In this document: positions 1 through 64,000 of the stretch, in pieces
Layout of the letters: the number at the start of each line of letters is the position of its first letter
Position numbering within the stretch: position 1 is the stretch's first letter
Sequence record: FJ373894
Direction: 5' to 3' (one strand)
Source: Shigella phage Ag3
DNA: 64,000 bases
Notes under the pieces: generated by a model
What the model was told of the DNA's origin: nothing
Databases searched by the model: none
What the model saw: only the letters and a program-made list of their open reading frames with translations
Made by a program: the position numbers and the translations under genes

Positions 1-118
1 TGAAGAACACATCGCCTGCGTTCTTCTTGCCCATGGTCAGCTCATACGGAGCGGAGTTGAACGCTTCGTCCAACTGATCCTTTTCCTGCATGAACTGAAG
101 GAAATTTGGCTTTGACAT
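1..118 (-). CDS. hypothetical protein, partial (start in window, 3' end beyond left edge)
   Basis: ATG at 116-118 on minus strand preceded by GGAGAT RBS; frame open to window edge (MSKPNFLQFMQEKDQ...). Not in ORF track because under 60 codons in window. Confidence 0.35.
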   Translation of the reverse strand, partial: MSKPNFLQFMQEKDQLDEAFNSAPYELTMGKKNAGDVFF

Positions 119-193
119 TTTGTATCTCCTGATGGAATTATGGCGGTTTCTTCTAATTAGCGAAACCAAAAGAGAGCCGAAGCTCCCCTTATC

Positions 194-529
194 TTATTTT
201 TGAACTTTGGCTACCGACATCGCCCAGAGTGGGAGGGTGTGTGAGTCCAGGGCTTCCAGCAGATATTCAATGCGCTCTGACATGATGCCTTCAGGGAAGT
301 TTACTTCTTCCGGCTCGTTATTGGCCGTCCAGCCCAGAGATAACCCTTCAGCGTGATGGATGATATAAACGAAGTCGCCTGATTCGTAGTCCTTTTCCAT
401 CAGGTCGAAGAACGCTTCCATCTCTTCGTCGGAGAAATAGTAGATGCGAGGTACAGAGCCGTCAGCAAAGTGCTCAGCGCCCTGGAAGGCAAACATGTCA
501 TCGGCTGTGAAGTTCTTGAGTTGTGTCAT
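194..529 (-). CDS. hypothetical early protein
   Basis: ORF 194..550; start moved to ATG at 529, which is preceded by the conserved GGAACTATATC initiation motif. Confidence 0.55.
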   Translation of the reverse strand: MTQLKNFTADDMFAFQGAEHFADGSVPRIYYFSDEEMEAFFDLMEKDYESGDFVYIIHHAEGLSLGWTANNEPEEVNFPEGIMSERIEYLLEALDSHTLPLWAMSVAKVQK

Positions 530-551
530 GATATAGTTCCTTCGGTTCAAA

Positions 552-827
552 TTAACGGCGGAAAGGGCGGTTTGCGTTTTCGCGGTTAGACCAATTCTTT
601 TCAGCCCGAGCGATAGCCGCTGGACTCCATTCGCGTTCCCACTCTTTGTCTACTTCAGCCTGGTTGGCAGGCTCTACCATTTCAACACCAGGGAAGTCGC
701 GTGACATGATTTCGCGCAGCTGGGCAGCTGGGGCAGTCTGGGCGTGGATCAATTCTTCGCCGTCGTAAACCTTGGCCATCAGGTATTTCTGGCCGTGGCG
801 GATATATGCGTCGAGGATAATTTTCAT
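552..827 (-). CDS. hypothetical early protein
   Basis: ORF 552..848; start at 827 after GGAACTACACC; early promoter plus stem-loop immediately upstream (876-922). Confidence 0.55.
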   Translation of the reverse strand: MKIILDAYIRHGQKYLMAKVYDGEELIHAQTAPAAQLREIMSRDFPGVEMVEPANQAEVDKEWEREWSPAAIARAEKNWSNRENANRPFRR

Positions 828-852
828 GGTGTAGTTCCTGCTTTTCAAGTTG

Positions 853-881
853 GTGTCGTACTGCTTATGGAATGAAGTATA
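853..881. repeat. 29-bp direct repeat (copy 1) of early-promoter cassette
   Basis: gtgtcgtactgcttatggaatgaagtata is identical at 853-881 and 36499-36527. Confidence 0.7.
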
Positions 882-922
882 GGGAAGGATATTGAAGAAG
901 TAAAGGGGCGTTTGCCCCTTTT
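876..922 (-). promoter_or_regulatory. early promoter fused to stem-loop (PeSL-like): -35 TTTACT, 17 bp, -10 TATACT
   Basis: Minus-strand TTTACT-N17-TATACT (plus 876-904) overlapping hairpin GGGGC-GTTT-GCCCC (905-918); upstream of gene 552..827. Confidence 0.6.
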
Positions 923-934
923 ATTGAATTATTT

Positions 935-1573
935 TTAAGGCGTTGGGTTCACAATCGGAATGTGGAATCTGATTCCTGCGATGATATCCTTCAGCTGTGG
1001 CTTCCAGCCATCTACCAAACGGGGTAGAGCGATAGCACCAGGCTGAACTAAAATGATGTCGCTGCCTGTGATATTGTGCTGAGGGAACTGGGCAAGGTAC
1101 TGCTCCATGGTGACACCCTCATCAATCAGAACCGCACCGACGTCAGACGATGCGTAGGTTGCACCCAGACCGTCAACGCCCCACGCCAAGATGCCCCAGT
1201 CAGGGATGTTGGCTTCAGATGTGATGGTGAACCCAAACACAGTGTTCAGGGAGGTGAAGGAATAGACATCGTGAGTGATGTCATACACCAGATACCCCTT
1301 GGCCAGCATATCGGCAAAGATCGCGTCCGTATCCCCCGCCGCTGGAGTTGGCACAGAAAACAGCAGCTCGCCCTCAGGAGGGGCAGGATACGTGCCGAGG
1401 GCATAGAGGCACCATGCATCAATGCACTTCTTAATGAACGCCTCGGGTGCGACATAATCGGCAAGGCGCACAGTCCCCGAGTACTCGGATACGATGATGC
1501 CTTCCTTCGTGCCCTGTAGAGCGATGAAGACCAAGATATGTTCATATCCGGTCTGAGATGGAGTGATGTTCAT
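935..1573 (-). CDS. hypothetical protein
   Basis: ORF 935..1669; start moved to internal ATG at 1573, which overlaps the stop of the upstream gene (TAATG). Confidence 0.5.
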   Translation of the reverse strand: MNITPSQTGYEHILVFIALQGTKEGIIVSEYSGTVRLADYVAPEAFIKKCIDAWCLYALGTYPAPPEGELLFSVPTPAAGDTDAIFADMLAKGYLVYDITHDVYSFTSLNTVFGFTITSEANIPDWGILAWGVDGLGATYASSDVGAVLIDEGVTMEQYLAQFPQHNITGSDIILVQPGAIALPRLVDGWKPQLKDIIAGIRFHIPIVNPTP

Positions 1574-2187
1574 TATCTTGTCCTCTTCAGTTTCTCTATC
1601 GTGCGCTTGTTCATGGCGATCACCCGAGGATCTACCTCGGAGATGGTCCGGCCTTTGAAGGACACACATTTCTGAAGATATTTAGCTTTCTTCACGACGT
1701 CAGCGGCATAAGCGTTCGATGCGGGATTACGGGCGAAGCCAGCATTGTAAGAGGAGAGGGATTTGCGTACATTCTGCTTGTGATAGGTCAGCCAGAACTG
1801 CATCTCATCGAGGGCGGCTTGCGCGGCATATTCTTGGTCGGTCAGCAACTTTATGGCGACATTGGCATAGCACTTGCGATTCTTACAACCTTCGCGATCA
1901 CCAACTGTCTTCACCTTGTTCTGAAAGGCTCCCATGTTGGCCGCCTTGAGACCGTAGCGCATTGACACTACATCTTCACCAGCACGGCTCTCTCGCCAAG
2001 ATATGGCAGCCAGGGTGTAACCAAGATCTTGTGTCTTGCCTATGTGGTAGGCAGTTGCCAGCGTATTAAGTTGTTGCTCAGAGAAATCATAAACACATTG
2101 ACTTGTATTTTGGGAAGCGTGCACATTCCCGCTGGCAATGGTAAAGGTCACGGACAAGGCCATGGCCTTCAACGTTGTCATCGTCAT
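1573..2187 (-). CDS. secreted lytic transglycosylase-like protein (SLT-type motifs)
   Basis: N-terminal signal peptide (MTMTTLKAMALSVTFTIASGNVHA); E-S catalytic pair (SWRESRAGE), GAFQ and YNAG motifs typical of SLT domains; AAGGAA RBS. Confidence 0.5.
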   Translation of the reverse strand: MTMTTLKAMALSVTFTIASGNVHASQNTSQCVYDFSEQQLNTLATAYHIGKTQDLGYTLAAISWRESRAGEDVVSMRYGLKAANMGAFQNKVKTVGDREGCKNRKCYANVAIKLLTDQEYAAQAALDEMQFWLTYHKQNVRKSLSSYNAGFARNPASNAYAADVVKKAKYLQKCVSFKGRTISEVDPRVIAMNKRTIEKLKRTR

Positions 2188-2286
2188 GATGGCGTTCCTT
2201 ATGTGGATTGTCGACTTGCAGCTCGCTTGAGCCTCCTGACAGGGGTTAAAAGATAAAGGGCACGTGGTATTTAGTGCCCTTTGGCC

Positions 2287-2565
2287 TCATTCATAGATGA
2301 GGTGGTAGGATTCTTCGATGCACTCCAGCCAGCCGTAGACGAACTGTAGAGGGTCATCCCAGTCACACGCCTTGCCGATCGTGAACTGACCGTCTAGACA
2401 ATCCCCGCGCTCGTAGAAGTTCACGGTGCCATCAATCGTGATAACGTTTCCAGTCTGCATCACTGCTTTGACACCAACCGCAACCTTGTGGTGTTTATGT
2501 TTCGCATTCCAGGTATCAGCAGCAATCTGGCCTGCCGAAAACAGTTCAACGTTGTCTTCTTTCAT
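2287..2565 (-). CDS. hypothetical protein
   Basis: 92-codon ORF in the same-strand early gene array. Confidence 0.45.
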   Translation of the reverse strand: MKEDNVELFSAGQIAADTWNAKHKHHKVAVGVKAVMQTGNVITIDGTVNFYERGDCLDGQFTIGKACDWDDPLQFVYGWLECIEESYHLIYE

Positions 2566-2875
2566 ACGTTTGTCTCAGGTGTTCAGTAAAGGATTTACCC
2601 AGCTTGCGGAATAGTTTAATACGACCAATGACTTTGACGTAAACATCTCCGTGGCAGGGGCGTGGCTTACACCAGCACCCCAAGATCTTCCCGTCAAGCT
2701 CAAGGAGTTCATCCTCGGTGATATCCCCTTCAATCAGGCGCACATACAGGTCTTCTTCAAACAGTTCGATACAGACGCCTCGTCCATGGTCTTTGACCTC
2801 GAACGGGTTCCCCCATTTACCAGGCCGACCAATGTAGACGTCGTATGGCTCCTTCTTGAAGTGGACGACTTTCAT
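2546..2875 (-). CDS. DUF4326-family protein
   Basis: GNPF and CWCKPRPCHGDV Cys/His motif characteristic of DUF4326 as I recall it. Confidence 0.55.
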   Translation of the reverse strand: MKVVHFKKEPYDVYIGRPGKWGNPFEVKDHGRGVCIELFEEDLYVRLIEGDITEDELLELDGKILGCWCKPRPCHGDVYVKVIGRIKLFRKLGKSFTEHLRQTYERRQR

Positions 2876-3036
2876 TTCAGGATTTGACCTGCAAGTAGAT
2901 AACAGAACCAGACAGAGAACCCGAGATACCCCAGTGCTTTCAGGTAGTTTTTCCTTTCGGTTTCACGAGAAAATGCAATGATGTCAATGATGCATGCAAA
3001 GATCAGAATAGCCAGTTTAATTTGTTCGTAGTTCAT
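2872..3036 (-). CDS. small hydrophobic membrane protein (54 aa)
   Basis: Own translation: MNYEQIKLAILIFACIIDIIAFSRETERKNYLKALGYLGFSVWFCYLLAGQILK; AAGGA RBS 7 nt upstream; stop overlaps next start (ATGA). Below ORF-track cutoff. Confidence 0.45.
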   Translation of the reverse strand: MNYEQIKLAILIFACIIDIIAFSRETERKNYLKALGYLGFSVWFCYLLAGQILK

Positions 3037-3038
3037 AA

Positions 3039-5375
3039 TCAATCCTTCTTGATAACTTCGGTCAGGCCGTTTCGCAGGCCATAACGGATGTTGTGTTGGA
3101 AGTATTCCTGGAACTCCTGCTCACGCTGACTGATGACAAACAGGTTGTTCCCGCCGAACTTATGCTTCAGCATCTCAACCGATTCCTGCACCCCGCGCTC
3201 GCTCATGTTCTCAAGGATTTCGTCCAGGACAAACAGGTTACATTGCACCGATGCCTTGAGGTTAGCCACGTCGCGCAGAGCCAGTGTCACCGCCAGGTTC
3301 AAACGACTGCGCTGGCCAGTAGACAGGGAGAAGATGCTCTGCCCCTTGCGGCCTGCTGCGCTCATGGTGATCTCAAAGGTATCGTCAACAACGATGTCCA
3401 GGAACATGTTGAGGGCTTCAAGATACTCGTTGATCTTGCTATTGAGGAATGGCAAGTACAGGGCGATGATACGCGCCTTGGTCTGGTCATCCTTCAAGAA
3501 GAACAGGAGGTGCTGTAAGTCCTGGAGTTCCTCATCTGCATCTTCACGGAGTTCATACAGAGCCTCCAGTTCACCTTCCAACGCAGCGATAGAGTTCTCC
3601 AGGTCGGCGGTAGGCGTCGGCTGTACAGCCAGTTTACGCTCCAGATCGGCAATAGACGCCACGAGAGGAGCACGACGGGCTTTCAGCTCGGCGATCTTAT
3701 CATCGACGGCTTTAATCCCGCTGACGGCATTCTCTCGCGTCTGTTGCAGCGACGCAGTGATGTCTTCAAAACGAACGTTCAGCGCCTTGCGGATGTCAAG
3801 GATCTTCTGTTGGCATTCACGGTTCAGCGAATTACACTCAATCGTGGCCGCTTCATGGAACCCCTGAATGTCACGGTGCAGCTGCTTGATGTTGTCAACG
3901 ATTTCGTCGGCCTGCTTGCGCATTGCATCCAGTTCGGCATCCAACACAGCAATGTCAGCAACCAGCTTGTCGTCCTGAGCCTTGTGACCATCAATCAGGG
4001 CGGTGACATCGGCAGTGACCTTATCCAGCTGATCCAACTTCGCCTGCAGTTCCTGTATCTGAGGGTTGTACTTGCTCTCAATGCGCGCCTTGGTATCGTC
4101 AGACACCAGCTGGGTGCATGTTGGGCAAGCCCCCATATCGTGGAAGCGCTTGATGGCCGCTTGATGACCATCCATTTCTGTTTGGAAACGGATACGGAAG
4201 TTCTCACCCTGTTGGCGGCGCTGGATAGCAGCGTTCAGGGTGTCCAGGTTGGCGTTGCGTTCGGTGAGCAGGGTGTTCTTGCTTTCGGCCACCGTAAAGG
4301 CGCGGTCACGCAAGACCTGAAGATCATGCTCCGCAGTAGACACTTCGATGCGCTCATAATCATCGGCCTTTTCCTGAGCGGCATCCTTCACCGCCTGGAT
4401 CTTGGCTTCAAAGTCTTTCTTGACAGCCTCGATCTCCACCATGGATTCGTCATGAAGGCGGCTTTCCACCGTCTTCATTTCCTGAGTGGCTTCGAATTCC
4501 ACGGCAGTGAGACGGGTGCGCTCCTCATTCTGCGCGGCAATGTCAGCGTCCAGCGATACCAGGGCTTCCCGTTGCTGTACAAGGATATCGGCCGACTGCT
4601 GTTGGATAAGGGCATTGGATTGCTCTATCTGCTGCAGCTGCGTCTTCTTGTTGGTGTGGTCAACAACCTTCAACGCACATTCATTCGCGATCGTGTCCAG
4701 CTTTTCGTTCGCTTTCTTGATGGATGCCTTGACATCTTCGTTCATCAGGCTGAAGAAGCCCAAGTCCCAGATAGTCTCCACCATGGCGCGACGGTCGGCG
4801 GTGTACATCTCCGTGAACGGAATGAACTTCTCTTTGCCCAGCACCAGAGAGTTCTCAAACATCTTCTGGTCCACGCCGATGAGGTTCACGATGTACTTGT
4901 TCATGTCGGCTTTGGCTGCTTCATTATCGATCTGCAACCACTTGCCGTCCACCATCTGGTAGACTTCAACAAAGTCAGGTTTAATGCCACGGCGAACCTT
5001 CCATTCGCTACCACGGCAGGCAAACTCTACCTCACCCACACATTCCTTGCGGCTCTGTGAGTTTACCAGGCCTGCCTTCTTCTCCTTCTTGCTGTATGTG
5101 TCGTTGTACAGTACGAAGAATAGCAGCCATACCAACATCGTGGATTTACCCGCGCCGTTATCGTCAGACGTGACGAGGGTAGCCGGGTTGCGCTGGTAAT
5201 CAATCTCCATGAACTGATTACCAATGGAGCGGAAGTTCTTGGCGCGGCCTTTGCGGAAGGTCAGTTTGTGCGTAATGTTGTCACGCACTTCAAATGGGAC
5301 TTCGACCTCAACCGGAGTGTCGGCTTCCTTCAAAAGATTGCCAAATTTGGCCAGGATATCTGTGCTCTGAGTCAT
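3039..5375 (-). CDS. 46: recombination endonuclease subunit gp46 (Rad50/SbcC-like ATPase)
   Basis: Walker A NGAGKST, long coiled-coil middle, C-terminal signature and D-loop (LFVLDE); start overlaps gp47 stop as in T4. Confidence 0.9.
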   Translation of the reverse strand: MTQSTDILAKFGNLLKEADTPVEVEVPFEVRDNITHKLTFRKGRAKNFRSIGNQFMEIDYQRNPATLVTSDDNGAGKSTMLVWLLFFVLYNDTYSKKEKKAGLVNSQSRKECVGEVEFACRGSEWKVRRGIKPDFVEVYQMVDGKWLQIDNEAAKADMNKYIVNLIGVDQKMFENSLVLGKEKFIPFTEMYTADRRAMVETIWDLGFFSLMNEDVKASIKKANEKLDTIANECALKVVDHTNKKTQLQQIEQSNALIQQQSADILVQQREALVSLDADIAAQNEERTRLTAVEFEATQEMKTVESRLHDESMVEIEAVKKDFEAKIQAVKDAAQEKADDYERIEVSTAEHDLQVLRDRAFTVAESKNTLLTERNANLDTLNAAIQRRQQGENFRIRFQTEMDGHQAAIKRFHDMGACPTCTQLVSDDTKARIESKYNPQIQELQAKLDQLDKVTADVTALIDGHKAQDDKLVADIAVLDAELDAMRKQADEIVDNIKQLHRDIQGFHEAATIECNSLNRECQQKILDIRKALNVRFEDITASLQQTRENAVSGIKAVDDKIAELKARRAPLVASIADLERKLAVQPTPTADLENSIAALEGELEALYELREDADEELQDLQHLLFFLKDDQTKARIIALYLPFLNSKINEYLEALNMFLDIVVDDTFEITMSAAGRKGQSIFSLSTGQRSRLNLAVTLALRDVANLKASVQCNLFVLDEILENMSERGVQESVEMLKHKFGGNNLFVISQREQEFQEYFQHNIRYGLRNGLTEVIKKD

Positions 5376-5376
5376 G

Positions 5377-6492
5377 TTATGCGTCCAGTTTGTTCAGGCG
5401 TTGTTGGGCAGCATTGTAGAAGTGCTCTGCCAGTTTACAGACGTTGTCAGGGCGCTGGATGTTGTTCCCGGCGCGGATATCCTTCTTCAGGACTTCCACT
5501 GCATCGGTCGCCACCATCTCTTCAGTGACCTCAACCTTCTCAGCCGCCACGGTGATAGTCCGGTCGATGAAGTTGTAGTCAATGCACTTGCAGCGCTTCA
5601 TGGCATCACAGAACTTTTCATAATGCTTAGCATTGTCGCGGTTCTGTACGATTACCTTAACGATCTGTCCTTCAATACCCAAGCCTGTGTTCAGCCATTC
5701 CGGGTCGATCCAGTTACCCTCATCGTCTGAGGACAACTTGGTGTAGTCATACTCCACATAGCGGAACAACGTCTGGTGCTCACTGTTGGGGATGAATACC
5801 TCTCCGCCGCGCATGTCGTCCACATAGAAGCCACGGTTGGTGCCGTCTTTGTAGTCTTCCCAGTTCAGGTGATACGGAGTCCCAATATATTGAATGTTAC
5901 CTTCCATCGAACGGGTATGGAAATGTCCCGTGTCGACCCTGGTAAACTTGGAAAGCAGAGCAACGTCGATCTGACCGTGATCACAAGTAGAAGACTGGTA
6001 CATTTTGAACCCTGCCAGCTCCAGATGCGCAAAACAGTACTCGGCGTCTGTATCTTGTATCGCTTTAATAGACGCATCATAGTTCTCCTTGTTGATCCAA
6101 GGCAGCAGCAGAGTCTTGACACCCTCGATCAACACTTCGGTCGGTTCGCTGTAGTAGCAGTACACATCTGGGTCGAGTTCGTTCAGGTAGGATGGCCAGT
6201 TGATGCGGTTGGTCTCTTCCAGGGTGATGTCGTGGTTGCCAACAATGCCATTCCACTTGATGCCAGCCGCTTTCAGCGCTGGAGTTAATTCATCCTTCAG
6301 CCAGTCTTTGTCGCGCCCGTACATGAATTTTCGGACGTCAAACGTGTCACCCAATTGCCAGACCTCATGGATGTCCGAGTCGACAAGCTCGGGGATGAAA
6401 TAGTTGATGAGGTAGTTCTTGATGAAGTCGCGAACGTAACGGGAACCATTACGGCTCCCGATATGCAGATCGCCTATTTTAGCAATCGCCAT
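5377..6492 (-). CDS. 47: recombination endonuclease subunit gp47 (Mre11/SbcD-like)
   Basis: Phosphoesterase motifs GDLHIG, GDTFDVRK, GNHD matching T4 gp47. Confidence 0.9.
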   Translation of the reverse strand: MAIAKIGDLHIGSRNGSRYVRDFIKNYLINYFIPELVDSDIHEVWQLGDTFDVRKFMYGRDKDWLKDELTPALKAAGIKWNGIVGNHDITLEETNRINWPSYLNELDPDVYCYYSEPTEVLIEGVKTLLLPWINKENYDASIKAIQDTDAEYCFAHLELAGFKMYQSSTCDHGQIDVALLSKFTRVDTGHFHTRSMEGNIQYIGTPYHLNWEDYKDGTNRGFYVDDMRGGEVFIPNSEHQTLFRYVEYDYTKLSSDDEGNWIDPEWLNTGLGIEGQIVKVIVQNRDNAKHYEKFCDAMKRCKCIDYNFIDRTITVAAEKVEVTEEMVATDAVEVLKKDIRAGNNIQRPDNVCKLAEHFYNAAQQRLNKLDA

Positions 6493-7270
6493 TATTCTTT
6501 TTCTCCCGTTCTTCTAATCTTTGTTTGAGGGCTTCCCAATCTGGTTCCATCGCACAGATATCATCTTCCAGATTGAATTGGGTTTTGCCGAAGTCCTGAT
6601 CTGAATTGTCTTCGGCCTGCGCTGTTACCGTATTCTTAGCCTGCGCCATGTATTGAAGTATGCCTTTCGCAATCTTTTTATTCGATTCTGCGAGACGAGC
6701 CGCCTCCACCTTCTCTCGCTCCTTCTGCCTTTGAGCGTCCTTTTTGTTCTCAAAGTTGCCGATACGTTCACGGAAGTCCATGCCAATCCCTGTCGCATCA
6801 ACAAAGATCTCTTGTTGGAAGTCAGGGTCGTCTGCCAGGCCTGCGAACCCACCCGCCTCTTCAAATGAGCGCAATTTGATGTACGTATGTTCTTCTTCGA
6901 TATTCAGTTTACGAGCAAATGAGCGATCTGCACACATGGTCACCCAAGAGAAGAAGTTGATCTTCCCTTTCTTTCCAATGTGGTCGACGTCAAAGGTGTG
7001 GAGGTAACGCAGGATGTTGACGATTGCTTCAGAGACCATGTCTTCACGGAAGGGATAGTCGCGATAGTTGTAGCGGGTGCTCATCTTGGTGATGATGCGC
7101 TGGACCTGTAGAGCAACATAGTTGGGGATCTTTGGAAGCCTGGTGCCTTCAGCCAGAGCCTTCTTACGAGCAGGGATCCAATCACGAAGGATACTGATGA
7201 CACGCTCGTTATCTTCGTCCGTGAAATATTTGACGACATTCTCGCCACGATCAACATAATTCATACCCAT
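6479..7270 (-). CDS. 55: late-transcription sigma factor gp55-like
   Basis: Position upstream of gp47 as in T4; sigma-region-2-like pattern alignable to T4 gp55; GAGGG RBS. Confidence 0.7.
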   Translation of the reverse strand: MGMNYVDRGENVVKYFTDEDNERVISILRDWIPARKKALAEGTRLPKIPNYVALQVQRIITKMSTRYNYRDYPFREDMVSEAIVNILRYLHTFDVDHIGKKGKINFFSWVTMCADRSFARKLNIEEEHTYIKLRSFEEAGGFAGLADDPDFQQEIFVDATGIGMDFRERIGNFENKKDAQRQKEREKVEAARLAESNKKIAKGILQYMAQAKNTVTAQAEDNSDQDFGKTQFNLEDDICAMEPDWEALKQRLEEREKKNNGDC

Positions 7271-7281
7271 TGTGGGAACCC

Positions 7282-7809
7282 TCAGATACCGATAAATTCA
7301 TCAAAAGATCCAACAACCTTCTTCACTGAGATCTTGTCATTCTCAATCAGGAAGTTGCTGTCGTTTTTGGCTGCTGTGGCCCAGTCATCGGCAAGTTCGT
7401 TACCTTCGTGCCCCGCATGACCCTTAACCCATTTTAGTTCAACTTCACAAATTGAACAAACGAGATCATAGATTCTGAACAGATCTTTGATGAGTTCAAC
7501 GTTCTTGTCTGGGAAACCCTGATACTCCCACTTCGCTCGCCATTCGGTGACGCTCTTGATGGTGTATTGACTGTCAGACCAAATTGTTGCCTTTGGTATT
7601 CTGCGCTCACCCTTTCCTGAGAATGCCCACAGCAGCTTCAATGCGTTGGTCACACCCAACAACTCGGCGATGTTGTTGGTGGACGGGGGAGGTAGGTGAC
7701 CGAAGAACACCTTCCATTGCATACCCGATATTGGCCTGATGACAAATGCCCATCCTGCGGCCTGGTTGGTCTTCGGGTTAGAACCCCCGTCAGAATAAAT
7801 TTCTATCAT
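7282..7809 (-). CDS. rnhA: ribonuclease HI (RnhA-type)
   Basis: Motifs IEIYSDGGS, NNIAEL, IWSDSQY, KWVKGHAGHEGNELADDWA match E. coli RNase HI; start moved to ATG at 7809 (ORF track extends to 7905). Confidence 0.85.
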   Translation of the reverse strand: MIEIYSDGGSNPKTNQAAGWAFVIRPISGMQWKVFFGHLPPPSTNNIAELLGVTNALKLLWAFSGKGERRIPKATIWSDSQYTIKSVTEWRAKWEYQGFPDKNVELIKDLFRIYDLVCSICEVELKWVKGHAGHEGNELADDWATAAKNDSNFLIENDKISVKKVVGSFDEFIGI

Positions 7810-7810
7810 G

Positions 7811-7819
7811 ATATAAATA
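7811..7819 (+). promoter_or_regulatory. late-promoter-like box TATAAATAT
   Basis: About 36 nt upstream of plus-strand ATG 7855. Confidence 0.45.
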
Positions 7820-7854
7820 TCCCAAACTGGTTTTATAGAAAGAGGAATGAAACT

Positions 7855-8622
7855 ATGGCACCCCGCGCATATCGTTTCAGTCTCACCGCCCCGCAGATTG
7901 AGCAATTGCTCCTTTCTATCAATGATGCTATCAAGTCAGAAGATATCATCTATGATTATGCTGCAGGTGGGACTGTTGGGCAAGTCGCAGCAGCGTCTGC
8001 CGTCAAGAACATGTGGTTGAAGCTCAACGAGATGGTAACAGGCCAAGGCCTCAAAGATGCCATCAACGCTGCAGAAGACAGCAACGTGTTCACTGACTAT
8101 TATAAGTCTTTACTGGATCGCGAAGGCTGGAAATTTATTGGGTCTCCGGCAGATGAACTTGAGCGAGGCGACATCGACACCGCGAACTTCACGGGTGGTG
8201 AGGTCATTCTACTTCAGAAGAACGCTTCAGGCAACCCCGAATTCCAATACTGGAAGCGAACCCCGGTTGCTGGGGGTGATCCTACCTTTGCATGGGCTTC
8301 GGTCTATGAAGGGAACTCCAATGACTCTTCCATTGAGATCCCTGTGGTTGGCACCAGCGTACTCAAGGACATCCCCAAGGCGCTCTTCCATATGATCGAG
8401 TTCAGAGTGCATGTCTACGATGAGACACTGGGTCATTGGCAGGACACCGACGGAAAAGTAGGGTATCGTGGCGAGGATCTGTTCTACAGCGTCTACAACC
8501 ATGTTCAGACCAAACCTCTCGCCACCATTGACTTCAGTCAAGACACAGATAGCATGACAGTCTCTGTTACTTCCCTGGAGCCGAATGTCAAATGCCATCT
8601 GTCGTTTATCGCTGGTTACTAA
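7855..8622 (+). CDS. hypothetical protein, plus-strand late-type gene
   Basis: ATG at 7855 with AGAGGAA RBS and TATAAATAT late-promoter-like box at 7811-7819; ORF track extends upstream to 7696 (GTG start) but that region is antisense to RNase H. Confidence 0.6.
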   Translation: MAPRAYRFSLTAPQIEQLLLSINDAIKSEDIIYDYAAGGTVGQVAAASAVKNMWLKLNEMVTGQGLKDAINAAEDSNVFTDYYKSLLDREGWKFIGSPADELERGDIDTANFTGGEVILLQKNASGNPEFQYWKRTPVAGGDPTFAWASVYEGNSNDSSIEIPVVGTSVLKDIPKALFHMIEFRVHVYDETLGHWQDTDGKVGYRGEDLFYSVYNHVQTKPLATIDFSQDTDSMTVSVTSLEPNVKCHLSFIAGY

Positions 8623-10337
8623 ACCTCGAACACGGCATCAGTAAACCAAGCGGGGAAGAACTCTGGGTTGCGCATCATCAGTGATTCAAAAGAAGAATCA
8701 AGGATGTATGTCGCAGCCCAGTCATTCACGCCCCTGACCGAACGCCCGCACATCTGAACGATACGCAGTACCGCCATCCTGAAGTACGCCGATGGGTCTA
8801 CACTGTTGACGTGAGCCACCAGAGGATCACCAAGGTAATCGTATGGAACCTTGATCAAGATCTGAAATCGGCTGTAATCGCCTTTGAAGTCATACCCCTC
8901 TTCCATAGCCGGACTGGCGATGACACAAGGCGTCTTCGTCCGGAACGCGTGTTCCATGATGTCCATCAGAGCCTTACGAGTACGAGGAACGTGAATCATA
9001 TTCCGGTACTTACTGAACTTCTGTAGAGCCAGGGCGCGGTCATAACTTACTGTGTGAATGATACCAGACTGCCCAGGGTGGAATGCGATGATTTCATCCA
9101 CGTATTCGGCCAGCTTCTTCATCTCATAGTCACCCATGTTCGCCGTCATCTTCATGATGGGCATGTAGTTGACTTTCCGGTTCTCAATCGGGATAGGGTT
9201 GCCGATCTGAATCTTGTGGTACTCGCCCTCACGGATACCCAGTGACCGAGCGTACGAGTCAATCCCACAAATGGTCGCCGACATGTGAACGTGGTAGTCA
9301 CCCTTGCGGAACAGGCCGAACTGGGATACATCAGATGCGATGACAGGCTTGAACTGAATCATACCCTTGTCCTTCTCCTGCACGATGAAGGTGCTGGCGT
9401 TGGTCTGCCCCATGATCCCACAGTAGTCGCTGAGGTTGTGAAGGGTGTCAATGATGTCCGACAACTTCATCACCTGGGCTTCAGTCAGGCGCTCGTCCTC
9501 TACCAGTTCCTCAAGAGTTTCCAGCAGGGCTTCAACCTTGTCATGCAGGTCGTCAAATATCGAATGCATCTCGCCTGTTAGTGAGTACAGCTTGCCCAGC
9601 TCATAGTTCTCTGTGCGCCTGATGATATCCGTGATGGTCTCCACGATAGGCACTCCCTCGGGGATCGTAAGCAACCCCCTTACAGCATTTATACTGTATT
9701 CCATGATCGTGTGCTCTAGGAGCGTAGAGGGCATCTTATGGCACTCGTCAAGGATCAGCATATCGGCGCGGTTTTCCGGCTTCATACAGATCGTCGTGCA
9801 CATCTCCACCATCATGGCGGCGTTGGTGCAGCGCAGAGAAGAGATGTCCGTCCACTGACGACGCGCCTGAACATATGGACAACGATTCTTGTTACAGTGG
9901 CCATCTCGGCATGCCATACGGCACTGGATGGCGTTGTAATACAGGTCAGGGCTGATATGGCAACGATAGTTCTTCTTGCCCTTCAGGATGTCTATCGCCA
10001 CGGCTTTCTCCGCCGCATACTGATCCTGCAGACCTTTGGTCGGTGTTGTGATAGACGTGCGGAACTGGCCATATGGGTTGCGCTCAAGAACCAGATGGCG
10101 AAGCACATTATGAATGGTAGTGCCGATGAGGGATTTGCCCACACCAGTCGGAGCCTCGATGATCACGTGTTTGAATTTCTTATTCACAAGGGCATCAACG
10201 GCTTCAACGATGCATTCCATCTGTCCTGGGTTGGCGGTGTCGTATGGGAAGAACTCAGTGGCAAGAGACTTGATGCGGTCTATGCTAACTGGTCCGACGC
10301 CATCAAGCGCCTTGGTATATTGGTTGAATGCTGTCAC
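8619..10337 (-). CDS. SF2 DNA helicase, DinG/XPD(Rad3)-like with Fe-S cysteine cluster
   Basis: Walker A APTGVGKS, four-Cys cluster between Walker A and B, DECH box (LILDECH); GTG start with AGGAGG RBS. Confidence 0.75.
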   Translation of the reverse strand: MTAFNQYTKALDGVGPVSIDRIKSLATEFFPYDTANPGQMECIVEAVDALVNKKFKHVIIEAPTGVGKSLIGTTIHNVLRHLVLERNPYGQFRTSITTPTKGLQDQYAAEKAVAIDILKGKKNYRCHISPDLYYNAIQCRMACRDGHCNKNRCPYVQARRQWTDISSLRCTNAAMMVEMCTTICMKPENRADMLILDECHKMPSTLLEHTIMEYSINAVRGLLTIPEGVPIVETITDIIRRTENYELGKLYSLTGEMHSIFDDLHDKVEALLETLEELVEDERLTEAQVMKLSDIIDTLHNLSDYCGIMGQTNASTFIVQEKDKGMIQFKPVIASDVSQFGLFRKGDYHVHMSATICGIDSYARSLGIREGEYHKIQIGNPIPIENRKVNYMPIMKMTANMGDYEMKKLAEYVDEIIAFHPGQSGIIHTVSYDRALALQKFSKYRNMIHVPRTRKALMDIMEHAFRTKTPCVIASPAMEEGYDFKGDYSRFQILIKVPYDYLGDPLVAHVNSVDPSAYFRMAVLRIVQMCGRSVRGVNDWAATYILDSSFESLMMRNPEFFPAWFTDAVFEV

Positions 10338-10382
10338 TTTCTTCCTCCTATGGGATTCGCCTTTAGTTTAACCGATTCCCAG

Positions 10383-10414
10383 GAACGAAAAAGCCGGAGT
10401 ACAATGCTCCGGCT
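10383..10414 (-). terminator. rho-independent terminator after HU gene
   Basis: Hairpin AGCCGGAG-tacaatg-CTCCGGCT followed on minus strand by TTTTTCGTT; T-rich on plus side too. Confidence 0.7.
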
Positions 10415-10465
10415 TTCTCTTTTGTCACGCCCCGCGTTGCAGAGGCCGGACCGAACCAGGTTGAA

Positions 10466-10744
10466 TTACTTGCCGTTGGCAGCGTTCTTCAGACCTTCGC
10501 CCACTTTAAATTTCACAACGTTTTTCGCTTCGATCTGAATGGTCTGGCCGTTCAGAGGGTTACGACCTTCACGAGCTTCCTGGTGCTTCACTTCGAACGC
10601 GCCGAAGCCGACCAGCTGTACAGATGCGCCTGCAGCAACTGCAGTTTTAACGCCGTCGATAAAGGATGCCACTACTTTCTCCGCTTCGCCTTTGGTGATG
10701 TTCTGGGTCGAAGCAATGTGGGCAACAAATTCAGTACGATTCAT
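10466..10744 (-). CDS. HU/IHF-family DNA-binding protein
   Basis: 92 aa; MNRTEF..., GFGAFEV, REGRNP motifs of HU; GGAGAA RBS; strong terminator downstream. Confidence 0.9.
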   Translation of the reverse strand: MNRTEFVAHIASTQNITKGEAEKVVASFIDGVKTAVAAGASVQLVGFGAFEVKHQEAREGRNPLNGQTIQIEAKNVVKFKVGEGLKNAANGK

Positions 10745-10837
10745 CTGGATTTCTCCGTTGGGTTAATGTTTACTTTCATGTTCACTACAAGAGGACTACA
10801 GTTTAACTAAGAAATTTTATTGAATAAAGCGGAATTA

Positions 10838-11086
10838 TTAGCCTTTCGCCACGTCTTCAGTCGTCATCGTGCCATAACATCCGCAGCGTTCACAAATCAC
10901 TCTGACGCAAGGCTTAAAAGTCTGAACATTAGACACAGGAACGTTCACCGCCCTTGAAGAAACCTGCATTTCGCGGACTTCAACCCGTTGTTCGACCAGG
11001 CGCTCATCGTCCAAGAAGGTGATCGTCTTGTGAGGACAACGTATTGACGATTCACCAACCCAGATTATTGCCATGTTGGGACTCAT
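10838..11086 (-). CDS. hypothetical Cys-rich small protein
   Basis: 82-codon ORF with CPH...CERCGC motif; coordinates from ORF track (could not be reconciled to the base by eye). Confidence 0.4.
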   Translation of the reverse strand: MSPNMAIIWVGESSIRCPHKTITFLDDERLVEQRVEVREMQVSSRAVNVPVSNVQTFKPCVRVICERCGCYGTMTTEDVAKG

Positions 11087-11361
11087 GATTTGACCTCCGA
11101 TTTGGAGATTAACAATTCCATCTCTGCTCTGGTGACAATCGTTTCTACATGAACATCATCTATCAGCATCTCGTTCAGAAGATCGTACCCCAGGACTTGC
11201 ACACCAAAAGACTTTTTGTTCAGTTCTGACTCTATGTCGAGAACTCGCTGAACCGTTAGACCGCCGGAAGAGAATGGGACCGGATAGAAGGTGGAACGCA
11301 CTTGGGCACACCCATTCACGCTGTATCGAACCAGCAGGACATCACACCATACGCCAGCCAT
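11083..11361 (-). CDS. hypothetical protein
   Basis: 92-codon ORF, overlaps downstream gene. Confidence 0.4.
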   Translation of the reverse strand: MAGVWCDVLLVRYSVNGCAQVRSTFYPVPFSSGGLTVQRVLDIESELNKKSFGVQVLGYDLLNEMLIDDVHVETIVTRAEMELLISKSEVKS

Positions 11362-11362
11362 G

Positions 11363-12046
11363 TTACACCTCCACCGCGTGAGACTTCAGGAGTTCATCAA
11401 TCGCTTTCTGTCCCATATAAGAGAATGGGGTGCGCTGGTAGAATGCCCACAGAACCAACTGAACGACAGCGCGGGAACGGGTTTCGGCTCGCATCACCAG
11501 GTCGCTGAAATGAGGAGACTGCGCCGTCCATTGGATCTCTTCGCCCAGGTCTTGATTACAGGTCACGGAGATGCGGAACTTGTTGCACAGATTGTCGACT
11601 TCTTTGTACGCATCGGTAGACACCCGAAGTTGGTCTGCATGCGCCCATGGTGTCGTGACGATTCTTTCACCCATCACTTTATCAGAGATAAACCAATCAA
11701 TGGATTCAACAAACTTGCCGAAATGGTCGATGCGATAAATGCAGTCTCCCCCTTCCATAGAACGCATGGCATGATAGCGAGCGTCGATTTCGTTGTTGTG
11801 CATCGCGTTGAAGTCGATGAACACGCGACGCGCCAACACAACATCTTCCGGCTCCAGAGGGATGTATTCCCCTTCGTTGCTAGACCTCCGGATGTTCGGA
11901 TAATGTAGAATGCCGCTTAAATGCCCAGTGCAATATACATAACGAGGTCCAACACCCCCGACACGAGCATGAGCGACATAGGATGGTTCTGTGAATCGCA
12001 AGTGGCCTTGATCGGCACCGACGATAATAGAATAAAGTTTTTCCAT
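11363..12046 (-). CDS. hypothetical protein
   Basis: ORF 11363..12061; start at 12046 after conserved GAGAGACTATATC motif; terminator hairpin upstream. Confidence 0.55.
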   Translation of the reverse strand: MEKLYSIIVGADQGHLRFTEPSYVAHARVGGVGPRYVYCTGHLSGILHYPNIRRSSNEGEYIPLEPEDVVLARRVFIDFNAMHNNEIDARYHAMRSMEGGDCIYRIDHFGKFVESIDWFISDKVMGERIVTTPWAHADQLRVSTDAYKEVDNLCNKFRISVTCNQDLGEEIQWTAQSPHFSDLVMRAETRSRAVVQLVLWAFYQRTPFSYMGQKAIDELLKSHAVEV

Positions 12047-12059
12047 GATATAGTCTCTC

Positions 12060-12092
12060 AAATGAAAAGGGCGACCTTATGATAAGTCGCCC
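12060..12092 (-). terminator. rho-independent terminator
   Basis: Hairpin GGGCGAC-(9 nt loop)-GTCGCCC followed by TTTTCATTT on minus strand. Confidence 0.6.
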
Positions 12093-12103
12093 GAGGTTAT
12101 TGA

Positions 12104-13012
12104 TTATTGGAAATCACCAACATACATGTTCAGCTTGTCATCCCAGTTCAGAACAACACGGATCGTTGCGGTATCTTCTGGGAAGGTCAGTTTGTCACAC
12201 ATGGCGCGATTAACATAAGTCCCACTCTGGTTCACGTTGTAGTCCTTGCCTTGCATGATACCAAAACGCTTGAAGTCCCGTGTCACCATCATGTTCAGGG
12301 TCGCCCATGGGAGTGATTCACGCAATGCTTTACACAGGATAATCTTTCCATTCGGCCTGAATGATACAAACAACTCATTAGCAACCCGGCGGCGGGTGGG
12401 CGCCTCGAGTTCGCGCAGGGAGATAAATTCAGAGGGATCGTCCAATGCACCCAGGGTGATCATGTCTTCGCGAACTTTATTGACAATTTCAGTTACTGCT
12501 GACACGACTTCAACTGCCGGATTCGTCTTAAATGGCTCAACAGTCGTGGACATCTTGGATACAGACATCCCGTTGCCGTTGCGCTTCTCTGCATATTGCT
12601 CGACGGACTTGTCGCTCACTGGAGGCAGTTTGGTGGCAGGAGTTATGACCGGGCTTGCATCTGGTTTCGCCTTTGGAGTACTCCGAGCCGCACGCAGCTT
12701 TTCCTGGGCTTCCAGAATGCGCTCTTGACGAGAAAGTGGAGCCTTTGGGGTGATCTTCGTACTGAAGTCGGAAACACCCACCCAGTCACCCTGGTCATTA
12801 CGCTTGGCGACCAGAGTCAGTTTGTGGATGATGCCCTGAAGTTTGCTCTCACGCAAGTTGTCGGCATACCAGAACTTCGCGCCCATCTCGAACTTCTCGG
12901 CGAAGATCACGCGAGCGTCTTCGTGCACCAACATAACTTTGGCTGTGTTGGGGGCAAAAGCCTTATTCTTTTCGATAATCGCCGCAGCGATTGATTTGGT
13001 CAGGAGCATCAC
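12104..13012 (-). CDS. hypothetical protein
   Basis: 302-codon ORF, GAAGGAA RBS. Confidence 0.55.
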   Translation of the reverse strand: MMLLTKSIAAAIIEKNKAFAPNTAKVMLVHEDARVIFAEKFEMGAKFWYADNLRESKLQGIIHKLTLVAKRNDQGDWVGVSDFSTKITPKAPLSRQERILEAQEKLRAARSTPKAKPDASPVITPATKLPPVSDKSVEQYAEKRNGNGMSVSKMSTTVEPFKTNPAVEVVSAVTEIVNKVREDMITLGALDDPSEFISLRELEAPTRRRVANELFVSFRPNGKIILCKALRESLPWATLNMMVTRDFKRFGIMQGKDYNVNQSGTYVNRAMCDKLTFPEDTATIRVVLNWDDKLNMYVGDFQ

Positions 13013-13060
13013 AGTGTATTCCTTCAGTTCACAATGTAGGGCTAAATTTTAACCCGAAAC

Positions 13061-13378
13061 TTATTTTTGAAATCCGACAAAGTCCTGGGCAATCCCCCGA
13101 CAATACATCAGATCTTTCTTCGTTTGTGGGCTGTTATCAGCCGCAGTCAGCATCATGGGAAGATCCAGCGCATTCTCTATCTGATCAACACTGAACAGAT
13201 CAAGGCGCTTCAGCTCTCCCTCGAAGTCAGACAGGAGGATAGATGTATCTTTGTCGTCTGGATGGAATTGCTGATACGTCTCCATCCAGGCGGCGCAGGT
13301 ATTCAGTTTAGACGGTGGTGTGGCGTTTACACACCCGGCCATCAGTAACAGCAGGAGTAGGATTTTACCTTTCATCAC
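13061..13378 (-). CDS. putative lipoprotein
   Basis: N-terminus MMKGKILLLLLLMAGC with lipobox LMAGC. Confidence 0.55.
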   Translation of the reverse strand: MMKGKILLLLLLMAGCVNATPPSKLNTCAAWMETYQQFHPDDKDTSILLSDFEGELKRLDLFSVDQIENALDLPMMLTAADNSPQTKKDLMYCRGIAQDFVGFQK

Positions 13379-14061
13379 TCGTTCTCCTTCATCATATTGT
13401 CGCAGTCAACACGAGTCTGCTGGAGTTCGCGCGACATGCGAGGATCATCAAGGTTCACGCTCAGATTCGTGGCCAAGTCTTTCAGACCGTTCTGAACACG
13501 ATCCTCAAAATAATGGTCGTTCTCAACCAGCCAGGCTCTGAGGCCAAGAGCGCGAGTACGCCATTCCTTCTTCAGGACGCGATCAGAGGTCTGCGTAGCG
13601 CTGTATTCGAATACTTTGATGCACTGATTGCCATCGTTGATGAGGTTCAGGTGACGGCGGCCTATCTGCACACCCTTCTGTAATGCCGGAGAAGGGAGAG
13701 AACGGCACTGTCTGACTGTCATTCGGCCTTGGGTGCCCATACGCCCAGTCATGATAAGATCGCCAGCCTCCATGCCGCCTCGATTAAATTCATCGTCATT
13801 GAGGTAGCCCTTGAGGTTATAGGCTCCCTGTTTGTAACGGTTGAACTCAATCCCAGCATTGACCACAGCAGTGGAGACGTTGCCCGTGTTCCAGAGTTCA
13901 GCAAAGTTCTCTATGGAACCAGACTTGTCGATGGCGACTGCCTGGGAGAACCCAGCACAGTAGGAAAGATCAGACCACAGTTTGTCACCTGTGGAGTTCA
14001 GCTTGGCGGCGGCGGGTAATGCCAGACCAGCCAGCACGACCCCGAGGATTAAACGTTTCAT
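13375..14061 (-). CDS. secreted protein (signal peptide)
   Basis: ORF 13375..14154; start moved to 14061 (MKRLILGVVLAGLALPAAA signal peptide) with AGGAG RBS. Confidence 0.55.
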   Translation of the reverse strand: MKRLILGVVLAGLALPAAAKLNSTGDKLWSDLSYCAGFSQAVAIDKSGSIENFAELWNTGNVSTAVVNAGIEFNRYKQGAYNLKGYLNDDEFNRGGMEAGDLIMTGRMGTQGRMTVRQCRSLPSPALQKGVQIGRRHLNLINDGNQCIKVFEYSATQTSDRVLKKEWRTRALGLRAWLVENDHYFEDRVQNGLKDLATNLSVNLDDPRMSRELQQTRVDCDNMMKENE

Positions 14062-14140
14062 GGTGATTCTCCTTATTTCATTGGATGAAATGATAGGTGG
14101 CTCACCATGTTGAGTAAAGGGTTTCAATAAACTATCGTAT

Positions 14141-14590
14141 TCAGAAGCGAGCATCAGACACGGTTCTGAACTTCACACCCTTGAACTGCTTGGCGACCTT
14201 GACGAACTCCATCGCTGGCATGTCCACTTTGTAGACCTTGATGCGCTGGCGGTCATCCATGTTCAGAGCGGCCACATAGCGGTGTGAGCCGTCGACCACG
14301 TAATTGTCAGAAGACACCCAAACTCGACCCATGGGCTTCTTGTTCCGGATGTTCTTCATGATCTTCCAGACCTTCATCTTGTTGATTTCGTTCTGAGTGA
14401 GACGGAGGGATTTGATTGGAACCTGGCCAGCGTCGATAGTGATGCCAAGTTCCTCCAGGTAGTCGTGGAACGCCTGCTGCTTGTCATCGTCAATCTGCGG
14501 CATAGAAGAACGAGAAAGCCCGAGGTTTCCAACAGGAATCCTCAGGCCGTTGATAATGTTCAACCAGTCTATGAAGGAAGACATGAACAT
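14141..14590 (-). CDS. ParB-like nuclease domain protein (tentative)
   Basis: DGSHRYVAA motif resembling the ParB N-terminal/sulfiredoxin-like DGxHR motif; GAGGTG RBS. Confidence 0.4.
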   Translation of the reverse strand: MFMSSFIDWLNIINGLRIPVGNLGLSRSSMPQIDDDKQQAFHDYLEELGITIDAGQVPIKSLRLTQNEINKMKVWKIMKNIRNKKPMGRVWVSSDNYVVDGSHRYVAALNMDDRQRIKVYKVDMPAMEFVKVAKQFKGVKFRTVSDARF

Positions 14591-14623
14591 GAGATTCACC
14601 TCGGGATATGGATTATCCCTTAG

Positions 14624-14815
14624 TTAGCGCATCCAGCGATCCTTTCTCTCTTTCTCCTTGCGTTCGCGACGTTTCTGGTCGGATCGGAATAACCAATAGA
14701 AGAAGTTCCCACCCAAGATGAAAACCACCGCGATTATTACCAGGACACCCTTCACAATTTCCCAAACCAATTCTTTATCCAAATTATACCTCGTCTTCTT
14801 CAGGTCCACCATCAA
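14624..14815 (-). CDS. small membrane protein
   Basis: 63 aa; single hydrophobic helix followed by a basic tail. Confidence 0.4.
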   Translation of the reverse strand: MMVDLKKTRYNLDKELVWEIVKGVLVIIAVVFILGGNFFYWLFRSDQKRRERKEKERKDRWMR

Positions 14816-15071
14816 TCAGGATACGAGCGGTGTCGAAACCTTCCCCGCCTGTGTTCAACAGCTTGGTCAGATCATCAAGGGTGTCGACAGGACCAAGATC
14901 AGCCTTGCGCAGAATGAACTCGAGAAGGCCGTAGAGCGCTGTTTTGTACCGTTCATTGTCGATATCGTTTTTGACTTTCATTAAGTCAATAATCGCGTCT
15001 GTCTCCCTGAAACCTGTTTCAACTTCACTGCGCACCATAGAGAATAGAGCGAGTTCTTCGTCCCTTTTCAT
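14784..15071 (-). CDS. hypothetical acidic protein
   Basis: 95-codon ORF in array. Confidence 0.4.
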   Translation of the reverse strand: MKRDEELALFSMVRSEVETGFRETDAIIDLMKVKNDIDNERYKTALYGLLEFILRKADLGPVDTLDDLTKLLNTGGEGFDTARILIDGGPEEDEV

Positions 15072-15442
15072 AACGTACCCCCGACAGAGATCAAGAACTC
15101 TTCTTCAATGGTCGTGACAGGGCGGCGGTTGCGGGTTTCGATCATGAAGCCCCAGCCGCCGTCGGCGACGTTGCCAAAGGTCTTGACGCCAAAGGTCTTC
15201 GTCCTGTTGGAGCAGGCATAGAAGTCCAGGATGAACGGACTGCCCTGATTGTCGATCCCACGGTTTACGCCGTCCGATACGCAGCGCTCAATCATCTTCC
15301 CGTTCTTATACAGAACGAGGTCTTGGCCATACGCCTTGAAAGCATAAACGCCGTTGGTGGACACTCCGGTAATCACAGGAGGAGCGGAAACAACAGCGAA
15401 GGAAGCGCCCAGCAGGGCAACAGCGAGGATTAACTTTTTCAT
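15068..15442 (-). CDS. secreted protein (signal peptide)
   Basis: Start at 15442 (MKKLILAVALLGASFAVVSA) after GAGACTATATC motif. Confidence 0.55.
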   Translation of the reverse strand: MKKLILAVALLGASFAVVSAPPVITGVSTNGVYAFKAYGQDLVLYKNGKMIERCVSDGVNRGIDNQGSPFILDFYACSNRTKTFGVKTFGNVADGGWGFMIETRNRRPVTTIEEEFLISVGGTL

Positions 15443-15501
15443 GATATAGTCTCTTGATTTCAAATGGGCGAGGCAATCATACCTCGCCGGAGTTTATAGA
15501 A

Positions 15502-15741
15502 TTAACTGATATGCTTCAGAAGAGCGAAGAGGATCGCGGCCTTGGCCTTTACCTTTCCCACGACGCCTGTCTCGACATCAACTTCTTCAGCAACCCACTC
15601 TTTGCCCTTCTTGCTGATGATAACGTCACGGCGCTGTGCGTAGACTTCTTTGGTCGCATACACACGGCGGAACCCCTTTGCGCGCAGCAAGCCCCAATTG
15701 CGATCAATCTCTACTGAAGTTTCGACCATTTTGTTCTTCAT
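15502..15741 (-). CDS. hypothetical basic protein
   Basis: Start at 15741 after AGGACTATATC; early promoter 15795-15822 upstream. Confidence 0.5.
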   Translation of the reverse strand: MKNKMVETSVEIDRNWGLLRAKGFRRVYATKEVYAQRRDVIISKKGKEWVAEEVDVETGVVGKVKAKAAILFALLKHIS

Positions 15742-15794
15742 GATATAGTCCTGCTTTCAAACAGGCGGGAACTATTCCCGCCCCAGAATTTGAA

Positions 15795-15822
15795 TTATAC
15801 GTGAGTTATTGAAGAAGTAAAC
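15795..15822 (-). promoter_or_regulatory. early promoter: -35 GTTTAC, 16 bp, -10 TATAAT
   Basis: Minus-strand GTTTAC-N16-TATAAT; T4-early/sigma70-like; upstream of gene starting 15741. Confidence 0.6.
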
Positions 15823-15837
15823 CGTTATTCAATATTC

Positions 15838-16122
15838 TTAACTTCTCTCCCAGATGTCTTCCAGGACATCACGCATATTTCTGAGTTCCGGAGTATCACC
15901 GAAGAAAGTTTCCATTTCCCCCTCTTCACCACCCGCCAACAACCAGAATGAGCTGTCAAGGTCTTCTGGGTCTTCTTCGTGGAAGAAACCCTGCTCAACC
16001 ATTTTGATGATAGAAGGTTCGGCGCGCTTGAAGTCCTTTTCTGTCACCACATCAGAGTAGTCGAACTGGTTGTCATAAGACATGATGGAAATGATCTTAT
16101 CAAATATTTCTTTGCTGGTCAT
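15838..16122 (-). CDS. hypothetical acidic protein
   Basis: Start at 16122 after AGGACTATATC; early promoter 16171-16199 upstream. Confidence 0.5.
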   Translation of the reverse strand: MTSKEIFDKIISIMSYDNQFDYSDVVTEKDFKRAEPSIIKMVEQGFFHEEDPEDLDSSFWLLAGGEEGEMETFFGDTPELRNMRDVLEDIWERS

Positions 16123-16170
16123 GATATAGTCCTGATTTCATCGGCCTTCACAATGAAGGCCGTCTATTGA

Positions 16171-16218
16171 ATAATAGCGGGTGTTTATCTAAAGTAAAGC
16201 CCCAACAAATGTTGGGGC
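16171..16218 (-). promoter_or_regulatory. early promoter fused to stem-loop (PeSL-like): -35 CTTTAC, 17 bp, -10 TATTAT
   Basis: Hairpin GCCCCAACAAATGTTGGGGC (16199-16218) overlaps -35; upstream of gene starting 16122 and downstream of ACP-like gene. Confidence 0.55.
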
Positions 16219-16223
16219 TTCTG

Positions 16224-16550
16224 TTATTTGCGCAGGGCAACCACGAGTTCAGCGAGTTCACCCATGGTCGGGTCGTCGCCTTTACTGCCCAGCCAGCCGT
16301 CGTCGATTTCGACCTGAAACTCTTCTTCGAGGTCCATTACGATTTCGATGGCATCCAGTTCATCACCGCCGAGGTCTTTCTTGGTGCGGAGACCAGCCAG
16401 CTTGTCCAGGGCATCGTTGATTACCACTTCGGCATCGACGATCCCTTTGATGCTACTCTTGTCCTCATCACTGACTTCCAGATTCAGATTGTCAGTGGCG
16501 TACTGAGCCAGATGACGCATGACTTCAACATATGTTGGTTTACTGCTCAT
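16224..16550 (-). CDS. acyl-carrier-protein-like protein with Glu at the phosphopantetheine-Ser position
   Basis: LGGDELDAIEIVMDLEEEF aligns to ACP LGADSLDTVELVMALEEEF, with DSL replaced by DEL; GGAGA RBS. Confidence 0.55.
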   Translation of the reverse strand: MSSKPTYVEVMRHLAQYATDNLNLEVSDEDKSSIKGIVDAEVVINDALDKLAGLRTKKDLGGDELDAIEIVMDLEEEFQVEIDDGWLGSKGDDPTMGELAELVVALRK

Positions 16551-16592
16551 GCTACTTCTCCCAAAGAAAGGCGGGTTGCCCCGCCCGTTGGA

Positions 16593-18794
16593 TTAAATTT
16601 TGATCTCTTTCTCTGCCAGTTCGGCAGTGACCTTGTACTTCACACCATCCACTTCAACTTCCATGGTGGACTCTTCCAGGTCGAGGTCGGTGAACCAGCC
16701 GTGGCCAGCAACGATACCATACACCACTTTAGACAGCGTCTTGTTCAGGGCGCGGACTTCGGTGATGGCCGCCTTGGCAGCAGCGTCGATCCAGTTTTCG
16801 ATCAGCTGTTTCTGTACGGCTTCAGGCACGGCAGTGATCGCAGGAGACTTCACGAATGCCTCGTACTCTTTCAGGGCATTGGCGATGAACAAGTCACCCG
16901 CATTGAGTTTCTTGTTCTCGGCAATCTTTTTCTGTACTGCCGCGATGCTAGGCAGAGAAGACGCCCCAGCGATCTTAACGTTCAGCTCACGGCTCATGTA
17001 GACATCCGTGGAGTCCTTCAGTTCGGTCTTCGGTGAGAAGCCGTAATCGCGGATGCCGTAGGAGGACAGGAACTCGGCCGCCTCAGCGCCGTACTGTACT
17101 GCCAGGCCTTTGGCGTTGCCTTTGCCAACCAGTTCATCACGGAAGAACTTCAGCACCTTCTGCTTGCCTTTCAGGGCTTCCAGACGGACGTTGTCAGCAA
17201 AGAACTGAGCAGCACTGATGTTCTTGACCATGGCGCGGTTGACCAGCGGTACGCTTTCCAGGTTCAGGACAAACACTTCCGGACCACCAAACACATGGAC
17301 GCCCATCTGACACAGATTGGTTACAACTTCAACATCAGCCCTGAACGGCAGAGTCTTCACGTTGATGATGCCGTCTTTGACGATGGTGTAGTTGCGCCAC
17401 TGGAAAGTATCCAGTTCTTCAGGCAGACCGAACTTCTTCTGCACGAACTCCGGAATCGCCACAGTGCCGTGTTGGACAGTGCGTACACTGATATTAGGGC
17501 GTTCGGAGTTATAGACCAAATCGCTGATTGGCACAACACCCAGATCGTTGGTAGGTTCGAACGTCGGGTTCCACTCTTCGTGCTCGGCCAGCTTGAGAGC
17601 CAGGGCTTTGCGCTCTTCTTTGGACTCGGCGTTCGCGATCTGTTCTGCCAGCTTGTCTTCGGTATCGTCCAGTTTCTGAGCCGTACCGCGACCGATGCTC
17701 TTGTAGGAGAACATAGGATGTTTGGTAGCAACACACACGCCAGCTTCAGCCAGATACGTCAGCACGTCAACGACGGTCGTCGCATCTTCAGCTGGAACCA
17801 GGTCATAGTCAATACCGTCAACGCCGCGCAGCTGGTCATCAACGATGGCCTGGGTCAGATCAACTTTGATGTTGGAGTAGTCCTGCTTGGTGAAGCAGTT
17901 GCTGTACTGTTTGATGAAGCGAACGTCACCAGTTTTCTTCAGTGCAGCCCACACCAGGTCTGCGTCCATGATGTGTACGCCGTAGAACGCCAGCACGTAT
18001 GCCGCCTGGATGTCCGCCAGTGCATCAAGCTGGTCGATCATGTTAGGATTGACGACCCACAGCTTCGTGACGCTCTCAGGGATGCTCACGTGGCCGATAG
18101 GATGGTCTTCATCCGGCTGTACCGCCAGCACAGTTGCTACGCCGTTTTCAACGTAGATGGCATGATCATACAGCAACGGAACATCAACAACCACTTTCGG
18201 CACCGAGGACTTCAGTACGTTTTCCAGCTCGGTCTGATATTCGGTCTGGCCTTCGGCGAACACGTGAGTCGCGCCGGAACGTTCAGACATCAGAGCCAGC
18301 AGTTCGCGGTTGCAGTACCAGCCGTATTCGATGAATGTGACGTTGTCGAAAGCGGAAGGAAGTTTTTCGGCGGTCTCCAGGATCTCATTGGAGCGCCAGC
18401 AGTTGTCATAACCATCGGTCATGAACGCCAGGTTGTTGACATAGCCAGGCTTCTTCAGACTACGAGCGGTGTCTACAGCCAGACCCAGAGGTTCCACGAA
18501 TCCAGTGCATCCGGACGGTTGTAGGAAGCGGTCGATCAGTTTGTTCAGCTCGCTCAGGTCAGATGCTGCACTAACCTGACGGCCAGCGAACACAGTACCA
18601 AAGTCGCCACGGGATGAGAAATACAGAACACTCACAGTGTCTTCCGGCTTCACCAGAGAAGGCAGGTTCTCCTTCAGATGCTTACGGACTTCAGGGAGCG
18701 CACGGTACATCGAATAAGAGATGTCCACAACGATTACATGGTTGGACGGGGCAGCAGTCGCAACCGCATTCTTAAATTCTAATGATTCAATCAT
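16593..18794 (-). CDS. von Willebrand factor A (VWA) domain protein
   Basis: VIVVDISYSM and FMTDGYDN motifs at N-terminus typical of VWA domains; start moved to ATG at 18794. Confidence 0.6.
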   Translation of the reverse strand: MIESLEFKNAVATAAPSNHVIVVDISYSMYRALPEVRKHLKENLPSLVKPEDTVSVLYFSSRGDFGTVFAGRQVSAASDLSELNKLIDRFLQPSGCTGFVEPLGLAVDTARSLKKPGYVNNLAFMTDGYDNCWRSNEILETAEKLPSAFDNVTFIEYGWYCNRELLALMSERSGATHVFAEGQTEYQTELENVLKSSVPKVVVDVPLLYDHAIYVENGVATVLAVQPDEDHPIGHVSIPESVTKLWVVNPNMIDQLDALADIQAAYVLAFYGVHIMDADLVWAALKKTGDVRFIKQYSNCFTKQDYSNIKVDLTQAIVDDQLRGVDGIDYDLVPAEDATTVVDVLTYLAEAGVCVATKHPMFSYKSIGRGTAQKLDDTEDKLAEQIANAESKEERKALALKLAEHEEWNPTFEPTNDLGVVPISDLVYNSERPNISVRTVQHGTVAIPEFVQKKFGLPEELDTFQWRNYTIVKDGIINVKTLPFRADVEVVTNLCQMGVHVFGGPEVFVLNLESVPLVNRAMVKNISAAQFFADNVRLEALKGKQKVLKFFRDELVGKGNAKGLAVQYGAEAAEFLSSYGIRDYGFSPKTELKDSTDVYMSRELNVKIAGASSLPSIAAVQKKIAENKKLNAGDLFIANALKEYEAFVKSPAITAVPEAVQKQLIENWIDAAAKAAITEVRALNKTLSKVVYGIVAGHGWFTDLDLEESTMEVEVDGVKYKVTAELAEKEIKI

Positions 18795-18957
18795 CGTTAT
18801 TGCCTTCTTCAGGGTTGTCTTCGGCCTCACCTTCCGGCTTGACCAGCATGTGTTCCAGGAAATCGCGATTGAGTTCAATCTGACTCATCAGCGTTTCCGA
18901 TGGGCTAAAGCGGCGGTCGAGGTTGTCGACGCCCGCACGTTCAAATGGTTTGGCCAT
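18787..18957 (-). CDS. hypothetical small acidic protein
   Basis: Internal start of ORF 18787..19014; position only. Confidence 0.3.
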   Translation of the reverse strand: MAKPFERAGVDNLDRRFSPSETLMSQIELNRDFLEHMLVKPEGEAEDNPEEGNNDD

Positions 18958-18958
18958 A

Positions 18959-19318
18959 TCAGCCGCCCTTGACTTCAGTAACGCCAGGGATCGACCGCAG
19001 GGCTTGGCGAACATCGGCGACCTTGTCCTTCTCCACAGTCACCACAATGAACGAGAAGTTCCTTTGTTTACGCCATTTCTTGAAGTGTGAGACAAGCTGT
19101 ACTTCGTTTTCTTCTGCGCCGCTTCCCCCTTCTACAGGGACGTAAACGACACCAGATTCAATAACTACATCGGCGTCATCGGGGATATCTGCGTCTACAT
19201 CTTCGCGATATTCACCATTGACTTTGATGCAATGATCGTCGTGCCAAGCGCCGTTCACCCAATATTCATCATCGTGGTAGTACGCATTGAATTCCGCGCC
19301 TTTCATCTTCACAGACAT
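18959..19318 (-). CDS. hypothetical protein with RAM/ACT-like C-terminus
   Basis: FSFIVVTVEKDKVADVRQALRSIPGVTEV resembles Lrp/AsnC RAM-domain pattern. Confidence 0.4.
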   Translation of the reverse strand: MSVKMKGAEFNAYYHDDEYWVNGAWHDDHCIKVNGEYREDVDADIPDDADVVIESGVVYVPVEGGSGAEENEVQLVSHFKKWRKQRNFSFIVVTVEKDKVADVRQALRSIPGVTEVKGG

Positions 19319-19360
19319 CAGGTTTCCCTCAAAACAGGGGAGTTGCCTCCCCTTCGGTTA

Positions 19361-21004
19361 TCAGATTTGTGAGGCCAGTTCCGCCACCAGAGGAGCGGCG
19401 CGGACACGCGCATCTTCCAGAGTTTGAGTGTTGAAGAACTTGCCGTCACGATACACCAGCTGGTGCTGGTTGTCGGCGTCTTGTACCTGATCAAAGGTGA
19501 TACCGTCAACCAACACTAGTTTACCCTGAGAGTCTTTAATGACTTTAAGGAAACCACGCGCAGACTTTTTAGTCCCGCCTTTATCGGTCTTCGGCTCTTT
19601 GAAGATCTCACGGAATTCACCGTTCACCTTACCAGCCGTTGCTTTCACCGCCGTGCCAGTACTGTCACGGGTGTTCATCTGGTAGGTGTAGGAACCGATA
19701 CCGAACACCACGTTGATGGAAGCGAAGTTCCGGCCAGCCAGACGGCTAAAGATCTGGTCTTCACGCGCCAGGGTGATGGAGTCGCCGTAAATCAGACCGA
19801 TGTGTTCGTCCAACAGGAAGTGGCCAGTTTCGGTCTGGGTCCCGCCAAAGATCTCCCACAGGCGCTGGATAGAGCCGACTGCTTCAGAACGGCTGATGAT
19901 ATTACGGTCGTCTGCCATCAGAGAGTTGATCGTGCCTTCGCCTGTAATCAGGTGATAGGTGTTCGTCTCTTCGATGTGAATGACTTCGGTGCTGCTAGAC
20001 ACGCCGCTGATGTTCAGCGTGGCGCGGTCTTTGAACCCCTCAATTCGGTAGCCGCCGACGATATGAACTGGGTCGCCCGAGTCAGGGCGGATCACGACTT
20101 TACCGTTACGCGCCATGATAATATCTTTCAGGCGCGGCAGATAGTCGTCGATGACCTGCCAGTAATCCCACGCATCAGACACGATGCTGACGATGCCATC
20201 AGGATACACGTCCTGCACCAGGCGGCGGAAGGTTTCGAATTCGCCATCCTTCGTACCCATACACATCACGGCGTGTTCGGTAGCCGCAACAGAACCAGCA
20301 ACGACATAGTCTTCGTCGATGTCTGCGCCATAATACTCTTCAACGAACGTGCGCCCACCGTCGCAGATATCATCGACCACCACCAGATAACGGTCTTTGA
20401 TCAGTTCAGGGTTTGTAATGCTCACCCCAATGATCTCACCAGTCTTGGTGTCACGGTTCTTGTGTCCGTAGACAACAGGAACGCCATCCAATGACAGGCT
20501 GAGGGCTTCGGTCTTCTTCGCCGCGCCGCCGTCAGGAGCTACCAGCACAGCGTTGTTCCCACGGATGAACCAGCCCAGATACTGCCGCACGATGTAATCT
20601 TGCGGGACAACATGGACGTTGTTGATCAGAGAAGTCACAACATGGCTGTGAGGGTCTTTGATCGCCACACGGTCAAAGTTCATGCTATTGATGAACTCAG
20701 CCGCCCACTTCACGGACAGAGGCTCTCCGAAGTCGCAATGGCGGTCCTGGCGAGCATACGGGAAGTAAGGGATATACGCATGGAAGGTCGTCAGACGGTC
20801 CACGTTACCCAGGCCGCGCACGGCGTTAACCAGCAGTGCCAGCTCAACGAAGTCGGCTGATGATTTGATGTGGGCATCAATCACCACGTTCTGGACGTGG
20901 CCGACAGGGATACCAGCCTTTTGGATCTTGATATGTTCCTCACCACCTGGGAAGGTGAAGTGTTTGTAGAACACATCTTGGTCGTTCAATTTCAAACGAA
21001 ACAT
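19361..21004 (-). CDS. fusion protein: ribose-phosphate pyrophosphokinase (Prs)-like N-domain plus nicotinamide phosphoribosyltransferase (NAMPT)-like C-domain
   Basis: N-terminus has IPYFPYARQDR and VVVDDICDGGRT (Prs motifs); C-terminus has VSDAWDYW, VIRPDSGDP, GLIYGDS and a long stretch alignable to NAMPT; single uninterrupted ORF; GAGG RBS. Confidence 0.75.
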   Translation of the reverse strand: MFRLKLNDQDVFYKHFTFPGGEEHIKIQKAGIPVGHVQNVVIDAHIKSSADFVELALLVNAVRGLGNVDRLTTFHAYIPYFPYARQDRHCDFGEPLSVKWAAEFINSMNFDRVAIKDPHSHVVTSLINNVHVVPQDYIVRQYLGWFIRGNNAVLVAPDGGAAKKTEALSLSLDGVPVVYGHKNRDTKTGEIIGVSITNPELIKDRYLVVVDDICDGGRTFVEEYYGADIDEDYVVAGSVAATEHAVMCMGTKDGEFETFRRLVQDVYPDGIVSIVSDAWDYWQVIDDYLPRLKDIIMARNGKVVIRPDSGDPVHIVGGYRIEGFKDRATLNISGVSSSTEVIHIEETNTYHLITGEGTINSLMADDRNIISRSEAVGSIQRLWEIFGGTQTETGHFLLDEHIGLIYGDSITLAREDQIFSRLAGRNFASINVVFGIGSYTYQMNTRDSTGTAVKATAGKVNGEFREIFKEPKTDKGGTKKSARGFLKVIKDSQGKLVLVDGITFDQVQDADNQHQLVYRDGKFFNTQTLEDARVRAAPLVAELASQI

Positions 21005-21114
21005 AATGTAGCCTCATGGTGTATTGTACAGCCGTATTATACTGTGATGCACAAATTGAAACACCCAGCAAATATACTGGGCGTCATTGATATTGAAGGA
21101 GTTTGATAATTCAG

Positions 21115-21909
21115 TTATTTGTAGGAATCGACGATGGCCTTGAACAGCGCGTCCTTCTGGTCGGTTGGGATATAATCCGCCGGAGCCAGCAAGAGCCGCC
21201 TGATGTCTTCACAGCAGCCTTTCTGTTCTTCGGCGCTCATCTTATCCCAAGTGGTGGCATTAAAGTAGATCCCACCCTTGTAAGCCGCCGTGCAAGTCTT
21301 GGCCAGGCGAACAACGAGTTCAGAATACAGTTCATCAGGCCGCATGTGTGAACGCAAATATGTTTCCACTCTGGCCTGGACTTTGCTGTTGTGTTGGTCA
21401 TTGTGAAGTTCGTTGTCGGTATGAATAAATTCAGCACCGAATCCGCGACTTGGGTCTCGTGGATGATGGAACACGAAAGACTGGCTATGACCTTTCAAGA
21501 ATTCCATCCCAGCCATATGATTTATCTTCCCCCTTTCGGAGATGTACTGCAAGATATCTATCTTCGCATCGGCGGTGGCCGCCTCCAACATCTGCTTCTC
21601 CACAACGGCGCGGTAGGCTTCCAGTTCCCACAACTGGGAGAAGGTCTTGTCATAGGCCAGCTTCTTACCCAACTCTTCATCAAAGTTGGCAGGGTCGATG
21701 GAAGTAGAGCTATTCTTGCCCCAGACGACGAAGCCGTTGTCCATCTTGAAGTGGCAGGTGATGACACGATGACCGCCGACTTCACGGTCTTCATAGATGA
21801 CTTCGGCAATGTGGGACTTCAGGAGGTCTGGAGACAGCTTCAGACCTTCGCGAACAGATTTACCCTTCAGCTCAACACCTTTGGGTTCATTACGATTGAT
21901 GGTTGCCAT
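21115..21909 (-). CDS. hypothetical protein
   Basis: ORF 21115..21942; start at internal ATG 21909. Confidence 0.5.
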   Translation of the reverse strand: MATINRNEPKGVELKGKSVREGLKLSPDLLKSHIAEVIYEDREVGGHRVITCHFKMDNGFVVWGKNSSTSIDPANFDEELGKKLAYDKTFSQLWELEAYRAVVEKQMLEAATADAKIDILQYISERGKINHMAGMEFLKGHSQSFVFHHPRDPSRGFGAEFIHTDNELHNDQHNSKVQARVETYLRSHMRPDELYSELVVRLAKTCTAAYKGGIYFNATTWDKMSAEEQKGCCEDIRRLLLAPADYIPTDQKDALFKAIVDSYK

Positions 21910-22291
21910 TCTGTGTTTCCCGTAATTGGTTGCATACAACAACTACTTTACGGCACATGTCGATATCGAACAAGCCAATATGACACTCACGCTTCTTTAT
22001 CCCCAGCTTATGCGCCAGCCAACTGTAAGCGTCGCTTCTGCTCCTCTCTCCGCTTTTCCACAATGGGTCAAACGATCTATGGGCTTTTCGCTTCTCGGCA
22101 CGGAGAGCGGCATTCGCCATCCTTCCCAGAGGTTGTCTGCCGTCTCCATGGGCATGGCAACCGACACGAGCGTCACATGGAGTGCATACCCAGAACTTCA
22201 GATTGCGGAGGTCAGGGCGATGAGGGTGGAGGACGTCACCACCGACGAATTCGGCTGGGAGGCCACAGTAATCACAGATGACAGGTTTCAT
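21890..22291 (-). CDS. Cys-rich zinc-ribbon protein (DUF3268-like, tentative)
   Basis: CDYCG...CTPCDARVGCHAH pattern; start moved to 22291. Confidence 0.45.
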   Translation of the reverse strand: MKPVICDYCGLPAEFVGGDVLHPHRPDLRNLKFWVCTPCDARVGCHAHGDGRQPLGRMANAALRAEKRKAHRSFDPLWKSGERSRSDAYSWLAHKLGIKKRECHIGLFDIDMCRKVVVVCNQLRETQNGNHQS

Positions 22292-22305
22292 ATTCTTTGT
22301 CCAAA

Positions 22306-22326
22306 AGAAACCCCGCACATGGCGGG
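22306..22326 (-). terminator. terminator-like hairpin
   Basis: CCCCGC-acatg-GCGGGG followed by TTTCTTTTGG on minus strand. Confidence 0.5.
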
Positions 22327-22351
22327 GTTGCTCAGGCCGAGGCCAACAGGG

Positions 22352-22723
22352 TTATTTCAGCAACGCTTCCAGTTCTTCAACAGATTTGTTTTCCAGCTCC
22401 TGCTGTTTCTTACGCTGGATCAACTCCAGGATAACCTGGTTGTTCGCCTTACGCTCTGCCGCGTCTTTGCTGTCGTCACGCTCTTTCAGCTTAACGCCGA
22501 TGATGTGCTTGACAACGTCGAAGCGCAGCTGCAGTTCGGAGTCAACGGCGCTTTTGGTGCCGATGAAATCTTCTTCATCAGTTTCCGCTGCCTTCACCTG
22601 ACGGCTCAGGCTCTTCGCCATTTCGTTCAGGGCATTCAGGCTCAGATCCCAAACCTGCTCAACAGACAGCAGACCTTTGTTGGATTCGAAGCGCAGTTTC
22701 AGACGGGTTGCTTTATCGAACAT
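22352..22723 (-). CDS. hypothetical protein
   Basis: 123-codon ORF, terminator hairpin downstream. Confidence 0.5.
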   Translation of the reverse strand: MFDKATRLKLRFESNKGLLSVEQVWDLSLNALNEMAKSLSRQVKAAETDEEDFIGTKSAVDSELQLRFDVVKHIIGVKLKERDDSKDAAERKANNQVILELIQRKKQQELENKSVEELEALLK

Positions 22724-22767
22724 TTTACTATCCTCAATGATGAATGGGTTACAATTTCAAATTAGGT

Positions 22768-24786
22768 TTAGAACACAACTTTCACAGTGCGGTTGAACGA
22801 GCCGCTCACCTTCACGAACACGTGGTTGCGTTGGGTGGTAGAGAAGCCCAGACCGGACAGCTGCTCAGTGCTTGGCTGTACTTTAATCTTACCGCCTAAC
22901 ATTTCAAAAACCTTGCGGTGTTTATCAAGTTCCGGCTTCAGATATTCGTTGTAGAAGCCACGAGTGCCGACAGGGTTAGCACAACCTTCCAGGATGAAGA
23001 ACACGTGCTTGTTGCCCGTCTGCTCGCCGTCCCAATGGTTTGGTGAGTTCAGAACCAGCTGCACTTTCTGGAATACCGAGGTCTTGATGCCCCAGATTTC
23101 CTGCGAGCGTTCGTCGTCCTTCAGGGTAGAACGGATGTCTACCACTTGTCCAGCGCGGACATCAATCACAACAGCCAGAGTGCGATCTTTGTGCTTCAGG
23201 CCAGGATGCGAAAAACGCTTGGTCTGGCCTTTGTATTCAACTTCGATTTCGAAGCCCATATCACAGGTTTCACGCTGGCTGAAGTTAGTGACATAGAACT
23301 CGTACAGACCATCACGCAGCTTGCGTTCATCGCTGAAGAAGATGTTCTCCACCGGGCGGCGGTTGGGGTCAATACCGTCCATACCGTTCATGTCGATATC
23401 CAGGGTTGCGCCAGTTGCCGAGCGACGGTTGTGGTAATACACATGATTGTGTAAAGGATCGTTCAGGCTCAGATCCAGGTCATCGTTGTTATGCCACGCC
23501 AGGGACACACGGAGGAAACCGTCAACGTTGCCGCCTGCCGTCTTCACGCGCTCTTTGATGGAGTCGGCCACTTCACCGTTGTATGACCAGCTGAAGCCGT
23601 TGTTCCACTTGAACAGGTTAGGAGCGCCTGCGGTAGCCGGGGCGATCAGGGACATCAGGTTGCCAGTGTGAGAGTTTTCAACCAGCACTTCCAGGGAATG
23701 CGCCTTTGGCAACACGTTGGTCAGGAAGTCGTCGATGGTGATTTCTTCAACCTTGTCCAGGGACTTGGTCGGAGTCTTCACTTCAGACGCCAGCTGAGCA
23801 AACGGGTCCATCTTCTTCTGCGCTGCCAGGTCGGCAAACAAAACGTTGTTGATGGTCAGGTCGTCATATACAGCATAACGGCGGCCAAGGGATTCGGTCA
23901 GACCCAGCGCTTCGACTTCTTTCTGTGCGTTTTCAATCATGGACTTCGTGACCAGTGCAGTCGGGCGCTTATAGTTCTGAGGAGCGACTTTGGCTTCAAA
24001 GGACTTCACGGCGGTTTCCAGATCCCGACCTTCGTTGAGGTCTACCAACAGAGAGCCAATCACGGTATTACGGATGCCGTGAGGGGTGTGTCCGTTTGCA
24101 CGGTAGCCAGTACGCCAAGCCCACAGAGCGCGTTTCTCTTCTGCAGTTTGTTCGTACAGGGTCTTGCTCGTCACGAACGCCTGCACAGCAGCTTTGTGCT
24201 CTTCACCACGATACAGAGAATTCTGATCAATCAGTTCCAGAACGATTTCGGCCGATTCCAGAGACAGTTCACGCAGGCCGCGCTCAAACACTTCAATCGC
24301 CTGGCGGATTTCACCCTTCTTAGAAGCGATGACATCAGCCCGCAGAACATAGCTGGGCAGCAGGTCGGTGTGGAAGTGGTTGTAGGTGCGGACATTACCG
24401 TCTTTCATTTCGTGATTCGACTCAACACCGACTTTCTTGGTATCGTTGAAGTACACGTCGACGATTGCGTGTTGCTTGACATACGCAGACAGCGCCGCAG
24501 CGACAACGTCGTATTCGTTACCCAGCTGAATGTTATCCCAGATAGAGATCACGTTCAGGTCGGCGTCGATGGTCACCACACCGCCGATGTTACGGATGAA
24601 TTGTTTGCAGCAGGTGCAGTCGTGCTCGGTACGCTCACGGTAAAGCGGGTTGGTGCCAGCAGGGAAAGAAGACAGATACAGATCCCACAGAGCATCTTTA
24701 TCGATGTTGGTCATGAACAGACCAGTTGCTGACATGGCCAGCACGTTGTTATTAACAGCTACTGCGAAGGGCTTAAATTCTGACAT
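22768..24786 (-). CDS. hypothetical large protein (672 aa)
   Basis: Long ORF, start preceded by AGGAAGACTACATC variant of the conserved initiation motif; no motif recognised. Confidence 0.6.
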   Translation of the reverse strand: MSEFKPFAVAVNNNVLAMSATGLFMTNIDKDALWDLYLSSFPAGTNPLYRERTEHDCTCCKQFIRNIGGVVTIDADLNVISIWDNIQLGNEYDVVAAALSAYVKQHAIVDVYFNDTKKVGVESNHEMKDGNVRTYNHFHTDLLPSYVLRADVIASKKGEIRQAIEVFERGLRELSLESAEIVLELIDQNSLYRGEEHKAAVQAFVTSKTLYEQTAEEKRALWAWRTGYRANGHTPHGIRNTVIGSLLVDLNEGRDLETAVKSFEAKVAPQNYKRPTALVTKSMIENAQKEVEALGLTESLGRRYAVYDDLTINNVLFADLAAQKKMDPFAQLASEVKTPTKSLDKVEEITIDDFLTNVLPKAHSLEVLVENSHTGNLMSLIAPATAGAPNLFKWNNGFSWSYNGEVADSIKERVKTAGGNVDGFLRVSLAWHNNDDLDLSLNDPLHNHVYYHNRRSATGATLDIDMNGMDGIDPNRRPVENIFFSDERKLRDGLYEFYVTNFSQRETCDMGFEIEVEYKGQTKRFSHPGLKHKDRTLAVVIDVRAGQVVDIRSTLKDDERSQEIWGIKTSVFQKVQLVLNSPNHWDGEQTGNKHVFFILEGCANPVGTRGFYNEYLKPELDKHRKVFEMLGGKIKVQPSTEQLSGLGFSTTQRNHVFVKVSGSFNRTVKVVF

Positions 24787-24901
24787 GATGTAGTCTTCCT
24801 GTTTCAGTTCAAATGTGCGCCCCGTTTGCCAGGGCGCTTCGTTTAAGTGAGGTCAATAATACGTTGAAAAAAGTTATTGAAGAATGAAGTAAAGGGAATC
24901 T

Positions 24902-26122
24902 TTATTCAGGTTTCTTCAAACGGTCCAGCAAATTGACGGAACCACGTTTGAGCACGACTTCATCACAGCGCTTTTTGTATTCCCCACCGCCGTCATAGCT
25001 GACCTTGCCCCGAGGTTTTTCGCCGCGCCCAACCGCCTCAACACAGCGAGTGTACTTGCTCAGTTCACAGAACATGTTCTCCAGCTGCATAACGTTCATG
25101 CATTGGTCTACAGGCTCTTCGGCCGACCAGAATTGCTCGCGAACATACCCATATTGGGAGTACACTGCGTCCTGATTATCCCGTAGCCAGAATATGCATT
25201 CTTCGTGAGTCATGCCGTCCTTGTTCAGGAACAGCAGATCAATACCTGCGCGACAGCCCGGTCCGGCGATCGTGAAGTGGTTCTCACTGAACGGATAACC
25301 AGGCATGTACGTGAAGTCAACCCAGATCTGGTATGCCAGGAATGGACCAAGACCTTCGATGTCGTCGTACATGCGCTGGTATACTTCCAGAGGAGTACCA
25401 AGGCGCAGCAGGTCATGGAAGTAATTTGGATACTTGTTGACGAATGCCTTCAGGGAACGGATGACACGCATTGGCATGTACGGCTCCCAGCCTTCTATGG
25501 TGTAGAAGTCCGGCTCTGCTTCAGCAATAGCCTTGGCTTCCTTATAATCCATGTTCTGGGTCGAACCGTCCTTACAGATCAGGTTCACCATCATCCCACC
25601 GAAGCGCTGCTCTTTGTGGTTGACAACCAGCTCAGGGAAAGCCAGGCATTGCTTCAGACCGCCTGTGTTGAAGGCATTGGTGAATACTTTACCGCCGTCG
25701 GCCTCGAACTTCTGAAGTCGTTCGCGGGTTGCGTCAAGGTTGATCTTGGCGAATTCTTTGATCGTCATCGCGCCGCCGATAGCCTGGATCGGATCCCAGA
25801 GGTTGAACATGCGGAACAGAACGCAGTTGAACATCTTGTCTGCCATGCCCAGAGCATCGTTCTTGACGATGTTATTGATCAGGTTGAGAGACTGCCTGTC
25901 GTGCTCTCTCCGGACGTTACAGAACTTGACCTGCCGTAGTATAGGATTATTGGTCCAAGGGGCAGGAAGACGCTGGACGTCCTTCTTGACGTGGATCTTA
26001 TAGCGCTCGCTCATCCATTCGTAAGACAGGCGGGTATGGGTCGGACTGAGAACCGGTTTGGCCGACTTTATCTTTTCTTCACGGACACCGCAGTACGGGA
26101 CGTCCAGGGCTTTATCTTTCAT
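24902..26122 (-). CDS. hypothetical protein (406 aa)
   Basis: Long ORF with AGAGGA RBS; no motif recognised. Confidence 0.6.
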   Translation of the reverse strand: MKDKALDVPYCGVREEKIKSAKPVLSPTHTRLSYEWMSERYKIHVKKDVQRLPAPWTNNPILRQVKFCNVRREHDRQSLNLINNIVKNDALGMADKMFNCVLFRMFNLWDPIQAIGGAMTIKEFAKINLDATRERLQKFEADGGKVFTNAFNTGGLKQCLAFPELVVNHKEQRFGGMMVNLICKDGSTQNMDYKEAKAIAEAEPDFYTIEGWEPYMPMRVIRSLKAFVNKYPNYFHDLLRLGTPLEVYQRMYDDIEGLGPFLAYQIWVDFTYMPGYPFSENHFTIAGPGCRAGIDLLFLNKDGMTHEECIFWLRDNQDAVYSQYGYVREQFWSAEEPVDQCMNVMQLENMFCELSKYTRCVEAVGRGEKPRGKVSYDGGGEYKKRCDEVVLKRGSVNLLDRLKKPE

Positions 26123-26139
26123 GGTATCCTCTTAGAATA

Positions 26140-26171
26140 CGAAAAACAGAGGCCATTATAGCCTCTGTTGT
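26140..26171 (-). terminator. rho-independent terminator
   Basis: AACAGAGGC-cattata-GCCTCTGTT followed by TTTTTCGTATTC on minus strand. Confidence 0.6.
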
Positions 26172-26191
26172 TTAGTGAATAACTGTATATC

Positions 26192-27061
26192 TTAATCGAT
26201 ACGGGTCAGCTGGGTTATAGATGGTTGCACTGGGCTGGCCACATAGATACGGACGTTGGCTTTCCATTCACCCCAGATCAACGGCAGAGTTGGGAAGTTG
26301 TCTTCATTGAAAACAAACACGGGAATATAACTCTCGACTGTTTCACCAGAGAACGCCTGGAAGCCCATCTTGGCGTACCCCATAATCTCGTCAACAAAGT
26401 CGAACGGAGCGAAGGCAACACCAGCGTGTTCGTTGCATCCGAGTTGACCTGGGGTAGCCGTGCCCGTCAGAATGATTTCGGTGATCTGGCGCTTAGGCTC
26501 GGTGGTCAACATATCAGAGAAGTCCGGCTCTTTGAATGCTGCCATGTTCTTCAGGAACTTGCCAGCCGGGTACTCTTTGCCGTCGACGGTGATGGTGTCT
26601 ACCACTTTGATGCACGCCTGAGGGAATTCCCCTTCGATGCGTAGACTTTCGCGTGGGAAGCCTTTGTTGTAGTAGTAATCCAGTGCAGGCACAACTTCAC
26701 CTTCATTACGGATGAACTTGCTCATGTTGGAAGCATAAACGCGCTGTAGGCACTCATCGCCGTCGAAACCAGCAATGTGAGCCACGCCGTCATTGACGGT
26801 GGTGATATCACCCTGAGCGTCCATGATGTCCTTCAGGATTTCCTGAATGGTTCTGGTCTGGTAAGGTTCTTGTTTAGGTGTGAGCACCAGATCCAGTTTC
26901 ACATCGCAATCGTAGTACGCCGCCTCTAACAGTTCGCGGGTCTCTTCCAGCACCAGTTTCGCCTGATTGCGGATCTTACCAAAGTCGGGCGATGTGACGT
27001 CGCCCTTTGCATTACCGAAAGCCAGATTCAGATTCACGTTCTTAGAAAATGTAGTTGTCAT
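26192..27061 (-). CDS. hypothetical protein (289 aa)
   Basis: Long ORF with GGAG RBS, immediately downstream of regA. Confidence 0.55.
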   Translation of the reverse strand: MTTTFSKNVNLNLAFGNAKGDVTSPDFGKIRNQAKLVLEETRELLEAAYYDCDVKLDLVLTPKQEPYQTRTIQEILKDIMDAQGDITTVNDGVAHIAGFDGDECLQRVYASNMSKFIRNEGEVVPALDYYYNKGFPRESLRIEGEFPQACIKVVDTITVDGKEYPAGKFLKNMAAFKEPDFSDMLTTEPKRQITEIILTGTATPGQLGCNEHAGVAFAPFDFVDEIMGYAKMGFQAFSGETVESYIPVFVFNEDNFPTLPLIWGEWKANVRIYVASPVQPSITQLTRID

Positions 27062-27077
27062 GATTTAGCGACTCCAG

Positions 27078-27473
27078 TTATTCGCTTTTGGCCTTTGTAG
27101 GCCGGATAATGTATTTTGGGACCAGCTTCCATTCAGGAACCTGATCGTGTTTAACCACTTTAATGCGTGACATATCGGCGGCTTCGGTGACCTGCTCGGG
27201 ATGAATGACCTTCACCATGTTCCACTGCTCAAGCAGCTTGATGATGCGGTTCATCCTCAGGACATCTTCGCGGTTAAACCCGTTGTAATGTCCGTCCAGC
27301 ATAAACAGATGCTTGAAGTGGACGATATAATACTTGCCATACTTATGAAGAATATGACAAGTCTGATACAGAGTATTCGGCTCTTGGCGCGTGTTTACCC
27401 CAATTCGGCTCAGTGTTTCCTTGATCCCCAGGAATATTCCTGGCCGATCTTGGTTCAATTGAACTTCAACCAT
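27078..27473 (-). CDS. regA: translational repressor RegA
   Basis: ETLSRIG, LYQTCHILHKYGKYYIVHFKHLFMLDG, EWKLVPKYIIRP match T4 RegA; start moved to 27473. Confidence 0.85.
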   Translation of the reverse strand: MVEVQLNQDRPGIFLGIKETLSRIGVNTRQEPNTLYQTCHILHKYGKYYIVHFKHLFMLDGHYNGFNREDVLRMNRIIKLLEQWNMVKVIHPEQVTEAADMSRIKVVKHDQVPEWKLVPKYIIRPTKAKSE

Positions 27474-27571
27474 ACAATCAACGATGCTGGCCTCATCGTT
27501 GACGGCTGAAATGTTCAATATGTCTAGCGTATTGCGCGCCATGACTCATTCCCCTTTTACAATAGTTTGAA

Positions 27572-27994
27572 CTACTTAGCCTTGCGCGGTTTCGCTTTGG
27601 CGTTCAGCTCAGTACGTCCCATCTTCTCGCGTATCTCGGCCAGGACTTCCTTCGGCAAGAAACGGACGTACTCGGATGCCTTCTCCATGCTGATGTAGAA
27701 GTACTCGGAGAGTAACTTCACGTCAGGATCAATCGGACCTTTCTTAGACCATTTGTCGTAGCGTTTCCGCGCCGGAATGGTGTGAAAGGCATATGACCAT
27801 TGCATCCATGGAGTAACGGCATGCAGCTTGTTCATCTGCTGTGCAGTCACCAGAGTGTCTTTGCTCTGAGCTAAACCACGCCGCGTCATAAACGGGTCGA
27901 ATCCTTTCAACACTTCTGGGTCATCGGACTGCAGAAGGTTTTCTTTGCTGCTGTTCAGAGCAGCCAGGTAATCGAACAATCCAGGGGCGGCCAT
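27572..27994 (-). CDS. 62: clamp-loader small subunit gp62
   Basis: PARKRYDKWSK aligns to T4 gp62 PRGKRYGKWAK; position between gp44 and regA. Confidence 0.75.
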   Translation of the reverse strand: MAAPGLFDYLAALNSSKENLLQSDDPEVLKGFDPFMTRRGLAQSKDTLVTAQQMNKLHAVTPWMQWSYAFHTIPARKRYDKWSKKGPIDPDVKLLSEYFYISMEKASEYVRFLPKEVLAEIREKMGRTELNAKAKPRKAK

Positions 27995-27998
27995 AGTA

Positions 27999-28988
27999 TC
28001 ACTTCCACTTGATGTTGAGCATGACGTTGGTCAGGAAAAACACAGCATGCAGCCAGACATCGCCGACCTGACGGTGTTCAATCTGAGACTGACCACATAC
28101 GCATACCAGATCAGGGATAGACTCATTCTGAACCAGCATCGGCTTCTCTTTATCCTGTGGTACACAGAACTGGAAGAAGCGGGAATAGAAGTCTTCGGTG
28201 ATGTAGTTCTGGTTGTCAGTCACCCACTGCTTCATGCCAGCCCAGTCATTGCCTTTCAGCATATCAACCAACACACCCATGTCGGCAGATTTCAATACGG
28301 CGAGGGCGCGTTCATCGATCTTGCCGTAGGTGGTGACGTTATCCTGTAGGGCACCCATGATGCGGCGGTTATCGGGGAAATGACGTTTGACAATAGCAGC
28401 CAACACAGGAGGGTCATACTCAACACCTTCGCTGCGAAGGATTTCAGCACAGCGGCGCATGAACTGAAGTTTTACCTCATCAGCCTCGGTCTCATTCCAG
28501 ATAAAGTCGATTTCACGGCAACGAGAGCGCAGAGGTTCGTTCACACGCTGCTTGGCGTTGGTGGTCAGGATGAATGAACAGTTCTTGGAGACCTTCTCCA
28601 CAATACCCTTCAGCGACTCCTGTGCCGCCATAGACAGACGCTCTACTTCGTCGAGGATAACGACTTTGCGGCCACCGAATACACTCACACCAGTAGAGTA
28701 CTGAATCACGCGGTCACGGATAACGTCGATGCTGTTGTCCAGGGATGCGTTGATCATCAGTGGTTGCTTACAGCCGATTTCATTACACACGGCCAGGGCA
28801 GAGGTAGTCTTGCCAGTACCAGGCTGAGGGGAGTAGAACAGCATAGACGGGATGTTGCCGTTGCCACTGGTAATGTAGCCATGGATTTTAGCGCGGACGT
28901 CTTGAGGGATGATGATCTCGTCCAGGTTGTCAGGGCGGTACTTGTTTTCCCATGCGTACTGGTCGGAAACGATAGTGATATTAGACAT
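27999..28988 (-). CDS. 44: clamp-loader large subunit gp44 (AAA+)
   Basis: ENKYRP, Walker A PGTGKTT, DEVER box, SRC motif; start moved to 28988. Confidence 0.9.
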   Translation of the reverse strand: MSNITIVSDQYAWENKYRPDNLDEIIIPQDVRAKIHGYITSGNGNIPSMLFYSPQPGTGKTTSALAVCNEIGCKQPLMINASLDNSIDVIRDRVIQYSTGVSVFGGRKVVILDEVERLSMAAQESLKGIVEKVSKNCSFILTTNAKQRVNEPLRSRCREIDFIWNETEADEVKLQFMRRCAEILRSEGVEYDPPVLAAIVKRHFPDNRRIMGALQDNVTTYGKIDERALAVLKSADMGVLVDMLKGNDWAGMKQWVTDNQNYITEDFYSRFFQFCVPQDKEKPMLVQNESIPDLVCVCGQSQIEHRQVGDVWLHAVFFLTNVMLNIKWK

Positions 28989-29069
28989 TTCAGCCTCGTG
29001 TAGAAGAATCATTTCAAATAGGCGGGGAACGCCCCCGCCCACACATTATAGCATCAGGCTGGAGATTGA

Positions 29070-29738
29070 TTACTCAATCTGTGCGCCGACGAAGTAATTG
29101 ATCGTCGCGTCGGATGATTGGAAGTTCACCATCTGCAGCTCAGCGCAGGCACGCAGAGTGTAGTTACCTTCGATCATCTTCAGGTTAGCAACGTCCAGTG
29201 GCATGACGAAGTCCGGCAGCGCAGTTTCACCCAGCTCAACGGTGTAGTTGTTGGAGTTGTCCAGGGTAGTGGTGGTTGCAACCAGGCGAGTTTTGCCACC
29301 CTGAGCAACCAGGCGCACAGTCTTGTGACCGAGGGTAGAACAGGCGCGGGTCAGTTCTTTCATCTTCTCTGGAGTGATGATCGCTTCAAAGTCGACAGAC
29401 GGCAGTTCAATGGTGTCAGCCGGAACAACAGTGAGTTCTTTAGCAGAACGCCAGAATTGCAGCTGAGAGCTTTCGCCTTTCAACAGGATGTAGTCCTGAT
29501 GGAATTCGGCTTTACCGCCTTTGAAGGAAGGCAGGCGCTGGATGGCCAGAAGTTTGGTCAGGTCCAGGATAGGGAACTCAAACGGGAAGTCTTCTTCGAT
29601 CTGTGCCACGGCGATAACAGTAGACGAATCGTTAATGCTGCGCAGCATCTTACCCGGTGTCAGAACGATAGATGGGTTGATGGTCTCAAAGTTGGCCAGC
29701 AACTGGAGTGTACGTTCGGAGAGAGTGATCTCTTGCAT
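29070..29738 (-). CDS. 45: sliding clamp gp45
   Basis: Length and N-terminal LLANFETINPSIVL alignable to T4 gp45 LLKNFATINSGIML; operon position. Confidence 0.85.
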   Translation of the reverse strand: MQEITLSERTLQLLANFETINPSIVLTPGKMLRSINDSSTVIAVAQIEEDFPFEFPILDLTKLLAIQRLPSFKGGKAEFHQDYILLKGESSQLQFWRSAKELTVVPADTIELPSVDFEAIITPEKMKELTRACSTLGHKTVRLVAQGGKTRLVATTTTLDNSNNYTVELGETALPDFVMPLDVANLKMIEGNYTLRACAELQMVNFQSSDATINYFVGAQIE

Positions 29739-30078
29739 TTATGTATCCTCAAAATATAGTGGGGTTCAAGTCATGTTTGACGCAATCTAGTATCGCTGTG
29801 TTGTGCTTATAGAACAAGTGGCAAATTGCGCTACGCGTTATTAATAAATGCCTTCGGCATTTATGGACTTTATTAAAGATAATAACCTTTATTAATCCTA
29901 TTCGCTTCGCTCATAAAACAAATACTCGTTGTTCGTTAACACTCACAACTCGTATAATACCACGCCATTTGTTCAACAGGAAAGCAATTTTTATTCAACA
30001 GCAAAATTAATTTATTTGGTCTAAACATGCACGCGAAATAATATGTATGTCATGTTAACCAACACACGAGAGTAATAT
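29739..30078. promoter_or_regulatory. 340-bp AT-rich intergenic regulatory hub upstream of gp45
   Basis: Longest non-coding stretch in window; contains TTGTTC-N18-TATAAT (plus), TGCTTA box, hairpin AAATGCC-TTCG-GGCATTT; divergent to plus-strand ORF 30079. Confidence 0.5.
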
Positions 30079-30456
30079 ATGAAACAGTTCGTAGGATTAT
30101 ATGCGGTCGGATGCAGTAAGCCAGACGCCATCCTCACCGCAGGGCAATTTGTCACAGGCACCCCAGTTTGTCTGACGCAGCTGGCGTCAGACAAGAACTT
30201 ACCATCGGAGCCGCGATTTGTCCCTCTGGGTTTGATGACAGGCCTGAAAGTTGGTCTGTATGTCGGTGTGGTGACGTTTGAAAACGGCGTCGAAGCGAAG
30301 GTTCTGCCATTCAAATTGGGCAGCGAACAAATGCTGAAGGACACTATCAGTGAACACCTGAACGCACAATGTCTGGTTTCTCTGGACAAATTGTTCGGCG
30401 CAGTATCTGATGAAGGCGAGGCCACCCCCGCCTATGTGAATCAAGATCAGTCGTGA
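30079..30456 (+). CDS. hypothetical protein (plus strand)
   Basis: 125-codon ORF after the AT-rich hub with weak GAGAG RBS; 3' end overlaps uvsW 3' end. Confidence 0.35.
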   Translation: MKQFVGLYAVGCSKPDAILTAGQFVTGTPVCLTQLASDKNLPSEPRFVPLGLMTGLKVGLYVGVVTFENGVEAKVLPFKLGSEQMLKDTISEHLNAQCLVSLDKLFGAVSDEGEATPAYVNQDQS

Positions 30457-31955
30457 TTACCCAGCGCCACCTTCATGAACTCCACAGGGTGGCGCTCTGT
30501 CAGGTAGAACTTGTATCGCTCATGAGAGTGCCTGATAGCGTGGTTCGTGCTGGCGTTGTACGACACATCATCCACTAAGTCCCATATCCACGCGACGTCC
30601 TTGGAGGAGTGCTGACGCATCAGACGACCCAATGTCTGTATGACGCGGATATATGACTTGCTCGGGTGCGCCAGTACAAGGTGGTGTAGCTTCTTGATTG
30701 ACACACCCTGTTGCATTGTCCCGTATGAAGCCAACAACGTGATATCCTCTCCATCCTCCATCGCTTTCTGTATGCGGCGGCGGTCTTCGATCTTCACTTC
30801 CCCGTTGATGACAAACACGTTGGGCTTGACTGCGCTCAGCATATCGTACACAACCATCATGTGGGCGTCAATACGCTCGAACATGATGGCCACGTTCCCT
30901 TTCAGATTCAGTGCCATCTTGGCGATCAGTTCGTTGCGGGACTGGTGTGTAATAAGGTATTCTATTTCCTTGGTATAATCCCCGTCCAGACCAACAGCAT
31001 CCGCCGGAGTGTGCTTTAGCTGAATCATCTTCACTTTGATGTCAGTGGCGTACCCGAGATTGATAAGGTCGCGAGCCGTGATGATCTTATGGTACGCCCC
31101 GAAGTGAGCCACCACCTGAAGCCCGGCAACTTTGGTGTTCGACAGCGTACCTGTAACCCCCAGGCGCTGGTCGGCGTAGATGCAGTTGTTGAGGATATAG
31201 GACAGTTTCTCAGACTTGGAGGTATGCACTTCATCCACCACGATGTCACCGAACTGGTGGAACCATTCCTTCGGCTGGTCTTGAATGCCCTGCCATGTAC
31301 TGATGACGATTGGTTTGCTGATTTCCTTTGTCGCGCCCTCAAAGATCAACTGAGTGTTGGCAACGGGCTTCCAATCGCTGCCGTGTGCGTACTCTTCAAA
31401 GTTGTCGTACAGCTGAGTGACCAGGTGAATCGACGGCACCACGATAAGCGTCTTCAGAGGACTTTCGAGAGCTTCTCTGCGCTGCCTGTAGTACCGCGCC
31501 ATGACATACAGAATAAAGGACTTACCAGCACTCGTAGCCAGTTCACAGACGCATCTGGTTTGACGCATAGCCTTGGCGATGGTGTCGTACTGATAGTCGC
31601 GGGTCTCAGCATCGATGTATTCGTGATTTTCGGTGCGGATCTTTGGATGGAGACTGTCGATGAAGTCATGGATTTCTTGATCTGGGATGTCCTGAATGTA
31701 CTTCAGAGCCGGATCCAGTTCAATGGTGTATTTGTTGTTCTTGCAGAACTTGAACACCTCAAACAGTAGGCCGATATCAATCAGACCGGATGACTTGGTG
31801 AACAAGCGAACAACCCCGTCCCATTTAGAGAAGGGGTTGGGAACGAAGTTCGGGTCTTCGAATTTGAAGTAGTCATTCAGCTCTTCCCTGATAGAAAGAT
31901 CTGCGATGCAACGCATGCGGACTTCGTTAACCTTAACAATCTGAATGTCTGCCAT
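30447..31955 (-). CDS. uvsW: UvsW helicase (SF2, DEVH box)
   Basis: Walker A TSAGKS, DEVH, TWQG...PKEWF, LHHLVLAH, QTLGRLMR align to T4 UvsW; 503 aa after start moved to 31955. Confidence 0.9.
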   Translation of the reverse strand: MADIQIVKVNEVRMRCIADLSIREELNDYFKFEDPNFVPNPFSKWDGVVRLFTKSSGLIDIGLLFEVFKFCKNNKYTIELDPALKYIQDIPDQEIHDFIDSLHPKIRTENHEYIDAETRDYQYDTIAKAMRQTRCVCELATSAGKSFILYVMARYYRQRREALESPLKTLIVVPSIHLVTQLYDNFEEYAHGSDWKPVANTQLIFEGATKEISKPIVISTWQGIQDQPKEWFHQFGDIVVDEVHTSKSEKLSYILNNCIYADQRLGVTGTLSNTKVAGLQVVAHFGAYHKIITARDLINLGYATDIKVKMIQLKHTPADAVGLDGDYTKEIEYLITHQSRNELIAKMALNLKGNVAIMFERIDAHMMVVYDMLSAVKPNVFVINGEVKIEDRRRIQKAMEDGEDITLLASYGTMQQGVSIKKLHHLVLAHPSKSYIRVIQTLGRLMRQHSSKDVAWIWDLVDDVSYNASTNHAIRHSHERYKFYLTERHPVEFMKVALGNHD

Positions 31956-31976
31956 ACAAAATCTCCCAAGATATAT

Positions 31977-31987
31977 GGGGTATTTAG
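31977..31987 (-). promoter_or_regulatory. late promoter motif CTAAATACCCC (uvsW)
   Basis: Minus-strand CGCTAAATACCCC about 25 nt upstream of uvsW ATG. Confidence 0.55.
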
Positions 31988-32730
31988 CGATCCGGCCAGA
32001 CTCCGTTCTGTTCTTTATCCATGCGATGGTACAGACGAACACGCTCAAACATCTTTGCCAGGATGTCATCGCGGTTGAACTCTATGATGGTTGGCGTCAA
32101 CGATGACTCGTTGGCAATCACATTGATGAGGCGGGTGATCTTGACACCGAACATCTGCTGGAACATAACAGAGTACAAGCACAGTTGGATACTGTAGTCC
32201 TCGATCATTCCCCGCGTCTTCATGGTGTTCGATGTCTTGAAGTCGATGATAGCAGGCTTACCCTCATAAACCCCAATAAGGTCCACTCGACCTGCGAGAC
32301 CAAGCACCTCGCTATATAACGGGATCTCCTGAGCATAGATCTTTGTCATCTTGTTCAGATAGGGGAACAGCTGCTTGAACATGAACATGTATTCGCCAGC
32401 CGCTTCCAACACTTCTTTCATTGGGCGGTTCTTCAAATACAGTTCACATGCAAGGTGCAGCTTCTCCCCTCGGTCAGCGCAACGCATGGTCTCAAGGTCG
32501 GCGGCCTCTGCACCCAGCTTCTCCCTCCAAGCCTCAAGCCATTCATGATCACCAGTACGCCCCAGCATCGTCGTTACAGACGTCAGCTTGACACCAGTTG
32601 GTGACACATAATGACGACCGTTCTCCGTCGTCACACACTCCAGTTCCTTATGAGGAAGTTCGTACTGCTGGAATGTGTAATGACGATTTTCGAAGTCGTT
32701 CAGCTTGCGCAGGGCTTGGAGAGATGCCAT
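31984..32730 (-). CDS. PD-(D/E)xK nuclease (RecB/Cas4-like)
   Basis: GRVDLIGV, IIDFKTS (D-x-K) and QLCLY motifs; start moved to 32730, overlapping uvsY stop. Confidence 0.6.
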   Translation of the reverse strand: MASLQALRKLNDFENRHYTFQQYELPHKELECVTTENGRHYVSPTGVKLTSVTTMLGRTGDHEWLEAWREKLGAEAADLETMRCADRGEKLHLACELYLKNRPMKEVLEAAGEYMFMFKQLFPYLNKMTKIYAQEIPLYSEVLGLAGRVDLIGVYEGKPAIIDFKTSNTMKTRGMIEDYSIQLCLYSVMFQQMFGVKITRLINVIANESSLTPTIIEFNRDDILAKMFERVRLYHRMDKEQNGVWPDR

Positions 32731-33182
32731 CAGGAACCATCCATATATTTTCGCCAATCGATGGCATTCTTCACTTCGTATCCCAGCTTGTTCAGGCGAT
32801 CCAAACAAGTCTCGATGAACTTGACTTTTGCTTTTTGTTCTTGTAACAGAACAGACAGTTCTACATAGTCATCGTCGGCTTTGACCCATGTGTCCAGGTC
32901 AGACTTCAGGGGGCGAACCTTCAGGGGGCGCTCTGCGTAGATGTTCGGGGGTAACTCCCCTGCGTAGTAGCGGCGCAGATAGAGATCGATCTGGCGGAAG
33001 CGCCCGTTGAGGAATTCAAGATAACGCCCCTCACGCAGATAATGCCGTTGTACGGCCATCCAAGAGCGCCCGATTTTCAGTGAGATCTGGTCAAGGTTCA
33101 TGTCTTCTGGGTCCACTGTAATCAGCGGCTCCAGTTCGTTCATGATGTCCTCGGTTGCCATTGTCTGTAGTTGTTCTTTCAT
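32730..33182 (-). CDS. uvsY: recombination mediator UvsY-like
   Basis: Size, position next to uvsW, and C-terminal pattern alignable to T4 UvsY. Confidence 0.6.
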   Translation of the reverse strand: MKEQLQTMATEDIMNELEPLITVDPEDMNLDQISLKIGRSWMAVQRHYLREGRYLEFLNGRFRQIDLYLRRYYAGELPPNIYAERPLKVRPLKSDLDTWVKADDDYVELSVLLQEQKAKVKFIETCLDRLNKLGYEVKNAIDWRKYMDGS

Positions 33183-33224
33183 AAAATATCCCAGCTTGTC
33201 AATGTCATAGAATTATACCGTATT

Positions 33225-33725
33225 TCATGGATTAGAATCAATCACCTTCCCACCAGATAGTGGGACCAGCTGCTGGAACTTGAACGTCACTGTCGTCACC
33301 AGCTGAGGTACAGCCGCATCCACGTCCACCAGTACGTTGTCCAGAGCAGTCGGACGGGCTTCCTCCAGCACGAGAGTGAGGCCAATCGGTCGGTTGAGGT
33401 TATCCAGTAATTCAATGGTAATGTCCTTGGAGACAGCCAAATCCTTGCCGACGTTGCTGGTGATCCATTGGTGGATCTGTAACCATGATTTCCAGTCCTC
33501 GTCTATAACGAAAGTAAATACGACGGGATCATAGGTTAAACGTTCTGAAGGGATAGAAACCAGTACGTCGCCAGGAGACGGACCATCGATGCCTTCAGAG
33601 TATACTCCTGGTATACTGAAGTCGTGGATGTTACGGGTTAGGAGTACAAGGTCTCCGATAGTCAGACGCCACTTATCGGACGCCGCGAAATTAGGGTTTT
33701 CGTTCTTGAATTGTACGTCGGACAT
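33225..33725 (-). CDS. tail-tube-family protein (gp19/gp48/gp54-like paralogue)
   Basis: IPSERLTYDPVVFTFVIDEDWKSWLQIHQW follows the gp19-type motif also present in this window's gp19. Confidence 0.45.
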   Translation of the reverse strand: MSDVQFKNENPNFAASDKWRLTIGDLVLLTRNIHDFSIPGVYSEGIDGPSPGDVLVSIPSERLTYDPVVFTFVIDEDWKSWLQIHQWITSNVGKDLAVSKDITIELLDNLNRPIGLTLVLEEARPTALDNVLVDVDAAVPQLVTTVTFKFQQLVPLSGGKVIDSNP

Positions 33726-33754
33726 AATAGCACCTTTTGCTGTGGAGATATTTT

Positions 33755-34405
33755 GTGACCCTGATGCGCGGGATCAGTAGATTGTTGTTGGCATGCGCGA
33801 TGCTCTTGCTTACGAGCTGTCGCATCTTTGTCACGCCAATAATTTCTGTTTCCGAACTCTGGAACCCAGAAGTACGCACCGTACCCGTGACGTTGTCGGC
33901 CAGTGTTCCTACTTGTAACAAGGGTATGCTGGACATCATCGTGCAAGAGTTCCAGACCTTTCAGAAGCTCGTGCCTTTGGGTTGCTTCGAGGAGAACACG
34001 AGCACCCTCAAGCCATACTGGAAGACCACGATTCCCCTCCTGCGTCGTGGCGATGAAGGGAAGATTCCATACCTATCAGCAAGTATTTATTACTCTCAGA
34101 ACAACAGCATCATCATCACTTTTAATCCATCATTCTACGCCAAGCTGAAGCAACACATGGTTGGGCGACTGAGTGAAACGTCGGATATAATCGTGACGTT
34201 CAAGATCATGAATGACTCAGACAAGCCAGTACGAATCGCAACTCAGGGTGTGTTTGTCAACAACGATGCTGTTGGGAATGAGATGAACATCTTCGAAGTT
34301 AACCCAGGGGGGACGATCTGGATTAGACTGAGTAATGTGGGTGTGAACTCCCTACTGTTGGATGGCATCGAACCAGTGGGAGTTCTTCCGGCGCGGGAGC
34401 GCTGA
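33755..34405 (+). CDS. putative lipoprotein (plus strand)
   Basis: GTG 33755 or ATG 33764 with GGAG RBS; MRGISRLLLACAMLLLTSC signal with lipobox. Confidence 0.5.
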   Translation: MTLMRGISRLLLACAMLLLTSCRIFVTPIISVSELWNPEVRTVPVTLSASVPTCNKGMLDIIVQEFQTFQKLVPLGCFEENTSTLKPYWKTTIPLLRRGDEGKIPYLSASIYYSQNNSIIITFNPSFYAKLKQHMVGRLSETSDIIVTFKIMNDSDKPVRIATQGVFVNNDAVGNEMNIFEVNPGGTIWIRLSNVGVNSLLLDGIEPVGVLPARER

Positions 34406-34406
34406 A

Positions 34407-35135
34407 TTACTTCAGCGCGCTCTTCAGATTATCAGAACCGATGTTGTTGATAACGCCACCAGCACACAGGTCTTTAGCCCACTCAGACAGTACATTGGCG
34501 AACGAGAAGTTCAGACACTTGCTGACCATGTCTTGGATGTGGGCTAACTCTGAGGCAATACCATTGGCGATATCCTGACCGATTTGCGCCACCTGAGCAA
34601 TAGCATCGTTGATGTATCCGGTAACTTCGGCGGCCAGCGCCTGGATCTTTGCCAGGCCAGCGCTCACACCCTGCGCAACTAACTCAGCCAGTTCGGCCAT
34701 CTTGGCAGTAACAGTGCTGAGAGCGCCCTCCATAGCCCCGATCCACTGGCGCCCAAGAGTCTGTATGACGCCGAAGGCATTGTTGATCAGATCACAGTTG
34801 GTCGGCTCGCGCTCGATTGACTTCAGGCCAGATTTGTACGACACGGAAGTCCCGATGCGGGAATACGCTTCGTTCACAGTCTGATCACCATAGTTGTTCA
34901 GTGTGGTGAGGCTGGTGTCGGCAGAGGTGAACATCGTGTTCGTTTCATTGAGTTTGGCTGTGGTTAGACCACCTGCCGTCAGAGCGCCCTGGATTTGCGT
35001 ATTTCCGGTGTTTGCCAGTGCAGCTGTAGTCGCCTTGCCGCTGGTGATTAAACCCTGAGACGTGCTGCTGAGGGACGGGAGAGGATTGTTAAATGCGTTA
35101 CCCTGCTCAAGGGCGTCATAGATCTGTGCGTTCAT
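34407..35135 (-). CDS. late protein, probable virion/structural (Ala/Thr/Gln-rich)
   Basis: Start at 35135 (MNAQIYD...); CTAAATACCCCC late motif about 25 nt upstream. Confidence 0.5.
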   Translation of the reverse strand: MNAQIYDALEQGNAFNNPLPSLSSTSQGLITSGKATTAALANTGNTQIQGALTAGGLTTAKLNETNTMFTSADTSLTTLNNYGDQTVNEAYSRIGTSVSYKSGLKSIEREPTNCDLINNAFGVIQTLGRQWIGAMEGALSTVTAKMAELAELVAQGVSAGLAKIQALAAEVTGYINDAIAQVAQIGQDIANGIASELAHIQDMVSKCLNFSFANVLSEWAKDLCAGGVINNIGSDNLKSALK

Positions 35136-35156
35136 AGAAAATACCCCCATGGATGA

Positions 35157-35169
35157 TGGGGGTATTTAG
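35157..35169 (-). promoter_or_regulatory. late promoter motif CTAAATACCCCC inside a hairpin
   Basis: Upstream of late protein starting 35135; motif is one arm of palindrome AAATACCCCCAT-GGATG-ATGGGGGTATTT. Confidence 0.5.
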
Positions 35170-35382
35170 GTGATCATGGCAGTTTGTAAACGAAGTTGGA
35201 CCAGAACTTCCGAGCGAACTTCTTGGCATAGACCTTCCAGTCGGCGTATTCGCCCTCCTTCAGGTCGTTGTAGGTCTCGAACCCTACTGCTCCCAGGAAG
35301 TACGCCGTGAAGATATAGCAGAACAGATTGACGACAAACATGATGTATCTCCGCTGTGTGAACTCAAATTATTTATGGTATG

Positions 35383-35805
35383 TTACAAAAGGCGCTTGGT
35401 CTTCGGCTTGCCCATCAGTGTGATGTCCACAGGGAGGCCAGCTTTCTTGCAACGGTTGATCATGTCCAGGGTGCCAGTGGACGAACCATCCCACATCGCA
35501 ATCGGATACACTTCCAGCTTGGTCTGCCTGACGAGATCCAATGCCTTGTCTAACATGTCCTGATTGCGTTTGTTGCCCATCCCTTTCCCATACTTTTCAT
35601 AATAGCTCGGAGGGATTGGCATAGGAGTGATATGAACATAATTGATTTCAGCCCAATCACGGCAAATCGTGTCGACACCCGTGGCCTCACCCTCGATCAA
35701 CGTATAGACTTCATGAGGATCGAGGAGTTCGTCCAGCTTGGCGAATACCTTATCCCGCTCGGTGATTGAGCGGGAACCTGTAACGAGTACGATATATTTC
35801 TTCAT
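35383..35805 (-). CDS. SLOG/DUF2493-like Rossmann-fold protein
   Basis: MKKYIVLVTGSRS N-terminal motif; start moved to 35805. Confidence 0.5.
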   Translation of the reverse strand: MKKYIVLVTGSRSITERDKVFAKLDELLDPHEVYTLIEGEATGVDTICRDWAEINYVHITPMPIPPSYYEKYGKGMGNKRNQDMLDKALDLVRQTKLEVYPIAMWDGSSTGTLDMINRCKKAGLPVDITLMGKPKTKRLL

Positions 35806-35810
35806 GGAAC

Positions 35811-36131
35811 TCACAGCGCCCCAAGATTGCCGATGACATACAGGGAGCACAGAGGAGTGCCTGACGAACGGGGTTCGATTGTCATCCCGCTCAGGCGGAT
35901 CAGTTCCAGTAAGCCGTCAGTGGTTTGATACGCGCGTGTCGAACCGTTCGGGCGATAAAGCTCCAGCTCGGTTCTTCCTTCCTTTAATGCATTACGGATA
36001 CGAGCGAACACACTGTGGTCGCCGAACTTCTGTTTCAGAAGGTCCAGCTTGGTGACCAGTCGACGACGCGATTTGCGCGCACGAGGGTTCTCTTTTACGA
36101 CCGCTTCTAAAATTGGGATGCTGTTAGCCAT
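35811..36131 (-). CDS. hypothetical protein
   Basis: 106-codon ORF. Confidence 0.45.
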   Translation of the reverse strand: MANSIPILEAVVKENPRARKSRRRLVTKLDLLKQKFGDHSVFARIRNALKEGRTELELYRPNGSTRAYQTTDGLLELIRLSGMTIEPRSSGTPLCSLYVIGNLGAL

Positions 36132-36190
36132 GATAAAGTCCTCTATTTGTAGGGGATAGGGTATGCGGTTAACATACCCCGTTCAAAGGT

Positions 36191-36472
36191 TTAGAACAAA
36201 TGCTCGCCTTCCACATGGTATGCTAACACGCCGTCAGAACATTCAAAATACATGTTATCATATTCCCACAGAGCGGTGATTTCTTCACCCTGGCAAACTA
36301 CCGAAAACTTCGGCTGGCTGGCCTTAACTGGAAATTTTTCAGGGGAAGAGATTGGGGTGAATTTGGCATTTCTGACGGCCATACCAACAAATTGCTGCAA
36401 TGTTACTTTGTAACGAGAGTGGGTGATAGTACCAGCATTCAGAGCTTCGATCAATTGCGCTTTAGTTGTCAT
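36191..36472 (-). CDS. hypothetical protein
   Basis: Start after GGAACTATATC; early promoter 36522-36550 upstream. Confidence 0.5.
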   Translation of the reverse strand: MTTKAQLIEALNAGTITHSRYKVTLQQFVGMAVRNAKFTPISSPEKFPVKASQPKFSVVCQGEEITALWEYDNMYFECSDGVLAYHVEGEHLF

Positions 36473-36498
36473 GATATAGTTCCTTCATTTCAGAGTCA

Positions 36499-36527
36499 GT
36501 GTCGTACTGCTTATGGAATGAAGTATA
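36499..36527. repeat. 29-bp direct repeat (copy 2) of early-promoter cassette
   Basis: Identical to 853-881. Confidence 0.7.
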
Positions 36528-36557
36528 CGGGGTTTATTGAAGAAGTAAACCCCGTAT
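36522..36557 (-). promoter_or_regulatory. early promoter fused to stem-loop (PeSL-like): -35 GTTTAC, 17 bp, -10 TATACT
   Basis: Perfect hairpin ATACGGGGTTTA/TAAACCCCGTAT contains -35; upstream of gene starting 36472. Confidence 0.6.
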
Positions 36558-36574
36558 TCAACTTTTTATTGAAT

Positions 36575-36811
36575 TTATTTAAAACGGTCAGGAAGGGTGT
36601 CGTGCAGTTCAGCTGACAGCACCAAGAACTTACCATCCGTCGTTGGGAAGCAATAGTCTTTATTGATGTGACGCAAGTGTTCAGCTACAGCTGCCACGCA
36701 GTCATCTGTCACGTCGGTCTTCTCACCAACCCACATGCTGGTTTTGGTGTTCAGCCTACCCTGGAATATAGTACCAGTCAGAGGGCTTGCGCCGATCTTT
36801 TTGATAATCAT
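36575..36811 (-). CDS. hypothetical protein
   Basis: 78-codon ORF. Confidence 0.4.
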   Translation of the reverse strand: MIIKKIGASPLTGTIFQGRLNTKTSMWVGEKTDVTDDCVAAVAEHLRHINKDYCFPTTDGKFLVLSAELHDTLPDRFK

Positions 36812-36819
36812 GTTTGACC

Positions 36820-37260
36820 TCAGTTAATGCGGAACAGATGTGGATAACCACCAGGATGACCCTGACCCGTAACGAACACGTCGAACTTCGAACCCTTGAT
36901 CAGGCCAGGCAGATTGCCAGAGTCCAGCAGTTCTCGGATCTGATCCATCGCCAGCATCCAGTTCTTAGCAGGTTCAGCTTCAGCCTCTCCACGATTGAGG
37001 ACGAGTTCACCTTCAGAATAATACTTCCCGCTGTCCTTCATGTAGTACAGCTTGATATGGATATACTGAGGGGATGGGACCAAACGCCAGCCGTCATCAA
37101 TCAGATCCTGGCGATCATTATCCAGGGACTGGTAATCGATCTCACCAGACGCCAGACCATAGCTGCGCATGTAGCGGAACTTCTCAACACGGTCTTTCAC
37201 GTCAGAGATGAAGAACTCCTTCGTGGCAGGACTGATGAAAATGTATTTCTCTTTTGACAT
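36820..37260 (-). CDS. hypothetical protein
   Basis: Start after AGGATCTATATC variant. Confidence 0.5.
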   Translation of the reverse strand: MSKEKYIFISPATKEFFISDVKDRVEKFRYMRSYGLASGEIDYQSLDNDRQDLIDDGWRLVPSPQYIHIKLYYMKDSGKYYSEGELVLNRGEAEAEPAKNWMLAMDQIRELLDSGNLPGLIKGSKFDVFVTGQGHPGGYPHLFRIN

Positions 37261-37272
37261 GATATAGATCCT

Positions 37273-37500
37273 TCAGTTCAAAATGGGATGTTCGTCGATA
37301 TCGGACTGCGTTGCAATCTCCCAGCGGACGATGTTCTCGGTTGTGATGAAATCACGGTTCAGGTGAGAGGCTGGCACATACACCATCGTGTCGACCATGA
37401 AGTAACGCTGCTCGTTGTTCCAGGAGTCAACGTAAGCCTCAATGAGGCATACTTCGATCACTTCGCCTTTCGGCTTCTTCACAGTCTTTTTCAGGTACAT
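37273..37500 (-). CDS. hypothetical protein
   Basis: Start moved to 37500 (GAGG RBS); track N-terminus lies in a terminator hairpin. Confidence 0.4.
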   Translation of the reverse strand: MYLKKTVKKPKGEVIEVCLIEAYVDSWNNEQRYFMVDTMVYVPASHLNRDFITTENIVRWEIATQSDIDEHPILN

Positions 37501-37560
37501 GACGCAGCCCTCGGATAGTAGACGGGGCAATAATACCTCTCGCCCCGTTATTGAAAACTG

Positions 37561-37761
37561 TTATCCTTCTTGTTCTTCCCAACCCCATTCATCTTCCCAA
37601 GACTGGCGAGGGGTCTTGCCCGCTTCGTAATCATCACGCCATGCGTCGGCGTCGGCGGCTGAACCACCCTGGCTTTTCGCGACTTTGCACAATACGTCGT
37701 GCCACTCACGGAAGGTGGAGTTGGCGACTGTGGTGTTTACAGAATCTTCTTTCAGGCTCAT
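37561..37761 (-). CDS. hypothetical acidic Trp-rich protein
   Basis: Start moved to 37761 (GAGGAA RBS). Confidence 0.4.
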   Translation of the reverse strand: MSLKEDSVNTTVANSTFREWHDVLCKVAKSQGGSAADADAWRDDYEAGKTPRQSWEDEWGWEEQEG

Positions 37762-37820
37762 TGTGATTTCCTCGATTAATAGAGAGGGTAATAATACCCT
37801 CATGCAATCTTTGAAACTCT

Positions 37821-38153
37821 TTATCCAGCCAAAGTCATATTCTGGGAACCAACCCCATCTTCACATTCTGGATGACATGAAGTGCCCAGTTTTTCATGGA
37901 TTACATCCAGATGGGTAAAGATAGCGTCGATGATATCGTCTTGGTCAGACTGGACGTCAATCACCAAGCCGACCAGACCAGGCGCGGCCATTTCTTTATC
38001 TTCACCTTTCTGAGTGGTTGGGTAATCACCGTCGAGTTGGATACGGATGTTTCTGATATTGGTGAGGAGGTTGCACAAACGCTCTTTATGAGAACGAGCA
38101 TTGACCAGAATTTGGGACACGGATTGTGTTGGTGATACGAGGTTACTTGACAT
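37821..38153 (-). CDS. hypothetical protein
   Basis: Start moved to 38153 (AGGAG RBS). Confidence 0.4.
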   Translation of the reverse strand: MSSNLVSPTQSVSQILVNARSHKERLCNLLTNIRNIRIQLDGDYPTTQKGEDKEMAAPGLVGLVIDVQSDQDDIIDAIFTHLDVIHEKLGTSCHPECEDGVGSQNMTLAG

Positions 38154-38245
38154 GATTTGTACTCCTGTTGTATGGTTGACTGTACAAGCATACAACAGGC
38201 AGGTGTATTGAACAACGCGGGTATTAAATCGACACGATAAAGGAA

Positions 38246-38473
38246 TTAACTCGGAATGTGTCTAGCGATCTTCTTGTTGATGTCGTCTAGCAGAATACTC
38301 ATCGTATCTTTGTAGACCTCTACAGCCAATATCGATTTGGAATTCATGAATGAGCTGAAGATACCAGATTTCAAACGCCTCAACTCCTTTTCCGCTTCTT
38401 CAATCTGTCCCATGATGTATTTCTTCGCGCCCTGTAGCTCTATAGCACGGATGTCTATTTCTTTATCGTTCAT
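38246..38473 (-). CDS. hypothetical protein
   Basis: Start moved to 38473; first gene after the gp23 terminator. Confidence 0.4.
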   Translation of the reverse strand: MNDKEIDIRAIELQGAKKYIMGQIEEAEKELRRLKSGIFSSFMNSKSILAVEVYKDTMSILLDDINKKIARHIPS

Positions 38474-38517
38474 GATGGCCTCCAATTAGTTTGGCACATC
38501 ATATAGCGAATCCCCAT

Positions 38518-38546
38518 AATGAAAAACCCCGCCGAAGCGGGGTTTT
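38518..38546 (-). terminator. rho-independent terminator after gp23
   Basis: AAAACCCCGC-cgaa-GCGGGGTTTT followed by TTTTTC; strongest hairpin in window. Confidence 0.8.
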
Positions 38547-38565
38547 GTAGGACCAGCCTGTTGGA

Positions 38566-39888
38566 TTAGAACAGACCTTTGATCAGACCTTTACGGAAGT
38601 AAGGGTTGCTGTCCTGAGCGATACCATCGGCAGTCACGTAAACCTGTGGGTCCTGGTTCGCTGGGATCTGTACGAATGGGTTCGCGCAGATGCCGTAACG
38701 AGTTTTGAACGCCATACGTGGGCTGAAGGTGGTTTCACCCTGGGTGCGGTACATTTCCAGCGGTACATACGGCGCGAAGAAGATACCAGCATCCAGCGCG
38801 GTCGCGCCTTTGTATGCCAGGGTGATGTACTCTGCTACTGCATACGGGTCGATGTAAACGCGCATGCCGTTAGACAGAACACCAGCGAAGGTCTGACCAG
38901 TTGGGTCAATCGCCAGCTTGGTGTTTTCCTGTAGCGCCGGGGCGTAATCCAGCATGCCGGACATCGCCAGAGCAGATGCTACGTTCGGAGAACACAGAAC
39001 ACGGTTGCCTTTACCACGACGGGTGTCAACACCGATGCCGTTCGCTTCAACTTCCAGCATGAAAGTCATGTACTTCCATTTTTCCAGCGCCCAACGACCG
39101 GAGATGTCGGTGGAGATGTCTACAACGCCGTTTGCGCCGAATTTTTTGAAGCGTACTGCACTGAAGTTCATGGTACGGATGAACTCACGGTTCATTTCCG
39201 CCTGAATTTCAGTTACCATCACGTCGGACAGGATGCTGTCAACGTCTTCGCCGTGGATCGCCATCATGTCCTGGCGCAGTTCATGGCTGTAGTCAGCGTA
39301 CAGGCCACGAGACTTCGCAGTCACGGTTGCTTTCTGAACGGTGATACCAACACGTGCCCATGGGTTGGTGGTGGTGCCCAGCAGTTCAGCGTCGGTGGTT
39401 GGCATGCCTTTACCGATGGTGGTCACGCCAGCGCCGGAACCTTCGATCTCGGCCTGAGTAAAGCCAGATGGATCGCCAGCCTGTACAGTACCGTCACCAG
39501 AGTAGCCGGAATCAGCTTCCTGCATGAACAGTTCTTTACGGGACTGTTGGGTGTTGGATGAGTCGCCGACGCCCTGGCGAGCACGCAGAGCAAAGATCTG
39601 ACCGTCAGGACCAGACAGCGGCTGCACGCCGAAGAAGTCCATCGCGATGTTGATCGGAGCCAGACGTTTTGCCATGTCGATCAGGACTGGCTGCCATTTG
39701 CCCACAGAGTTGTTCACAGAACCAGGAGCGTCAGATTCGCCCAGGTTTTTGGCGTTCCACTCAGCCTGGTTTTGCAGCAGGCGGACAGCAACGTTTTCGG
39801 CAGAAAGCGGCTGGATACTTTCAGATTCTTTCTGAAGAACTGGCAGCCACTGCTCGCGCATTTGTTCGGTAACAAGTTTCTTAGCCAT
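38566..39888 (-). CDS. 23: major capsid protein gp23
   Basis: FGVQPLSGPDGQIFALRA, AGVLSNGMRVYIDPYA, TLAYKGATALDAGIFFAPYVPL, MAFKTRYGI align to T4 gp23; start at second ATG (39888) by RBS spacing. Confidence 0.95.
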   Translation of the reverse strand: MAKKLVTEQMREQWLPVLQKESESIQPLSAENVAVRLLQNQAEWNAKNLGESDAPGSVNNSVGKWQPVLIDMAKRLAPINIAMDFFGVQPLSGPDGQIFALRARQGVGDSSNTQQSRKELFMQEADSGYSGDGTVQAGDPSGFTQAEIEGSGAGVTTIGKGMPTTDAELLGTTTNPWARVGITVQKATVTAKSRGLYADYSHELRQDMMAIHGEDVDSILSDVMVTEIQAEMNREFIRTMNFSAVRFKKFGANGVVDISTDISGRWALEKWKYMTFMLEVEANGIGVDTRRGKGNRVLCSPNVASALAMSGMLDYAPALQENTKLAIDPTGQTFAGVLSNGMRVYIDPYAVAEYITLAYKGATALDAGIFFAPYVPLEMYRTQGETTFSPRMAFKTRYGICANPFVQIPANQDPQVYVTADGIAQDSNPYFRKGLIKGLF

Positions 39889-39979
39889 GATGGTCATTCC
39901 TTACATTGATATTCAGTTAAGTTGAAATTACTTAGTAGTTCAAAATCAAGCCCCCTTTCGAGGGCTGTGGCTGCTAAAA

Positions 39980-40846
39980 TTAGCCGTTGATGCCGAAGCG
40001 ACGATTATAGTCGGCCAACTGACGCTTGATAGATTCTTTCAGCTCTTTGTCTGTTTCATCTTCATCGTCTTTGCCATCGTCGTCGTCATCGCCTTCTTTC
40101 TTAGACTTTTTGCCTTCGTCGACTTTGTCTTTGTCGCCTTTGTTGTCGTCGTCACCGTCTTTGCCGCCGACTTTGTCCTGGAAGTCATCGTCATCGCCTT
40201 CTTTCTTCGCGGACTTACCTTCTACCAGGTTGCGGAAGGTGTGTACGCGGGAAGCGAATTCGCTTTCGGTGGTGAACTGCACCGCTTCCAGCAGATTGAC
40301 AACCGTTGCTTTCTTGGTGTCGACCATGCCTTCACAGATACGGGCGATCACAGAGTCGCGCAGAGTCGCATTCGCGGCTTCTTTGATTTGACGGTTTTCG
40401 CTTTCAGCAGCCGCAGCGCGTTGTTCTGCTTCGGTCAGGCGGGCAGTCAGCGCAGCGATCTGGCCGTTTTCGTCAGTCGCAAAGTTGATACCAGCTTCTT
40501 TCAGAACGCCAGTCAGGCCAGTCAGCAGGTTTTCAGCTGCTTCACGCTTGATCTGAGCATCGATTGCAGGAGCGTTGGTGTTAGCCCACTCTTCTACAAC
40601 AGCGTTCAGGAAGCTGTCAACTTTGGTTGCGATCTCCATCAAGTGAGACTCTTTCAGCTGAGCAATCTCAGACTGATGAGCTTCAACCAGACGCAGGCGC
40701 TCGACGTTGGCAGCGTTTTCGGTTTCTTGAATAGCGGTCAGGCGAGCGGCTTCTACTTTAGATTCCAGCAGACCAGACACTTTATCCAGGAAGTCGGTGC
40801 TGAGGCCGTTAACGCCCTCAAACAGTTTTTGCAATTCAGGTTTCAT
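39980..40846 (-). CDS. 22: prohead core scaffold protein gp22
   Basis: Acidic, coiled-coil, poly-D/K tail; position between gp21 and gp23. Confidence 0.8.
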   Translation of the reverse strand: MKPELQKLFEGVNGLSTDFLDKVSGLLESKVEAARLTAIQETENAANVERLRLVEAHQSEIAQLKESHLMEIATKVDSFLNAVVEEWANTNAPAIDAQIKREAAENLLTGLTGVLKEAGINFATDENGQIAALTARLTEAEQRAAAAESENRQIKEAANATLRDSVIARICEGMVDTKKATVVNLLEAVQFTTESEFASRVHTFRNLVEGKSAKKEGDDDDFQDKVGGKDGDDDNKGDKDKVDEGKKSKKEGDDDDDGKDDEDETDKELKESIKRQLADYNRRFGING

Positions 40847-40873
40847 GATTATTTCCTTCTGAACGATTTTCAG

Positions 40874-40882
40874 TATTTAGTG
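40874..40882 (-). promoter_or_regulatory. late promoter motif CACTAAATACTG (gp22)
   Basis: About 30 nt upstream of gp22 ATG. Confidence 0.5.
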
Positions 40883-40891
40883 AGGCTGAAT

Positions 40892-41560
40892 TCAGCCCAG
40901 ATGTCTCAATGCGATATCGAGGCGGCGCAGGAAGTCGTCTTCGAACTGAATATTGGTTTTCACCAATGAATCGACCACTTGCCCTTTGATGTCTTTAGGA
41001 ACCCAAATTCCTGAAGATTCATCAAGCTGCCATTCAACAGATTCGCTCACAGCCTTTACATAACAAACTTGTCCAGAAGGACGGTCGACTGCATCAACAG
41101 CAGTGAGCATAAAGCCAGGTTGAACGTCGTCATAACCGTTCACCGACTTGGTCTCACCAAGGCCACGTGTAGACACGGCCAAGTTGAAGTCTGCTTCAGC
41201 CAGAGCACGAATGATCTGGCCTTTTGGTGTATTTAGCACACGCGCTCGACCGATTGCGTTTGTACCCTCCCAACGGAGGCTCTCGGTCTTCAGCGCAGCT
41301 TCAGCAATATCTGGGAAAGGGTAGTCGGGATGTTTGAGTTCACCGATTGCGCGACGATCCTGAACATACTCTTTGTCATATGCTTCGACAGCTGGTATGC
41401 CCACTTTCTGGAGATCGTAGTTGCGTCCATTACGGTTCACCTGATTACACATCACGAATGGACCTTCGATGAACATAGCCTTACCCCCGGTGGAGGTCGT
41501 GCTTTCACCAATTTGGAGGTCTTTCCCTATCGCCGTGATCTCACGCAACAGTTTCATCAT
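40892..41560 (-). CDS. 21: prohead protease gp21
   Basis: NRNGRNY motif and size as T4 gp21; position. Confidence 0.85.
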   Translation of the reverse strand: MMKLLREITAIGKDLQIGESTTSTGGKAMFIEGPFVMCNQVNRNGRNYDLQKVGIPAVEAYDKEYVQDRRAIGELKHPDYPFPDIAEAALKTESLRWEGTNAIGRARVLNTPKGQIIRALAEADFNLAVSTRGLGETKSVNGYDDVQPGFMLTAVDAVDRPSGQVCYVKAVSESVEWQLDESSGIWVPKDIKGQVVDSLVKTNIQFEDDFLRRLDIALRHLG

Positions 41561-41567
41561 TCGCTCC

Positions 41568-41873
41568 TTAACTCAGTCCCATCATTTTGCGGAACTTCAT
41601 CGCTTTCTTCTTACGACGCTCAATCTTTCGACTGTAGCCCATACCCATGCGTTTCTTGGCTCGGATTGCCTTGCGGTTGCCCAGCTTGCGGGTACGGCGC
41701 TCACTGGCGACCATAACCTCACAACGAGAACCATCCGCAGACAATTTGAAACCAGGAGCGCACTGCAGGCGACGGCGGCGTTTACCTTTTGCATTCACCT
41801 TGTCAATGACTTTCTGCTCGTCCATGCGGGAAGCCAGGAAATCAGCGAATGTTGCAACTTCTTCGATTTCCAT
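41568..41873 (-). CDS. 68: prohead core protein gp68-like
   Basis: Small basic protein between gp67 and gp21. Confidence 0.6.
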   Translation of the reverse strand: MEIEEVATFADFLASRMDEQKVIDKVNAKGKRRRRLQCAPGFKLSADGSRCEVMVASERRTRKLGNRKAIRAKKRMGMGYSRKIERRKKKAMKFRKMMGLS

Positions 41874-41883
41874 GATGCTCTCC

Positions 41884-42102
41884 TTATTCGTCTTGCGCAG
41901 GAGACATGTCTTGACTCAGAGAGTTCATGACATATGCGGTGCCCTGTTGAACGAGTTCCTGGGCGCGAGCGGACAGTTCAGTTTGACATTCTGCAACAGC
42001 AGCATCGGTGTCACCAGCGATGATTGCTTTTACCAGATCGATAGCGGCCATGTTCATATCCTCTAAATGTTTTCTATACTTAGTCGAATTATTCTTCACC
42101 AC
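41884..42102 (-). CDS. 67: prohead core protein gp67-like
   Basis: 72 aa, immediately after portal gene as in T4. Confidence 0.6.
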   Translation of the reverse strand: MVKNNSTKYRKHLEDMNMAAIDLVKAIIAGDTDAAVAECQTELSARAQELVQQGTAYVMNSLSQDMSPAQDE

Positions 42103-43780
42103 CAGGAGGGTTAGTCGCTGGGATGACGTTAGGTCTGAATTTCAGTGGGCTGACTTCACCGCCGCCGAAGCCGCCTGATTCATCTGCCTGCACTTCAGGA
42201 TATTTGCCTTCTTTCTTCTCTTGCGCGATCTTCTCTTGCTGATCTTTGATGTCTTCGTCAGACATACGCAGCAGATTGCGCTGAGCATAATCGATAGAGA
42301 ACAGGGTGCCAATGTACGGTTCGATCTGACCAAGAGCAGACATGCGTTGTGCCAGGATTTCGTTTTCCTGCTGCTCACGAATGAAGCTGTCAGATGTAAA
42401 TTCGAACTTGACAAACGGCTTGATCTTTTCGTTCCAATCAGTCTGGTCAGTGATGTTCTTCAGGATCAGCTGACGACGAAGAAGTTCAAGGAAGAATCCT
42501 GAATAACGACGACGCAGGCCTGCGCAGAATTTGTTGAAGCGCAGTTCTTCCTGGGTGATTTCAGCAAGATTGGAACCACCGATGTTGATGGAACCTTCCT
42601 CTTGGAGGCGGCTCTTAGGGATCATCAGAGCCTCGTAGAGCTTCTCGCGGAAGTATACCACATGATCCATTTGACCCAGTTGATCGCCACCACCTACGTT
42701 GGATATCTCCGTTGCGTTCTGCCCTTCGCGGCGCGGCAACCAGTAGTCTTCAGCGATACCCATCAGATGGGTATTGCCTGCCACTTTACCAGTGGTGCGA
42801 TCATACGCCAGACGGTTCTTGAATTTACCCATCATGGCTTGCATGTATTCTTCGGCCGACTTCTTGCCCAGCGTACCCACGTCGAGATAGAACGCTCGCT
42901 TCTCTGGAGCACGCGTGATGGCGTAGATGACCGTCGCATCCTCAGTTGTAACGAGGTTGTTCAGGGGACGGATAGCGGGGTTCAGCAAGCCTGGGATAAC
43001 CCCATTGGCCAACGGATCTTCACCACTGTCGATGTAGACAACGCTTTCTTCATCAAACACCAGTTCCTGCTGTGACGGCTGGAAGTTCTGAGACGTGCCC
43101 GATTGCCCAGTAAACTGATTGCGGTTGTAGTTCGGGTTGTAGTAGTATTGAAGTTTGACTTCTCCAATTACCTCGATACCGTCGCGAACTTCTTTCTTCA
43201 CGATGTATACAGGGCGGATGCAGCGCGAATCCAGCATCACCAGTTTGGCAATACCACCTTTCTTGTTCTTTGGATCTACGACAACATGGTATGCTTGACG
43301 ACCTTCTACATACCAACGACGGATCTTTTGATATGCGGTGTTGTTGAAGTCCATGAGTTCAAGAACTTCCTTGAAGGCATCATTGATCTTTTCTTTGATG
43401 GAGTCGTCGATGCCTTCAACCTTTTCCAGATTGATTGTGACGGGAGTCTCATCCTCTTCACAGGTGACGACGTCGTTCACGATAATATCGACAGCCTTAC
43501 GGATCTCAGGTTGCTGAGCCATAGACTGATATTCTTCGACGACTTGTTTGACGCTGAGTAGTTCACTCTCAACGCCTACGAAATTGAATGTGTTGGCACC
43601 GCCCTGCAAGATGATAGAACCATCCTGAGCATCGTCCAGCGCAACAACAGCCGCTTTTGAAAGCAACTTCTCTTCTTGGTTCGTTACCAGTTTGTCGGTG
43701 TCTACCGGGGCTTCAATCTTCCCGCCAGTACCGAACAGACCGAAGAACCCGTTACCGAATGCACCATTACCGAATGCCAT
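42089..43780 (-). CDS. 20: portal vertex protein gp20
   Basis: VIYAITRAPEKRAFYLDVG, MGIAEDYWLPRREG align to T4 gp20. Confidence 0.9.
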   Translation of the reverse strand: MAFGNGAFGNGFFGLFGTGGKIEAPVDTDKLVTNQEEKLLSKAAVVALDDAQDGSIILQGGANTFNFVGVESELLSVKQVVEEYQSMAQQPEIRKAVDIIVNDVVTCEEDETPVTINLEKVEGIDDSIKEKINDAFKEVLELMDFNNTAYQKIRRWYVEGRQAYHVVVDPKNKKGGIAKLVMLDSRCIRPVYIVKKEVRDGIEVIGEVKLQYYYNPNYNRNQFTGQSGTSQNFQPSQQELVFDEESVVYIDSGEDPLANGVIPGLLNPAIRPLNNLVTTEDATVIYAITRAPEKRAFYLDVGTLGKKSAEEYMQAMMGKFKNRLAYDRTTGKVAGNTHLMGIAEDYWLPRREGQNATEISNVGGGDQLGQMDHVVYFREKLYEALMIPKSRLQEEGSINIGGSNLAEITQEELRFNKFCAGLRRRYSGFFLELLRRQLILKNITDQTDWNEKIKPFVKFEFTSDSFIREQQENEILAQRMSALGQIEPYIGTLFSIDYAQRNLLRMSDEDIKDQQEKIAQEKKEGKYPEVQADESGGFGGGEVSPLKFRPNVIPATNPPGGEE

Positions 43781-43805
43781 GATTAAGTCCTCAACATTTT
43801 CTTGT

Positions 43806-43814
43806 AATTAGTGA
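43806..43814 (-). promoter_or_regulatory. late promoter variant CACTAATTAC (gp20)
   Basis: Upstream of portal gene, just after a hairpin; the same CTAATTAG variant precedes gp19 at 44411-44418. Confidence 0.4.
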
Positions 43815-43846
43815 GGGGGAATAAGATTCCCCCAGCACTGAGGACA

Positions 43847-44380
43847 TTACAGGGACTTATCAGAAATGGCCTGGAAGTAACGCAGATCGACAGTGAACTG
43901 AGTATATGAGTCCATTGCAGACATATCCAGTTCCAGCTGGCCGAGGTTCTGAGGCCAACCCCCCTGCAGAGTCCAGGTCTTAGTGACGTTGTCGTTCGCA
44001 TCCAGTAACTCCATGATCACGTCACGGAAATAGTCATCTGGATTCGCCGCCGCACGGTTGCTGTTGCTTCCGTTAATGCACTGCTGCCAAACTTCAAAGG
44101 CGTTGTAAGCAGAGTTGTTCACGACGTTGATGAACGTAATAGGAAGCGCTTCGAAGCGACGATCACCAGGGAATGGAAGTTCACGGCCACCCCAAGGCAC
44201 AAGGATCTCACCCAGCTGGCCAGTAGGAGTGTTGGTTGTTACTGCCAACAGAGACACGTCGCGAATGGTATCCGCGCCAGCTACGAATGCTGGGAAGTTG
44301 ACGGTCACACGCCAGCGGTGCTGACGCTGTACGCCGCCCCCACGGGACATGGCCGCGCGAAATTCATTAACTGTAGCCAT
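43847..44380 (-). CDS. 19: tail tube protein gp19
   Basis: GDRRFEALPITF, LQGGWPQNLGQLELD align to T4 gp19. Confidence 0.85.
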   Translation of the reverse strand: MATVNEFRAAMSRGGGVQRQHRWRVTVNFPAFVAGADTIRDVSLLAVTTNTPTGQLGEILVPWGGRELPFPGDRRFEALPITFINVVNNSAYNAFEVWQQCINGSNSNRAAANPDDYFRDVIMELLDANDNVTKTWTLQGGWPQNLGQLELDMSAMDSYTQFTVDLRYFQAISDKSL

Positions 44381-44458
44381 TATAGATTCTCCAAAAAGAG
44401 TTACACAATTCTAATTAGTGCTTTCAATGAAATTGCCCTCCGAAGAGGGCATGTTCCA

Positions 44459-46354
44459 TCAGGAAGCGGCTACGATGCCACCGCCAGTTTCGATCTCGCT
44501 GAACTCCATGTCCGGACGTACTGCAGCAAAGTCCAGATACACCCAGTTGATGGAGTATTCTGGTTTCAGCCAGATACCCGCAACCATCTGGTTCGCAGCG
44601 ATGATGTCGGCGGTGTTGTTGTCGGCGTCGCACTTCACCTGACCATCGTAGATCGCACCCATGTTGGCCAGCTGGCGGATATACGGGCGTACAGCGTTGC
44701 TGAACAGGCTACGAGTGAATTCATCGTTGTTCTCACCAAGGTAGTATTTGGCGATGGCAGCGATGTTCTGCTCGGCCATGATGAACAGACCGCGAACGTT
44801 GATGCGGTCAAACGCAGACGGGCGAGTCAGACCAGTCTTGTCGCCGTACAGCACGATGCCTTCGTTGGAGAAGGTGACGATGCTGTTGATCTGGTTGCGA
44901 TACAGCACAGCACGCTCATCAGAAGACGCAGACCACGCCATGCGGTTATAGTTGTTGTATTTGCCACGGTTGTGGAACGCAGGGGATTTGTAGATGCCCG
45001 CGATCTCAATGCTGCGTGCCCAAACACCCGCCGTACCACCACAAGCAGGGATCCAGCGCATCTTATCGTTGTACTTGTCGTACACATACGCCCAGTTGTC
45101 GTCCATGAAGAAGTAGGAAGAGTCACGTACCAGGCTTTCACGCCAGGCCACAACATCTTCCATCTCACGACCACGGTTGCCGACCACAACGTCACGCAGA
45201 GGAGACACGAAGGACACAGTGTCTTTGCGCTCGGTGGAGAGATCAATCAGTGTCTGTTGCTCAATGAGTTCTTCACAGAATGCAAACACAGGCTTGGCGT
45301 CATACGCTTCGGCATTGTTCAGGGCTTCAATGGCCGCCACACGGTTGCCAGTGTAATCGTCTACACCACCTTCGAGTTCAGTGACGCCAGCAGCCAGGGT
45401 AGTGGCGAAGGTGTACACCCAATTTGAGGTGTCGTTGATCACGTCTTTGAAGTACGCATTGGAGCCATCGGATTTCTTAGAACCCTGAGTGGCCTGCATC
45501 AGTTCATATTTTTCGATAATAGAACCGGAAGCACCAACAGTGGTGGTCACTGCAGTCGCAGTCAGACCGTTCGCATCAGGCACGATAGCAGTCACAGTCT
45601 GAGGACCGATTGCTTTGTGAGTGACGGTGACGGTGTTGGACTTCACGACAACAGAAGAATACACGTCAGTCAGAGCCGTCAACGCAGTGCCGATTTTGGT
45701 CGCCAGGGTGGCCGGGGTGTCAGTGTCAGTGTACGCCACGTCTTCGCCAGCAACAGAGATTGAGCCTGCACCAGTAGCCGTACCGGATACGGAGATACGA
45801 TCAACCTGACCAACAGCGCCAGAAGAATCTGTGATGCGACCGACTTTGTCAACGATGACGATGTGGTATTCGCCAGCCTGTGGAGCATATGCGAAGTTGT
45901 TACGGAATTCCCAAGTCGGGAATCCAGCAGCATCACACACGTTGATCGCAACGTCGTTACCCAGGGAGCCAGCATAGCGGCCTGTCCAGGTAATAGACGC
46001 AGATGGGGACGCGGTTTCGAAGTCCAGTTTGTTACGGATAAGGATTGCAGTCTGACCTTTGGTTACAGCGTTACGTGCCGCCGGACCGACCACACGGGTC
46101 ACCCATGCAACAGAGCTGTAAGACAGGAAGTCAGCAATCACCAGGAAGTCGGTGGCAGTTGCATCGTTTGGCTTGAAGAATTTCTTCACCAGACCAGTTT
46201 CACCACCAGTGACCAACACAGGGAGTTCTGCTTCACCCCATTGGAATTTACCGACGGTCGCACCCTGAACAACAACGGATGGAGACGTCTGAAGCGTGGC
46301 ATCACGCTCAGTCCACTGTACGGACGGCGCAACGCTGAAGCTTTGAGTTGCCAT
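44459..46354 (-). CDS. 18: tail sheath protein gp18
   Basis: GKFQWGEA near N-terminus, C-terminal DRINVRGLF aligns to T4 gp18; start moved to 46354 (AAGGA RBS). Confidence 0.9.
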   Translation of the reverse strand: MATQSFSVAPSVQWTERDATLQTSPSVVVQGATVGKFQWGEAELPVLVTGGETGLVKKFFKPNDATATDFLVIADFLSYSSVAWVTRVVGPAARNAVTKGQTAILIRNKLDFETASPSASITWTGRYAGSLGNDVAINVCDAAGFPTWEFRNNFAYAPQAGEYHIVIVDKVGRITDSSGAVGQVDRISVSGTATGAGSISVAGEDVAYTDTDTPATLATKIGTALTALTDVYSSVVVKSNTVTVTHKAIGPQTVTAIVPDANGLTATAVTTTVGASGSIIEKYELMQATQGSKKSDGSNAYFKDVINDTSNWVYTFATTLAAGVTELEGGVDDYTGNRVAAIEALNNAEAYDAKPVFAFCEELIEQQTLIDLSTERKDTVSFVSPLRDVVVGNRGREMEDVVAWRESLVRDSSYFFMDDNWAYVYDKYNDKMRWIPACGGTAGVWARSIEIAGIYKSPAFHNRGKYNNYNRMAWSASSDERAVLYRNQINSIVTFSNEGIVLYGDKTGLTRPSAFDRINVRGLFIMAEQNIAAIAKYYLGENNDEFTRSLFSNAVRPYIRQLANMGAIYDGQVKCDADNNTADIIAANQMVAGIWLKPEYSINWVYLDFAAVRPDMEFSEIETGGGIVAAS

Positions 46355-46396
46355 AATCTTATTCCTTCTCGGTAGAGTTTCGCTCAATTTGAAAGT

Positions 46397-46405
46397 TATT
46401 TAGTG
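46397..46405 (-). promoter_or_regulatory. late promoter motif CACTAAATAACT (gp18)
   Basis: About 45 nt upstream of gp18 ATG, overlapping gp17 stop. Confidence 0.5.
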
Positions 46406-46406
46406 A

Positions 46407-48626
46407 TCACCGTCTCAGCCATTCTTCCATGGACATGCCAGAGCGTTCGTCATACACCTGAACTCCACCAAACCCTGGGATACTCTCTATAGAGTGAGGA
46501 TCTGGTGTTGAAAGCACACCCCCGAAAGGTAACATCTGAGATTCTTCCATCGCAGATAATCTTCCTCTCATGTCCACAGAGATACTTGAGTTTGTGAGAT
46601 CACTAAACCATTCTTGTTTCACCGCCCATGCATAGAGCACGAGAGGCATCACACAGTCATCATGACAACCATCATCGGCTTCATACCTTGTCCCAGTCCA
46701 TACGAATGTACTGAGTTCATCTATCGTGTCTTGGTCATCAACCACCAGCATCTCACGTTCGATAAGCGCCTTGAGGTTAGCACAACCATTCGAACGCACT
46801 TTCTTGTTCGTGTTGATGCCAGGCTCAGGGCGGCGGCCACCAATTCGTTTGCCAGTACCCTTCGCATCTGTGGTAGTGAAGATGATCTCTGGGTATTCAA
46901 TTTCCTGGTATAGAATTGTGATTACCTGGCCGCCCACGTCGTTGTTGGTTTCAACCAGCATCGGACACGTGCCATATTTCTCGCCCATGTCGGCGATAGT
47001 GTATGCATACATCATTGGAGGTATCGTGTTGTTCCGATACTTGGCCGCAATCTTGTGAGGATAGTCTGTGATATCCAAGATGGTCAGAACAGAGTAATCC
47101 CCCTCCACACCTTTGCCTGTATCGGCGATACCCATGTAGATGCGCTTCGGATCGTAATCGTGGTAGATCTTGGTGAACTCGTTCGGCTCCTGATAGAGTT
47201 TCGAGGTCATCTTGTCTAGACACTTGGCAGGTATCAGTGATCCTACAGAACCACGGAACTTGATACCGAATTCCTGATCGAAACGTGCATCGCCCAGCTT
47301 CGCCCTCTGTTTGGATTCCCAGTTCGGATCCTTGGTGTATGTTGGAACACGATACCATGGAACCTCTGTGAGTTTGAAGTCGTTGTACTGAGGGTGTTCT
47401 GGGTTCGCCTTGGTGACGATGTCGTAGAACAACCCGCGCTGACCTTTCGGCGTACTGGTCAGGATACAACGTGATGTATCTGCAGATGCAATCGCCGGGA
47501 ATGTAGACTCCCAGAATTCAAAGTCGTTTTCGATGAACGCCACTTCGTCCACATACAGTAGCGATACGGAACGACCACGGATAGAGTCAGAAGATGTCGC
47601 ATAAGCATAGATCTTCGATCCGTTTTCGAACTCGATGAGTGTGGAGCCGAACTTCTCACAACCCTGTTGGAGGAAGAATGGCAAATCCTGGTATGCCTTG
47701 CGGATACGGTCTAGGATTTCAATCGCCTGCTTCTCTTTGTTCGCCAGTACCGCGATCTCTTTGTCAGAGTGGAACATCGCATACCAGAGCAGGAACGCTG
47801 CTACGACTGTCGTGTTGTGGCTGAGGAAGCCGTTGGTGTAGTAGCGCTGATCACTAGATTTCACCTGCAGGTCAAACATGTGATGCATCTCACCAGTCTG
47901 CCATACCTCAACGACTTCTTCTAGACCTTCTTCGGTCATTAGCCGTGAACCAGCAACCAGATCTTTAGCAAACACTTCCTTCATGTTCTGATTGAAGAAC
48001 ATGTGATCATCGGCCACGTTGATACGACGACCACTGGAAGTGATGACAACGTACTCTTGGTACAGCTTAGTCTTGTGCGCGGCGATGACAGGCACCCAGC
48101 CTTTGTCACAGCGAACAAAATAACGCTTGCCGAAGCGGCTGTCTACGAACTTATCGTGTTTGCCAAAGGCATTCAGTGGCTCGGCGTGATTTGGTCCCTC
48201 GAAGCGGCTGTGAAGCTCCTCGATGGTGACTTTAAACTCTTCTTGGCTGAACGTATCGTAAACCTCGACGATGCTGTCACCCTTCACACACTTACCAGAC
48301 TGACGCGCCTGAACCACGGCGTTGAAGCGGTGATCCTGGAAGTCATGGAACAGCTGCTTCTGATAATCATGCATATCGAAGAGGATGAAGCCCTTATCGA
48401 TGGTCGTGATCTTGTAGTAGTTGGCGGCGAAGTAATGAGCGTCCATTGCGCACTCAACGAACTCCGATTCTTGATCGTCGGTCAACATCAACTCTACACG
48501 AGGAGCACGCACAGACGGCTTGCGCATGAACGTCTGGTCCATACGCAATCTGACATCATCAATCTTGAATCCCGTCTTTATCGGGGCATATTCAATATCA
48601 CGCTTCTGATACGCCATCGTCTTCAC
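46407..48626 (-). CDS. 17: terminase large subunit gp17, interrupted in-frame by a mini-intein
   Basis: Walker A QSGK/TTVVA split by 159-aa insert; downstream ATPase and nuclease regions T4-gp17-like; about 580 aa once insert is removed. Confidence 0.9.
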   Translation of the reverse strand: MKTMAYQKRDIEYAPIKTGFKIDDVRLRMDQTFMRKPSVRAPRVELMLTDDQESEFVECAMDAHYFAANYYKITTIDKGFILFDMHDYQKQLFHDFQDHRFNAVVQARQSGKCVKGDSIVEVYDTFSQEEFKVTIEELHSRFEGPNHAEPLNAFGKHDKFVDSRFGKRYFVRCDKGWVPVIAAHKTKLYQEYVVITSSGRRINVADDHMFFNQNMKEVFAKDLVAGSRLMTEEGLEEVVEVWQTGEMHHMFDLQVKSSDQRYYTNGFLSHNTTVVAAFLLWYAMFHSDKEIAVLANKEKQAIEILDRIRKAYQDLPFFLQQGCEKFGSTLIEFENGSKIYAYATSSDSIRGRSVSLLYVDEVAFIENDFEFWESTFPAIASADTSRCILTSTPKGQRGLFYDIVTKANPEHPQYNDFKLTEVPWYRVPTYTKDPNWESKQRAKLGDARFDQEFGIKFRGSVGSLIPAKCLDKMTSKLYQEPNEFTKIYHDYDPKRIYMGIADTGKGVEGDYSVLTILDITDYPHKIAAKYRNNTIPPMMYAYTIADMGEKYGTCPMLVETNNDVGGQVITILYQEIEYPEIIFTTTDAKGTGKRIGGRRPEPGINTNKKVRSNGCANLKALIEREMLVVDDQDTIDELSTFVWTGTRYEADDGCHDDCVMPLVLYAWAVKQEWFSDLTNSSISVDMRGRLSAMEESQMLPFGGVLSTPDPHSIESIPGFGGVQVYDERSGMSMEEWLRR
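47814..48290 (-). mobile_element. mini-intein (159 aa) in terminase P-loop
   Basis: Insert starts with Cys right after SGK, ends with HN, followed by Thr that restores GKT; block A-like CVKGDSIV; no homing-endonuclease-sized domain; boundaries verified at codon level. Confidence 0.8.
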
Positions 48627-49305
48627 CTTCTTCCTTCGGCTCTGCCTGAACTTCGATTACATCTTCTTCGGGATCAGGTCCTTTGGACGCAGCTTTCGCT
48701 GCAGTACGTTCTTCAGCACGTTTACGGGCGTCTTCGATGGTCTTCAGTAGATCACGGGAAGACCTGGCCTGTTTGCCGACGTTGACCGTGGTTGTACCAT
48801 CAGGGGACGTGGTGACCTCGACGGTTGTTTCGTCCCCAGGAGGTGGCTCTTTGTCGCCTGTAACGGCCTTGATGGTCTTCTGGTTCTCCATCAGGTCTTT
48901 GTTCAGACCGCGCATGAGTTCGCCCAACTCTTTGAAGACTGTGAACGCGCGGGGTGCTTCAGTGGTCGTCGCGAGTTTGGCCGCCTGTCCCATCATGAAC
49001 ATCGTGGCTTCCTGCATGGCATAAGTCGTGTCACGGATGCGTTTGTAGTCGGTGGTGGCGTCCGTGTCTTCGAAGTCTGGAACCTTAGACTCCTTGGACT
49101 TCAGCTCTTCTGGGTCCAGAGAAGGAGGGAACACCACAGGCTCATACCCTGCAGGCTTTTCACCCAACCATTCGCCTGTATCCGGATCATAATCTTTTCC
49201 AGCCACAGGCGAGGTCTTCTCCATGACTTCTTGAGCGACCTCATCCCGCGCTTGGATAGCACCGAGGGTGGACAATAGGCGTTCTGACATAGCACTCATA
49301 ATCAA
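48598..49305 (-). CDS. 16: terminase small subunit gp16
   Basis: DYKRIRDTTYAMQEATMFMMGQAA and FTVFKELGELM align to T4 gp16; overlaps gp17 start. Confidence 0.75.
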   Translation of the reverse strand: MIMSAMSERLLSTLGAIQARDEVAQEVMEKTSPVAGKDYDPDTGEWLGEKPAGYEPVVFPPSLDPEELKSKESKVPDFEDTDATTDYKRIRDTTYAMQEATMFMMGQAAKLATTTEAPRAFTVFKELGELMRGLNKDLMENQKTIKAVTGDKEPPPGDETTVEVTTSPDGTTTVNVGKQARSSRDLLKTIEDARKRAEERTAAKAASKGPDPEEDVIEVQAEPKEEGEDDGVSEA

Positions 49306-49997
49306 TCTCCAGGATGATGTACGCCGTCTTTGTCAACACGGAACCACTCTGGTAGTTCCGTCCACGGCGTTTTCAAATCATTAGACATTTCGATAATTAT
49401 CTCTTTGATCCCGTTGGGATCCCCGCCACCGCCGTTGTCCACCCAATAGTCGTACCCATAGATGAAGCCGCTCAGCTGGAACATGAAGGAGCAGTCGACG
49501 TGTGGTGAATCAGAAGCATCCCCTTCCCAGTTATCGGACATCTGGTGGTTAATCAGTTGGATCTTGATCTTCTGGTCTTGCTGTAGTGTATCGTTGTCCT
49601 TGATGCCACAGTCTAGAGAGGGGGTGAATACCGAATAAACCTGCTCTAGCACCTGTAACATCTCAACCAATTTCTTGGTTCGGATATTGTACTCAAAATC
49701 GATAATCAGGGGAATTCGCTGCTTCGCCCCGGCTGTTGGCGTCGATTGTCGATTGTGGTACGTCTTCGTCACTTGTTTGTTGATCTCAAACTGACCAAAA
49801 GAGAAGGTCGCAAATGGGAGCATGTTGGATGGCACGTTCCTGTTGAGGTCATTGCGTCTCCCGATGGCCATGTGTAATGGGACTTCCATAAGGCCACGCT
49901 CTGTGTTCACCTTCAGATCAGACATAATGGTGGCAAACAGATTGATGTATTTCATCAATGAATCATGGTAGAAGTAATTTTCAAATGGTCTGGCCAT
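49302..49997 (-). CDS. 15: tail completion/sheath stabiliser gp15-like
   Basis: Position between gp16 and gp14; N-terminal pattern similar to T4 gp15. Confidence 0.6.
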   Translation of the reverse strand: MARPFENYFYHDSLMKYINLFATIMSDLKVNTERGLMEVPLHMAIGRRNDLNRNVPSNMLPFATFSFGQFEINKQVTKTYHNRQSTPTAGAKQRIPLIIDFEYNIRTKKLVEMLQVLEQVYSVFTPSLDCGIKDNDTLQQDQKIKIQLINHQMSDNWEGDASDSPHVDCSFMFQLSGFIYGYDYWVDNGGGGDPNGIKEIIIEMSNDLKTPWTELPEWFRVDKDGVHHPGD

Positions 49998-49999
49998 GA

Positions 50000-50650
50000 T
50001 TATTCTCCAAAGTCGATCTTCATCTTGTCTACTGCAAGCCCCTTCTCAAGCACATCCGCCAAAGCATTGTCGGTCTGCAGAGAAGAATCCTTGTACACGT
50101 CCGGTTCGTTCTCTTCGTCCAAGATGGACAGACGTTTGTCGATATCGTCGATCTCCGGAACGCCTGTATCGAAGTTTTCGTTGCCGTACTGGAACAACGT
50201 GCACGGCAGAGAGAACGTATACCATTTGCCAAATTGCATGAAGTCTTCATCGTTGTTTGGGTTGTTGACCTTGAAGATCTTGTTCGCCAGGGGCAGGTAG
50301 ATCAGGTCACCTTCCTGAGGTTGTTGTTCAATCCCAACACCGTTGCCTATCACCTCAGCAAAGCGGCGGCGCGAGATAGAGAACGTCACCTCATCCTGTA
50401 GATTAATACCCCCGAACTTCTCCCACATCTGGGTGTTGAAGCCCTGGTAATCCTGCATGTAAACTTCGATGTCGAACGCTTGGTCGAATCGATGGTTTGC
50501 ATCGTTGGTGACTGGGAATTTTTCAACGATGGAACGTGGTATATACTTGACGTCTATCCCACGCAACTGAATCATTTCTTGCACCAAATCTTCAATCAGC
50601 TTCTGTGTGCCTTGGTGATTGGTGGCGTTGAAATATTTTGAAGTGGCCAT
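50000..50650 (-). CDS. 14: neck protein gp14-like
   Basis: Position; late motif CTAAATACC upstream. Confidence 0.6.
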   Translation of the reverse strand: MATSKYFNATNHQGTQKLIEDLVQEMIQLRGIDVKYIPRSIVEKFPVTNDANHRFDQAFDIEVYMQDYQGFNTQMWEKFGGINLQDEVTFSISRRRFAEVIGNGVGIEQQPQEGDLIYLPLANKIFKVNNPNNDEDFMQFGKWYTFSLPCTLFQYGNENFDTGVPEIDDIDKRLSILDEENEPDVYKDSSLQTDNALADVLEKGLAVDKMKIDFGE

Positions 50651-50673
50651 ATCGATACCCTCAATTTTGAAGG

Positions 50674-50682
50674 TATTTAGTC
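50674..50682 (-). promoter_or_regulatory. late promoter motif CGACTAAATACC (gp14)
   Basis: About 25 nt upstream of gp14 ATG. Confidence 0.5.
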
Positions 50683-50709
50683 GAAGTTTATTCTTTTGAG
50701 GAATAACTC

Positions 50710-50922
50710 ATGCAAGTGGAAGACATCAAAGAAGTTCGCAGCGGTCGTCGCGTCCGAATCATCTGTGTGGACGCCAAGATTGGAGGCGGTGATTACGACA
50801 TCGTCGGTCTGGTGAAGGAAGTGGATGGCACAGACTTCATTGAGTGGTGGAACTCCAAAGACAAGACCGAAGACGGCCTGCTGCGTGGTAGTGGCAACGG
50901 AAACCTGGATTTGAAAATCTAA
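50710..50922 (+). CDS. hypothetical small protein (plus strand)
   Basis: 70 codons, GAGGA RBS, followed by a bidirectional terminator hairpin. Confidence 0.3.
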   Translation: MQVEDIKEVRSGRRVRIICVDAKIGGGDYDIVGLVKEVDGTDFIEWWNSKDKTEDGLLRGSGNGNLDLKI

Positions 50923-50925
50923 AAG

Positions 50926-50947
50926 AAGGGCGGGGGAACCCGCCTTT
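50926..50947. terminator. bidirectional terminator between plus ORF 50710..50922 and gp13
   Basis: GGGCGGG-ggaa-CCCGCC with T-runs on both sides. Confidence 0.6.
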
Positions 50948-50949
50948 CC

Positions 50950-51702
50950 TTATCCCATATAGAAGTCAATCGGGTATTGCTGGCCAGTACGAAGTTCTTC
51001 CTCTAAACGCTCGATCTCCGCTTCAGCCTCACTGAACATAGTATCACCATCCAGCTCAATACCGCCAGGGAGACGGATGCCTCTTGCCTTCTTCAGCACC
51101 TCCGCCCAACGGCGTTTTACCAGAGCTGTTGCATACGCCTTCAGCCACATGTCATTCCATGCTTCTTCATTACCCTCTACCTCTGGGTCGATGTTCTGGA
51201 AACATTTGAACGCCAGAGCCTCGTCCTTCGTCAGGGCGAATTGAGGGTAGAGTTTGCGCTGGAATTTCTTGTACACGAAGGTGCGCTTCACGTTCAGCAC
51301 ACTGGTGATGTCGGACAGACGCTGCTGCATTGAGACATAATCGATCAGGCGGATAGACACCAGCGCTGACTTCGGCACCAACATAGCCTGCGCCATTTGC
51401 CACTGAGGGGTTGCCCAGTTACCGATAGATTCAATAGGTGGTCCTGGAATGACTTCGGTGACGTCATCGATATCTTTCGGGAATTCGATGTAGCCCTTCG
51501 TGATAGTGTCGTCATCAACGACATGGACGAAGAACGCATCCTGGCTACCATCGCGGTGATACTCCCAGAATTTCTGTAGAGCGTCATCGACAGCGTCGGA
51601 CACCTGTGATGGGTCGAGGTTGATCTGAATTACGGGTGCCCCCAATTTCTTGAGGATGTAATTCATAAACCCCTTGCGGTCTCTGATAGAATTAACGGCC
51701 AT
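50950..51702 (-). CDS. 13: neck protein gp13
   Basis: ILKKLGAPVIQINLDPSQV...EYH aligns to T4 gp13 N-terminus; start moved to 51702. Confidence 0.75.
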   Translation of the reverse strand: MAVNSIRDRKGFMNYILKKLGAPVIQINLDPSQVSDAVDDALQKFWEYHRDGSQDAFFVHVVDDDTITKGYIEFPKDIDDVTEVIPGPPIESIGNWATPQWQMAQAMLVPKSALVSIRLIDYVSMQQRLSDITSVLNVKRTFVYKKFQRKLYPQFALTKDEALAFKCFQNIDPEVEGNEEAWNDMWLKAYATALVKRRWAEVLKKARGIRLPGGIELDGDTMFSEAEAEIERLEEELRTGQQYPIDFYMG

Positions 51703-52030
51703 TGACGTTCCCCTTACCACTCTGGAGATCAGATACCGTAATCCGCAGAGTTCGCACGTCGTCGGACAGACTGCTGCTATTGAGTTTTAATTCAGCAACG
51801 TTCTGCTTGACGTAGTTGACGTCTGTGTTCAATACAGCGATCTTCTCACTCATATCGTTGACTTTGACAAGGATCTGGTCAACCTTGTTGGAATCCCGCT
51901 CAACCACATCAAGACGGTTTTCGAACTTACCCATCATCCAAACAACCGAGCCAACAGAGACTATCGCCGCCGTCAGCACCCCGGTGAGGATCGCTTTCAC
52001 ATCGATCACAGTGTTAGTTTGAGTTGTCAT
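51692..52030 (-). CDS. membrane-anchored coiled-coil protein (spanin/holin-like, tentative)
   Basis: One TM helix (ILTGVLTAAIVSVGSVVWMMG) followed by heptad-like region. Confidence 0.35.
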   Translation of the reverse strand: MTTQTNTVIDVKAILTGVLTAAIVSVGSVVWMMGKFENRLDVVERDSNKVDQILVKVNDMSEKIAVLNTDVNYVKQNVAELKLNSSSLSDDVRTLRITVSDLQSGKGNVNGR

Positions 52031-52262
52031 CTTGGCCTCCTGACGGGAGTTCAATCCCGAGGTGTTCCGCCATGAGTTGTACCGTCGCTGTCAGTTGATC
52101 GATCTGCGCTGCCTGCGCTGCAATAGTTCTGTCCTTTTCTTCCTGATTACGACGGGCGTTCAGAGCCGCTAAACCAGCAGCGCTGTCTGTGCAGATGATA
52201 GCCCCAGGGCAAGAGCTACTTCTCATCATCGATGCATGCCCCTGTACTTTTACACCACGCAT
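52014..52262 (-). CDS. hypothetical small protein
   Basis: 82-codon ORF, position only. Confidence 0.3.
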   Translation of the reverse strand: MRGVKVQGHASMMRSSSCPGAIICTDSAAGLAALNARRNQEEKDRTIAAQAAQIDQLTATVQLMAEHLGIELPSGGQDDNSN

Positions 52263-52312
52263 GATAATATCCTCTGTTAATGGCGGGGTTGCCCCCGCCT
52301 TGGTAATACTAC

Positions 52313-55300
52313 TTATGCCAGAGCAATCAAACGGAAATCTTTGAATGATGGCGGCGCTGTACGGTTGCCTCTCACCAGCAGGCGGATCTTCAGGCCAACG
52401 AAAGGATTGGTGCTGTCCACAGTCTTGTCATATTCGTATTCAAAGAATGTAGAACCGTCATTGACCAGAGGGGATGTTGGAGTCACAGTTTCCCATGCCA
52501 CGTCATCCATCTCCTGACCAGCGCGGAGCAGTTTCACCTGTACAGTCATTGAAGACTGAGAAGGTAGCATCGCACCGAAGTACTGTTTCAGAGTGGTGCA
52601 AGGGTTATCGAATCCGATATCCTTGGTCACATAACTGAACACGTCTTCAAACGGATCCACCCCGTAGGTGTTGAAGATGATAGTGAAATCATCTCCATCA
52701 ATCATCGGAGCCGTGTACACGTTGCTTTCGTTACGCGTCATTGTCGCCCGCACCTGGAAGTCACCCACTTGGCGATAGATGCCTTCCGTCGACAGAGACA
52801 CGTCCGTATCGGATTCGAACTCAGCCCAATCAGAGAATGAGTTGGAGGTCGCATCGCGGTAACGGTATTCCAGTTTCAACACAGAACCTTCCAGGGCTGA
52901 ATTGGTGACGCTTGCGTAGAACATGTCTACCAAGTAGTTGCCCAGGAAAGAAGCCTCTTCACCACCAATCTGCCCGTCGGAGTCGGCGTTGGAACTCAGA
53001 ACAAATTTGAACGTCGTGAACGTCGCGTCTGTCACAGTGTGTTGGGCGTTCAGTTGCTCAGGAGTGAAACCACAACCACCCGTCAGACCAGACAGGGTAA
53101 CACTTTCACCCGCAGTCAGGCCATGCCCCGGCGCGTACACTGTAACAGTTGAAGAACCGTTGACACATTTCACGGTGTTCAGACCCAGAGGGCGGATCTT
53201 CGGACCGACTTTAGCATCGAAGGTCACGATGTTTGAACCAGCGGAGAAGTTACAGCGATACACACGGAACTTCATATCGGCAGTCTGGTTTGGAGTCCAA
53301 GTCGTGCCGTTGGAAGACGTGAAGAACACACCAGTGTACGGCTGCTTGGCGATGTACTCGTTGGTCAGCAAGTTCTTTTTGCCCATCTCTGCGATGTATG
53401 CGTTGTAGTCCTGAGTGTTGGCCAGGAGCACGATCGCGAACTCAGTCTGCGCCTGCAGATACACAGGATAATCAAACTTGAACATCGTTGGTACAGAAGA
53501 GTCTGTGGAGACGGAAACTTCTGATGGGTTCAAAGTCTTACGAGTGACCACAGTCGTCGCAGGCAGGCCATTACTCATCTCACGGATTTCCAGAGTAATC
53601 GGGATATCACGGGACTTGGTGGAGAAGAAGACTTCAATCCCTTCGATGTACTCGCCACCAATATTGGTAGCAACCATGAAGGATTGAGCAATCGGGTCTT
53701 TCCACTTCGCAACTTCAACCGTCTCCGTTTTGTTTTCGGTGGACTTGGTCGCAGTGTAACCCAGGACGCGAGTGTTGACATAGGTCTTCTGAATGCCCTG
53801 TTTCTTACCGAAGGATTTGTGAACCGCTTCAGCATTGGTCAGGGTATCGTCAGCAGACTTGCTGTCCACAGGACTATCAGTCAGACGGAAGACGTTGTCG
53901 CCCGTGTTGAACTTAACAGTCTCGTTCTGAGGAACTGCGAACACGCCTTTGATGTTGCCGTTGGCGTCAGTATTCAACGCACCACCCAGGGAGCCGCCGT
54001 TGGGTGTACAGTACGCGCTAACATCGCGTCCAGAGAAGAACGGATACACGCGAGTAAACGGACGCAGGCCTGTGGCTTCGAAGTTGATGTTCGTTTTGCG
54101 CATGTATGGGATAACCTGCGTTTCAACGATCTGCTCGCCAGTCAGGGTAGTGGTCGTCTTGTCGGTGTACGTGTACGTGGTGACGTCACGGGTAGACACA
54201 GTCGTGCGGTAGCGGTAGCCCCACCATACACCGCCTGCGCCATGCGGTTCCCACACACGCTCAGACACGGAAACAGTACGCCATGTGCCATACACAGAAC
54301 CTTCTTTGATCGCGCCGCGTGTGTTGATCGTTTCGTTGATCACACGTGGAGCAACATAGTAGTTCTCGAACCAGTAGTCGGTGGTCGGGTTCAGCTTCAG
54401 GAAACCTTCCCAGTTGAATACCGCATATGGGTTCACGTTGATGGTCGTGGTCGCATAATCCTGGCGCACAGAGATCTCACGGGTGTAGTTGCATACAACC
54501 ATGCCATCCTGAACGTTGTTCCAGCCCACTGGCGTCAGGTCAACCGCATTCTGCTGAACGAACGGGCGTAGGCGACCATTGTCAGTGTCGATTGAACCTA
54601 CCCAGTCAGCAGACAAATCGTCGATCAGACGGAAGTCTTTGAACGGGTCGGCAGCGATACCGTTTTTGAAGCGCGGGTTGCCAGTGATCGGGTCGAACAC
54701 CTGCTGAGTCATAGCTGAAGATTCCAGCTGTGACAGTGAGGTGTAGTATTCAACATTGGAGATACGGGTCTCCAGTTTACCGATATCACGCATCGTGTAA
54801 CGACGGTTGTCGATGGTACGAATCTGAATATCGTCGATGTTGGCCGTGTAAGGCGGGATCATCAATTCGTACAGACGCATGCCGTTGTCTGGGATCGCAG
54901 GCGAAGCCAGGTTGTTGGAACTCACACCACGCGCAACGTTAAACACGCCGTTGTCGGCCAGATACACAGCATCAATACGAGGCAGATAGTACTCCGCATC
55001 GAGGACGATAGCAGTGTTCGGGCGAACCATATCAGTGTCGGAAGCACCGCTGGTGATCTTAGGACGGAAGTCCAGGCAGTCTGCCAGGCCATACACAGTA
55101 CCAGAACTGGACGAAACATAGTTCGGAATGTCTGGGTAATCGATGGAAGAATAGGAATCCGCTGTGAAGAAATCACCAGAGCTGTGAGCGAAATACTGAT
55201 ACACCACCGTGAACGTCCCTGAAATGGCTCCAGTGCCCGATAACAGGTTAGAACGATAGTATGCAGCATCACGCTGGCCGCCGTCCAGAGTGAAGTTAGA

Positions 55301-57151
55301 GGTGACGTCAGCGCCACTTGCATTCTTCACGCTGACCAGCTTGTAGCCGTCGTGGTTGTTCAGCTGTACGCTGGCCGCCGAAGTGAACGTCACAGTCTCG
55401 GTGACTTCGGTAACAGTCTTGGTCTTGATCGTCGCTGTGGTGCGGACCATCAGTGCCAACAGGTTGATAGACTGGTTGGCGTACCCCGCACCCAGGGAAA
55501 TCTGCAGTGCTGAACCGACCGGAGTACCAGTCAGGGACAGTCCCGAAGAGATATCAAACTGAGCTGCAGTGCCGTCTGCCTTCGCCGCTGAGTACAAAGA
55601 GAATTCAGGGCTGAAGCTGTAACCCAGAGGAGCAGAGATAGAGCCTGCGCCTGCCGCGTTCAACGTGATCTTGTTTGACCGCAGGACGGTGTAGTTGATG
55701 TCGATGGTCCCCGTAGGAGCCAGCGTCTTCACACCAAATACAGGCAGAGGGAAGATCAGGTCAATTGCTGAACTCTGGCTGAACTGATTAGACTCCAGTT
55801 CGCAAGAGAACATTGTTGTACCGCTTTCTTCGTATGCAACTTTGGTGACAGTACCCATGTCCCCAGTGACAACGAGGTCGCGCATATACAGACGGAATTC
55901 CGCTCCAGAACGTTCTGCTGAAATCAGGAGGGCAGTGGCCTGGACAGCGCTGGATGCGTTCAGGAACTTGTAACGGATTGTGCGAGAGACAACCGGAACC
56001 CCTTTGGAGTTCTTGGACACCAGATAGTTGCCAGTCGCAACAGCCACAGGGTTGTTGTTCAGGGTATCGGTGTCACGGGCTTTATCAATAGTGACCAGCT
56101 CTTCGCCGAGGTTTTCGATACGACGGCCACGAACGTAGGAGATCCCTGGCTTCATGACCGCCACGAATTTGCTTGCGTCACCACCTTCGGCCGGAGTGTA
56201 CACGCCGCCGTTGTTGTTCTCTTTCAGATGTTCACGCAGGTCGATCTGGTGAGTAGAGACGTTGTAATCCCCGTTGGTCTCATAAGTGCGCTGCGCCATA
56301 CTGTCTTCGAGGATGTTGTAGGTGGACTGGGTCACCATGGACTGAATGCGCCCGTCTTTGACTTTCGCCAGTTCAACGAAGTCGGCCACTTCTTCATCAT
56401 AACCGTAGCGAGACAACACGAGGTCGATGCGCAGGCGATGCGCACCAGGGGCTTTGGAGTTCGGAGTACCCTGAGCATTGGAGAACAGACTTTCGTCTTC
56501 GGTTTCGGTGACGATGGTCTCTGTCACTTTGAATCCAACGCGGTGTGAGGTGGAGTTGGATGCGTTGTCGACGATCAGGGTAGCAGCCTCAACATCCAGG
56601 AACATGCCGCGGACGAAGTAAACGCCTTTGGTCATGCGCGCAACAATAGAGCCACCGACAGTAGCAGCCACACCATAGCCGACACGAATGAAATTATCGT
56701 TCACGTCGTAGGTGTTGAAGTACAGGTTGTCACCAGCTTCGAAACCGTCTGAACTACCACTCTCAGTCATCTCTAAGATGGCGTACATTGTATCCGGCTC
56801 AGCCAGGTAACGTTCCAGAGACAGGACGCGCGCTTTCGCATTGTTGTCCTTACCCAGAACATAGAGTTCGGAGATACCTTCCAGATCGGTGAACTCGCTA
56901 CCACCAGCCAGAGTGAACTTCATGGACACTGCGGTGTTGGTGATTGTCAGGCCGCCGGGGATAACCATCGAACCGTCTTTGAACAGATGGTTCCCGAGTT
57001 TCTCCAGCTGATCCTGGAAGATGGTCTGCATCTGGTTCAGTTCACGCGTCTGAACTTTGATAGGAGCCGGACGGAACAGGATGCGTGAAAAACGCTTCTC
57101 TGGATTCCAATCATCCCAGTATGGGCGGCGGTTGAGGTTCATTTCTTGCAT
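52313..57151 (-). CDS. large tail fibre/tail-spike protein (about 1612 aa)
   Basis: Start at 57151 (GGAG RBS; track extends to 57289); late motif CTAAATATC upstream; Thr/Ser/Gly/Asn-rich repetitive beta-type sequence. Confidence 0.7.
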   Translation of the reverse strand: MQEMNLNRRPYWDDWNPEKRFSRILFRPAPIKVQTRELNQMQTIFQDQLEKLGNHLFKDGSMVIPGGLTITNTAVSMKFTLAGGSEFTDLEGISELYVLGKDNNAKARVLSLERYLAEPDTMYAILEMTESGSSDGFEAGDNLYFNTYDVNDNFIRVGYGVAATVGGSIVARMTKGVYFVRGMFLDVEAATLIVDNASNSTSHRVGFKVTETIVTETEDESLFSNAQGTPNSKAPGAHRLRIDLVLSRYGYDEEVADFVELAKVKDGRIQSMVTQSTYNILEDSMAQRTYETNGDYNVSTHQIDLREHLKENNNGGVYTPAEGGDASKFVAVMKPGISYVRGRRIENLGEELVTIDKARDTDTLNNNPVAVATGNYLVSKNSKGVPVVSRTIRYKFLNASSAVQATALLISAERSGAEFRLYMRDLVVTGDMGTVTKVAYEESGTTMFSCELESNQFSQSSAIDLIFPLPVFGVKTLAPTGTIDINYTVLRSNKITLNAAGAGSISAPLGYSFSPEFSLYSAAKADGTAAQFDISSGLSLTGTPVGSALQISLGAGYANQSINLLALMVRTTATIKTKTVTEVTETVTFTSAASVQLNNHDGYKLVSVKNASGADVTSNFTLDGGQRDAAYYRSNLLSGTGAISGTFTVVYQYFAHSSGDFFTADSYSSIDYPDIPNYVSSSSGTVYGLADCLDFRPKITSGASDTDMVRPNTAIVLDAEYYLPRIDAVYLADNGVFNVARGVSSNNLASPAIPDNGMRLYELMIPPYTANIDDIQIRTIDNRRYTMRDIGKLETRISNVEYYTSLSQLESSAMTQQVFDPITGNPRFKNGIAADPFKDFRLIDDLSADWVGSIDTDNGRLRPFVQQNAVDLTPVGWNNVQDGMVVCNYTREISVRQDYATTTINVNPYAVFNWEGFLKLNPTTDYWFENYYVAPRVINETINTRGAIKEGSVYGTWRTVSVSERVWEPHGAGGVWWGYRYRTTVSTRDVTTYTYTDKTTTTLTGEQIVETQVIPYMRKTNINFEATGLRPFTRVYPFFSGRDVSAYCTPNGGSLGGALNTDANGNIKGVFAVPQNETVKFNTGDNVFRLTDSPVDSKSADDTLTNAEAVHKSFGKKQGIQKTYVNTRVLGYTATKSTENKTETVEVAKWKDPIAQSFMVATNIGGEYIEGIEVFFSTKSRDIPITLEIREMSNGLPATTVVTRKTLNPSEVSVSTDSSVPTMFKFDYPVYLQAQTEFAIVLLANTQDYNAYIAEMGKKNLLTNEYIAKQPYTGVFFTSSNGTTWTPNQTADMKFRVYRCNFSAGSNIVTFDAKVGPKIRPLGLNTVKCVNGSSTVTVYAPGHGLTAGESVTLSGLTGGCGFTPEQLNAQHTVTDATFTTFKFVLSSNADSDGQIGGEEASFLGNYLVDMFYASVTNSALEGSVLKLEYRYRDATSNSFSDWAEFESDTDVSLSTEGIYRQVGDFQVRATMTRNESNVYTAPMIDGDDFTIIFNTYGVDPFEDVFSYVTKDIGFDNPCTTLKQYFGAMLPSQSSMTVQVKLLRAGQEMDDVAWETVTPTSPLVNDGSTFFEYEYDKTVDSTNPFVGLKIRLLVRGNRTAPPSFKDFRLIALA

Positions 57152-57185
57152 TTTGATGCTCCATCGATAGGTGCCATTATAGAGA

Positions 57186-57194
57186 TATTTAGTA
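57186..57194 (-). promoter_or_regulatory. late promoter motif ACTAAATATC (large fibre gene)
   Basis: About 35 nt upstream of ATG 57151, downstream of terminator 57219-57243. Confidence 0.5.
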
Positions 57195-57214
57195 TACAGC
57201 CAACCGAGGAATAG

Positions 57215-57245
57215 AAAGAAAAAGCCCCTCATCTGAGGGGCTTTG
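57215..57245 (-). terminator. rho-independent terminator after tail spike 57250..59034
   Basis: AAAAGCCCCTC-atctg-AGGGGCTTT followed by T-rich tract. Confidence 0.7.
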
Positions 57246-57249
57246 TCTA

Positions 57250-59034
57250 TCAAGCGGAAGCATTCCATTGACCAGCATTGATCACCCATGTGCTCGTTAC
57301 TTTTGAATACACCATTTTCACGAGATTCATTTTCGTGGTGGCGGTGTTGGCACCAGTCACATCGACAGGGACACCCGCTATGCTCAATGAAGCAATGTTT
57401 GAACCTCTCAGTAAAAACGTCAGCTCCATACCATCATATGGCGTACCGGTAAATGCGATGTTGGAACCAGAAGAAACGTTTCTTCGATAGCACCCATAAC
57501 CGCTGTTTATGTCGACAGAGTCAGTTGTGAGCTGTAATGGCAATTTTCCACGACTTAATTTACATGCCGTTACAACGCCGAGATCATCAATGCCTCGACT
57601 TGCGCCCCAACGTGCGATGTTGACTATGTGGCCAGTCACACCAGCGTCTTGCGCACCACCAATGTCGAAGAAACCTCCAGCCCTTGTTCCCCATATCGGC
57701 TCATCAATTAAGCTGTTGGTGGAGTTGGTTATACTATACCCATGCGCGAGGGTTCCTTGGCTTGGGGAAGAGTGTGTACAATCTCGGAATGTGGCATCTT
57801 GAGAACCACTGATGCGGACATCAGAGATACTATTGTTCTCATAATACATTCCATACACCTTAGTTCCCTTGGCCTGATCCAAGAATCCATATTTCGTGGT
57901 ATTCTGGCTGAATCCGTTAACAAAACAGACTGCTTCTGTAGGGAATGTTGTGGTATAATCCCAAGAAGTCCCGCCGTCGGTGGAGTGTCTTACGATAATA
58001 CCATAATCCGGCATATCCACTTCCGGAGCACCAGAATAACCATCAAACCCTGTTATAACGATAGCATTGGCTCCGTTCTGTACTATTAACCGACTCGAAC
58101 CAGCCCCACCACCGATAACCTCACAACCGTCTATCTTCAATCCATAACACAAAGTCCCTATCTCTATCCCGATATTATTAATGGCTGTGCCCATGTCCAC
58201 CCACATCATATCTAGATGACCATGGTTCCTCCAATATTTGGCTCTGAAAGCGACGCAACCCGTTTTACCATTCAACGATATCCTGATATTGTGTAATTTG
58301 CAGTTTCTCACTGCATTCCCACCAGAACGAGAAGGATCAATCGTGAGTACACCAACGTTGTTTTCACCAGCCAAGAATAATGCGCCGGAATGTGCATAAA
58401 TTTCAGAGTTAGGATAAAACGCCAACGCCTGGCCAGTTACCGTATAGTTGCCAGGAAGAAACTGGAATGTCCCACCCTGGGATAATTTAGTTTGTATAAG
58501 AGACTGAGACATCGAAGGGTCGATAACAGTTAGACGATAAAACCCAGAGTATAACTCATCTCTTAATGCATCTGGATCCAATTTCACCCAGTTAGAACTT
58601 GACAATCCACCAGTATTGGCAATGGTGCCACCAGCGTTTACAGATTTGGGTAAAGTCCCACCCCAACGGTAAAGACTTGTACCATCAGAAACGACTTCAT
58701 TTCTTACACGTATCGTGAACCCCGAATCGAAGTTTTCGACCAAAGTTACAAATTCCTTCCGAAGTACTGCAAGAACCCCCAGGTCTACGGTGCCCGTATT
58801 GTGTACGAGAATGCCGTCTGCCATGCTGGTGATGGTAGCGCCAGCAGGCAGGTTAGAAGGCAGAGCATAGGAGCGCTGGGGCACCTTGTCGTAGATCACC
58901 TTATAACCAGTCAGGGTGGATCCTGGTTTAGCATACAGAACCTCGGACTTCTTGCACCCGAACTTGCGTGCAATAGAGTCCTTGTTGGTCTCTTTCGAGA
59001 CCGTACCTTTCGGCTGTGAAAATTGCGGATTCAT
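57250..59034 (-). CDS. tail-spike protein (MNPQFSQPKG N-terminal anchor type)
   Basis: Shares N-terminus with 61698..63719 product; Gly/Asn/Ser-rich beta-helix-like body; late motif CAACTAAATAAGCC upstream. Confidence 0.7.
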   Translation of the reverse strand: MNPQFSQPKGTVSKETNKDSIARKFGCKKSEVLYAKPGSTLTGYKVIYDKVPQRSYALPSNLPAGATITSMADGILVHNTGTVDLGVLAVLRKEFVTLVENFDSGFTIRVRNEVVSDGTSLYRWGGTLPKSVNAGGTIANTGGLSSSNWVKLDPDALRDELYSGFYRLTVIDPSMSQSLIQTKLSQGGTFQFLPGNYTVTGQALAFYPNSEIYAHSGALFLAGENNVGVLTIDPSRSGGNAVRNCKLHNIRISLNGKTGCVAFRAKYWRNHGHLDMMWVDMGTAINNIGIEIGTLCYGLKIDGCEVIGGGAGSSRLIVQNGANAIVITGFDGYSGAPEVDMPDYGIIVRHSTDGGTSWDYTTTFPTEAVCFVNGFSQNTTKYGFLDQAKGTKVYGMYYENNSISDVRISGSQDATFRDCTHSSPSQGTLAHGYSITNSTNSLIDEPIWGTRAGGFFDIGGAQDAGVTGHIVNIARWGASRGIDDLGVVTACKLSRGKLPLQLTTDSVDINSGYGCYRRNVSSGSNIAFTGTPYDGMELTFLLRGSNIASLSIAGVPVDVTGANTATTKMNLVKMVYSKVTSTWVINAGQWNASA

Positions 59035-59077
59035 AAGAATCTCCTGTTGTTTATTCTCGATGGTATGCGCAACGGCT

Positions 59078-59086
59078 TATTTAGTT
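59078..59086 (-). promoter_or_regulatory. late promoter motif CAACTAAATAAGCC (tail spike)
   Basis: About 45 nt upstream of ATG 59034. Confidence 0.5.
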
Positions 59087-59203
59087 GTCGGCGAGTCCAG
59101 GTATGCCGCCACCGAATATGTTGCTGGTGAACGCGCAACTGGATTGGCTTATCGAACAGACTGGAACAAAGCGCGTTATCAGGTCTGACATGGACGAATG
59201 CGA

Positions 59204-59230
59204 CTGAAGAAAAGGTCCCTTTCGGGACCT
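59204..59230 (-). terminator. rho-independent terminator after tail spike 59236..61512
   Basis: AGGTCCC-tttc-GGGACCT followed by TTTTCTTC on minus strand. Confidence 0.7.
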
Positions 59231-59235
59231 TGACT

Positions 59236-61512
59236 TTAGTTCTGAATCAACACGGCATTGTACGATAGTGGAAAATCACCAGAAGTTCCTGAACGGGTAA
59301 ACTGGTAGTTAGACCCAGAAACACCAGCAGCGACAGACGCCAACTGACTCGCTGAAGTGGCTGTCACCGCAATGCTACGGCCAGATACCAGGCTAACTAT
59401 ACCGACAGCGGCAGTAACGGACCCAACGCCATTCGGGATAGTAACTAACCCGACTTGCTTGTCCGGGTGTGTCGGGGAGTCATAATGGTAGAACTTACAC
59501 GAAGCTCCACCCACAAAAACCTGCCCGTAAAAGTAACAATTTTTTGTTGTTACGCTAGAGCCACCAGTTTGGTTATCTAAAACAGTAATTCCCAGTGGCT
59601 TATTTGCCAGGAATGTACAATTTTCCGCAGTTACTCCAACTACAGAGTTCACTAAAAGGTCTCCCTGCTGTGCTGCATCAATGTCATTGTTCTGGAAAAG
59701 GCAATTCACAAGCTTTGGTCTTGCCGGTACTAGGCCACCTTCTTTAATAATCTCAAGACCAAAGTAACGGCTGTCAGAGAATTTAACACCTGTAGCCATA
59801 AACTCATTACAAGAACCCTGAATTACCACACAAGATTTATTACCGCTGCGGTTGCTGCTGTAATACCCGTTTGTTAATTGTAAATACTGAGTATTAGTCG
59901 CTCTCAGTGCAATACCGGTGGCAAGGTCTGACATGACGTCAGTCAGCCATATCCACCGGCAGTTAACTATCTCTATAGCTGCGGTGCCTAAAGTGTTATC
60001 ACCACAGGCGTAGAATCTATCGCCTAGCAGCTCAATACCCTCTATGTTCGTGCTCACATGAGAGCTGTTTTCGGTTATGAACAGCCCGCATTTACACCCA
60101 TTGAATGTATTCTGGTTAAATCGAGTGTTAATCTGTCCCCCACCAAGTACAACACCGTATGTACTGGCAGCGAATCTGTTGAACCTGAAATCAAGCTCTC
60201 CAGCCCCATAACCGCCGGGTGCATCTACGCAATATTTAAGGAAGGCAAAAGAACAATTTTCAACTGTAACCAAAGGCGCTTCGATTCGTATACCAGTTGA
60301 TGTGGATTCTACGGTAACTGACTGAATCGTAAAGTCCGCAAGTCTTGCAAATTCATGAGTAACCTTGAAACATGTATCTCCGTCATTTTCAGGGCAGAAT
60401 GTCGTGTTGAGCTTGCCCGCTCCGATAAGATTGGCGGGGCTATCAATAACAATATCTTTTACGAAATATTTCTCCGTTGCCGCCGGGACAAATACTGTAT
60501 TAGACGCTGTAGAGGCGAGCTTAGCTGCGGCCAATGCGGCATTGATGGCCTGTGACCATGTATTAGACCCAGTTTTATAGTCGGCGGCATTGAAATAGAC
60601 GGCATGGCGGGCGTTAATTATAGCCTGCTCTACAGTAACACCAGAAGAAGTCCCGACTAACGTAGCCCCGGAGCTTGCCGCTAAATCGTTTCTTAAATTT
60701 GGGTCCGTTTGTGGAGTCCAGTCGGCAACAGCAACAGGGTTGGTACTTGCTGCGATTACATGCGGCAATGCACCACTCCAGGAATACCAGGTCTTACTTA
60801 CCGGGTCATATACCACTTTGTCACGGTCATTAATTGTTAAAGTGCCGCCTACGCTAAAAGTTAAACCAGAGTCAGCGTAGCCATTTTCAATAGCCCAGTT
60901 GAGTTTTAACTTGATCAAATCATCACCAACAGAGTCTAAACTCTGTTGCACCGTTTGCCCCGACGTAGTTCCAACAAGGCTTGCCCCATTATCAGAAGCC
61001 AACGCCAGGTAATTTTGTTTTACGGACATTTCTGACACGACCCAAACTCCAGCCGCAGGCGAACCTGTGAGGAAACTCACAACTCCTGTTGTGCTGTTGT
61101 AGCTGTAGTTGACACCAGGAACCTGGAACTTCCCGTCAACATACAGAGACTGTACGCCGTAGGTTGTGAAGTCTGGCGTGAAAGTAGTCTCGTTACCGTC
61201 CGCCTGAAACTTGTAGATTCTGATCCCGTTTTCATAATCTTCTGGGGACAGGATCTTGTCAAACAGACAGTACACTACATCATCAGCCTCTAGTGCTCGA
61301 CCGAGGTTGACTGTGTTGCCATCGATTTCATAGTTGTCGACAGGAACCTGAACACCACCATTGATAGTGATGAAGCCCGTAACGGGATAGAACGGGAGGG
61401 AGATAAACGTCTCTCCACCCGTTGCGGTATAAGTGTATGGAATCTGGTGTGGTGCTGTTACAACCGCTCCAAAGATGCTCTCGACGTTTCTGGTCATTTG
61501 AAGATACCCCAT
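59236..61512 (-). CDS. tail-spike protein (distinct N-terminal domain)
   Basis: 758 aa; Gly/Asn/Thr-rich beta-helix-like body; late motif CGCTAAATACCCC upstream. Confidence 0.7.
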   Translation of the reverse strand: MGYLQMTRNVESIFGAVVTAPHQIPYTYTATGGETFISLPFYPVTGFITINGGVQVPVDNYEIDGNTVNLGRALEADDVVYCLFDKILSPEDYENGIRIYKFQADGNETTFTPDFTTYGVQSLYVDGKFQVPGVNYSYNSTTGVVSFLTGSPAAGVWVVSEMSVKQNYLALASDNGASLVGTTSGQTVQQSLDSVGDDLIKLKLNWAIENGYADSGLTFSVGGTLTINDRDKVVYDPVSKTWYSWSGALPHVIAASTNPVAVADWTPQTDPNLRNDLAASSGATLVGTSSGVTVEQAIINARHAVYFNAADYKTGSNTWSQAINAALAAAKLASTASNTVFVPAATEKYFVKDIVIDSPANLIGAGKLNTTFCPENDGDTCFKVTHEFARLADFTIQSVTVESTSTGIRIEAPLVTVENCSFAFLKYCVDAPGGYGAGELDFRFNRFAASTYGVVLGGGQINTRFNQNTFNGCKCGLFITENSSHVSTNIEGIELLGDRFYACGDNTLGTAAIEIVNCRWIWLTDVMSDLATGIALRATNTQYLQLTNGYYSSNRSGNKSCVVIQGSCNEFMATGVKFSDSRYFGLEIIKEGGLVPARPKLVNCLFQNNDIDAAQQGDLLVNSVVGVTAENCTFLANKPLGITVLDNQTGGSSVTTKNCYFYGQVFVGGASCKFYHYDSPTHPDKQVGLVTIPNGVGSVTAAVGIVSLVSGRSIAVTATSASQLASVAAGVSGSNYQFTRSGTSGDFPLSYNAVLIQN

Positions 61513-61529
61513 AGAGGATTTGCCAATAT

Positions 61530-61540
61530 GGGGTATTTAG
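61530..61540 (-). promoter_or_regulatory. late promoter motif CGCTAAATACCCC (tail spike)
   Basis: About 20 nt upstream of ATG 61512; same 18-mer as the uvsW copy. Confidence 0.5.
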
Positions 61541-61697
61541 CGAATGGATAAGAAGTCGCAGGACTACCCACTTGTTTTATCTGATTACGAATTTACCCAG
61601 GCTGATATCGTTAATCAGCGTAGCCACTATGTTTGCCAGTTGGGTGGTTGTTAACGTGTTCACATCACCACGCAATTGCTGGCTACAACAATGATTG

Positions 61698-63719
61698 TTA
61701 GCTTAGATTTAGACTAAACCCACCATTTGACTTGCTTATCATACCACGAACAGTTTTGTTGCCTCCACCGCTGTATTCGTCATATTGCATTTTGACATTT
61801 ACAGCGATGTTGGCGTCAATTGAATCCCATCCAGCAAAGTTCAGGAACACATTTCCGCTAGTGTCTACTGATATTGTTGGCGTGGCTGCTGTTCCTTTTG
61901 TGAACGTACTTTGCACTGAACCTTCCATTGTGCTTGCTGCTGGAGTTGTACCCATCACTAATGTTCCCTGCAATCGCCCATGCCATGCGCTAGAAACACC
62001 TGAAACCGGGGAGTTGGCTACAACATCAACCGTCCACAAACTTACGTTTCGGTACGTACTCACAGTGCCAATTTTAAAATTCCTGGAATCTCCAGCGGCT
62101 TTAATGAACAGCATTGAACCCGTAGCGCATTTACTTGAATCAGGCGCTGCACCTGCAGATGCAAAATCAGAGAATGTGCAATTATCAAATTTTACTTTGC
62201 TGTAATCGGTAGCTGTTAACTTAGCTTCTGGTGCATTAACATTTTCGAATTTAACTCCGCCATAGTTCGCCACTGCGCCTGTAAGCTGATTGGTATTGAC
62301 ATATACATCACCACCATTCAGCTTTCGGACCACCAGGTCACGACAGATAAATCCATTAATAGAATCGCCTGACGTCCAGTTATCGTTGGTGTTGAAGTTA
62401 AAGAACCATGCATGGTTACCAGAGTCTCCGCCGCCAAGTTCTATGCGTCCGGTGATCACAATATTTGAATAACCATAGCCACGCGGGTTATTATCTGCTA
62501 CAGACTCGTCAATCAGCTTTGTTGTGCCAATAACACTTCCCCAATTCCCCCCGACGACATCATAATTGATGGTTATGTTACGCATCAGCCCGGCAATCAT
62601 CGTCTCTGTTATGGTGCTGTCCCAACCCCAATCCAGCCATATTGGTGCTACGCGGTACGGAAGCGTGTAACGCCCTGTGCTACGATATTTGTAATTGACT
62701 GTAAGATTAGATATTTGATTATCCATGTTACCGTTATAGAAATACATTTTGATTGGCGTACCCTGTTGAGTATCAATGGCATCAACAGTTATCTGGCCAC
62801 CACCACAATTGTTCGTCAGAAAGAAATCACGACGGCAACCATTATTAACTGTATGGATGTCAACTACACCAACATTACCAAGGAGATGTGGATAGCGAGT
62901 GTCATTGTTCACACTGCGAGCAAAGAGATTTTTTACATTAGTACATTCGTAGCCTTGATAGCACTTGTTAGTCTTGCCAATAAATGTGAAATTATTGCAT
63001 CCATTCAGGCGCAGTGGGGTTAGTCCGCGTTTGTCATCACCGACATACTCAAGGGTGGAAGAAGCATCCACTTCAAACACCAGATTGGTGATATTCGTCA
63101 GGTCGAACACGCGCGTCAGGTCAAATGCACCGGAGTAAAGCAGGGTGTCCCTGATAACCAGTCCGCGAATTTCAAGGCAGTCCATATTACTTAAAGTAAA
63201 GATGGTACTAAGACCGCCACTACCAGGACCAAAGTTCACAACCTGGTCAAAAATAATTTCAACACTTTTTAGGTTGTTAGATGTGATGTAAGACTGCAAA
63301 GATTGCAGTGTACCGAATCGGGAGAAGTAAAGGACACGTTTGTTTACAACTGAATCAAGAGCATCTTTTACTGTAGATGATTCGTATCCGACAAGACTTG
63401 CCTTTTCACCCGTCAGCAGTTCAGAACCCAGCGTTTTGCTTTCAACGCTAACCCATGCTGAAGATGATACACCACCAGTTGATTGTGGTGTTGAGTTTTT
63501 GTTCACAGTTTTGGGCAAAGACCCACCCCAGGTATAACACTGGGCACCATTGATATGCCACACGGCGTCGGTTGCAGTCGTCACAGTAGCACCGTCTTCA
63601 AAACTACCTTCGACCAAATTAAGACCTAAATCCGACAAAGCCCGCCGCCACAATTCACGCGGGTTTTTGTTGATTTCTTTGGCTGTTGAACCTTTCGGCT
63701 GATTGAATTGCGGATTCAT
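61698..63719 (-). CDS. tail-spike protein (MNPQFNQPKG N-terminal anchor type)
   Basis: 673 aa; first about 20 codons about 75% nucleotide-identical to the 57250..59034 gene. Confidence 0.7.
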   Translation of the reverse strand: MNPQFNQPKGSTAKEINKNPRELWRRALSDLGLNLVEGSFEDGATVTTATDAVWHINGAQCYTWGGSLPKTVNKNSTPQSTGGVSSSAWVSVESKTLGSELLTGEKASLVGYESSTVKDALDSVVNKRVLYFSRFGTLQSLQSYITSNNLKSVEIIFDQVVNFGPGSGGLSTIFTLSNMDCLEIRGLVIRDTLLYSGAFDLTRVFDLTNITNLVFEVDASSTLEYVGDDKRGLTPLRLNGCNNFTFIGKTNKCYQGYECTNVKNLFARSVNNDTRYPHLLGNVGVVDIHTVNNGCRRDFFLTNNCGGGQITVDAIDTQQGTPIKMYFYNGNMDNQISNLTVNYKYRSTGRYTLPYRVAPIWLDWGWDSTITETMIAGLMRNITINYDVVGGNWGSVIGTTKLIDESVADNNPRGYGYSNIVITGRIELGGGDSGNHAWFFNFNTNDNWTSGDSINGFICRDLVVRKLNGGDVYVNTNQLTGAVANYGGVKFENVNAPEAKLTATDYSKVKFDNCTFSDFASAGAAPDSSKCATGSMLFIKAAGDSRNFKIGTVSTYRNVSLWTVDVVANSPVSGVSSAWHGRLQGTLVMGTTPAASTMEGSVQSTFTKGTAATPTISVDTSGNVFLNFAGWDSIDANIAVNVKMQYDEYSGGGNKTVRGMISKSNGGFSLNLS

Positions 63720-63765
63720 GTGAATCTCCTGTTGTTCTCATGAAGCCCCGAAGGGGCTTTATCAA

Positions 63766-64000
63766 TTAGAAGTTGCGAGACATCTCGAACCATATACCAG
63801 CTCGGCGCTGGAGAGTCATGATAGCCAAGCCACCGGAAGCCGTGGCGTTCACCCCACCTTTGAGGCGCATCACAGTACTATTGTGAGTGAGGACAACCCC
63901 ATCACCCATACGCAGGTTGATAATATCACCCGATTGTGCACCAGTGAAGTCGGTGATGGTTCCTGAAGCGATATACAGATTCGGACCAAACACCGCAGAT
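63766..64000 (-). CDS. C-terminal part of a protein running off the right edge (probable structural)
   Basis: Minus frame open from window end to stop at 63766; track ORF starts at first in-window Met (63993). Confidence 0.4.
   Translation of the reverse strand, partial: SAVFGPNLYIASGTITDFTGAQSGDIINLRMGDGVVLTHNSTVMRLKGGVNATASGGLAIMTLQRRAGIWFEMSRNF

What the first reader, a model, noticed from the sequence alone, without database searches (positions are those of the whole stretch)
19361..21004. Single ORF fusing a Prs-like domain to a NAMPT-like catalytic domain: candidate one-polypeptide NAD+ reconstitution enzyme
Residues 1-225 carry Prs hallmarks (PYFPYARQDR; PRPP loop VVVDDICDGGRT). Residues about 235-547 align closely to the C-terminal catalytic half of NAMPT (VSDAWDYW, VIRPDSGDP, GLIYGDS, long C-terminal stretch). 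Neither the Prs C-terminal segment nor the NAMPT N-terminal domain is present, and no other minus-strand ORF of 60 codons or more overlaps the locus, so this reads as a real chimera rather than two adjacent genes. Phage NAD+ salvage enzymes counter NAD+-depleting defences, and a two-protein route (Prs-like kinase plus NAMPT-like transferase) has been reported; a truncated fusion would be a new architecture. Flanking VWA and ACP-like genes may belong to the same module.
Basis: partly seen in the sequence, partly recalled or inferred. Interest (0 to 1): 0.8.

Follow-up and report, generated by a model that had tools for sequence, protein, structure and literature searches.

The report
Deletion-fused remnant of phage NARP1 genes
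The single "Prs–NAMPT fusion" gene is real in the sequence, but it is what remains after an 872-bp deletion joined two neighbouring phage NAD+-rebuilding genes (adps and namat) in Shigella phage Ag3, removing parts both enzymes need, so it is most likely a dead remnant and not a new enzyme design.

Summary
The ORF at 19361-21004 (-) exists and is chimeric: residues 1-222 are Prs-like and 220-547 are NAMPT-like. The window is Shigella phage Ag3 (Ackermannviridae, Agtrevirus), and the protein is YP_003358617.1. All 60 best-matching phage records, the closest at 96-98% DNA identity, have two separate overlapping genes here: a 284-aa Prs-like gene (Adps) and a 554-aa NAMPT-like gene (Namat). Together these form the known anti-defence pathway NARP1. 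Ag3 differs by one 872-bp deletion whose ends lie in an 8-bp direct repeat (TTCGTTGA, perfect in phage MK-13), which happens to restore the reading frame. The deletion removes the last 62 residues of Adps. It also removes the first ~226 residues of Namat, including the published nicotinamide-pocket residues (D13, Y15, F189, R192, D215) and the adenine clamp loop. The fused protein is a singleton among ~15 billion proteins, and its junction is absent from viral and metagenome contigs. It has no Ag3-private amino-acid change. The locus is dispensable in the genus (present in 8 of 14 genomes), and RPN242 carries an independent out-of-frame deletion. Verdict: a recent, probably inactive, deletion allele of a known system. 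Genuine full-length Adps-Namat fusions (785 aa) do exist, but in unrelated metagenomic phage contigs.

The parts
19361..21004 (-). Fused ORF of 547 codons plus stop (Shigella phage Ag3 YP_003358617.1, annotated 'putative nicotinamide phosphoribosyl transferase', orf149)
   Evidence: ORF list; exact-sequence look-up; Ag3 genome paper
20339..21004 (-). adps-derived part: codons 1-222 of the 284-codon Prs-like ADPR-pyrophosphate synthetase gene. It keeps the N-domain, the flexible-loop lysine (HKNRD, K182) and the ribose-phosphate loop (DDICDGGRT). It lacks the last 62 residues, including the THGIFS strand.
   Evidence: tblastn with ChubbyThor Adps: residues 1-222 at 99.6% identity; Pfam/NCBIfam/PHROG matches; motif positions
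20340..20347 (-). Deletion junction: the single remaining copy of the 8-nt direct repeat TTCGTTGA (codons F220-V221-E222). It is present once in adps and once in namat, 872 bp apart, in intact relatives (perfect in MK-13, 7 of 8 in ChubbyThor).
   Evidence: Breakpoint mapping. Only 36 of 200,000 random deletions in this gene pair have 8 nt or more of junction microhomology.
19361..20339 (-). namat-derived part: codons ~228-554 of the 554-codon NAMPT-like nicotinamide ADPR-transferase gene. It keeps the catalytic His (ATEH), IRPDSGD (R306/D308 equivalents), IYGDS and the clamp-helix motif GSYTYQMNTRD. It lacks DFYK (D13/Y15), the clamp loop, HDFSFRG (F189/S190/R192) and GTDT (D215).
   Evidence: tblastn with ChubbyThor Namat: residues 227-554 at 99.7% identity; alignment with FADO Namat; residue roles from PMC12774641; best solved-structure match is SpbetaL1 Namat 9W5X, E=1e-69
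21012..21015 (-). GAGG Shine-Dalgarno 7 nt upstream of the native adps ATG. The chimera keeps the parental translation start, so it should be expressed.
   Evidence: Sequence read
19877..20050 (-). Lineage-specific insertion of ~50-58 residues in the Namat barrel (fusion residues ~319-376). It is absent from SpbetaL1 and FADO Namat and from human NAMPT, but present in intact relatives, so it is unrelated to the deletion.
   Evidence: Unaligned gap between the two matched stretches; alignments

Best explanation
The ORF is a recent deletion allele of the known two-gene phage anti-defence operon NARP1 (adps-namat). In the ancestor of Shigella phage Ag3 the two genes lay head to tail with a 4-bp overlap, as in all sequenced close relatives. 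Slippage or illegitimate recombination between two copies of an 8-bp direct repeat removed the 872 bp between them. One copy (TTCGTTGA) lies just after the ribose-phosphate loop of adps, and the other lies at codons 227-229 of namat. Because the two genes are in different frames, an 872-bp loss happens to join them in frame, giving Adps(1-222)-Namat(~228-554) translated from the native adps start. The product lacks two strands and the C-terminal segment of the Adps C-domain. It also lacks the whole N-terminal ~226 residues of Namat. Those residues provide the nicotinamide-stacking pair (Tyr15' and Phe189), Asp13', Arg192, Asp215, the adenine clamp loop, the central strands of domain A and part of the dimer interface. 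It is therefore most likely unable to make NAD+ from ADP-ribose and nicotinamide, so Ag3 is effectively NARP1-negative. Shown: the deletion, its repeat-bounded junction, its uniqueness, and the loss of the named residues. Inferred: loss of activity, and that the deletion is biological and not an assembly error.
For: (1) All 60 best phage records match the ORF in two pieces spanning ~2.5 kb, and most annotate two genes there, a pyrophosphokinase and a nicotinamide phosphoribosyltransferase. The closest are ChubbyThor, SKML-39, MK-13 and P46FS4 at 96-98% DNA identity. (2) The junction lies exactly in the TTCGT[T/A]GA repeat, which is a perfect 8-mer in MK-13. Among all possible 872-bp deletions only this site has more than 4 nt of microhomology, and only 1.8e-4 of random deletions reach 8 nt. 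(3) The retained parts are 99.6-99.7% identical to ChubbyThor. Ag3 has 0 private non-synonymous and 2 private synonymous changes. (4) The protein is a singleton cluster seen on one 158,006-bp contig. It is the only member of its kind in two very large protein searches, and the junction sequence has no hit in viral or metagenome contigs. (5) The deleted Namat part contains residues shown by structure and mutagenesis to form the nicotinamide pocket and the selectivity clamp (PMC12774641). (6) The locus is accessory in Agtrevirus, present in 8 of 14 genomes, and RPN242 has an independent out-of-frame deletion joining adps codon ~50 to namat codon ~376. (7) Other metagenomic chimeras have scattered breakpoints and do not form a conserved family. 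(8) The AlphaFold2 model is poor (mean pLDDT 60, pTM 0.42), with pLDDT below 50 at the junction (211-252) and in Namat domain-A segments (434-486, 512-533). This is weak evidence because the alignment was shallow.
Against: No biochemical or phenotypic data exist for the Ag3 protein. The frame is intact and the native start and Shine-Dalgarno are kept, so a protein is probably made. The catalytic Lys and ribose-phosphate loop of Adps survive, as do the catalytic His, the R306/D308 equivalents and the clamp helix of Namat, so residual binding or partial activity cannot be excluded. Three independent chimeras (Ag3, P0012, P0020) break Adps within about 5 residues of each other just after the ribose-phosphate loop, and I cannot fully explain this. 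The genome was assembled from 454 reads at only 19x, and I could not inspect reads.
Confidence: 0.82

Rival explanations
1. Sequencing or assembly artefact: the real Ag3 genome has intact adps and namat genes, and the 872-bp gap arose in the 2009-era 454 assembly or reflects a minor sub-population of the stock.
For: The genome was determined by 454 pyrosequencing at only 19x coverage. No other record or contig carries the junction. The retained sequence is virtually identical to intact relatives.
Against: An 8-bp repeat is far too short to make an assembler collapse 872 bp when reads are hundreds of bases long. A clean repeat-bounded junction is the signature of a biological deletion. Deletions at this locus demonstrably occur in the genus.
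Confidence: 0.1
2. One reading: the chimera is a working single-polypeptide NAD+ reconstitution enzyme in which the Prs-like module replaces the NAMPT N-domain.
For: The ORF is in frame with its native start. Several catalytic motifs are retained on both sides. Full-length Adps-Namat fusions exist elsewhere, showing that covalent linkage of the two activities is tolerated.
Against: It lacks D13, Y15, F189, S190, R192, D215 and the clamp loop of Namat, plus the central strands of domain A. Namat is a head-to-tail dimer whose active site needs domain A of the partner, and the D215A mutation alone reduces activity ~8-fold. It lacks 62 C-terminal Adps residues. It is unique to one phage with no post-fusion substitutions. 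The natural fusions keep both proteins complete at 785 aa. The structure prediction is poor.
Confidence: 0.03
3. The chimera has lost NAD+ synthesis but keeps or gains another selectable role. Examples are an Adps fragment that still binds or pyrophosphorylates ADPR, a decoy, or a loss that is itself adaptive where a host defence exploits or senses NARP1.
For: The Adps catalytic Lys and ribose-phosphate loop are retained. adps-namat chimeras recur in unrelated metagenomic phages, one of them assembled identically in two samples. NARP1 is repeatedly lost in Agtrevirus.
Against: Breakpoints differ between chimeras and each is a singleton, as expected for sporadic neutral or deleterious deletions of which one in three is in frame. 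RPN242's deletion is out of frame. There is no sequence evidence of selection after the event.
Confidence: 0.05

Closest known systems
NARP1 (NAD+ reconstitution pathway 1: Adps + Namat; Osterman et al., bioRxiv 10.1101/2024.02.11.579819; Namat structures 9W5X/9W5W, PMC12774641)
   Same: The two halves of the ORF are the 5' part of an adps gene and the 3' part of a namat gene. The best solved-structure match is SpbetaL1 Namat (E=1e-69, against ~5e-16 for human NAMPT). The intact ChubbyThor Namat is 46% identical to the Namat of FADO, whose NARP1 was validated by deletion. The Namat clamp-helix motif GSX-Phi-X-Phi-X-Phi-TRD is present as GSYTYQMNTRD. In intact relatives the genes are adjacent and overlap, as in the described operon.
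   Different: In Ag3 the operon is broken. 872 bp are missing, one polypeptide replaces two, and the Namat nicotinamide pocket, clamp loop and domain-A core and the Adps C-terminus are gone. Position 7 of the clamp motif is Met and not aromatic. This lineage's Namat also carries an extra ~50-58-residue insertion.
Full-length natural Adps-Namat fusion proteins (P0010/P0014, 785 aa; metagenomic phage-like contigs L011/L012)
   Same: They have the same gene order (Adps then Namat) in a single ORF.
   Different: They contain the complete Adps (including the THGIFS strand and C-terminus), a linker and the complete Namat (NAMPT_N + NAPRTase). The Ag3 ORF aligns to them with one contiguous gap of ~315 columns.
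Class I ribose-phosphate diphosphokinase (Prs) and PRPP-dependent NAMPT/NadV (NARP2-type)
   Same: Both show fold-level and motif-level homology: Pribosyltran_N/Pribosyltran domains with the PRPP-type loop, and the NAPRTase-family barrel with the phospho-histidine motif.
   Different: It scores below the curated cut-offs of all Prs and NAMPT equivalog models (for example TIGR01251 87.7 against 113, and NF006629 267.8 against 405). The parental genes belong to the phage Adps/Namat lineage, which uses ADPR and ADPR-PP instead of ribose-5-P and PRPP.
Escherichia phage RPN242 gp114 (77-aa remnant at the same locus)
   Same: It is an independent deletion joining adps 5' sequence to internal namat sequence in another Agtrevirus-like phage.
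   Different: The deletion is larger (~1.8 kb plus 3' loss) and out of frame, so it leaves an obvious remnant. The Ag3 deletion is in frame and so looks like a fusion protein.

Membership tests
NARP1 operon (Adps + Namat) | Two separate, adjacent genes encoding a Prs-like Adps and a NAMPT-like Namat | tested here: not met
   Ag3 has one fused ORF. All 60 best phage records have two genes: 284 aa and 554 aa with a 4-bp overlap in the seven Agtrevirus relatives inspected.
NARP1 operon (Adps + Namat) | Sequence homology to experimentally characterised NARP1 proteins | tested here: met
   SpbetaL1 Namat 9W5X E=1e-69. The parental Namat is 46% identical to FADO Namat (E=8e-155) and the parental Adps is 27% identical to FADO Adps (E=2e-16).
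Namat | Nicotinamide pocket residues Asp13', Tyr15', Phe189, Arg192, Asp215 (SpbetaL1 numbering) | tested here: not met
   DFYK, HDFSFRG and GTDT lie at Namat residues 13, 192 and 218 of the intact relatives, all upstream of the junction at ~227.
Namat | Conserved catalytic core: phospho-histidine, Arg306, Asp308, Gly-Asp-Ala/Ser | tested here: met
   ATEH, IRPDSGD and IYGDS are retained in the fusion.
Namat | ADPR-PP selectivity clamp: helix motif GSX-Phi-X-Phi-X-Phi-TRD plus the beta1-beta2 loop (Arg40') | tested here: not met
   The helix motif is present as GSYTYQMNTRD, with Met at position 7. The beta1-beta2 loop is deleted with the N-terminus.
Adps | Complete two-domain Prs-like fold with the catalytic flexible-loop Lys (SpbetaL1 K162 = B. 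subtilis Prs K197) and the ribose-phosphate loop | tested here: inconclusive
   The Lys (HKNRD) and the loop (DDICDGGRT) are retained, but the last 62 residues, including the THGIFS strand, are deleted. Whether the truncated fold is stable cannot be decided by sequence, and the AF2 model has low confidence.
NARP1 operon (Adps + Namat) | ATP-dependent conversion of ADPR + nicotinamide to NAD+ and protection from NAD+-depleting defence | not testable with these tools
   This needs enzyme assays and plaque assays.
Class I Prs (ribose-phosphate diphosphokinase) | Score at or above the curated NCBIfam cut-off for the family | tested here: not met
   TIGR01251 scores 87.7 bits against a cut-off of 113, and all equivalog models score far below their cut-offs.
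NAMPT / NadV | NAMPT_N domain plus a full NAPRTase barrel, with a score at or above the curated cut-off | tested here: not met
   There is no PF18127 match. The NAPRTase match starts at profile position 43. NF006629 scores 267.8 against a cut-off of 405.

The most novel reading that the evidence does not exclude
The in-frame Adps(1-222)-Namat(228-554) chimera is expressed and retains or has gained a selectable activity. Examples are ADPR binding or pyrophosphorylation by the Adps fragment, or interference with a host NAD+-based defence. In that case the recurrence of adps-namat chimeras broken just after the Adps ribose-phosphate loop in unrelated phages (Ag3, P0012, P0020) would reflect selection and not chance.
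Probability: 0.04. Interest if true: 0.5.

Novelty: already known. Interest (0 to 1): 0.12.

Why it matters
As a discovery it matters little: the underlying system (NARP1) is published, and this copy is a broken allele in one phage. It has three practical uses. First, Ag3 orf149 and PHROG 12872, which it matches end to end, should not be read as a fusion-enzyme architecture. Second, Ag3 is predicted to be naturally NARP1-deficient beside near-isogenic NARP1-positive relatives (MK-13, ChubbyThor). That gives a ready-made natural comparison for testing NAD+-depleting defences in Shigella and E. coli. Third, anyone looking for one-polypeptide NARP1 enzymes should look at the complete 785-aa fusions found in passing, not at this ORF.

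Tried and rejected
(1) The first MAFFT alignment (A1) forced the Prs-like N-terminus of the query onto Namat N-domain columns because of a chance D..FYK..H..FP.G.E resemblance. I discarded it and built A2 from same-order fusions and C-terminal fragments. (2) The AlphaFold2 model from A2 had mean pLDDT 60 and pTM 0.42. That is too low for a meaningful fold search, so none was run, and the low confidence is only weak evidence because the alignment had 13 rows. (3) look-up of encoding contigs did not hold the Ag3 protein, and the Ag3 record is not in the phage collection. I therefore could not check the other ~94 kb of the genome for the deleted segment, but within the window it is absent. (4) I considered that P0012 and P0020 might define a conserved truncated-fusion family. 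I rejected this because the Namat-side breakpoints differ by ~95 residues, other chimeras break elsewhere (Adps ~124 and ~165; Namat ~204, ~244 and ~377; two in reverse order), each looks like a singleton, and no cultured phage shares them. (5) I considered inteins or homing elements as the cause of the large insertions in long Namat homologs, but found no Pfam match. (6) Literature searches for 'Namat' with 'fused' or 'fusion' returned only unrelated papers, and the two main NARP1 papers do not mention fusions. (7) The sigma-70 promoter scan found nothing in 18800-21400, which is uninformative for a phage with its own transcription programme.
Full report
OBSERVATION. Four independent profile libraries confirm a two-part composition.
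- Pfam: Pribosyltran_N (residues 18-107), Pribosyltran (147-219) and NAPRTase (236-489, E=1.4e-24).
- NCBIfam: Prs models over residues ~14-222 and the NAMPT-type model NF006629 over residues 219-536, all below their curated full-length cut-offs.
- PHROGs: phrog_619 (pyrophosphokinase) over residues 4-222 and phrog_448 (NAMPT) over residues 220-537. phrog_12872 (547 positions) matches end to end at 1290 bits, so this protein is already in phage databases.
- Solved structures: Prs chains match residues ~10-224 and NAMPT-like chains match ~217-536. The best are 9W5X/9W5W (E~1e-69), far ahead of human NAMPT (~5e-16).
One detail of the finding is inexact: a mechanical 63-codon minus-strand ORF (19318-19509) does overlap the 3' end.

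IDENTITY OF THE WINDOW AND THE PROTEIN. An exact-sequence look-up identifies the protein as ACO94364.1/YP_003358617.1 of Shigella phage Ag3. It is a cluster of one among ~15 billion proteins, seen on one 158,006-bp contig. [quoted passage not shown]

WHAT THE RELATIVES SHOW. Megablast of 19000-21400 finds 91 Ackermannviridae records. In the closest (ChubbyThor 97.6%, SKML-39 96.8%, MK-13 96.7% and others) the 2.4-kb query maps in two pieces onto ~3.27 kb. tblastn with the ORF gives the same result: all 60 best records match it in two pieces spanning ~2.5 kb, and most annotate two genes there. In ChubbyThor these are gp162 (ribose-phosphate pyrophosphokinase, 284 aa) and gp161 (554 aa), which overlap by 4 bp. 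Six further Agtrevirus genomes have the same layout. The Ag3 ORF equals gp162 residues 1-222 (one substitution) joined to gp161 residues ~227-554 (one substitution).

THE JUNCTION. Ag3 reads ...GGGCGCACGTTCGTTGA|AGAGTATTAT.... The intact adps reads ...ACGTTCGTTGAGTTAGGC... and the intact namat reads ...GACTTCGT(A/T)GAAGAGTATTAT.... In MK-13, which has the fewest nucleotide differences from Ag3 in the retained codons, both sites carry a perfect TTCGTTGA, 872 bp apart. Ag3 keeps a single copy at window 20340-20347. Among all possible 872-bp deletions in the MK-13 gene pair, only this site has more than 4 nt of junction microhomology. Only 36 of 200,000 random deletions of 300-2000 bp reach 8 nt. 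This is the classic signature of replication slippage or microhomology-mediated deletion. Because the two genes are in different frames (4-bp overlap), an 872-bp loss (3n+2) fuses them in frame. The repeat encodes Phe-Val-Glu in both parents, so the seam is invisible at protein level. The deleted DNA, the Adps C-terminus and the Namat N-terminus are not found elsewhere in the window.

WHAT THE PARENTAL GENES ARE. The pair corresponds to NARP1, the two-gene phage operon in which a Prs-like enzyme (Adps) pyrophosphorylates ADP-ribose. A NAMPT-like enzyme (Namat) then joins ADPR-PP to nicotinamide to rebuild NAD+, countering NAD+-depleting defences (bioRxiv 10.1101/2024.02.11.579819). 9W5X and 9W5W are the SpbetaL1 Namat crystal structures (PMC12774641). 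The intact ChubbyThor Namat is 46% identical (E=8e-155) to the Namat of Bacillus phage FADO, whose NARP1 was validated by deletion, and the Adps is 27% identical (E=2e-16). The Namat-specific clamp-helix motif GSX-Phi-X-Phi-X-Phi-TRD is present as GSYTYQMNTRD.

WHAT THE DELETION REMOVES. [quoted passage not shown]
- Nicotinamide is sandwiched between Phe189 and Tyr15' and contacts Asp13', Arg192 and Asp215.
- Ser190 contacts the NMN phosphate.
- Arg40' of the beta1-beta2 loop is half of the adenine clamp.
- D215A lowers activity ~8-fold, and R40A/F392G abolishes anti-defence activity in vivo.
In the Ackermannviridae Namat these residues are DFYK (13-16), HDFSFRG (192-198) and GTDT (218-221), all upstream of the junction at ~227 and therefore absent from Ag3. 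Strands beta1-beta5, which include three central strands of the domain-A sheet, lie in the deleted N-terminal part. Strand beta6, an edge of the domain-B core, is also probably lost. Both points are inferred from the published topology.

Retained elements are the catalytic His (ATEH), IRPDSGD, IYGDS and the clamp helix.

On the Adps side, the flexible-loop Lys (HKNRD; equivalent to the SpbetaL1 K162 chosen for mutagenesis) and the ribose-phosphate loop (DDICDGGRT) survive. The helix after the loop, the THGIFS strand and everything downstream (62 residues) are lost.

An AlphaFold2 model built from a clean 13-row alignment is poor (mean pLDDT 60, pTM 0.42). Confidence is below 50 at 211-252 (the seam) and at 434-486 and 512-533, the Namat segments that normally pack against the missing N-terminal strands. 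I treat this only as weak support because the alignment is shallow.

IS THE ARCHITECTURE FOUND ELSEWHERE? The exact junction has no match in IMG/VR viral contigs or JGI metagenome contigs. A word-indexed search of 5.8 billion proteins and an exhaustive HMMER search of 1.84 billion representatives returned no second member of the Ag3 type. I mapped all 266 retrieved proteins onto intact Adps and Namat, which showed two things.
(a) There are two complete fusions, P0010 and P0014 (785 aa). They contain full Adps, a linker and full Namat, and were found on a 134.6-kb JGI contig and an independent Logan contig.
(b) There is a handful of truncated chimeras with scattered breakpoints. The Adps side ends at ~124, 165, 165, 226 and 227. 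The Namat side starts at ~147, 204, 242, 244 and 377. Two are in reverse gene order.
P0012 is assembled identically in two samples, so such alleles are real, but they do not share boundaries and have no close cultured relatives. This fits sporadic deletion between two adjacent genes, one third of which will be in frame, and not a conserved domain architecture. One thing remains unexplained: Ag3, P0012 and P0020 all break Adps within ~5 residues after the ribose-phosphate loop.

EVOLUTIONARY CONTEXT. Using seven relatives to polarise changes, the Ag3 ORF has two private synonymous and no private non-synonymous substitutions. A third apparent private change is simply the Namat-side base of the junction. 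The event is therefore very recent, and nothing suggests adaptation of the chimera. A comparative study of Agtrevirus found the NAMPT and RPPK genes in only 8 of 14 genomes (PMC10791037). In Escherichia phage RPN242 the locus is reduced to a 77-aa ORF created by an independent out-of-frame deletion joining adps nucleotide ~151 to namat nucleotide ~1126. So the operon is accessory and is repeatedly eroded by deletion in this genus.

MECHANISM AND VERDICT. The best-supported account is a recent, repeat-mediated 872-bp deletion that converted a functional NARP1 operon into one in-frame but structurally crippled polypeptide. It is still translated from the native adps start (GAGG 7 nt upstream of the ATG). 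Ag3 is predicted to be NARP1-deficient. The main rival is an assembly or stock artefact (about 0.1), which only resequencing can exclude. A functional one-polypeptide enzyme is very unlikely (about 0.03).

FLANKING GENES. The VWA domain (16593-18878) and the ACP-like PP-binding domain (16224-16550) are confirmed at modest scores and are syntenic in Ackermannviridae. The unrelated NARP1 or fusion loci have different neighbours: TSCPD, nucleoside deoxyribosyltransferase, NT5C, Thy1, NUDIX, thymidylate kinase and thymidylate synthase. I found no evidence that the VWA and ACP-like genes belong to the NAD+ module.

NOVELTY. The system is known, and the ORF is a broken allele of it. The only mildly new items are by-products found outside the window: complete 785-aa Adps-Namat fusions, which the two NARP1 papers I could search do not mention.

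Noticed in passing
L011:6001-8358 and L012:6001-8358 (proteins P0014, P0010): These are complete natural Adps-Namat fusion proteins of 785 aa (full Adps + linker + full Namat with NAMPT_N). They sit on a 134.6-kb phage-like JGI contig and an independent Logan contig, next to NUDIX, thymidylate kinase, thymidylate synthase and terminase genes. They are the real candidates for a one-polypeptide NARP1, and the two NARP1 papers searched do not mention fusions.
   Followed up: partly
L009:732-2411, L010:711-2390 (P0012); L008:1586-3127 (P0020); proteins P0032, P0121, P0202, P0140, P0206: Sporadic truncated adps-namat chimeras occur in unrelated metagenomic phages with scattered breakpoints. Three of them (Ag3, P0012, P0020) end the Adps part within ~5 residues after the DDIxDGGxT loop, a clustering I could not explain.
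   Followed up: partly
L013:3501-3734 (Escherichia phage RPN242 gp114): This is a 77-aa remnant ORF made by an independent out-of-frame deletion joining adps nt ~151 to namat nt ~1126. It shows the NARP1 locus decaying by deletion elsewhere in the genus.
   Followed up: yes
window 19877-20050 (-), fusion residues ~319-376: The Ackermannviridae Namat carries a ~50-58-residue insertion after RPDSGDPVHIVGG that is absent from SpbetaL1 and FADO Namat and from human NAMPT. Other Namat homologs of 780-900 aa carry 300-400-residue insertions at this site (P0156, P0170, P0176, P0192, P0234, P0246) or just after the catalytic His (P0181, P0221). None has a Pfam match, so the intein or homing-element idea is untested.
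   Followed up: partly
window 16224-16550 (-) and 16593-18878 (-): An ACP-like (PP-binding, 25-27 bits) gene and a VWA-domain (26 bits) gene lie downstream. They are syntenic in Ackermannviridae but not next to NARP1 in unrelated phage contigs, and their function is unknown. The mechanical ORF for the VWA gene (761 aa from a TTG) is longer than the 733-aa gene annotated in ChubbyThor.
   Followed up: partly
window 20951-20992 (-), fusion residues 5-18: The Adps N-terminus (KLNDQDVFYKHFTFPGGEEH) resembles by chance the Namat N-terminus (IDFYKSGHIYQFPEGSE). That was enough to make MAFFT misalign the Prs-like half onto the Namat N-domain, which is a trap for automated domain calls.
   Followed up: no
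window 19318-19509 (-): A 63-codon TTG-start ORF in another frame overlaps the 3' end of the fused ORF, contrary to the finding's statement. It is most likely meaningless.
   Followed up: no
window 21115-21942 (-): The upstream neighbour (275 aa) carries a Phage_gp49_66 domain (N4 gp49 / Sf6 gene 66 family, E=6e-12). In Gloob and AV101 this neighbour is replaced or shortened, so the region upstream of adps is also variable.
   Followed up: no

What the first reader, a model, noticed from the sequence alone, without database searches (positions are those of the whole stretch)
22768..27061. Three large unassigned proteins next to regA: candidate DNA-modification or nucleotide-metabolism enzymes
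ORFs of 672, 406 and 289 aa occupy the position where T4 has DNA polymerase gp43 downstream of regA. I recognise no motif with confidence. If the phage is Ackermannviridae-like, enzymes for thymidine hypermodification would be expected somewhere in the genome, and the 289-aa protein has an EExxEL-rich segment loosely reminiscent of MazG-type NTP pyrophosphatases. This is speculation.
Basis: inference. Interest (0 to 1): 0.5.

Follow-up and report, generated by a model that had tools for sequence, protein, structure and literature searches.

The report
Known Ackermannviridae genes beside regA
The three ORFs are real, conserved genes of a ViI-like (Agtrevirus) phage: a MazG-type nucleotide pyrophosphatase, the ortholog of phage ViI gp160 from the thymidine-hypermodification gene set, and a widespread phage protein of unknown function (DUF8224); the finding is largely ordinary, though the last two have no demonstrated activity.

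Summary
Three minus-strand ORFs of 672, 406 and 289 aa lie downstream of regA in a phage about 97% identical to Salmonella phages P46FS4 and SKML-39.

- **406 aa:** Pfam HMUDK_hel (formerly aGPT-Pplase1; E 8.5e-82). It is the syntenic, 84%-identical ortholog of ViI gp160, one of the five genes used to reconstitute 5-NeOmdU. It keeps an invariant E-x3-C-E motif that lines up with the metal-binding Glu and catalytic Cys of amino-acid:DNA transferases. Its own activity is unproven.

Nothing here is new at the sequence level.

The parts
26192..27061 (-). 289-aa MazG-like NTP pyrophosphohydrolase (ortholog of ViI Vi01_131c / orf00161)
26507..27061 (-). N-terminal all-alpha NTP-PPase domain (residues 1-185) with invariant E39 E40 E43 and D81 D85
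   Evidence: This domain is shared with N4-like, Serratia and Pseudomonas phage proteins. Homologs 45-48% identical to it pass the Pfam PRA-PH gathering score. Invariant residues are listed. pLDDT is about 90.
26195..26506 (-). C-terminal domain of about 100 aa (residues 186-289), unknown fold, ending in the conserved tail SITQLTRID
   Evidence: It aligns only among the ~288-298-aa Ackermannviridae-type proteins; the ~180-207-aa homologs of N4-like, Serratia and other phages lack it. Model confidence is low here (pLDDT 42-78). No PDB match.
24902..26122 (-). 406-aa HMUDK_hel / aGPT-Pplase clade 1 protein, ortholog of ViI gp160
   Evidence: Pfam PF18723 E 8.5e-82, 275 bits against a cutoff of 25. 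84% identical and syntenic with Vi01_130c = orf00160 = gp160 of Lee et al. 2018.
25064..25081 (-). Codons for E348-N-M-F-C352-E353, the candidate metal-binding Glu and nucleophilic Cys motif
   Evidence: E348, C352, E353, K356 and Y357 are invariant across five divergent HMUDK_hel proteins. The single hhalign local alignment against ADDT places E348/C352 on E282/C287 of ViI gp247. In ADDT these are the metal ligand and the catalytic Cys (PMC13458397, PMC11472151).
22768..24786 (-). 672-aa DUF8224 protein (PF26675; phrog_1735)
   Evidence: phrog_1735 matches full length. Near-identical homologs carry PF26675 = DUF8224. 4,933 50%-identity clusters have E<=0.001. AF2 model pLDDT 85.5.
23107..23574 (-). 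TerD/YfaP-like beta-sandwich insertion (about residues 405-560) with invariant D436 D438 D463 D465 E480 N481
22352..22723 (-). 123-aa partner of DUF8224 (phrog_2018)
   Evidence: A gene of about 123-140 aa directly follows DUF8224 in ViI, three cultured phages and all seven metagenomic contexts read. Nine of these aligned at 32-84% identity, or tblastn E 1e-12 to 4e-20. The rest are judged by position and size only.
27078..27542 (-). regA translational repressor (anchor of the finding)
   Evidence: Pfam Translat_reg E 1.9e-34; phrog_242.
26145..26169 (-). Terminator-like hairpin between the MazG-like gene and the gp160 ortholog
   Evidence: 11-bp stem followed by a T run. This is a consensus match only.
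22309..22329 (-). Terminator-like hairpin after the 123-aa partner gene
   Evidence: 8-bp stem with 6 GC pairs, followed by a T-rich tail. This is a consensus match only.

Best explanation
The interval holds three separate, conserved genes of an Agtrevirus-like Ackermannviridae phage, not one system.

(1) The 289-aa protein is an all-alpha (MazG/PRA-PH-type) nucleoside-triphosphate pyrophosphohydrolase with an extra lineage-specific C-terminal domain. By inference it cleaves the alpha-beta bond of a (d)NTP using Mg2+ held by the EExxE/DxxxD acidic cluster. It most likely trims the dNTP pool of the infected cell. Removing dTTP/dUTP so that 5-hmdUTP is used for replication is one candidate role.

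(2) The 406-aa protein is the ortholog of ViI gp160 (Pfam HMUDK_hel, formerly aGPT-Pplase1). It is a helical protein of the family described in the literature as DNA-glycosylase-like, and it travels with the 5-hmdU DNA kinase, next to it or fused to it. By inference it binds newly replicated phage DNA and acts on a flipped-out 5-hmdU or 5-phosphomethyl-dU. Because it keeps the Glu...Cys motif of the amino-acid:DNA transferases, I think it is more likely a Cys-dependent enzyme than a passive helper.

(3) The 672-aa protein is DUF8224. It is a multidomain protein with no detectable relative of known function outside its TerD-like beta-sandwich, which is an insertion. It forms a conserved two-gene cassette with the 123-aa protein downstream. 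The cassette occurs in many unrelated large phages, so it is not specific to thymidine hypermodification. Its activity is unknown. My best guess is an early or middle intracellular function acting with its small partner, possibly metal-dependent given the TerD-like insert.

Shown: the identities, orthology, folds, conserved motifs and gene linkage. Inferred: every biochemical activity.
For: Phage identity: 96.9% nt identity to P46FS4, and SKML-39 taxonomy.

289 aa:
- PHROG MazG-like E 1e-131 and phrog_671 E 6e-20.
- The Pseudomonas phage SM1 homolog hits Pfam PRA-PH at 2.2e-7 and MazG.
- Homologs 45-48% identical to it pass the PRA-PH gathering score.
- E39, E40, E43, D81 and D85 are invariant in 44 sequences.
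- An all-alpha dUTPase/dCTPase-fold enzyme of another T-hypermodifying phage is a dTTPase/dUTPase that spares 5hmdUTP (PMC13458397).

406 aa:
- Pfam HMUDK_hel, 275 bits.
- Vi01_130c = orf00160 = gp160 lies beside the MazG-like gene and regA, with the same synteny, at 84% identity.
- gp160 was one of the five lysates that rebuilt 5-NeOmdU (PMC5889632).
- It sits inside the hypermodification cluster of Vibrio phage D533, is fused to the kinase in Bacillus phage Goe26, and directly follows the kinase in Pseudomonas phage ZC01.
- The E348/C352/E353 motif is invariant and aligns with the ADDT E...C.

672 aa:
- Family size and collinearity.
- A partner gene in all contexts read.
- TerD-like fold, which is an insertion.
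- No HMUDK_hel or MazG gene next to it outside Ackermannviridae.
Against: - No direct Pfam, NCBIfam or PDB sequence hit for the 289-aa protein itself. Foldseek against PDB found nothing.
- A second all-alpha NTP-PPase (dUTPase_2 family, Vi01_058c) sits right beside the dUMP hydroxymethylase, dNMP kinase and 5-HMUDK genes in ViI and in Vibrio D533. It is at least as good a candidate for the dTTPase/dUTPase. N4-like phages with no known T modification also carry the 289-aa N-domain.
- gp160 is not among the purified proteins with assigned function in the 2021 pathway paper, whose Table 1 assigns ViI functions only to the kinases, gp247 and gp226 (PMC8989533). The M6 counterpart gp55 could be left out of the lysate reaction. 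So gp160 may be dispensable or merely accessory.
- The hhalign alignment to ADDT is weak (probability 4.7%, E 0.0085, shallow profiles), and BLASTP finds no similarity.
- For DUF8224 no function can be derived. The ViI record even splits the gene.
Confidence: 0.8

Rival explanations
1. All three genes, plus the 123-aa ORF, form one thymidine-hypermodification or nucleotide-metabolism module.
For: The order regA, MazG-like, gp160, DUF8224, partner is kept across Kuttervirus, Agtrevirus and other Ackermannviridae. No strong terminator was found between the gp160 ortholog and DUF8224. Short DUF8224 relatives lie between ribonucleotide reductase and DNA ligase in Bosa and phiH1.
Against: The DUF8224 + partner cassette occurs in Caulobacter, Bacillus, Alteromonas and metagenomic phages with no HMUDK_hel, ADDT or kinase gene within 5-8 kb. 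In Vibrio phage D533 the gp160 ortholog sits in the hypermodification cluster without DUF8224 next to it.
Confidence: 0.1
2. The 406-aa protein is a non-catalytic DNA-binding or base-presenting subunit of the 5-hmdU DNA kinase, as the current Pfam name '5-hmdU DNA kinase, helical domain' implies.
For: It is fused to the P-loop kinase in Goe26/SP10-type phages and lies directly after the kinase gene in ZC01. It is not among the proteins with assigned function in the 2021 in-vitro pathway work (PMC8989533).
Against: An invariant Cys-Glu pair preceded by an invariant Glu, at the position of the ADDT metal ligand and catalytic Cys, is not expected in a purely structural helper. In Ackermannviridae the gene lies tens of kb from both kinase genes.
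Confidence: 0.35
3. The 289-aa MazG-like enzyme is not tied to T replacement. It is instead a general house-cleaning or host-physiology enzyme, for example acting on other dNTPs, aberrant nucleotides or alarmones, as proposed for other phage MazG proteins (my own knowledge of that literature).
For: The same N-domain is found in N4-like Pectobacterium and Klebsiella phages and in other phages not known to modify T. A dUTPase_2-family enzyme sits in the hypermodification cluster proper.
Against: Its position next to gp160 is conserved in Ackermannviridae. A related NTP-PPase lies just past regA in Pseudomonas phage Cygsa01, whose replication genes its annotators compare to phiW-14 and Limestone.
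Confidence: 0.4
4. The 672-aa protein is a DNA-directed RNA polymerase, a virion structural protein or an ADP-ribosyltransferase. The first two are names given to it in some GenBank records; the third was a lead from a PARP_reg hit.
For: Record annotations read 'putative DNA-directed RNA polymerase' and 'structural protein'. One of 45 family members hit Pfam PARP_reg at 5.9e-5.
Confidence: 0.03

Closest known systems
Salmonella phage ViI gp160 (Vi01_130c; Pfam PF18723 HMUDK_hel, formerly aGPT-Pplase clade 1)
   Same: 84% identical over the full length. Same neighbours (MazG-like gene, regA, clamp loader). Same Pfam family.
   Different: Nothing substantive; it is an ortholog. The activity of gp160 itself has not been established in the papers I read (PMC5889632, PMC8989533, PMC13458397).
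Amino-acid:DNA transferases (Pfam PF18724 ADDT, formerly aGPT-Pplase2: ViI gp247, M6 gp51, PaMx11 gp46/PUGT)
   Same: Both families were predicted to share a DNA-glycosylase-like fold (PMC5889632). The 406-aa family has a Glu-x3-Cys motif near the C-terminal end of the domain that aligns with the metal-binding Glu and catalytic Cys of ADDT.
   Different: No BLASTP similarity. No ADDT Pfam hit. The Thr next to the metal-binding Glu is not conserved. No transferase activity has been shown.
All-alpha NTP pyrophosphohydrolases (MazG / PRA-PH superfamily; PDB 3nl9; the dTTPase/dUTPase gp18 of Acinetobacter phage SH-Ab 15599)
   Different: The protein itself is below the Pfam thresholds. It carries an extra C-terminal domain of about 100 aa. 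Its substrate is unknown.
TerD tellurite-resistance protein (PDB 2kxt) and YfaP/DUF2135 (COG4676)
   Different: It is only one inserted domain of a five-part protein, absent from short family members. There is no Pfam TerD hit.
T4 gene 45-44-62-regA-43 cluster
   Same: The clamp, clamp-loader and regA order is kept.
   Different: The DNA polymerase gene is not here. In ViI it lies beside the second kinase and ADDT genes.

Membership tests
Pfam PF18723 HMUDK_hel (aGPT-Pplase clade 1) - 406-aa protein | Match to the family model above the gathering score over most of the model | tested here: met
   E 8.5e-82, 275 bits against a cutoff of 25, model positions 4-278 of 281.
Pfam PF18723 HMUDK_hel (aGPT-Pplase clade 1) - 406-aa protein | Orthology and synteny with the experimentally used member, ViI gp160 | tested here: met
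   84% identity end to end. Same flanking genes. gp160 = orf00160 mapping.
Pfam PF18723 HMUDK_hel (aGPT-Pplase clade 1) - 406-aa protein | Same genome encodes the 5-hmdU DNA kinase, dUMP hydroxymethylase and ADDT | not testable with these tools
   None of these genes is inside the 64-kb window. The close relative SW16-7 is reported to have them (PMC10458263).
Pfam PF18723 HMUDK_hel (aGPT-Pplase clade 1) - 406-aa protein | Family-wide conserved residues, including the Glu...Cys-Glu motif | tested here: met
   E348, C352, E353, K356 and Y357 are invariant in five proteins down to 22% identity.
Pfam PF18724 ADDT (amino-acid:DNA transferase) - 406-aa protein | Sequence match to the ADDT model or to ViI gp247 | tested here: not met
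   No ADDT hit. BLASTP E >= 1.1. Only a weak local hhalign match at the motif.
All-alpha NTP pyrophosphohydrolase superfamily (MazG / PRA-PH) - 289-aa protein | Direct match to a Pfam model of the clan | tested here: not met
   0 families even at E <= 10.
All-alpha NTP pyrophosphohydrolase superfamily (MazG / PRA-PH) - 289-aa protein | Homology to proteins that are family members (transitive) | tested here: met
   P0481, P0482, P0487 and P0490 are 45-48% identical to it and score 26-31 bits on PRA-PH against a cutoff of 21.3. The SM1 homolog scores 31.6 bits.
All-alpha NTP pyrophosphohydrolase superfamily (MazG / PRA-PH) - 289-aa protein | Helical-bundle NTP-PPase fold | tested here: met
All-alpha NTP pyrophosphohydrolase superfamily (MazG / PRA-PH) - 289-aa protein | Conserved acidic metal-binding motifs (EExxE ... 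D/ExxD) | tested here: met
   E39, E40, E43, D81 and D85 are invariant in 44 sequences. Their correspondence to the canonical motifs is by inspection, not by superposition.
All-alpha NTP pyrophosphohydrolase superfamily (MazG / PRA-PH) - 289-aa protein | NTP to NMP + PPi activity and substrate preference | not testable with these tools
   Needs an enzyme assay.
Pfam PF26675 DUF8224 - 672-aa protein | Full-length collinear homology to family members | tested here: met
   150 representatives align over about residues 1-672 at 40-53% identity. The local Pfam copy lacks this model.
Pfam PF26675 DUF8224 - 672-aa protein | Small helical partner gene directly downstream (a feature I define here) | tested here: met
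   Window 22352-22723; homologs or same-sized genes follow DUF8224 in every context read.
TerD family (Pfam PF02342) - 672-aa protein, residues ~405-560 | TerD-type beta-sandwich fold | tested here: met
TerD family (Pfam PF02342) - 672-aa protein, residues ~405-560 | Sequence membership | tested here: not met
   No TerD hit for the protein or for any of 45 relatives at E <= 1.
TerD family (Pfam PF02342) - 672-aa protein, residues ~405-560 | Ca2+-binding acidic sites | tested here: inconclusive
   D436, D438, D463, D465, E480 and N481 are invariant. No residue-level superposition on the TerD sites was available.
T4-type DNA polymerase gp43 at the regA-proximal position | A family-B polymerase gene downstream of regA | tested here: not met
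   tblastn with ViI DNA polymerase finds nothing in the window. In ViI the polymerase is at 145-148 kb.

The most novel reading that the evidence does not exclude
The gp160-type HMUDK_hel protein may be the missing enzyme that turns the non-hypermodified share of 5-phosphomethyl-dU in phage DNA into ordinary thymine. It would use the conserved Glu/Cys pair to form the same C6-thiolate, exocyclic-methylene intermediate as the amino-acid:DNA transferases, but then pass it a hydride instead of an amino acid. [quoted passage not shown] It would also explain why the family accompanies the kinase in the phiW-14, SP10, ViI, M6 and PaMx11-type phages examined. A second possibility my evidence does not exclude is that the DUF8224 + partner cassette is a new, very widespread phage function.
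Probability: 0.15. Interest if true: 0.7.

Novelty: already known. Interest (0 to 1): 0.28.

Why it matters
As a finding it mostly confirms existing annotation. The genes are 96-100% identical at protein level to those of sequenced Agtrevirus phages, and two of them already have names.

Its residual value lies in two gaps:
- The gp160/HMUDK_hel family is present in every thymidine-hypermodifying phage group examined here, but none of the papers I read assigns it an activity.
- DUF8224 and its partner form one of the larger phage protein families (about 4,900 clusters at 50% identity) with no function at all.

Both are cheap to test in a tractable Salmonella, Shigella or E. coli phage.

Tried and rejected
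- Direct sequence searches of all three proteins against PDB chains gave nothing meaningful. The same was true of family profiles.
- NCBIfam and PADLOC gave no hits, so there is no link to known defence-system proteins.
- The 'DNA-directed RNA polymerase' label in some records has no support.
- A MoxR-AAA + DUF2201/VWA link to DUF8224 is real in Alteromonas phage AD45-P1 and one metagenomic contig. Both genes are absent from the window and from the 127 kb of ViI that I checked.
- Rfam and tRNA scans of 21800-27700 were empty.
- The AFDB Foldseek library was not available. The ViI sequence could not be added to the AF2 alignment.
- I could not establish from PMC13458397 whether phage 15599 has a clade-1 protein or what share of its T remains unmodified.

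Full report
**Observation.** The ORF listing returns the three ORFs exactly as described, all on the minus strand: 22768-24786 (672 aa), 24902-26122 (406 aa) and 26192-27061 (289 aa). The next gene upstream is regA at 27078-27542 (Pfam Translat_reg E 1.9e-34). It is preceded by homologs of the clamp-loader and sliding-clamp genes annotated in SKML-39 and ViI. The 5.3-kb region is 96.9% identical to Salmonella phage P46FS4 and 96.6% to SKML-39 (Ackermannviridae, Agtrevirus). It matches 279 phage records. The 289-aa protein is 100% identical to a protein of Shigella phage Ag3. ViI orthologs align end to end, so the start codons are sound. ViI DNA polymerase has no homolog in the window, so these genes do occupy the place that gene 43 holds in T4 (T4 order from my own knowledge). 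Rfam and tRNA scans of the interval are empty.

**The 406-aa protein.**
- It matches Pfam PF18723 HMUDK_hel ('5-hmdU DNA kinase, helical domain') at E 8.5e-82.
- Mapping the ViI record shows that the 'gp' numbers of Lee et al. are the orfNNNNN notes. gp67 = Vi01_061c, next to the thymidylate-synthase homolog. gp160 = Vi01_130c, which lies between the split DUF8224 gene and the MazG-like gene beside regA.
- The window protein is 84% identical to gp160. gp160 is the 'aG/PT-PPlase1' of Table 3 in PMC5889632 and one of five lysates that together rebuilt 5-NeOmdU.
- Scanning the ViI proteins shows that Pfam has renamed the two clades. gp160 is now HMUDK_hel and gp247 is ADDT, amino-acid:DNA transferase.
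- The genome paper on SW16-7, whose DNA is 95% identical to this region, already calls its ortholog aGPT-Pplase1.
- The 2021 pathway paper assigns ViI functions to the kinases, gp247 and gp226 only, and gp160 is mentioned once. The 2026 dapT paper does not mention clade 1 at all. The activity of this family is therefore still open.

**What I could add on the 406-aa family.**
- In Vibrio phage D533 the ortholog sits inside a cluster: HMUD2 kinase, ADDT, HMUDK_hel, thymidylate-synthase homolog, dNMP kinase, NTP-PPase.
- In Bacillus phage Goe26 it is fused C-terminally to the HMUDK_HMUD1 kinase.
- In Pseudomonas phage ZC01 it lies between the kinase and the dUMP hydroxymethyltransferase.
- Across these five proteins, down to 22% identity, 32 positions are invariant, including E348, C352, E353, K356 and Y357.
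- ADDT proteins have an invariant E-T-x(2-3)-C. In ADDT the Glu and Thr bind the metal and the Cys is the nucleophile (PMC13458397; Cys247 in PaMx11 gp46, PMC11472151).
- The only local alignment hhalign finds between the two families puts E348/C352 on E282/C287 of gp247. It is weak (probability 4.7%, E 0.0085), and BLASTP sees nothing.
- I conclude, as an inference, that the protein is more likely a Cys-dependent enzyme acting on 5-hmdU or 5-PmdU in DNA than a passive kinase accessory. The accessory reading remains a serious rival.

**The 289-aa protein.**
- Pfam, NCBIfam and PDB sequence searches are empty. PHROGs gives 'MazG-like pyrophosphatase' at E 1e-131.
- Residues 1-185 are shared with the ~180-207-aa proteins of N4-like, Serratia and Pseudomonas phages.
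- Relatives 45-48% identical to this domain, and the SM1 homolog, pass the Pfam PRA-PH gathering score.
- E39, E40, E43, D81 and D85 are invariant in 44 sequences.
- Residues 186-289 align only among the ~288-298-aa Ackermannviridae-type proteins, are poorly modelled, and end in a conserved SITQLTRID tail.
- The substrate is unknown. A dTTPase/dUTPase role is attractive because a related-fold enzyme does exactly this in phage 15599. However, ViI and D533 carry a second all-alpha NTP-PPase (dUTPase_2) right in the hypermodification cluster.

**The 672-aa protein.**
- It is phrog_1735, of unknown function. Its near-identical homologs carry PF26675 = DUF8224.
- The family is very large: 4,933 50%-identity clusters at E <= 0.001 and 1,232 at E <= 1e-30. 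The best 150 are mostly 650-700 aa and 40-53% identical.
- It occurs in 544 phage records from many groups: Ackermannviridae, Caulobacter phiCbK-like, Bacillus Bastille-like, Pseudomonas, Alteromonas, Vibrio, Cellulophaga and Microcystis phages.
- In every context I read, the next gene encodes a protein of about 123-140 aa. Where I tested it, that protein is homologous to window 22352-22723.
- Those contexts hold no kinase, ADDT or HMUDK_hel genes.
- Short family members (Bosa 547 aa, phiH1 538 aa) align to profile positions 4-399 and 560-664, so the TerD-like module is an insertion.
- Leads to PARP, RNA polymerase and MoxR/VWA systems did not hold for this phage.
- I cannot assign a function. 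The conserved pairing and the invariant Cys cluster and acidic sites suggest an enzyme or metal-dependent factor working with its small partner.

**Organisation.** Terminator-like hairpins follow the MazG-like gene and the 123-aa gene. The gp160 ortholog, DUF8224 and its partner may therefore share a transcript, but this rests on consensus matches only.

**Verdict.** The genes are known, conserved Ackermannviridae genes, so interest is low. The caveat is that the gp160 family and DUF8224 remain functionally unsolved.

Noticed in passing
window 19361-21004 (-): The 547-aa ORF is an in-frame chimera of ribose-phosphate pyrophosphokinase residues 1-222 and NAMPT residues 227-554. It was created by a deletion of about 865 bp relative to SKML-39, where the two genes are separate. 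The NAD-salvage pair is probably crippled or rewired in this phage.
   Followed up: partly
L003 5300-7319 (ViI Vi01_128c + Vi01_129c): The ViI reference record splits its DUF8224 gene into two ORFs near residue 481-490, inside the TerD-like domain. Other kutterviruses have it intact. This is either a sequencing frameshift or a real pseudogene.
   Followed up: partly
window 24787-24901 (-): The 115-nt spacer between the gp160 ortholog and DUF8224 folds into a GC-rich hairpin (GCGCCCUG...CGGGGCGC) about 30 nt before the start codon. MFE is -24.1 kcal/mol and z is -3.0 against shuffles. There is no T run after it.
   Followed up: partly
L002 8203-8865 (ViI Vi01_061c); rows H80, H95, H155: Annotation drift in public records. 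The 5-hmdU DNA kinase gp67 is labelled 'terminase small subunit' in the ViI RefSeq record. In Klebsiella phage FKP10 a 'terminase small subunit' label lies under the match to the gp160 ortholog. DUF8224 is labelled 'DNA-directed RNA polymerase' in several records.
   Followed up: partly
L013 2340-7397 (Alteromonas phage AD45-P1); L018 4966-12023: In these two contexts DUF8224 and its partner lie next to a MoxR-type AAA ATPase and a DUF2201 metallopeptidase/VWA protein. Both are absent from the window and from the ViI regions checked.
   Followed up: partly
L015 2148-10341 (Vibrio phage D533): This 157-kb Vibrio phage keeps the thymidine-hypermodification genes in one block: HMUD2 kinase, ADDT, HMUDK_hel, thymidylate-synthase homolog, dNMP kinase and NTP-PPase. 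In ViI the same genes are scattered.
   Followed up: partly
window 21115-22318 (-): Downstream of the DUF8224 cassette lie a DUF3268 zinc-finger protein (142 aa, E 1.3e-35) and a 275-aa protein with an N4 gp49 / Sf6 gp66 domain. The two ORFs overlap by about 50 nt.
   Followed up: no
L011 359-4483 (Pseudomonas phage Cygsa01): This phage keeps the order clamp, clamp loader, regA, then (after one opposite-strand gene) an NTP pyrophosphohydrolase related to the 289-aa N-domain. The regA-proximal NTP-PPase position therefore extends beyond Ackermannviridae.
   Followed up: no

What the first reader, a model, noticed from the sequence alone, without database searches (positions are those of the whole stretch)
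29739..30456. Long AT-rich regulatory hub upstream of gp45 with a divergent plus-strand ORF
The 340-bp non-coding region is the largest in the window and contains a sigma70-like TTGTTC-N18-TATAAT box on the plus strand, a TGCTTA box resembling T4 middle-promoter MotA boxes, and a short hairpin. It drives the gp45-44-62-regA operon one way and possibly the 125-aa plus-strand ORF the other, whose 3' end overlaps uvsW convergently. T4 has rpbA here instead.
Basis: seen in the sequence. Interest (0 to 1): 0.45.

Follow-up and report, generated by a model that had tools for sequence, protein, structure and literature searches.

The report
Divergent promoter region upstream of clamp gene

Summary
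Positions 29739-30078 are a 340-bp ORF-free gap at 34% GC (window 50%), the largest and most AT-rich in the window. The TTGTTC-N18-TATAAT box, the TGCTTA, the hairpin and the 125-aa ORF overlapping uvsW by 10 nt are all present.

The window is an Agtrevirus (99.5% to P46FS4), not T4. tblastn finds no MotA or AsiA. TGCTTA lies in a non-conserved promoter spacer.

Comparison across five lineages indicates three promoters:
- P45 on the minus strand: TTGTTCTATA-N13-GATACT.
- P125 on the plus strand: TTGGTCTAAA-N13-TAATAT.

P45 and P125 belong to a phage-specific class, box GKTCTAWA near -30 plus a sigma70-type -10. It has 4 window hits against 0.29 expected. All six strict genome copies carry xAxxxT exactly 13 nt downstream. 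The geometry matches T4 middle promoters, but the box differs.

The central ~200 bp is better conserved in Miltonvirus than any flanking gene. It contains an 18-nt motif found only twice per genome. No RNA family, tRNA or covarying structure was found.

ORF125 is a family-restricted protein unrelated to RpbA. All promoter calls are in silico.

The parts
29070..29738 (-). gp45 sliding clamp gene, the leftward target of the control region
   Evidence: 222-aa ORF. Annotated as sliding clamp in P46FS4, SKML-39 and MK-13. Weak Pfam gp45-slide_C hit.
29739..29783 (-). Predicted gp45 5' UTR (about 43-45 nt), nearly invariant in Agtre-, Limestone-, Kutter- and Taipeivirus. It contains a GUCA-loop-UGAC mini-hairpin and the ribosome-binding site GAGGA.
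   Evidence: Alignments. 0.95 identity to both Kuttervirus and Taipeivirus for 29720-29779. The fold is not more stable than shuffles, z = -0.23. The start-site position is inferred from the -10 hexamer.
29789..29817 (-). P45, the predicted gp45 promoter: box TTGTTCTATA (29817-29808), 13-nt variable spacer, -10 GATACT (29794-29789)
   Evidence: Both hexamers are invariant and the spacer is variable at constant length across Agtre-, Limestone-, Kutter- and Taipeivirus. Member of the TTGKTCTAWA class.
29804..29809 (+).
   Evidence: Not conserved: Kuttervirus TAGTTA/CAGTTA, Taipeivirus GGGATA. No MotA or AsiA homologue.
29844..29864 (.). 9-bp hairpin/palindrome ATAAATGCC-TTC-GGCATTTAT, 27 bp upstream of the P45 box
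   Evidence: z = -3.6 and -3.8. The stem is kept with a different loop (TGAC) in Kuttervirus. Taipei-, Miltonvirus and L026 have only weak AT-rich palindromes at this place, z about 0.
29868..29896 (.). AT-rich stretch holding two copies of CTTTATTAA spaced 19 bp apart, of variable length between lineages
   Evidence: Direct repeat D3. RPN242 has an extra roughly 19-bp unit and KpS110 lacks about 27 nt here. Part of the least stable 100 bp of the window.
29897..29914 (+). Two-copy motif CCTATTCGCTTCGCTCAT, the start of the most conserved core
   Evidence: Core TCGCT(T/A)CGCTC is invariant in all 21 distinct sequences, including Miltonvirus and L026. The only other genome copy lies in the 361-bp gap upstream of gp5. 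Its flanks co-vary between the two loci in three genera.
29929..29958 (+).
   Evidence: In other genera it reads TTGCTC-N17-TATA(A/T/G)T, with variation only at the tolerated fifth position of the -10. The spacer is also invariant. About 10 nt downstream of the -10 are variable.
29968..30005 (+). Direct repeats TTTGTTCAACAGGAAA and TTTATTCAACAGCAAA, 22 bp apart, in the AT-rich stretch between Pc and P125
   Evidence: Repeat family D1. The first copy is invariant in the enteric genera and the second is absent in Taipeivirus. The 29965-30085 RNA is no more structured than shuffles, z = +0.92.
30016..30044 (+). P125, the predicted proximal promoter of the 125-aa ORF: box TTGGTCTAAA (30016-30025), 13-nt variable spacer, -10 TAATAT (30039-30044); predicted start near 30051
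   Evidence: Box and -10 are invariant and the spacer is variable. Miltonvirus keeps TCTAAAC but has TAG in place of TTG.
30079..30456 (+). ORF125, a family-restricted small protein. GAGAG (30068-30072) precedes the start codon as a likely ribosome-binding site.
30415..30432 (-). GC-rich hairpin GGCGAGGCCACCCCCGCC just downstream of the uvsW stop, inside the ORF125 tail coding sequence; a probable uvsW terminator
   Evidence: Codon alignment shows near-invariant nucleotides in the enteric genera and a compensated stem in Miltonvirus, GGCCG...CGGCC. A terminator is annotated at the equivalent place in phage Maynard.

Best explanation
The gap is a compound, bidirectional promoter region of an Ackermannviridae phage.

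At its two ends lie two back-to-back promoters of one phage-specific class. Each has an 8-10-nt box, (TT)GKTCTAWA, occupying about -35 to -26, then a 13-nt non-conserved spacer, then a sigma70-type -10 (xAxxxT).
- P45 on the minus strand would start gp45 mRNA near 29782, giving a leader of about 44 nt.
- P125 on the plus strand would start ORF125 mRNA near 30051, giving a leader of about 27 nt.

The geometry is that of T4 middle promoters, an activator box at -30 plus a host -10. The box is different, and no MotA or AsiA is detectable. Either host sigma70 reads the box directly or an unidentified phage factor does.

Between the two promoters lies a roughly 200-bp conserved AT-rich centre with these features:
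- a hairpin;
- an AT-rich stretch of variable length;
- an 18-nt motif that occurs only twice in the genome;

I take the centre to be a protein-bound regulatory module: an operator or activator site overlapping Pc that sets the timing of ORF125 and possibly gp45 expression.

Shown: sequence features, their conservation pattern, and motif enrichment. Inferred: all start sites, the factor that reads the box, and the role of the centre.
For: 1. Identity: the window is an Agtrevirus. Its coordinates equal those of phiSboM-AG3 minus 64000.

2. Promoter-like conservation signature. The P45 and P125 boxes and -10 hexamers are invariant across Agtre-, Limestone-, Kutter- and Taipeivirus, while the spacers differ in sequence but not in length.

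3. Class enrichment. TTGKTCTAWA has 4 hits in the window against 0.29 expected; 0 of 100 shuffles reach 4. In the 158.7-kb P46FS4 genome all six strict hits have xAxxxT exactly 13 nt downstream. Five of them lie about 30-50 nt upstream of start codons: ORF30, ORF125, gp45, the ORF after nrdA, and the topoisomerase II large subunit. A seventh, relaxed hit lies upstream of ORF114.

4. Orthologous check at nrdA. GGTCTAWA is invariant in three genera while TTG is TTA in two of them and the spacer varies. Miltonvirus P125 likewise keeps TCTAAAC but not TTG. Selection therefore acts on the box, not on a TTGACA-like -35.

5. Pc. Variation is confined to the tolerated -8 position of TATAAT, and the 10 nt after it are variable. 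Its perfect TATAAT matches the early promoters listed for AG3.

6. Constraint on the centre. In the Miltonvirus comparison, 29880-29959 and 29980-30039 score 0.72-0.80 identity, against 0.41-0.69 for every flanking gene.

7. The two-copy motif has lineage-specific flanks that co-vary between its two loci. That pattern fits one trans-acting binder.

8. No RNA explanation was found: no Rfam family, no tRNA, a weak consensus fold without covariation, and unstructured leaders.
Against: - No transcription data exist for any member of this family in the literature I could search. Published promoters are in silico only, and none was placed at P45 or P125.
- The class has only about 7 members per genome, and one (window 17519, minus strand) lies inside a long ORF.
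- Neighbouring short gaps are as conserved as this one against Kuttervirus (0.86-0.94), so at that distance conservation does not single this gap out.
- Pc's spacer is invariant, which an ordinary promoter does not need, and in Miltonvirus its -35 is displaced by insertions. The core may not be a promoter at all.
- The second copy of the 18-nt motif has no Pc-like promoter after it.
- No candidate box-binding protein was identified.
Confidence: 0.6

Rival explanations
1. The conserved AT-rich centre (roughly 29840-30040) is a replication origin of the T4 oriF/oriG or oriE kind. A promoter (Pc) would fire into an easily unwound AT-rich stretch and leave an R-loop primer, or the two-copy motif would bind an initiator. 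The flanking promoters would then be ordinary neighbours.
For: [quoted passage not shown]
- Here an early-type promoter faces a 31%-GC stretch whose RNA is unstructured, z = +0.92.
- The gap holds the least stable duplex in the window.
- It sits among replication genes: clamp, clamp loader, uvsW, uvsY.
- The 18-nt motif occurs exactly twice per genome, each time after a hairpin and an AT-rich run. The second copy is next to gp5, and T4 oriE is annotated inside gene 5.
- The core is more conserved than any nearby gene in Miltonvirus.
Against: - There is no direct evidence of initiation.
- Cumulative GC and AT skew of the genome turn only at the 106-kb strand switch, with nothing at either gap. 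Skew is uninformative for T4-type replication, however.
- The least stable 100 bp lies upstream, not downstream, of Pc.
- The second motif copy is followed by GC-richer, structured sequence rather than by a promoter plus an AT-rich element.
- The positional parallel with T4 origins is loose: uvsY is about 2.7 kb away.
- No iteron array was found beyond two or three short repeats.
Confidence: 0.18
2. The centre encodes a small non-coding RNA, on either strand, or a structured leader that regulates gp45 or ORF125 after transcription, for example as a RegA target.
For: - The sequence is conserved at gene-like levels with 1-2-nt indels, so it is not coding.
- A significant hairpin is present.
- regA is encoded four genes away.
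- The other locus carrying the 18-nt motif has a conserved region with a reasonable consensus fold, -31 kcal/mol, in which the motif pairs with AGCGAG.
Against: - No Rfam match better than E = 3.9, and no tRNA or tmRNA.
- The consensus fold of the gap is -10.5 kcal/mol over 340 nt, with 3 of 39 pairs compensated and most pairs invariant.
- Predicted leaders fold no better than shuffles.
- No terminator lies between Pc and ORF125.
- The hairpin lies upstream of all three predicted start sites, and it is not structurally conserved beyond Aglimvirinae and Kuttervirus.
Confidence: 0.08
3. One reading: a T4-style hub in which a MotA-box middle promoter (TGCTTA) and the TTGTTC-N18-TATAAT box drive the gp45-44-62-regA operon leftward and ORF125 rightward.
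For: - The sequence strings exist.
- The LIMEstone1 record also marks 'putative middle promoters' here, on the basis of T4 consensus searches.
- The phage has T4-like gp55, gp33, gp45 and RegA.
Against: - TGCTTA is not conserved, lies on the plus strand, and is inside the spacer of another promoter.
- No MotA or AsiA is present.
- TTGTTC-N18-TATAAT faces away from gp45.
- A hairpin and a separate TGcTATAAT lie between gp45 and gp44.
Confidence: 0.04

Closest known systems
T4 middle (MotA/AsiA-dependent) promoters
   Same: Two-part architecture. A conserved box centred near -30 takes the place of a canonical -35, followed at a fixed 12-13 bp by a sigma70-type -10 (TAnnnT). The promoters serve replication and nucleotide-metabolism genes: clamp, nrd region, topoisomerase II (PMC3016281).
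   Different: The box is GKTCTAWA, not (a/t)(a/t)(a/t)TGCTTtA. The genome has no detectable MotA or AsiA. The factor, if any, is unknown. No experimental mapping exists.
T4 replication origins oriF/oriG (promoter plus downstream unwinding element) and oriE
   Same: An AT-rich element of about 100-200 bp with a sigma70 -10 promoter facing unstructured AT-rich DNA, located among replication and recombination genes. There are only two related copies per genome, one beside the gp5 homologue, as T4 oriE lies in gene 5.
   Different: No functional evidence and no skew signal. The shared element is a specific 18-nt motif, whereas T4 origins share no sequence motif. The second copy lacks a matching promoter.
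T4 rpbA-45-44-62-regA region
   Same: Gene order 45-44-62-regA and the presence of a small gene of about 125-129 aa directly upstream of 45.
   Different: ORF125 is divergent rather than co-directional, and it has no similarity to RpbA. It is separated from 45 by 340 bp, against 55 bp in T4. The upstream neighbour here is uvsW, not 45.2/46.
T4 gp45 clamp-interaction motif (LDFLF; gp43 C-terminus EKASLDFLFG, internal loop of T4 DNA ligase)
   Same: ORF125 carries a near-invariant S-L-D-x-L-F-G (SLDKLFG here, SLDFLFG in homologue P0021) next to a disordered tail. Its gene is adjacent to the clamp gene.
   Different: In the AF2 model the motif closes a folded helix, 18 residues before the stop. 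This phage's own polymerase ends ...RRVNLLAMMQKKKG and its gp33 homologue ends ...LKSKKLV, so the phage's known clamp partners do not use LDFLF. No binding was tested.

Membership tests
T4-type MotA-dependent middle promoter | MotA box (a/t)(a/t)(a/t)TGCTTtA centred at about -30 | tested here: not met
   The only TGCTTA (29804-29809, plus strand) is not conserved and lies in the P45 spacer. The conserved box at -30 of P45 and P125 is GKTCTAWA.
T4-type MotA-dependent middle promoter | Sigma70-type -10 (TAnnnT) 11-13 bp downstream of the box | tested here: met
   GATACT and TAATAT lie exactly 13 nt after the 10-mer. All six strict genome copies have xAxxxT at that spacing.
T4-type MotA-dependent middle promoter | The phage encodes MotA activator and AsiA co-activator | tested here: not met
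   tblastn of T4 MotA and AsiA against the whole 158.7-kb P46FS4 genome gives best E 5.1 and 0.039. None is annotated. Remote structural analogues were not searched.
   TTGTTC (3 of 6), N18, TATAAT (6 of 6). Other genera have TTGCTC-N17-TATA(A/T/G)T. This falls below the tool's own threshold of at least 4 of 6 in the -35.
   No transcriptome or start-site data for Ackermannviridae were found.
T4 oriF/oriG-type origin | Promoter followed by an A+T-rich unwinding element | tested here: inconclusive
   Pc faces roughly 31%-GC unstructured sequence. The minimum of duplex stability (29859-29958) lies upstream of Pc.
T4 oriF/oriG-type origin | Persistent R-loop, or autonomous replication of the fragment in infected cells | not testable with these tools
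   This requires wet-lab assays. GC and AT skew give no signal.
Described non-coding RNA family (Rfam 15) or tRNA | Covariance-model match at or near the gathering score | tested here: not met
   Best hit is MIR2617, 19.3 bits against a gathering score of 46.5, E 3.9. ARAGORN finds none.
T4 RpbA (RNA polymerase-binding protein) | Sequence similarity to RpbA | tested here: not met
   BLASTP gives no alignment at E <= 100. No Pfam or NCBIfam family.
gp45 clamp-interacting proteins (LDFLF motif) | An exposed LDFLF-type motif that binds the cognate clamp | tested here: inconclusive
   SLDKLFG is present and near-invariant. It is modelled as the end of a helix, and the motif is absent from this phage's polymerase and gp33. 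Binding was not testable.

The most novel reading that the evidence does not exclude
The conserved centre of this gap and its sister element upstream of gp5 are the two replication origins of Ackermannviridae. Both share the motif CCTAYTCGCT..GCTCRT preceded by a hairpin and an AT-rich run. In this gap the origin would be fired from the early-type promoter Pc, or by a factor binding the two-copy motif, flanked by a new activator-type ('middle-like') promoter class, GKTCTAWA-N13-TAnnnT, that works without MotA/AsiA.
Probability: 0.15. Interest if true: 0.7.

Novelty: new variant of a known kind. Interest (0 to 1): 0.4.

Why it matters
Ackermannviridae (ViI, CBA120, AG3, LIMEstone and relatives) are widely used biocontrol and therapy phages. 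In the literature I could search, their transcription programme and replication origins have never been mapped. Published promoters are consensus guesses based on E. coli or T4.

A conserved box-plus-minus-10 promoter class that lacks the T4 activator pair would give a concrete handle on how these phages time their replication genes. It is a defined sequence for pull-downs, reporters and start-site mapping.

The two-copy motif flags two loci worth testing as origins or master regulatory sites. If neither idea holds, the finding is an ordinary divergent promoter region, and the main value is the corrected annotation: not T4, no MotA box, ORF125 is not RpbA.

Tried and rejected
- Rfam at a permissive E-value on the gap returned only a chance miRNA hit. 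ARAGORN returned nothing.
- RNAalifold on nine sequences gave -10.5 kcal/mol with essentially no covariation. The predicted leaders of gp45 and ORF125 and the Pc transcript fold no better than shuffles.
- Hairpin conservation beyond Aglimvirinae and Kuttervirus: other lineages have only weak AT palindromes, z about 0. I dropped the claim of a structurally conserved hairpin.
- k-mer search of the gap against the rest of the window found only chance-level 10-12-mers.
- T4 late-promoter idea for Pc: TATAAATA contexts in the genome are few. One (gp2) shares CAACTCnTATAA with Pc, but Pc reads TATAATAC, and TATATTAC or TATAGTAC in other genera. Rejected.
- ORF125:
  - no Pfam or NCBIfam family;
  - BFVD finds only orthologues, some mislabelled 'clamp loader subunit';
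  - not gp33, because a separate gp33 homologue exists.
- Clamp-binding idea for ORF125: it was weakened when this phage's polymerase and gp33 tails turned out to lack LDFLF.
- A 14-mer scan of viral contigs for the core motif was too unspecific to use.
- GC and AT skew gave no origin signal.
- Literature searches for Ackermannviridae transcriptomes, start sites, origins or the box sequence found nothing relevant.
It was rerun without that row.
Full report
**What the window is.**
The 1.6 kb around the finding is 99.5% identical to Salmonella phage P46FS4. It is 99.1-99.4% identical to SKML-39 and Shigella phage MK-13. All three are Ackermannviridae, subfamily Aglimvirinae, genus Agtrevirus. 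The gene coordinates equal those published for phiSboM-AG3 minus 64000. This is therefore a ViI-like phage with T4-like replication genes, not a T4 relative in the strict sense. The local order on the minus strand is uvsY, exonuclease, uvsW, then gp45, gp44, gp62, regA. A single plus-strand gene, ORF125, is wedged between uvsW and gp45.

**Checking the observation.**
- Positions 29739-30078 are 340 bp without a plausible ORF. This is the largest such gap in the window by a crude gene call.
- The gap contains the most AT-rich 200 bp (30% GC against 50.3% for the window).
- It also contains the least stable 100-bp duplex, although other sites come close.
- TTGTTC (29929-29934), N18, TATAAT (29953-29958) is on the plus strand.
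- TGCTTA is at 29804-29809.
- The hairpin ATAAATGCC-TTC-GGCATTTAT is at 29844-29864, with z about -3.7 on either strand.
- ORF125 (30079-30456) overlaps the uvsW stop by 10 nt.
- T4 does carry rpbA upstream of gene 45.

**Is the gap functional?**
The 340 bp are found in 271 phage records:
- 96-100% identity in Agtrevirus and Limestonevirus;
- about 80% in Kuttervirus;
- about 73% in Taipeivirus.

Against Kuttervirus the gap is 0.79-0.81 identical in pairwise alignments. That compares with 0.55 for gp45 third codon positions and 0.56 for ORF125 DNA.

This is not unique at that distance. Short neighbouring gaps are 0.86-0.94 identical.

The sharper signal comes from Miltonvirus, where the clamp protein is only 54% identical. 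There, 29880-29959 and 29980-30039 keep 0.72-0.80 identity, while every flanking gene scores 0.41-0.69. A long gap persists in Miltonvirus (394 bp). One of about 290 bp persists in a Vibrio relative that lacks ORF125.

The multi-genus alignments show the classic promoter signature twice: two short invariant blocks separated by a spacer that varies in sequence but not in length.
- Minus strand: TTGTTCTATA (29817-29808), 13 variable nt, GATACT (29794-29789). This predicts a start near 29782 and a gp45 leader of about 44 nt.
- Plus strand: TTGGTCTAAA (30016-30025), 13 variable nt, TAATAT (30039-30044). This predicts a start near 30051, 27 nt before the ORF125 ATG, with GAGAG as the likely ribosome-binding site.

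**A phage-specific promoter class.**
- The 10-mer TTGKTCTAWA occurs 4 times in the window against 0.29 expected; none of 100 shuffles reaches 4.
- In the complete P46FS4 genome the six strict copies all have xAxxxT exactly 13 nt downstream.
- Five of the six lie about 30-50 nt upstream of start codons: ORF30, ORF125, gp45, the ORF after nrdA, and the topoisomerase II large subunit.
- A relaxed seventh copy precedes ORF114. One strict copy lies inside a long ORF.
- At the nrdA-downstream site, GGTCTAWA is invariant in Agtre-, Taipei- and Kuttervirus. TTG becomes TTA in two genera and the spacer varies.
- In Miltonvirus P125 keeps TCTAAAC but has TAG for TTG.

Selection therefore acts on a box centred near -30, not on a TTGACA-like -35. 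That geometry is the geometry of T4 MotA-dependent middle promoters (PMC3016281). However, the box sequence differs. T4 MotA and AsiA have no tblastn match in the genome (best E 5.1 and 0.039), and none is annotated. I conclude that the promoters work like T4 middle promoters but are not members of that family. Whether host sigma70 alone or an unknown phage factor reads the box remains open.

In the other genera it reads TTGCTC-N17-TATA(A/T/G)T. The only variable position of the -10 is the one sigma70 tolerates best. The roughly 10 nt after it are variable, as expected around a start site. Its perfect TATAAT resembles the early promoters tabulated for AG3, none of which was placed in this gap. 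Pc faces ORF125, not gp45, and would add a 113-nt AT-rich leader that is no more structured than shuffled sequence, z = +0.92.

Two facts do not fit a plain promoter. Its spacer is invariant in the enteric genera. In Miltonvirus, insertions displace the -35 while the surrounding CTCG-rich blocks stay conserved.

**The conserved core and a two-copy motif.**
The blocks TCGCT(T/A)CGCTC, then CTCGTT, then TCGC...GCTC..ACAACTCG(T/A)ATA are kept in all 21 distinct sequences I collected, including Miltonvirus and a 164-kb relative.

The first block, CCTATTCGCTTCGCTCAT (29897-29914), occurs exactly once more in the 158.7-kb genome. That copy is in the other roughly 360-bp gap, upstream of the gp5 baseplate-hub gene, and it is again preceded by a hairpin and a T-rich run. 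The second gap is also conserved family-wide.

In each of three genera the flanks of the motif are the same at both loci but differ between genera:
- Agtrevirus: TAT-TCGC...GCTCAT
- Kuttervirus: TAC-TCGC...GCTCGT
- Taipeivirus: AAC-TCGC...GCTCGT

That co-variation fits one trans-acting binder or gene conversion between the copies. Similarity between the two gaps does not extend beyond about 30 nt.

**RNA explanations.**
- Rfam gives nothing better than E = 3.9.
- There is no tRNA or tmRNA.
- The consensus fold of the gap is weak and lacks covariation.
- No terminator separates Pc from ORF125.
- The 9-bp hairpin is significant, and Kuttervirus keeps it with a different loop. Other lineages have only weak AT palindromes there.
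- The hairpin lies upstream of all three predicted start sites, so it cannot be part of those transcripts. It may block read-through from uvsW or be a protein site. I could not decide between these.

**Origin hypothesis.**
T4 oriF and oriG are about 100 bp, a promoter with a sigma70 -10 plus an AT-rich unwinding element. oriE uses an early promoter and is annotated inside gene 5. UvsW dissolves the R-loops.

Several features here are suggestive:
- an early-type promoter facing unstructured AT-rich DNA;
- the duplex-stability minimum of the window;
- the replication-gene neighbourhood;
- a motif with just two genomic copies, one beside gp5.

Against it:
- Skew shows nothing, though skew is uninformative for T4-type replication.
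- The stability minimum is upstream of Pc.
- The second motif copy is not followed by a comparable promoter.
- Nothing functional can be tested here.

I give this hypothesis about 0.15-0.2.

**ORF125.**
It is a real, family-restricted gene.
- PHROG 4255, function unknown.
- No Pfam or NCBIfam family.
- 33 homologues, all from Ackermannviridae-like contigs.
- It has no similarity to T4 RpbA.
- It is not gp33, because a separate gp33 homologue exists.
- AlphaFold (pLDDT 80.8) gives a small alpha/beta domain, a C-terminal helix and a disordered tail.

Three invariant pieces stand out: MKQFVGLYAVG, S-L-D-x-L-F-G, and the tail GEATPAYVNQ.

SLDKLFG resembles the T4 clamp-interaction motif: gp43 ends in SLDFLFG, and the motif is documented in PMC6212786. 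But this phage's own polymerase and gp33 tails lack it, so clamp binding is only a lead.

Part of the tail's DNA invariance is explained by a GC-rich hairpin (30415-30432) just after the uvsW stop. The stem is compensated in Miltonvirus, and a terminator is annotated at the equivalent place in phage Maynard.

**Operon claim.**
Between gp45 and gp44 (minus strand, 28989-29069) there is a TGcTATAAT followed by GGGCGGGGGCGTTCCCCGCC. The AG3 authors listed this hairpin as a -18.8 kcal/mol terminator. The gp45 transcript may therefore largely end before gp44, and gp44-62-regA may have their own start.

**Verdict.**
The best reading is two back-to-back members of a new box-plus-minus-10 promoter class, flanking a conserved AT-rich centre with an early-type promoter and a two-copy motif whose role (regulatory site or origin) is unresolved. 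All promoter assignments are inferences from conservation and motif statistics. No transcript data exist in the literature I could search.

Noticed in passing
L014:33705-34065 (P46FS4 83705-84065; outside this window): A second gap of about 360 bp, upstream of the gp5 baseplate-hub gene, carries the only other genome copy of CCTATTCGCTTCGCTCAT, again after a hairpin and a T-rich run. Its downstream 100-250 nt are highly conserved in three genera and give a consensus fold of -31 kcal/mol in which the motif pairs with AGCGAG. No Rfam family matches. It may be an unannotated ncRNA or an origin-like element.
   Followed up: partly
window 36190-36199 (-) and 17510-17519 (-): Two further copies of the TTGKTCTAWA-N13-xAxxxT promoter class. 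The first lies in a gap about 30 nt upstream of a small gene (P46FS4 ORF30). The second lies inside a long ORF (P46FS4 ORF53) about 930 bp before an acyl-carrier-protein gene.
   Followed up: partly
window 28989-29069 (-): The gp45-gp44 gap has an extended -10 (TGcTATAAT) immediately followed by the hairpin GGGCGGGGGCGTTCCCCGCC and a weak T-tract. This looks like a promoter and terminator packed together between the clamp and clamp-loader genes. The gp44 start is probably the ATG at 28988, not the GTG at 29042 that the ORF lister gives.
   Followed up: partly
window 30415-30432: A probable uvsW terminator hairpin is embedded in the coding sequence for the invariant ORF125 tail (GEATPA), so the same bases are constrained as protein and as RNA/DNA structure. 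Miltonvirus keeps both through compensatory changes.
   Followed up: partly
window 30447-32069 (-): The ORF lister extends uvsW to 540 aa. Related records annotate 502 aa (1509 nt), which would put the start near 31955. In LIMEstone1 the uvsW gene is split by a homing-endonuclease/intron element (I-LimI) that is absent here.
   Followed up: no
window near 15915 (-): A 99-aa open frame ends in a very acidic tail, ...GGEEGEMETFFGDTPELRNMRDVLEDIWERS. It contains a hydrophobic xFFG motif that loosely resembles clamp- or polymerase-interaction peptides.
   Followed up: no
L006:1498-1858 (Escherichia phage RPN242): The roughly 19-bp AT-rich unit (CTTTATTAAAGATAATAAC) present twice in the window is present three times in RPN242 and is largely deleted in Taipeivirus KpS110. 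The distance between the hairpin and the two-copy motif is therefore not fixed.
   Followed up: yes
several public records (e.g. aagejoakim, Det7, FSL SP-063, STP07): Orthologues of ORF125 are annotated 'clamp loader subunit' in several records and in UniRef. No sequence or fold evidence found here supports this. It looks like annotation carried over from the neighbouring genes.
   Followed up: partly
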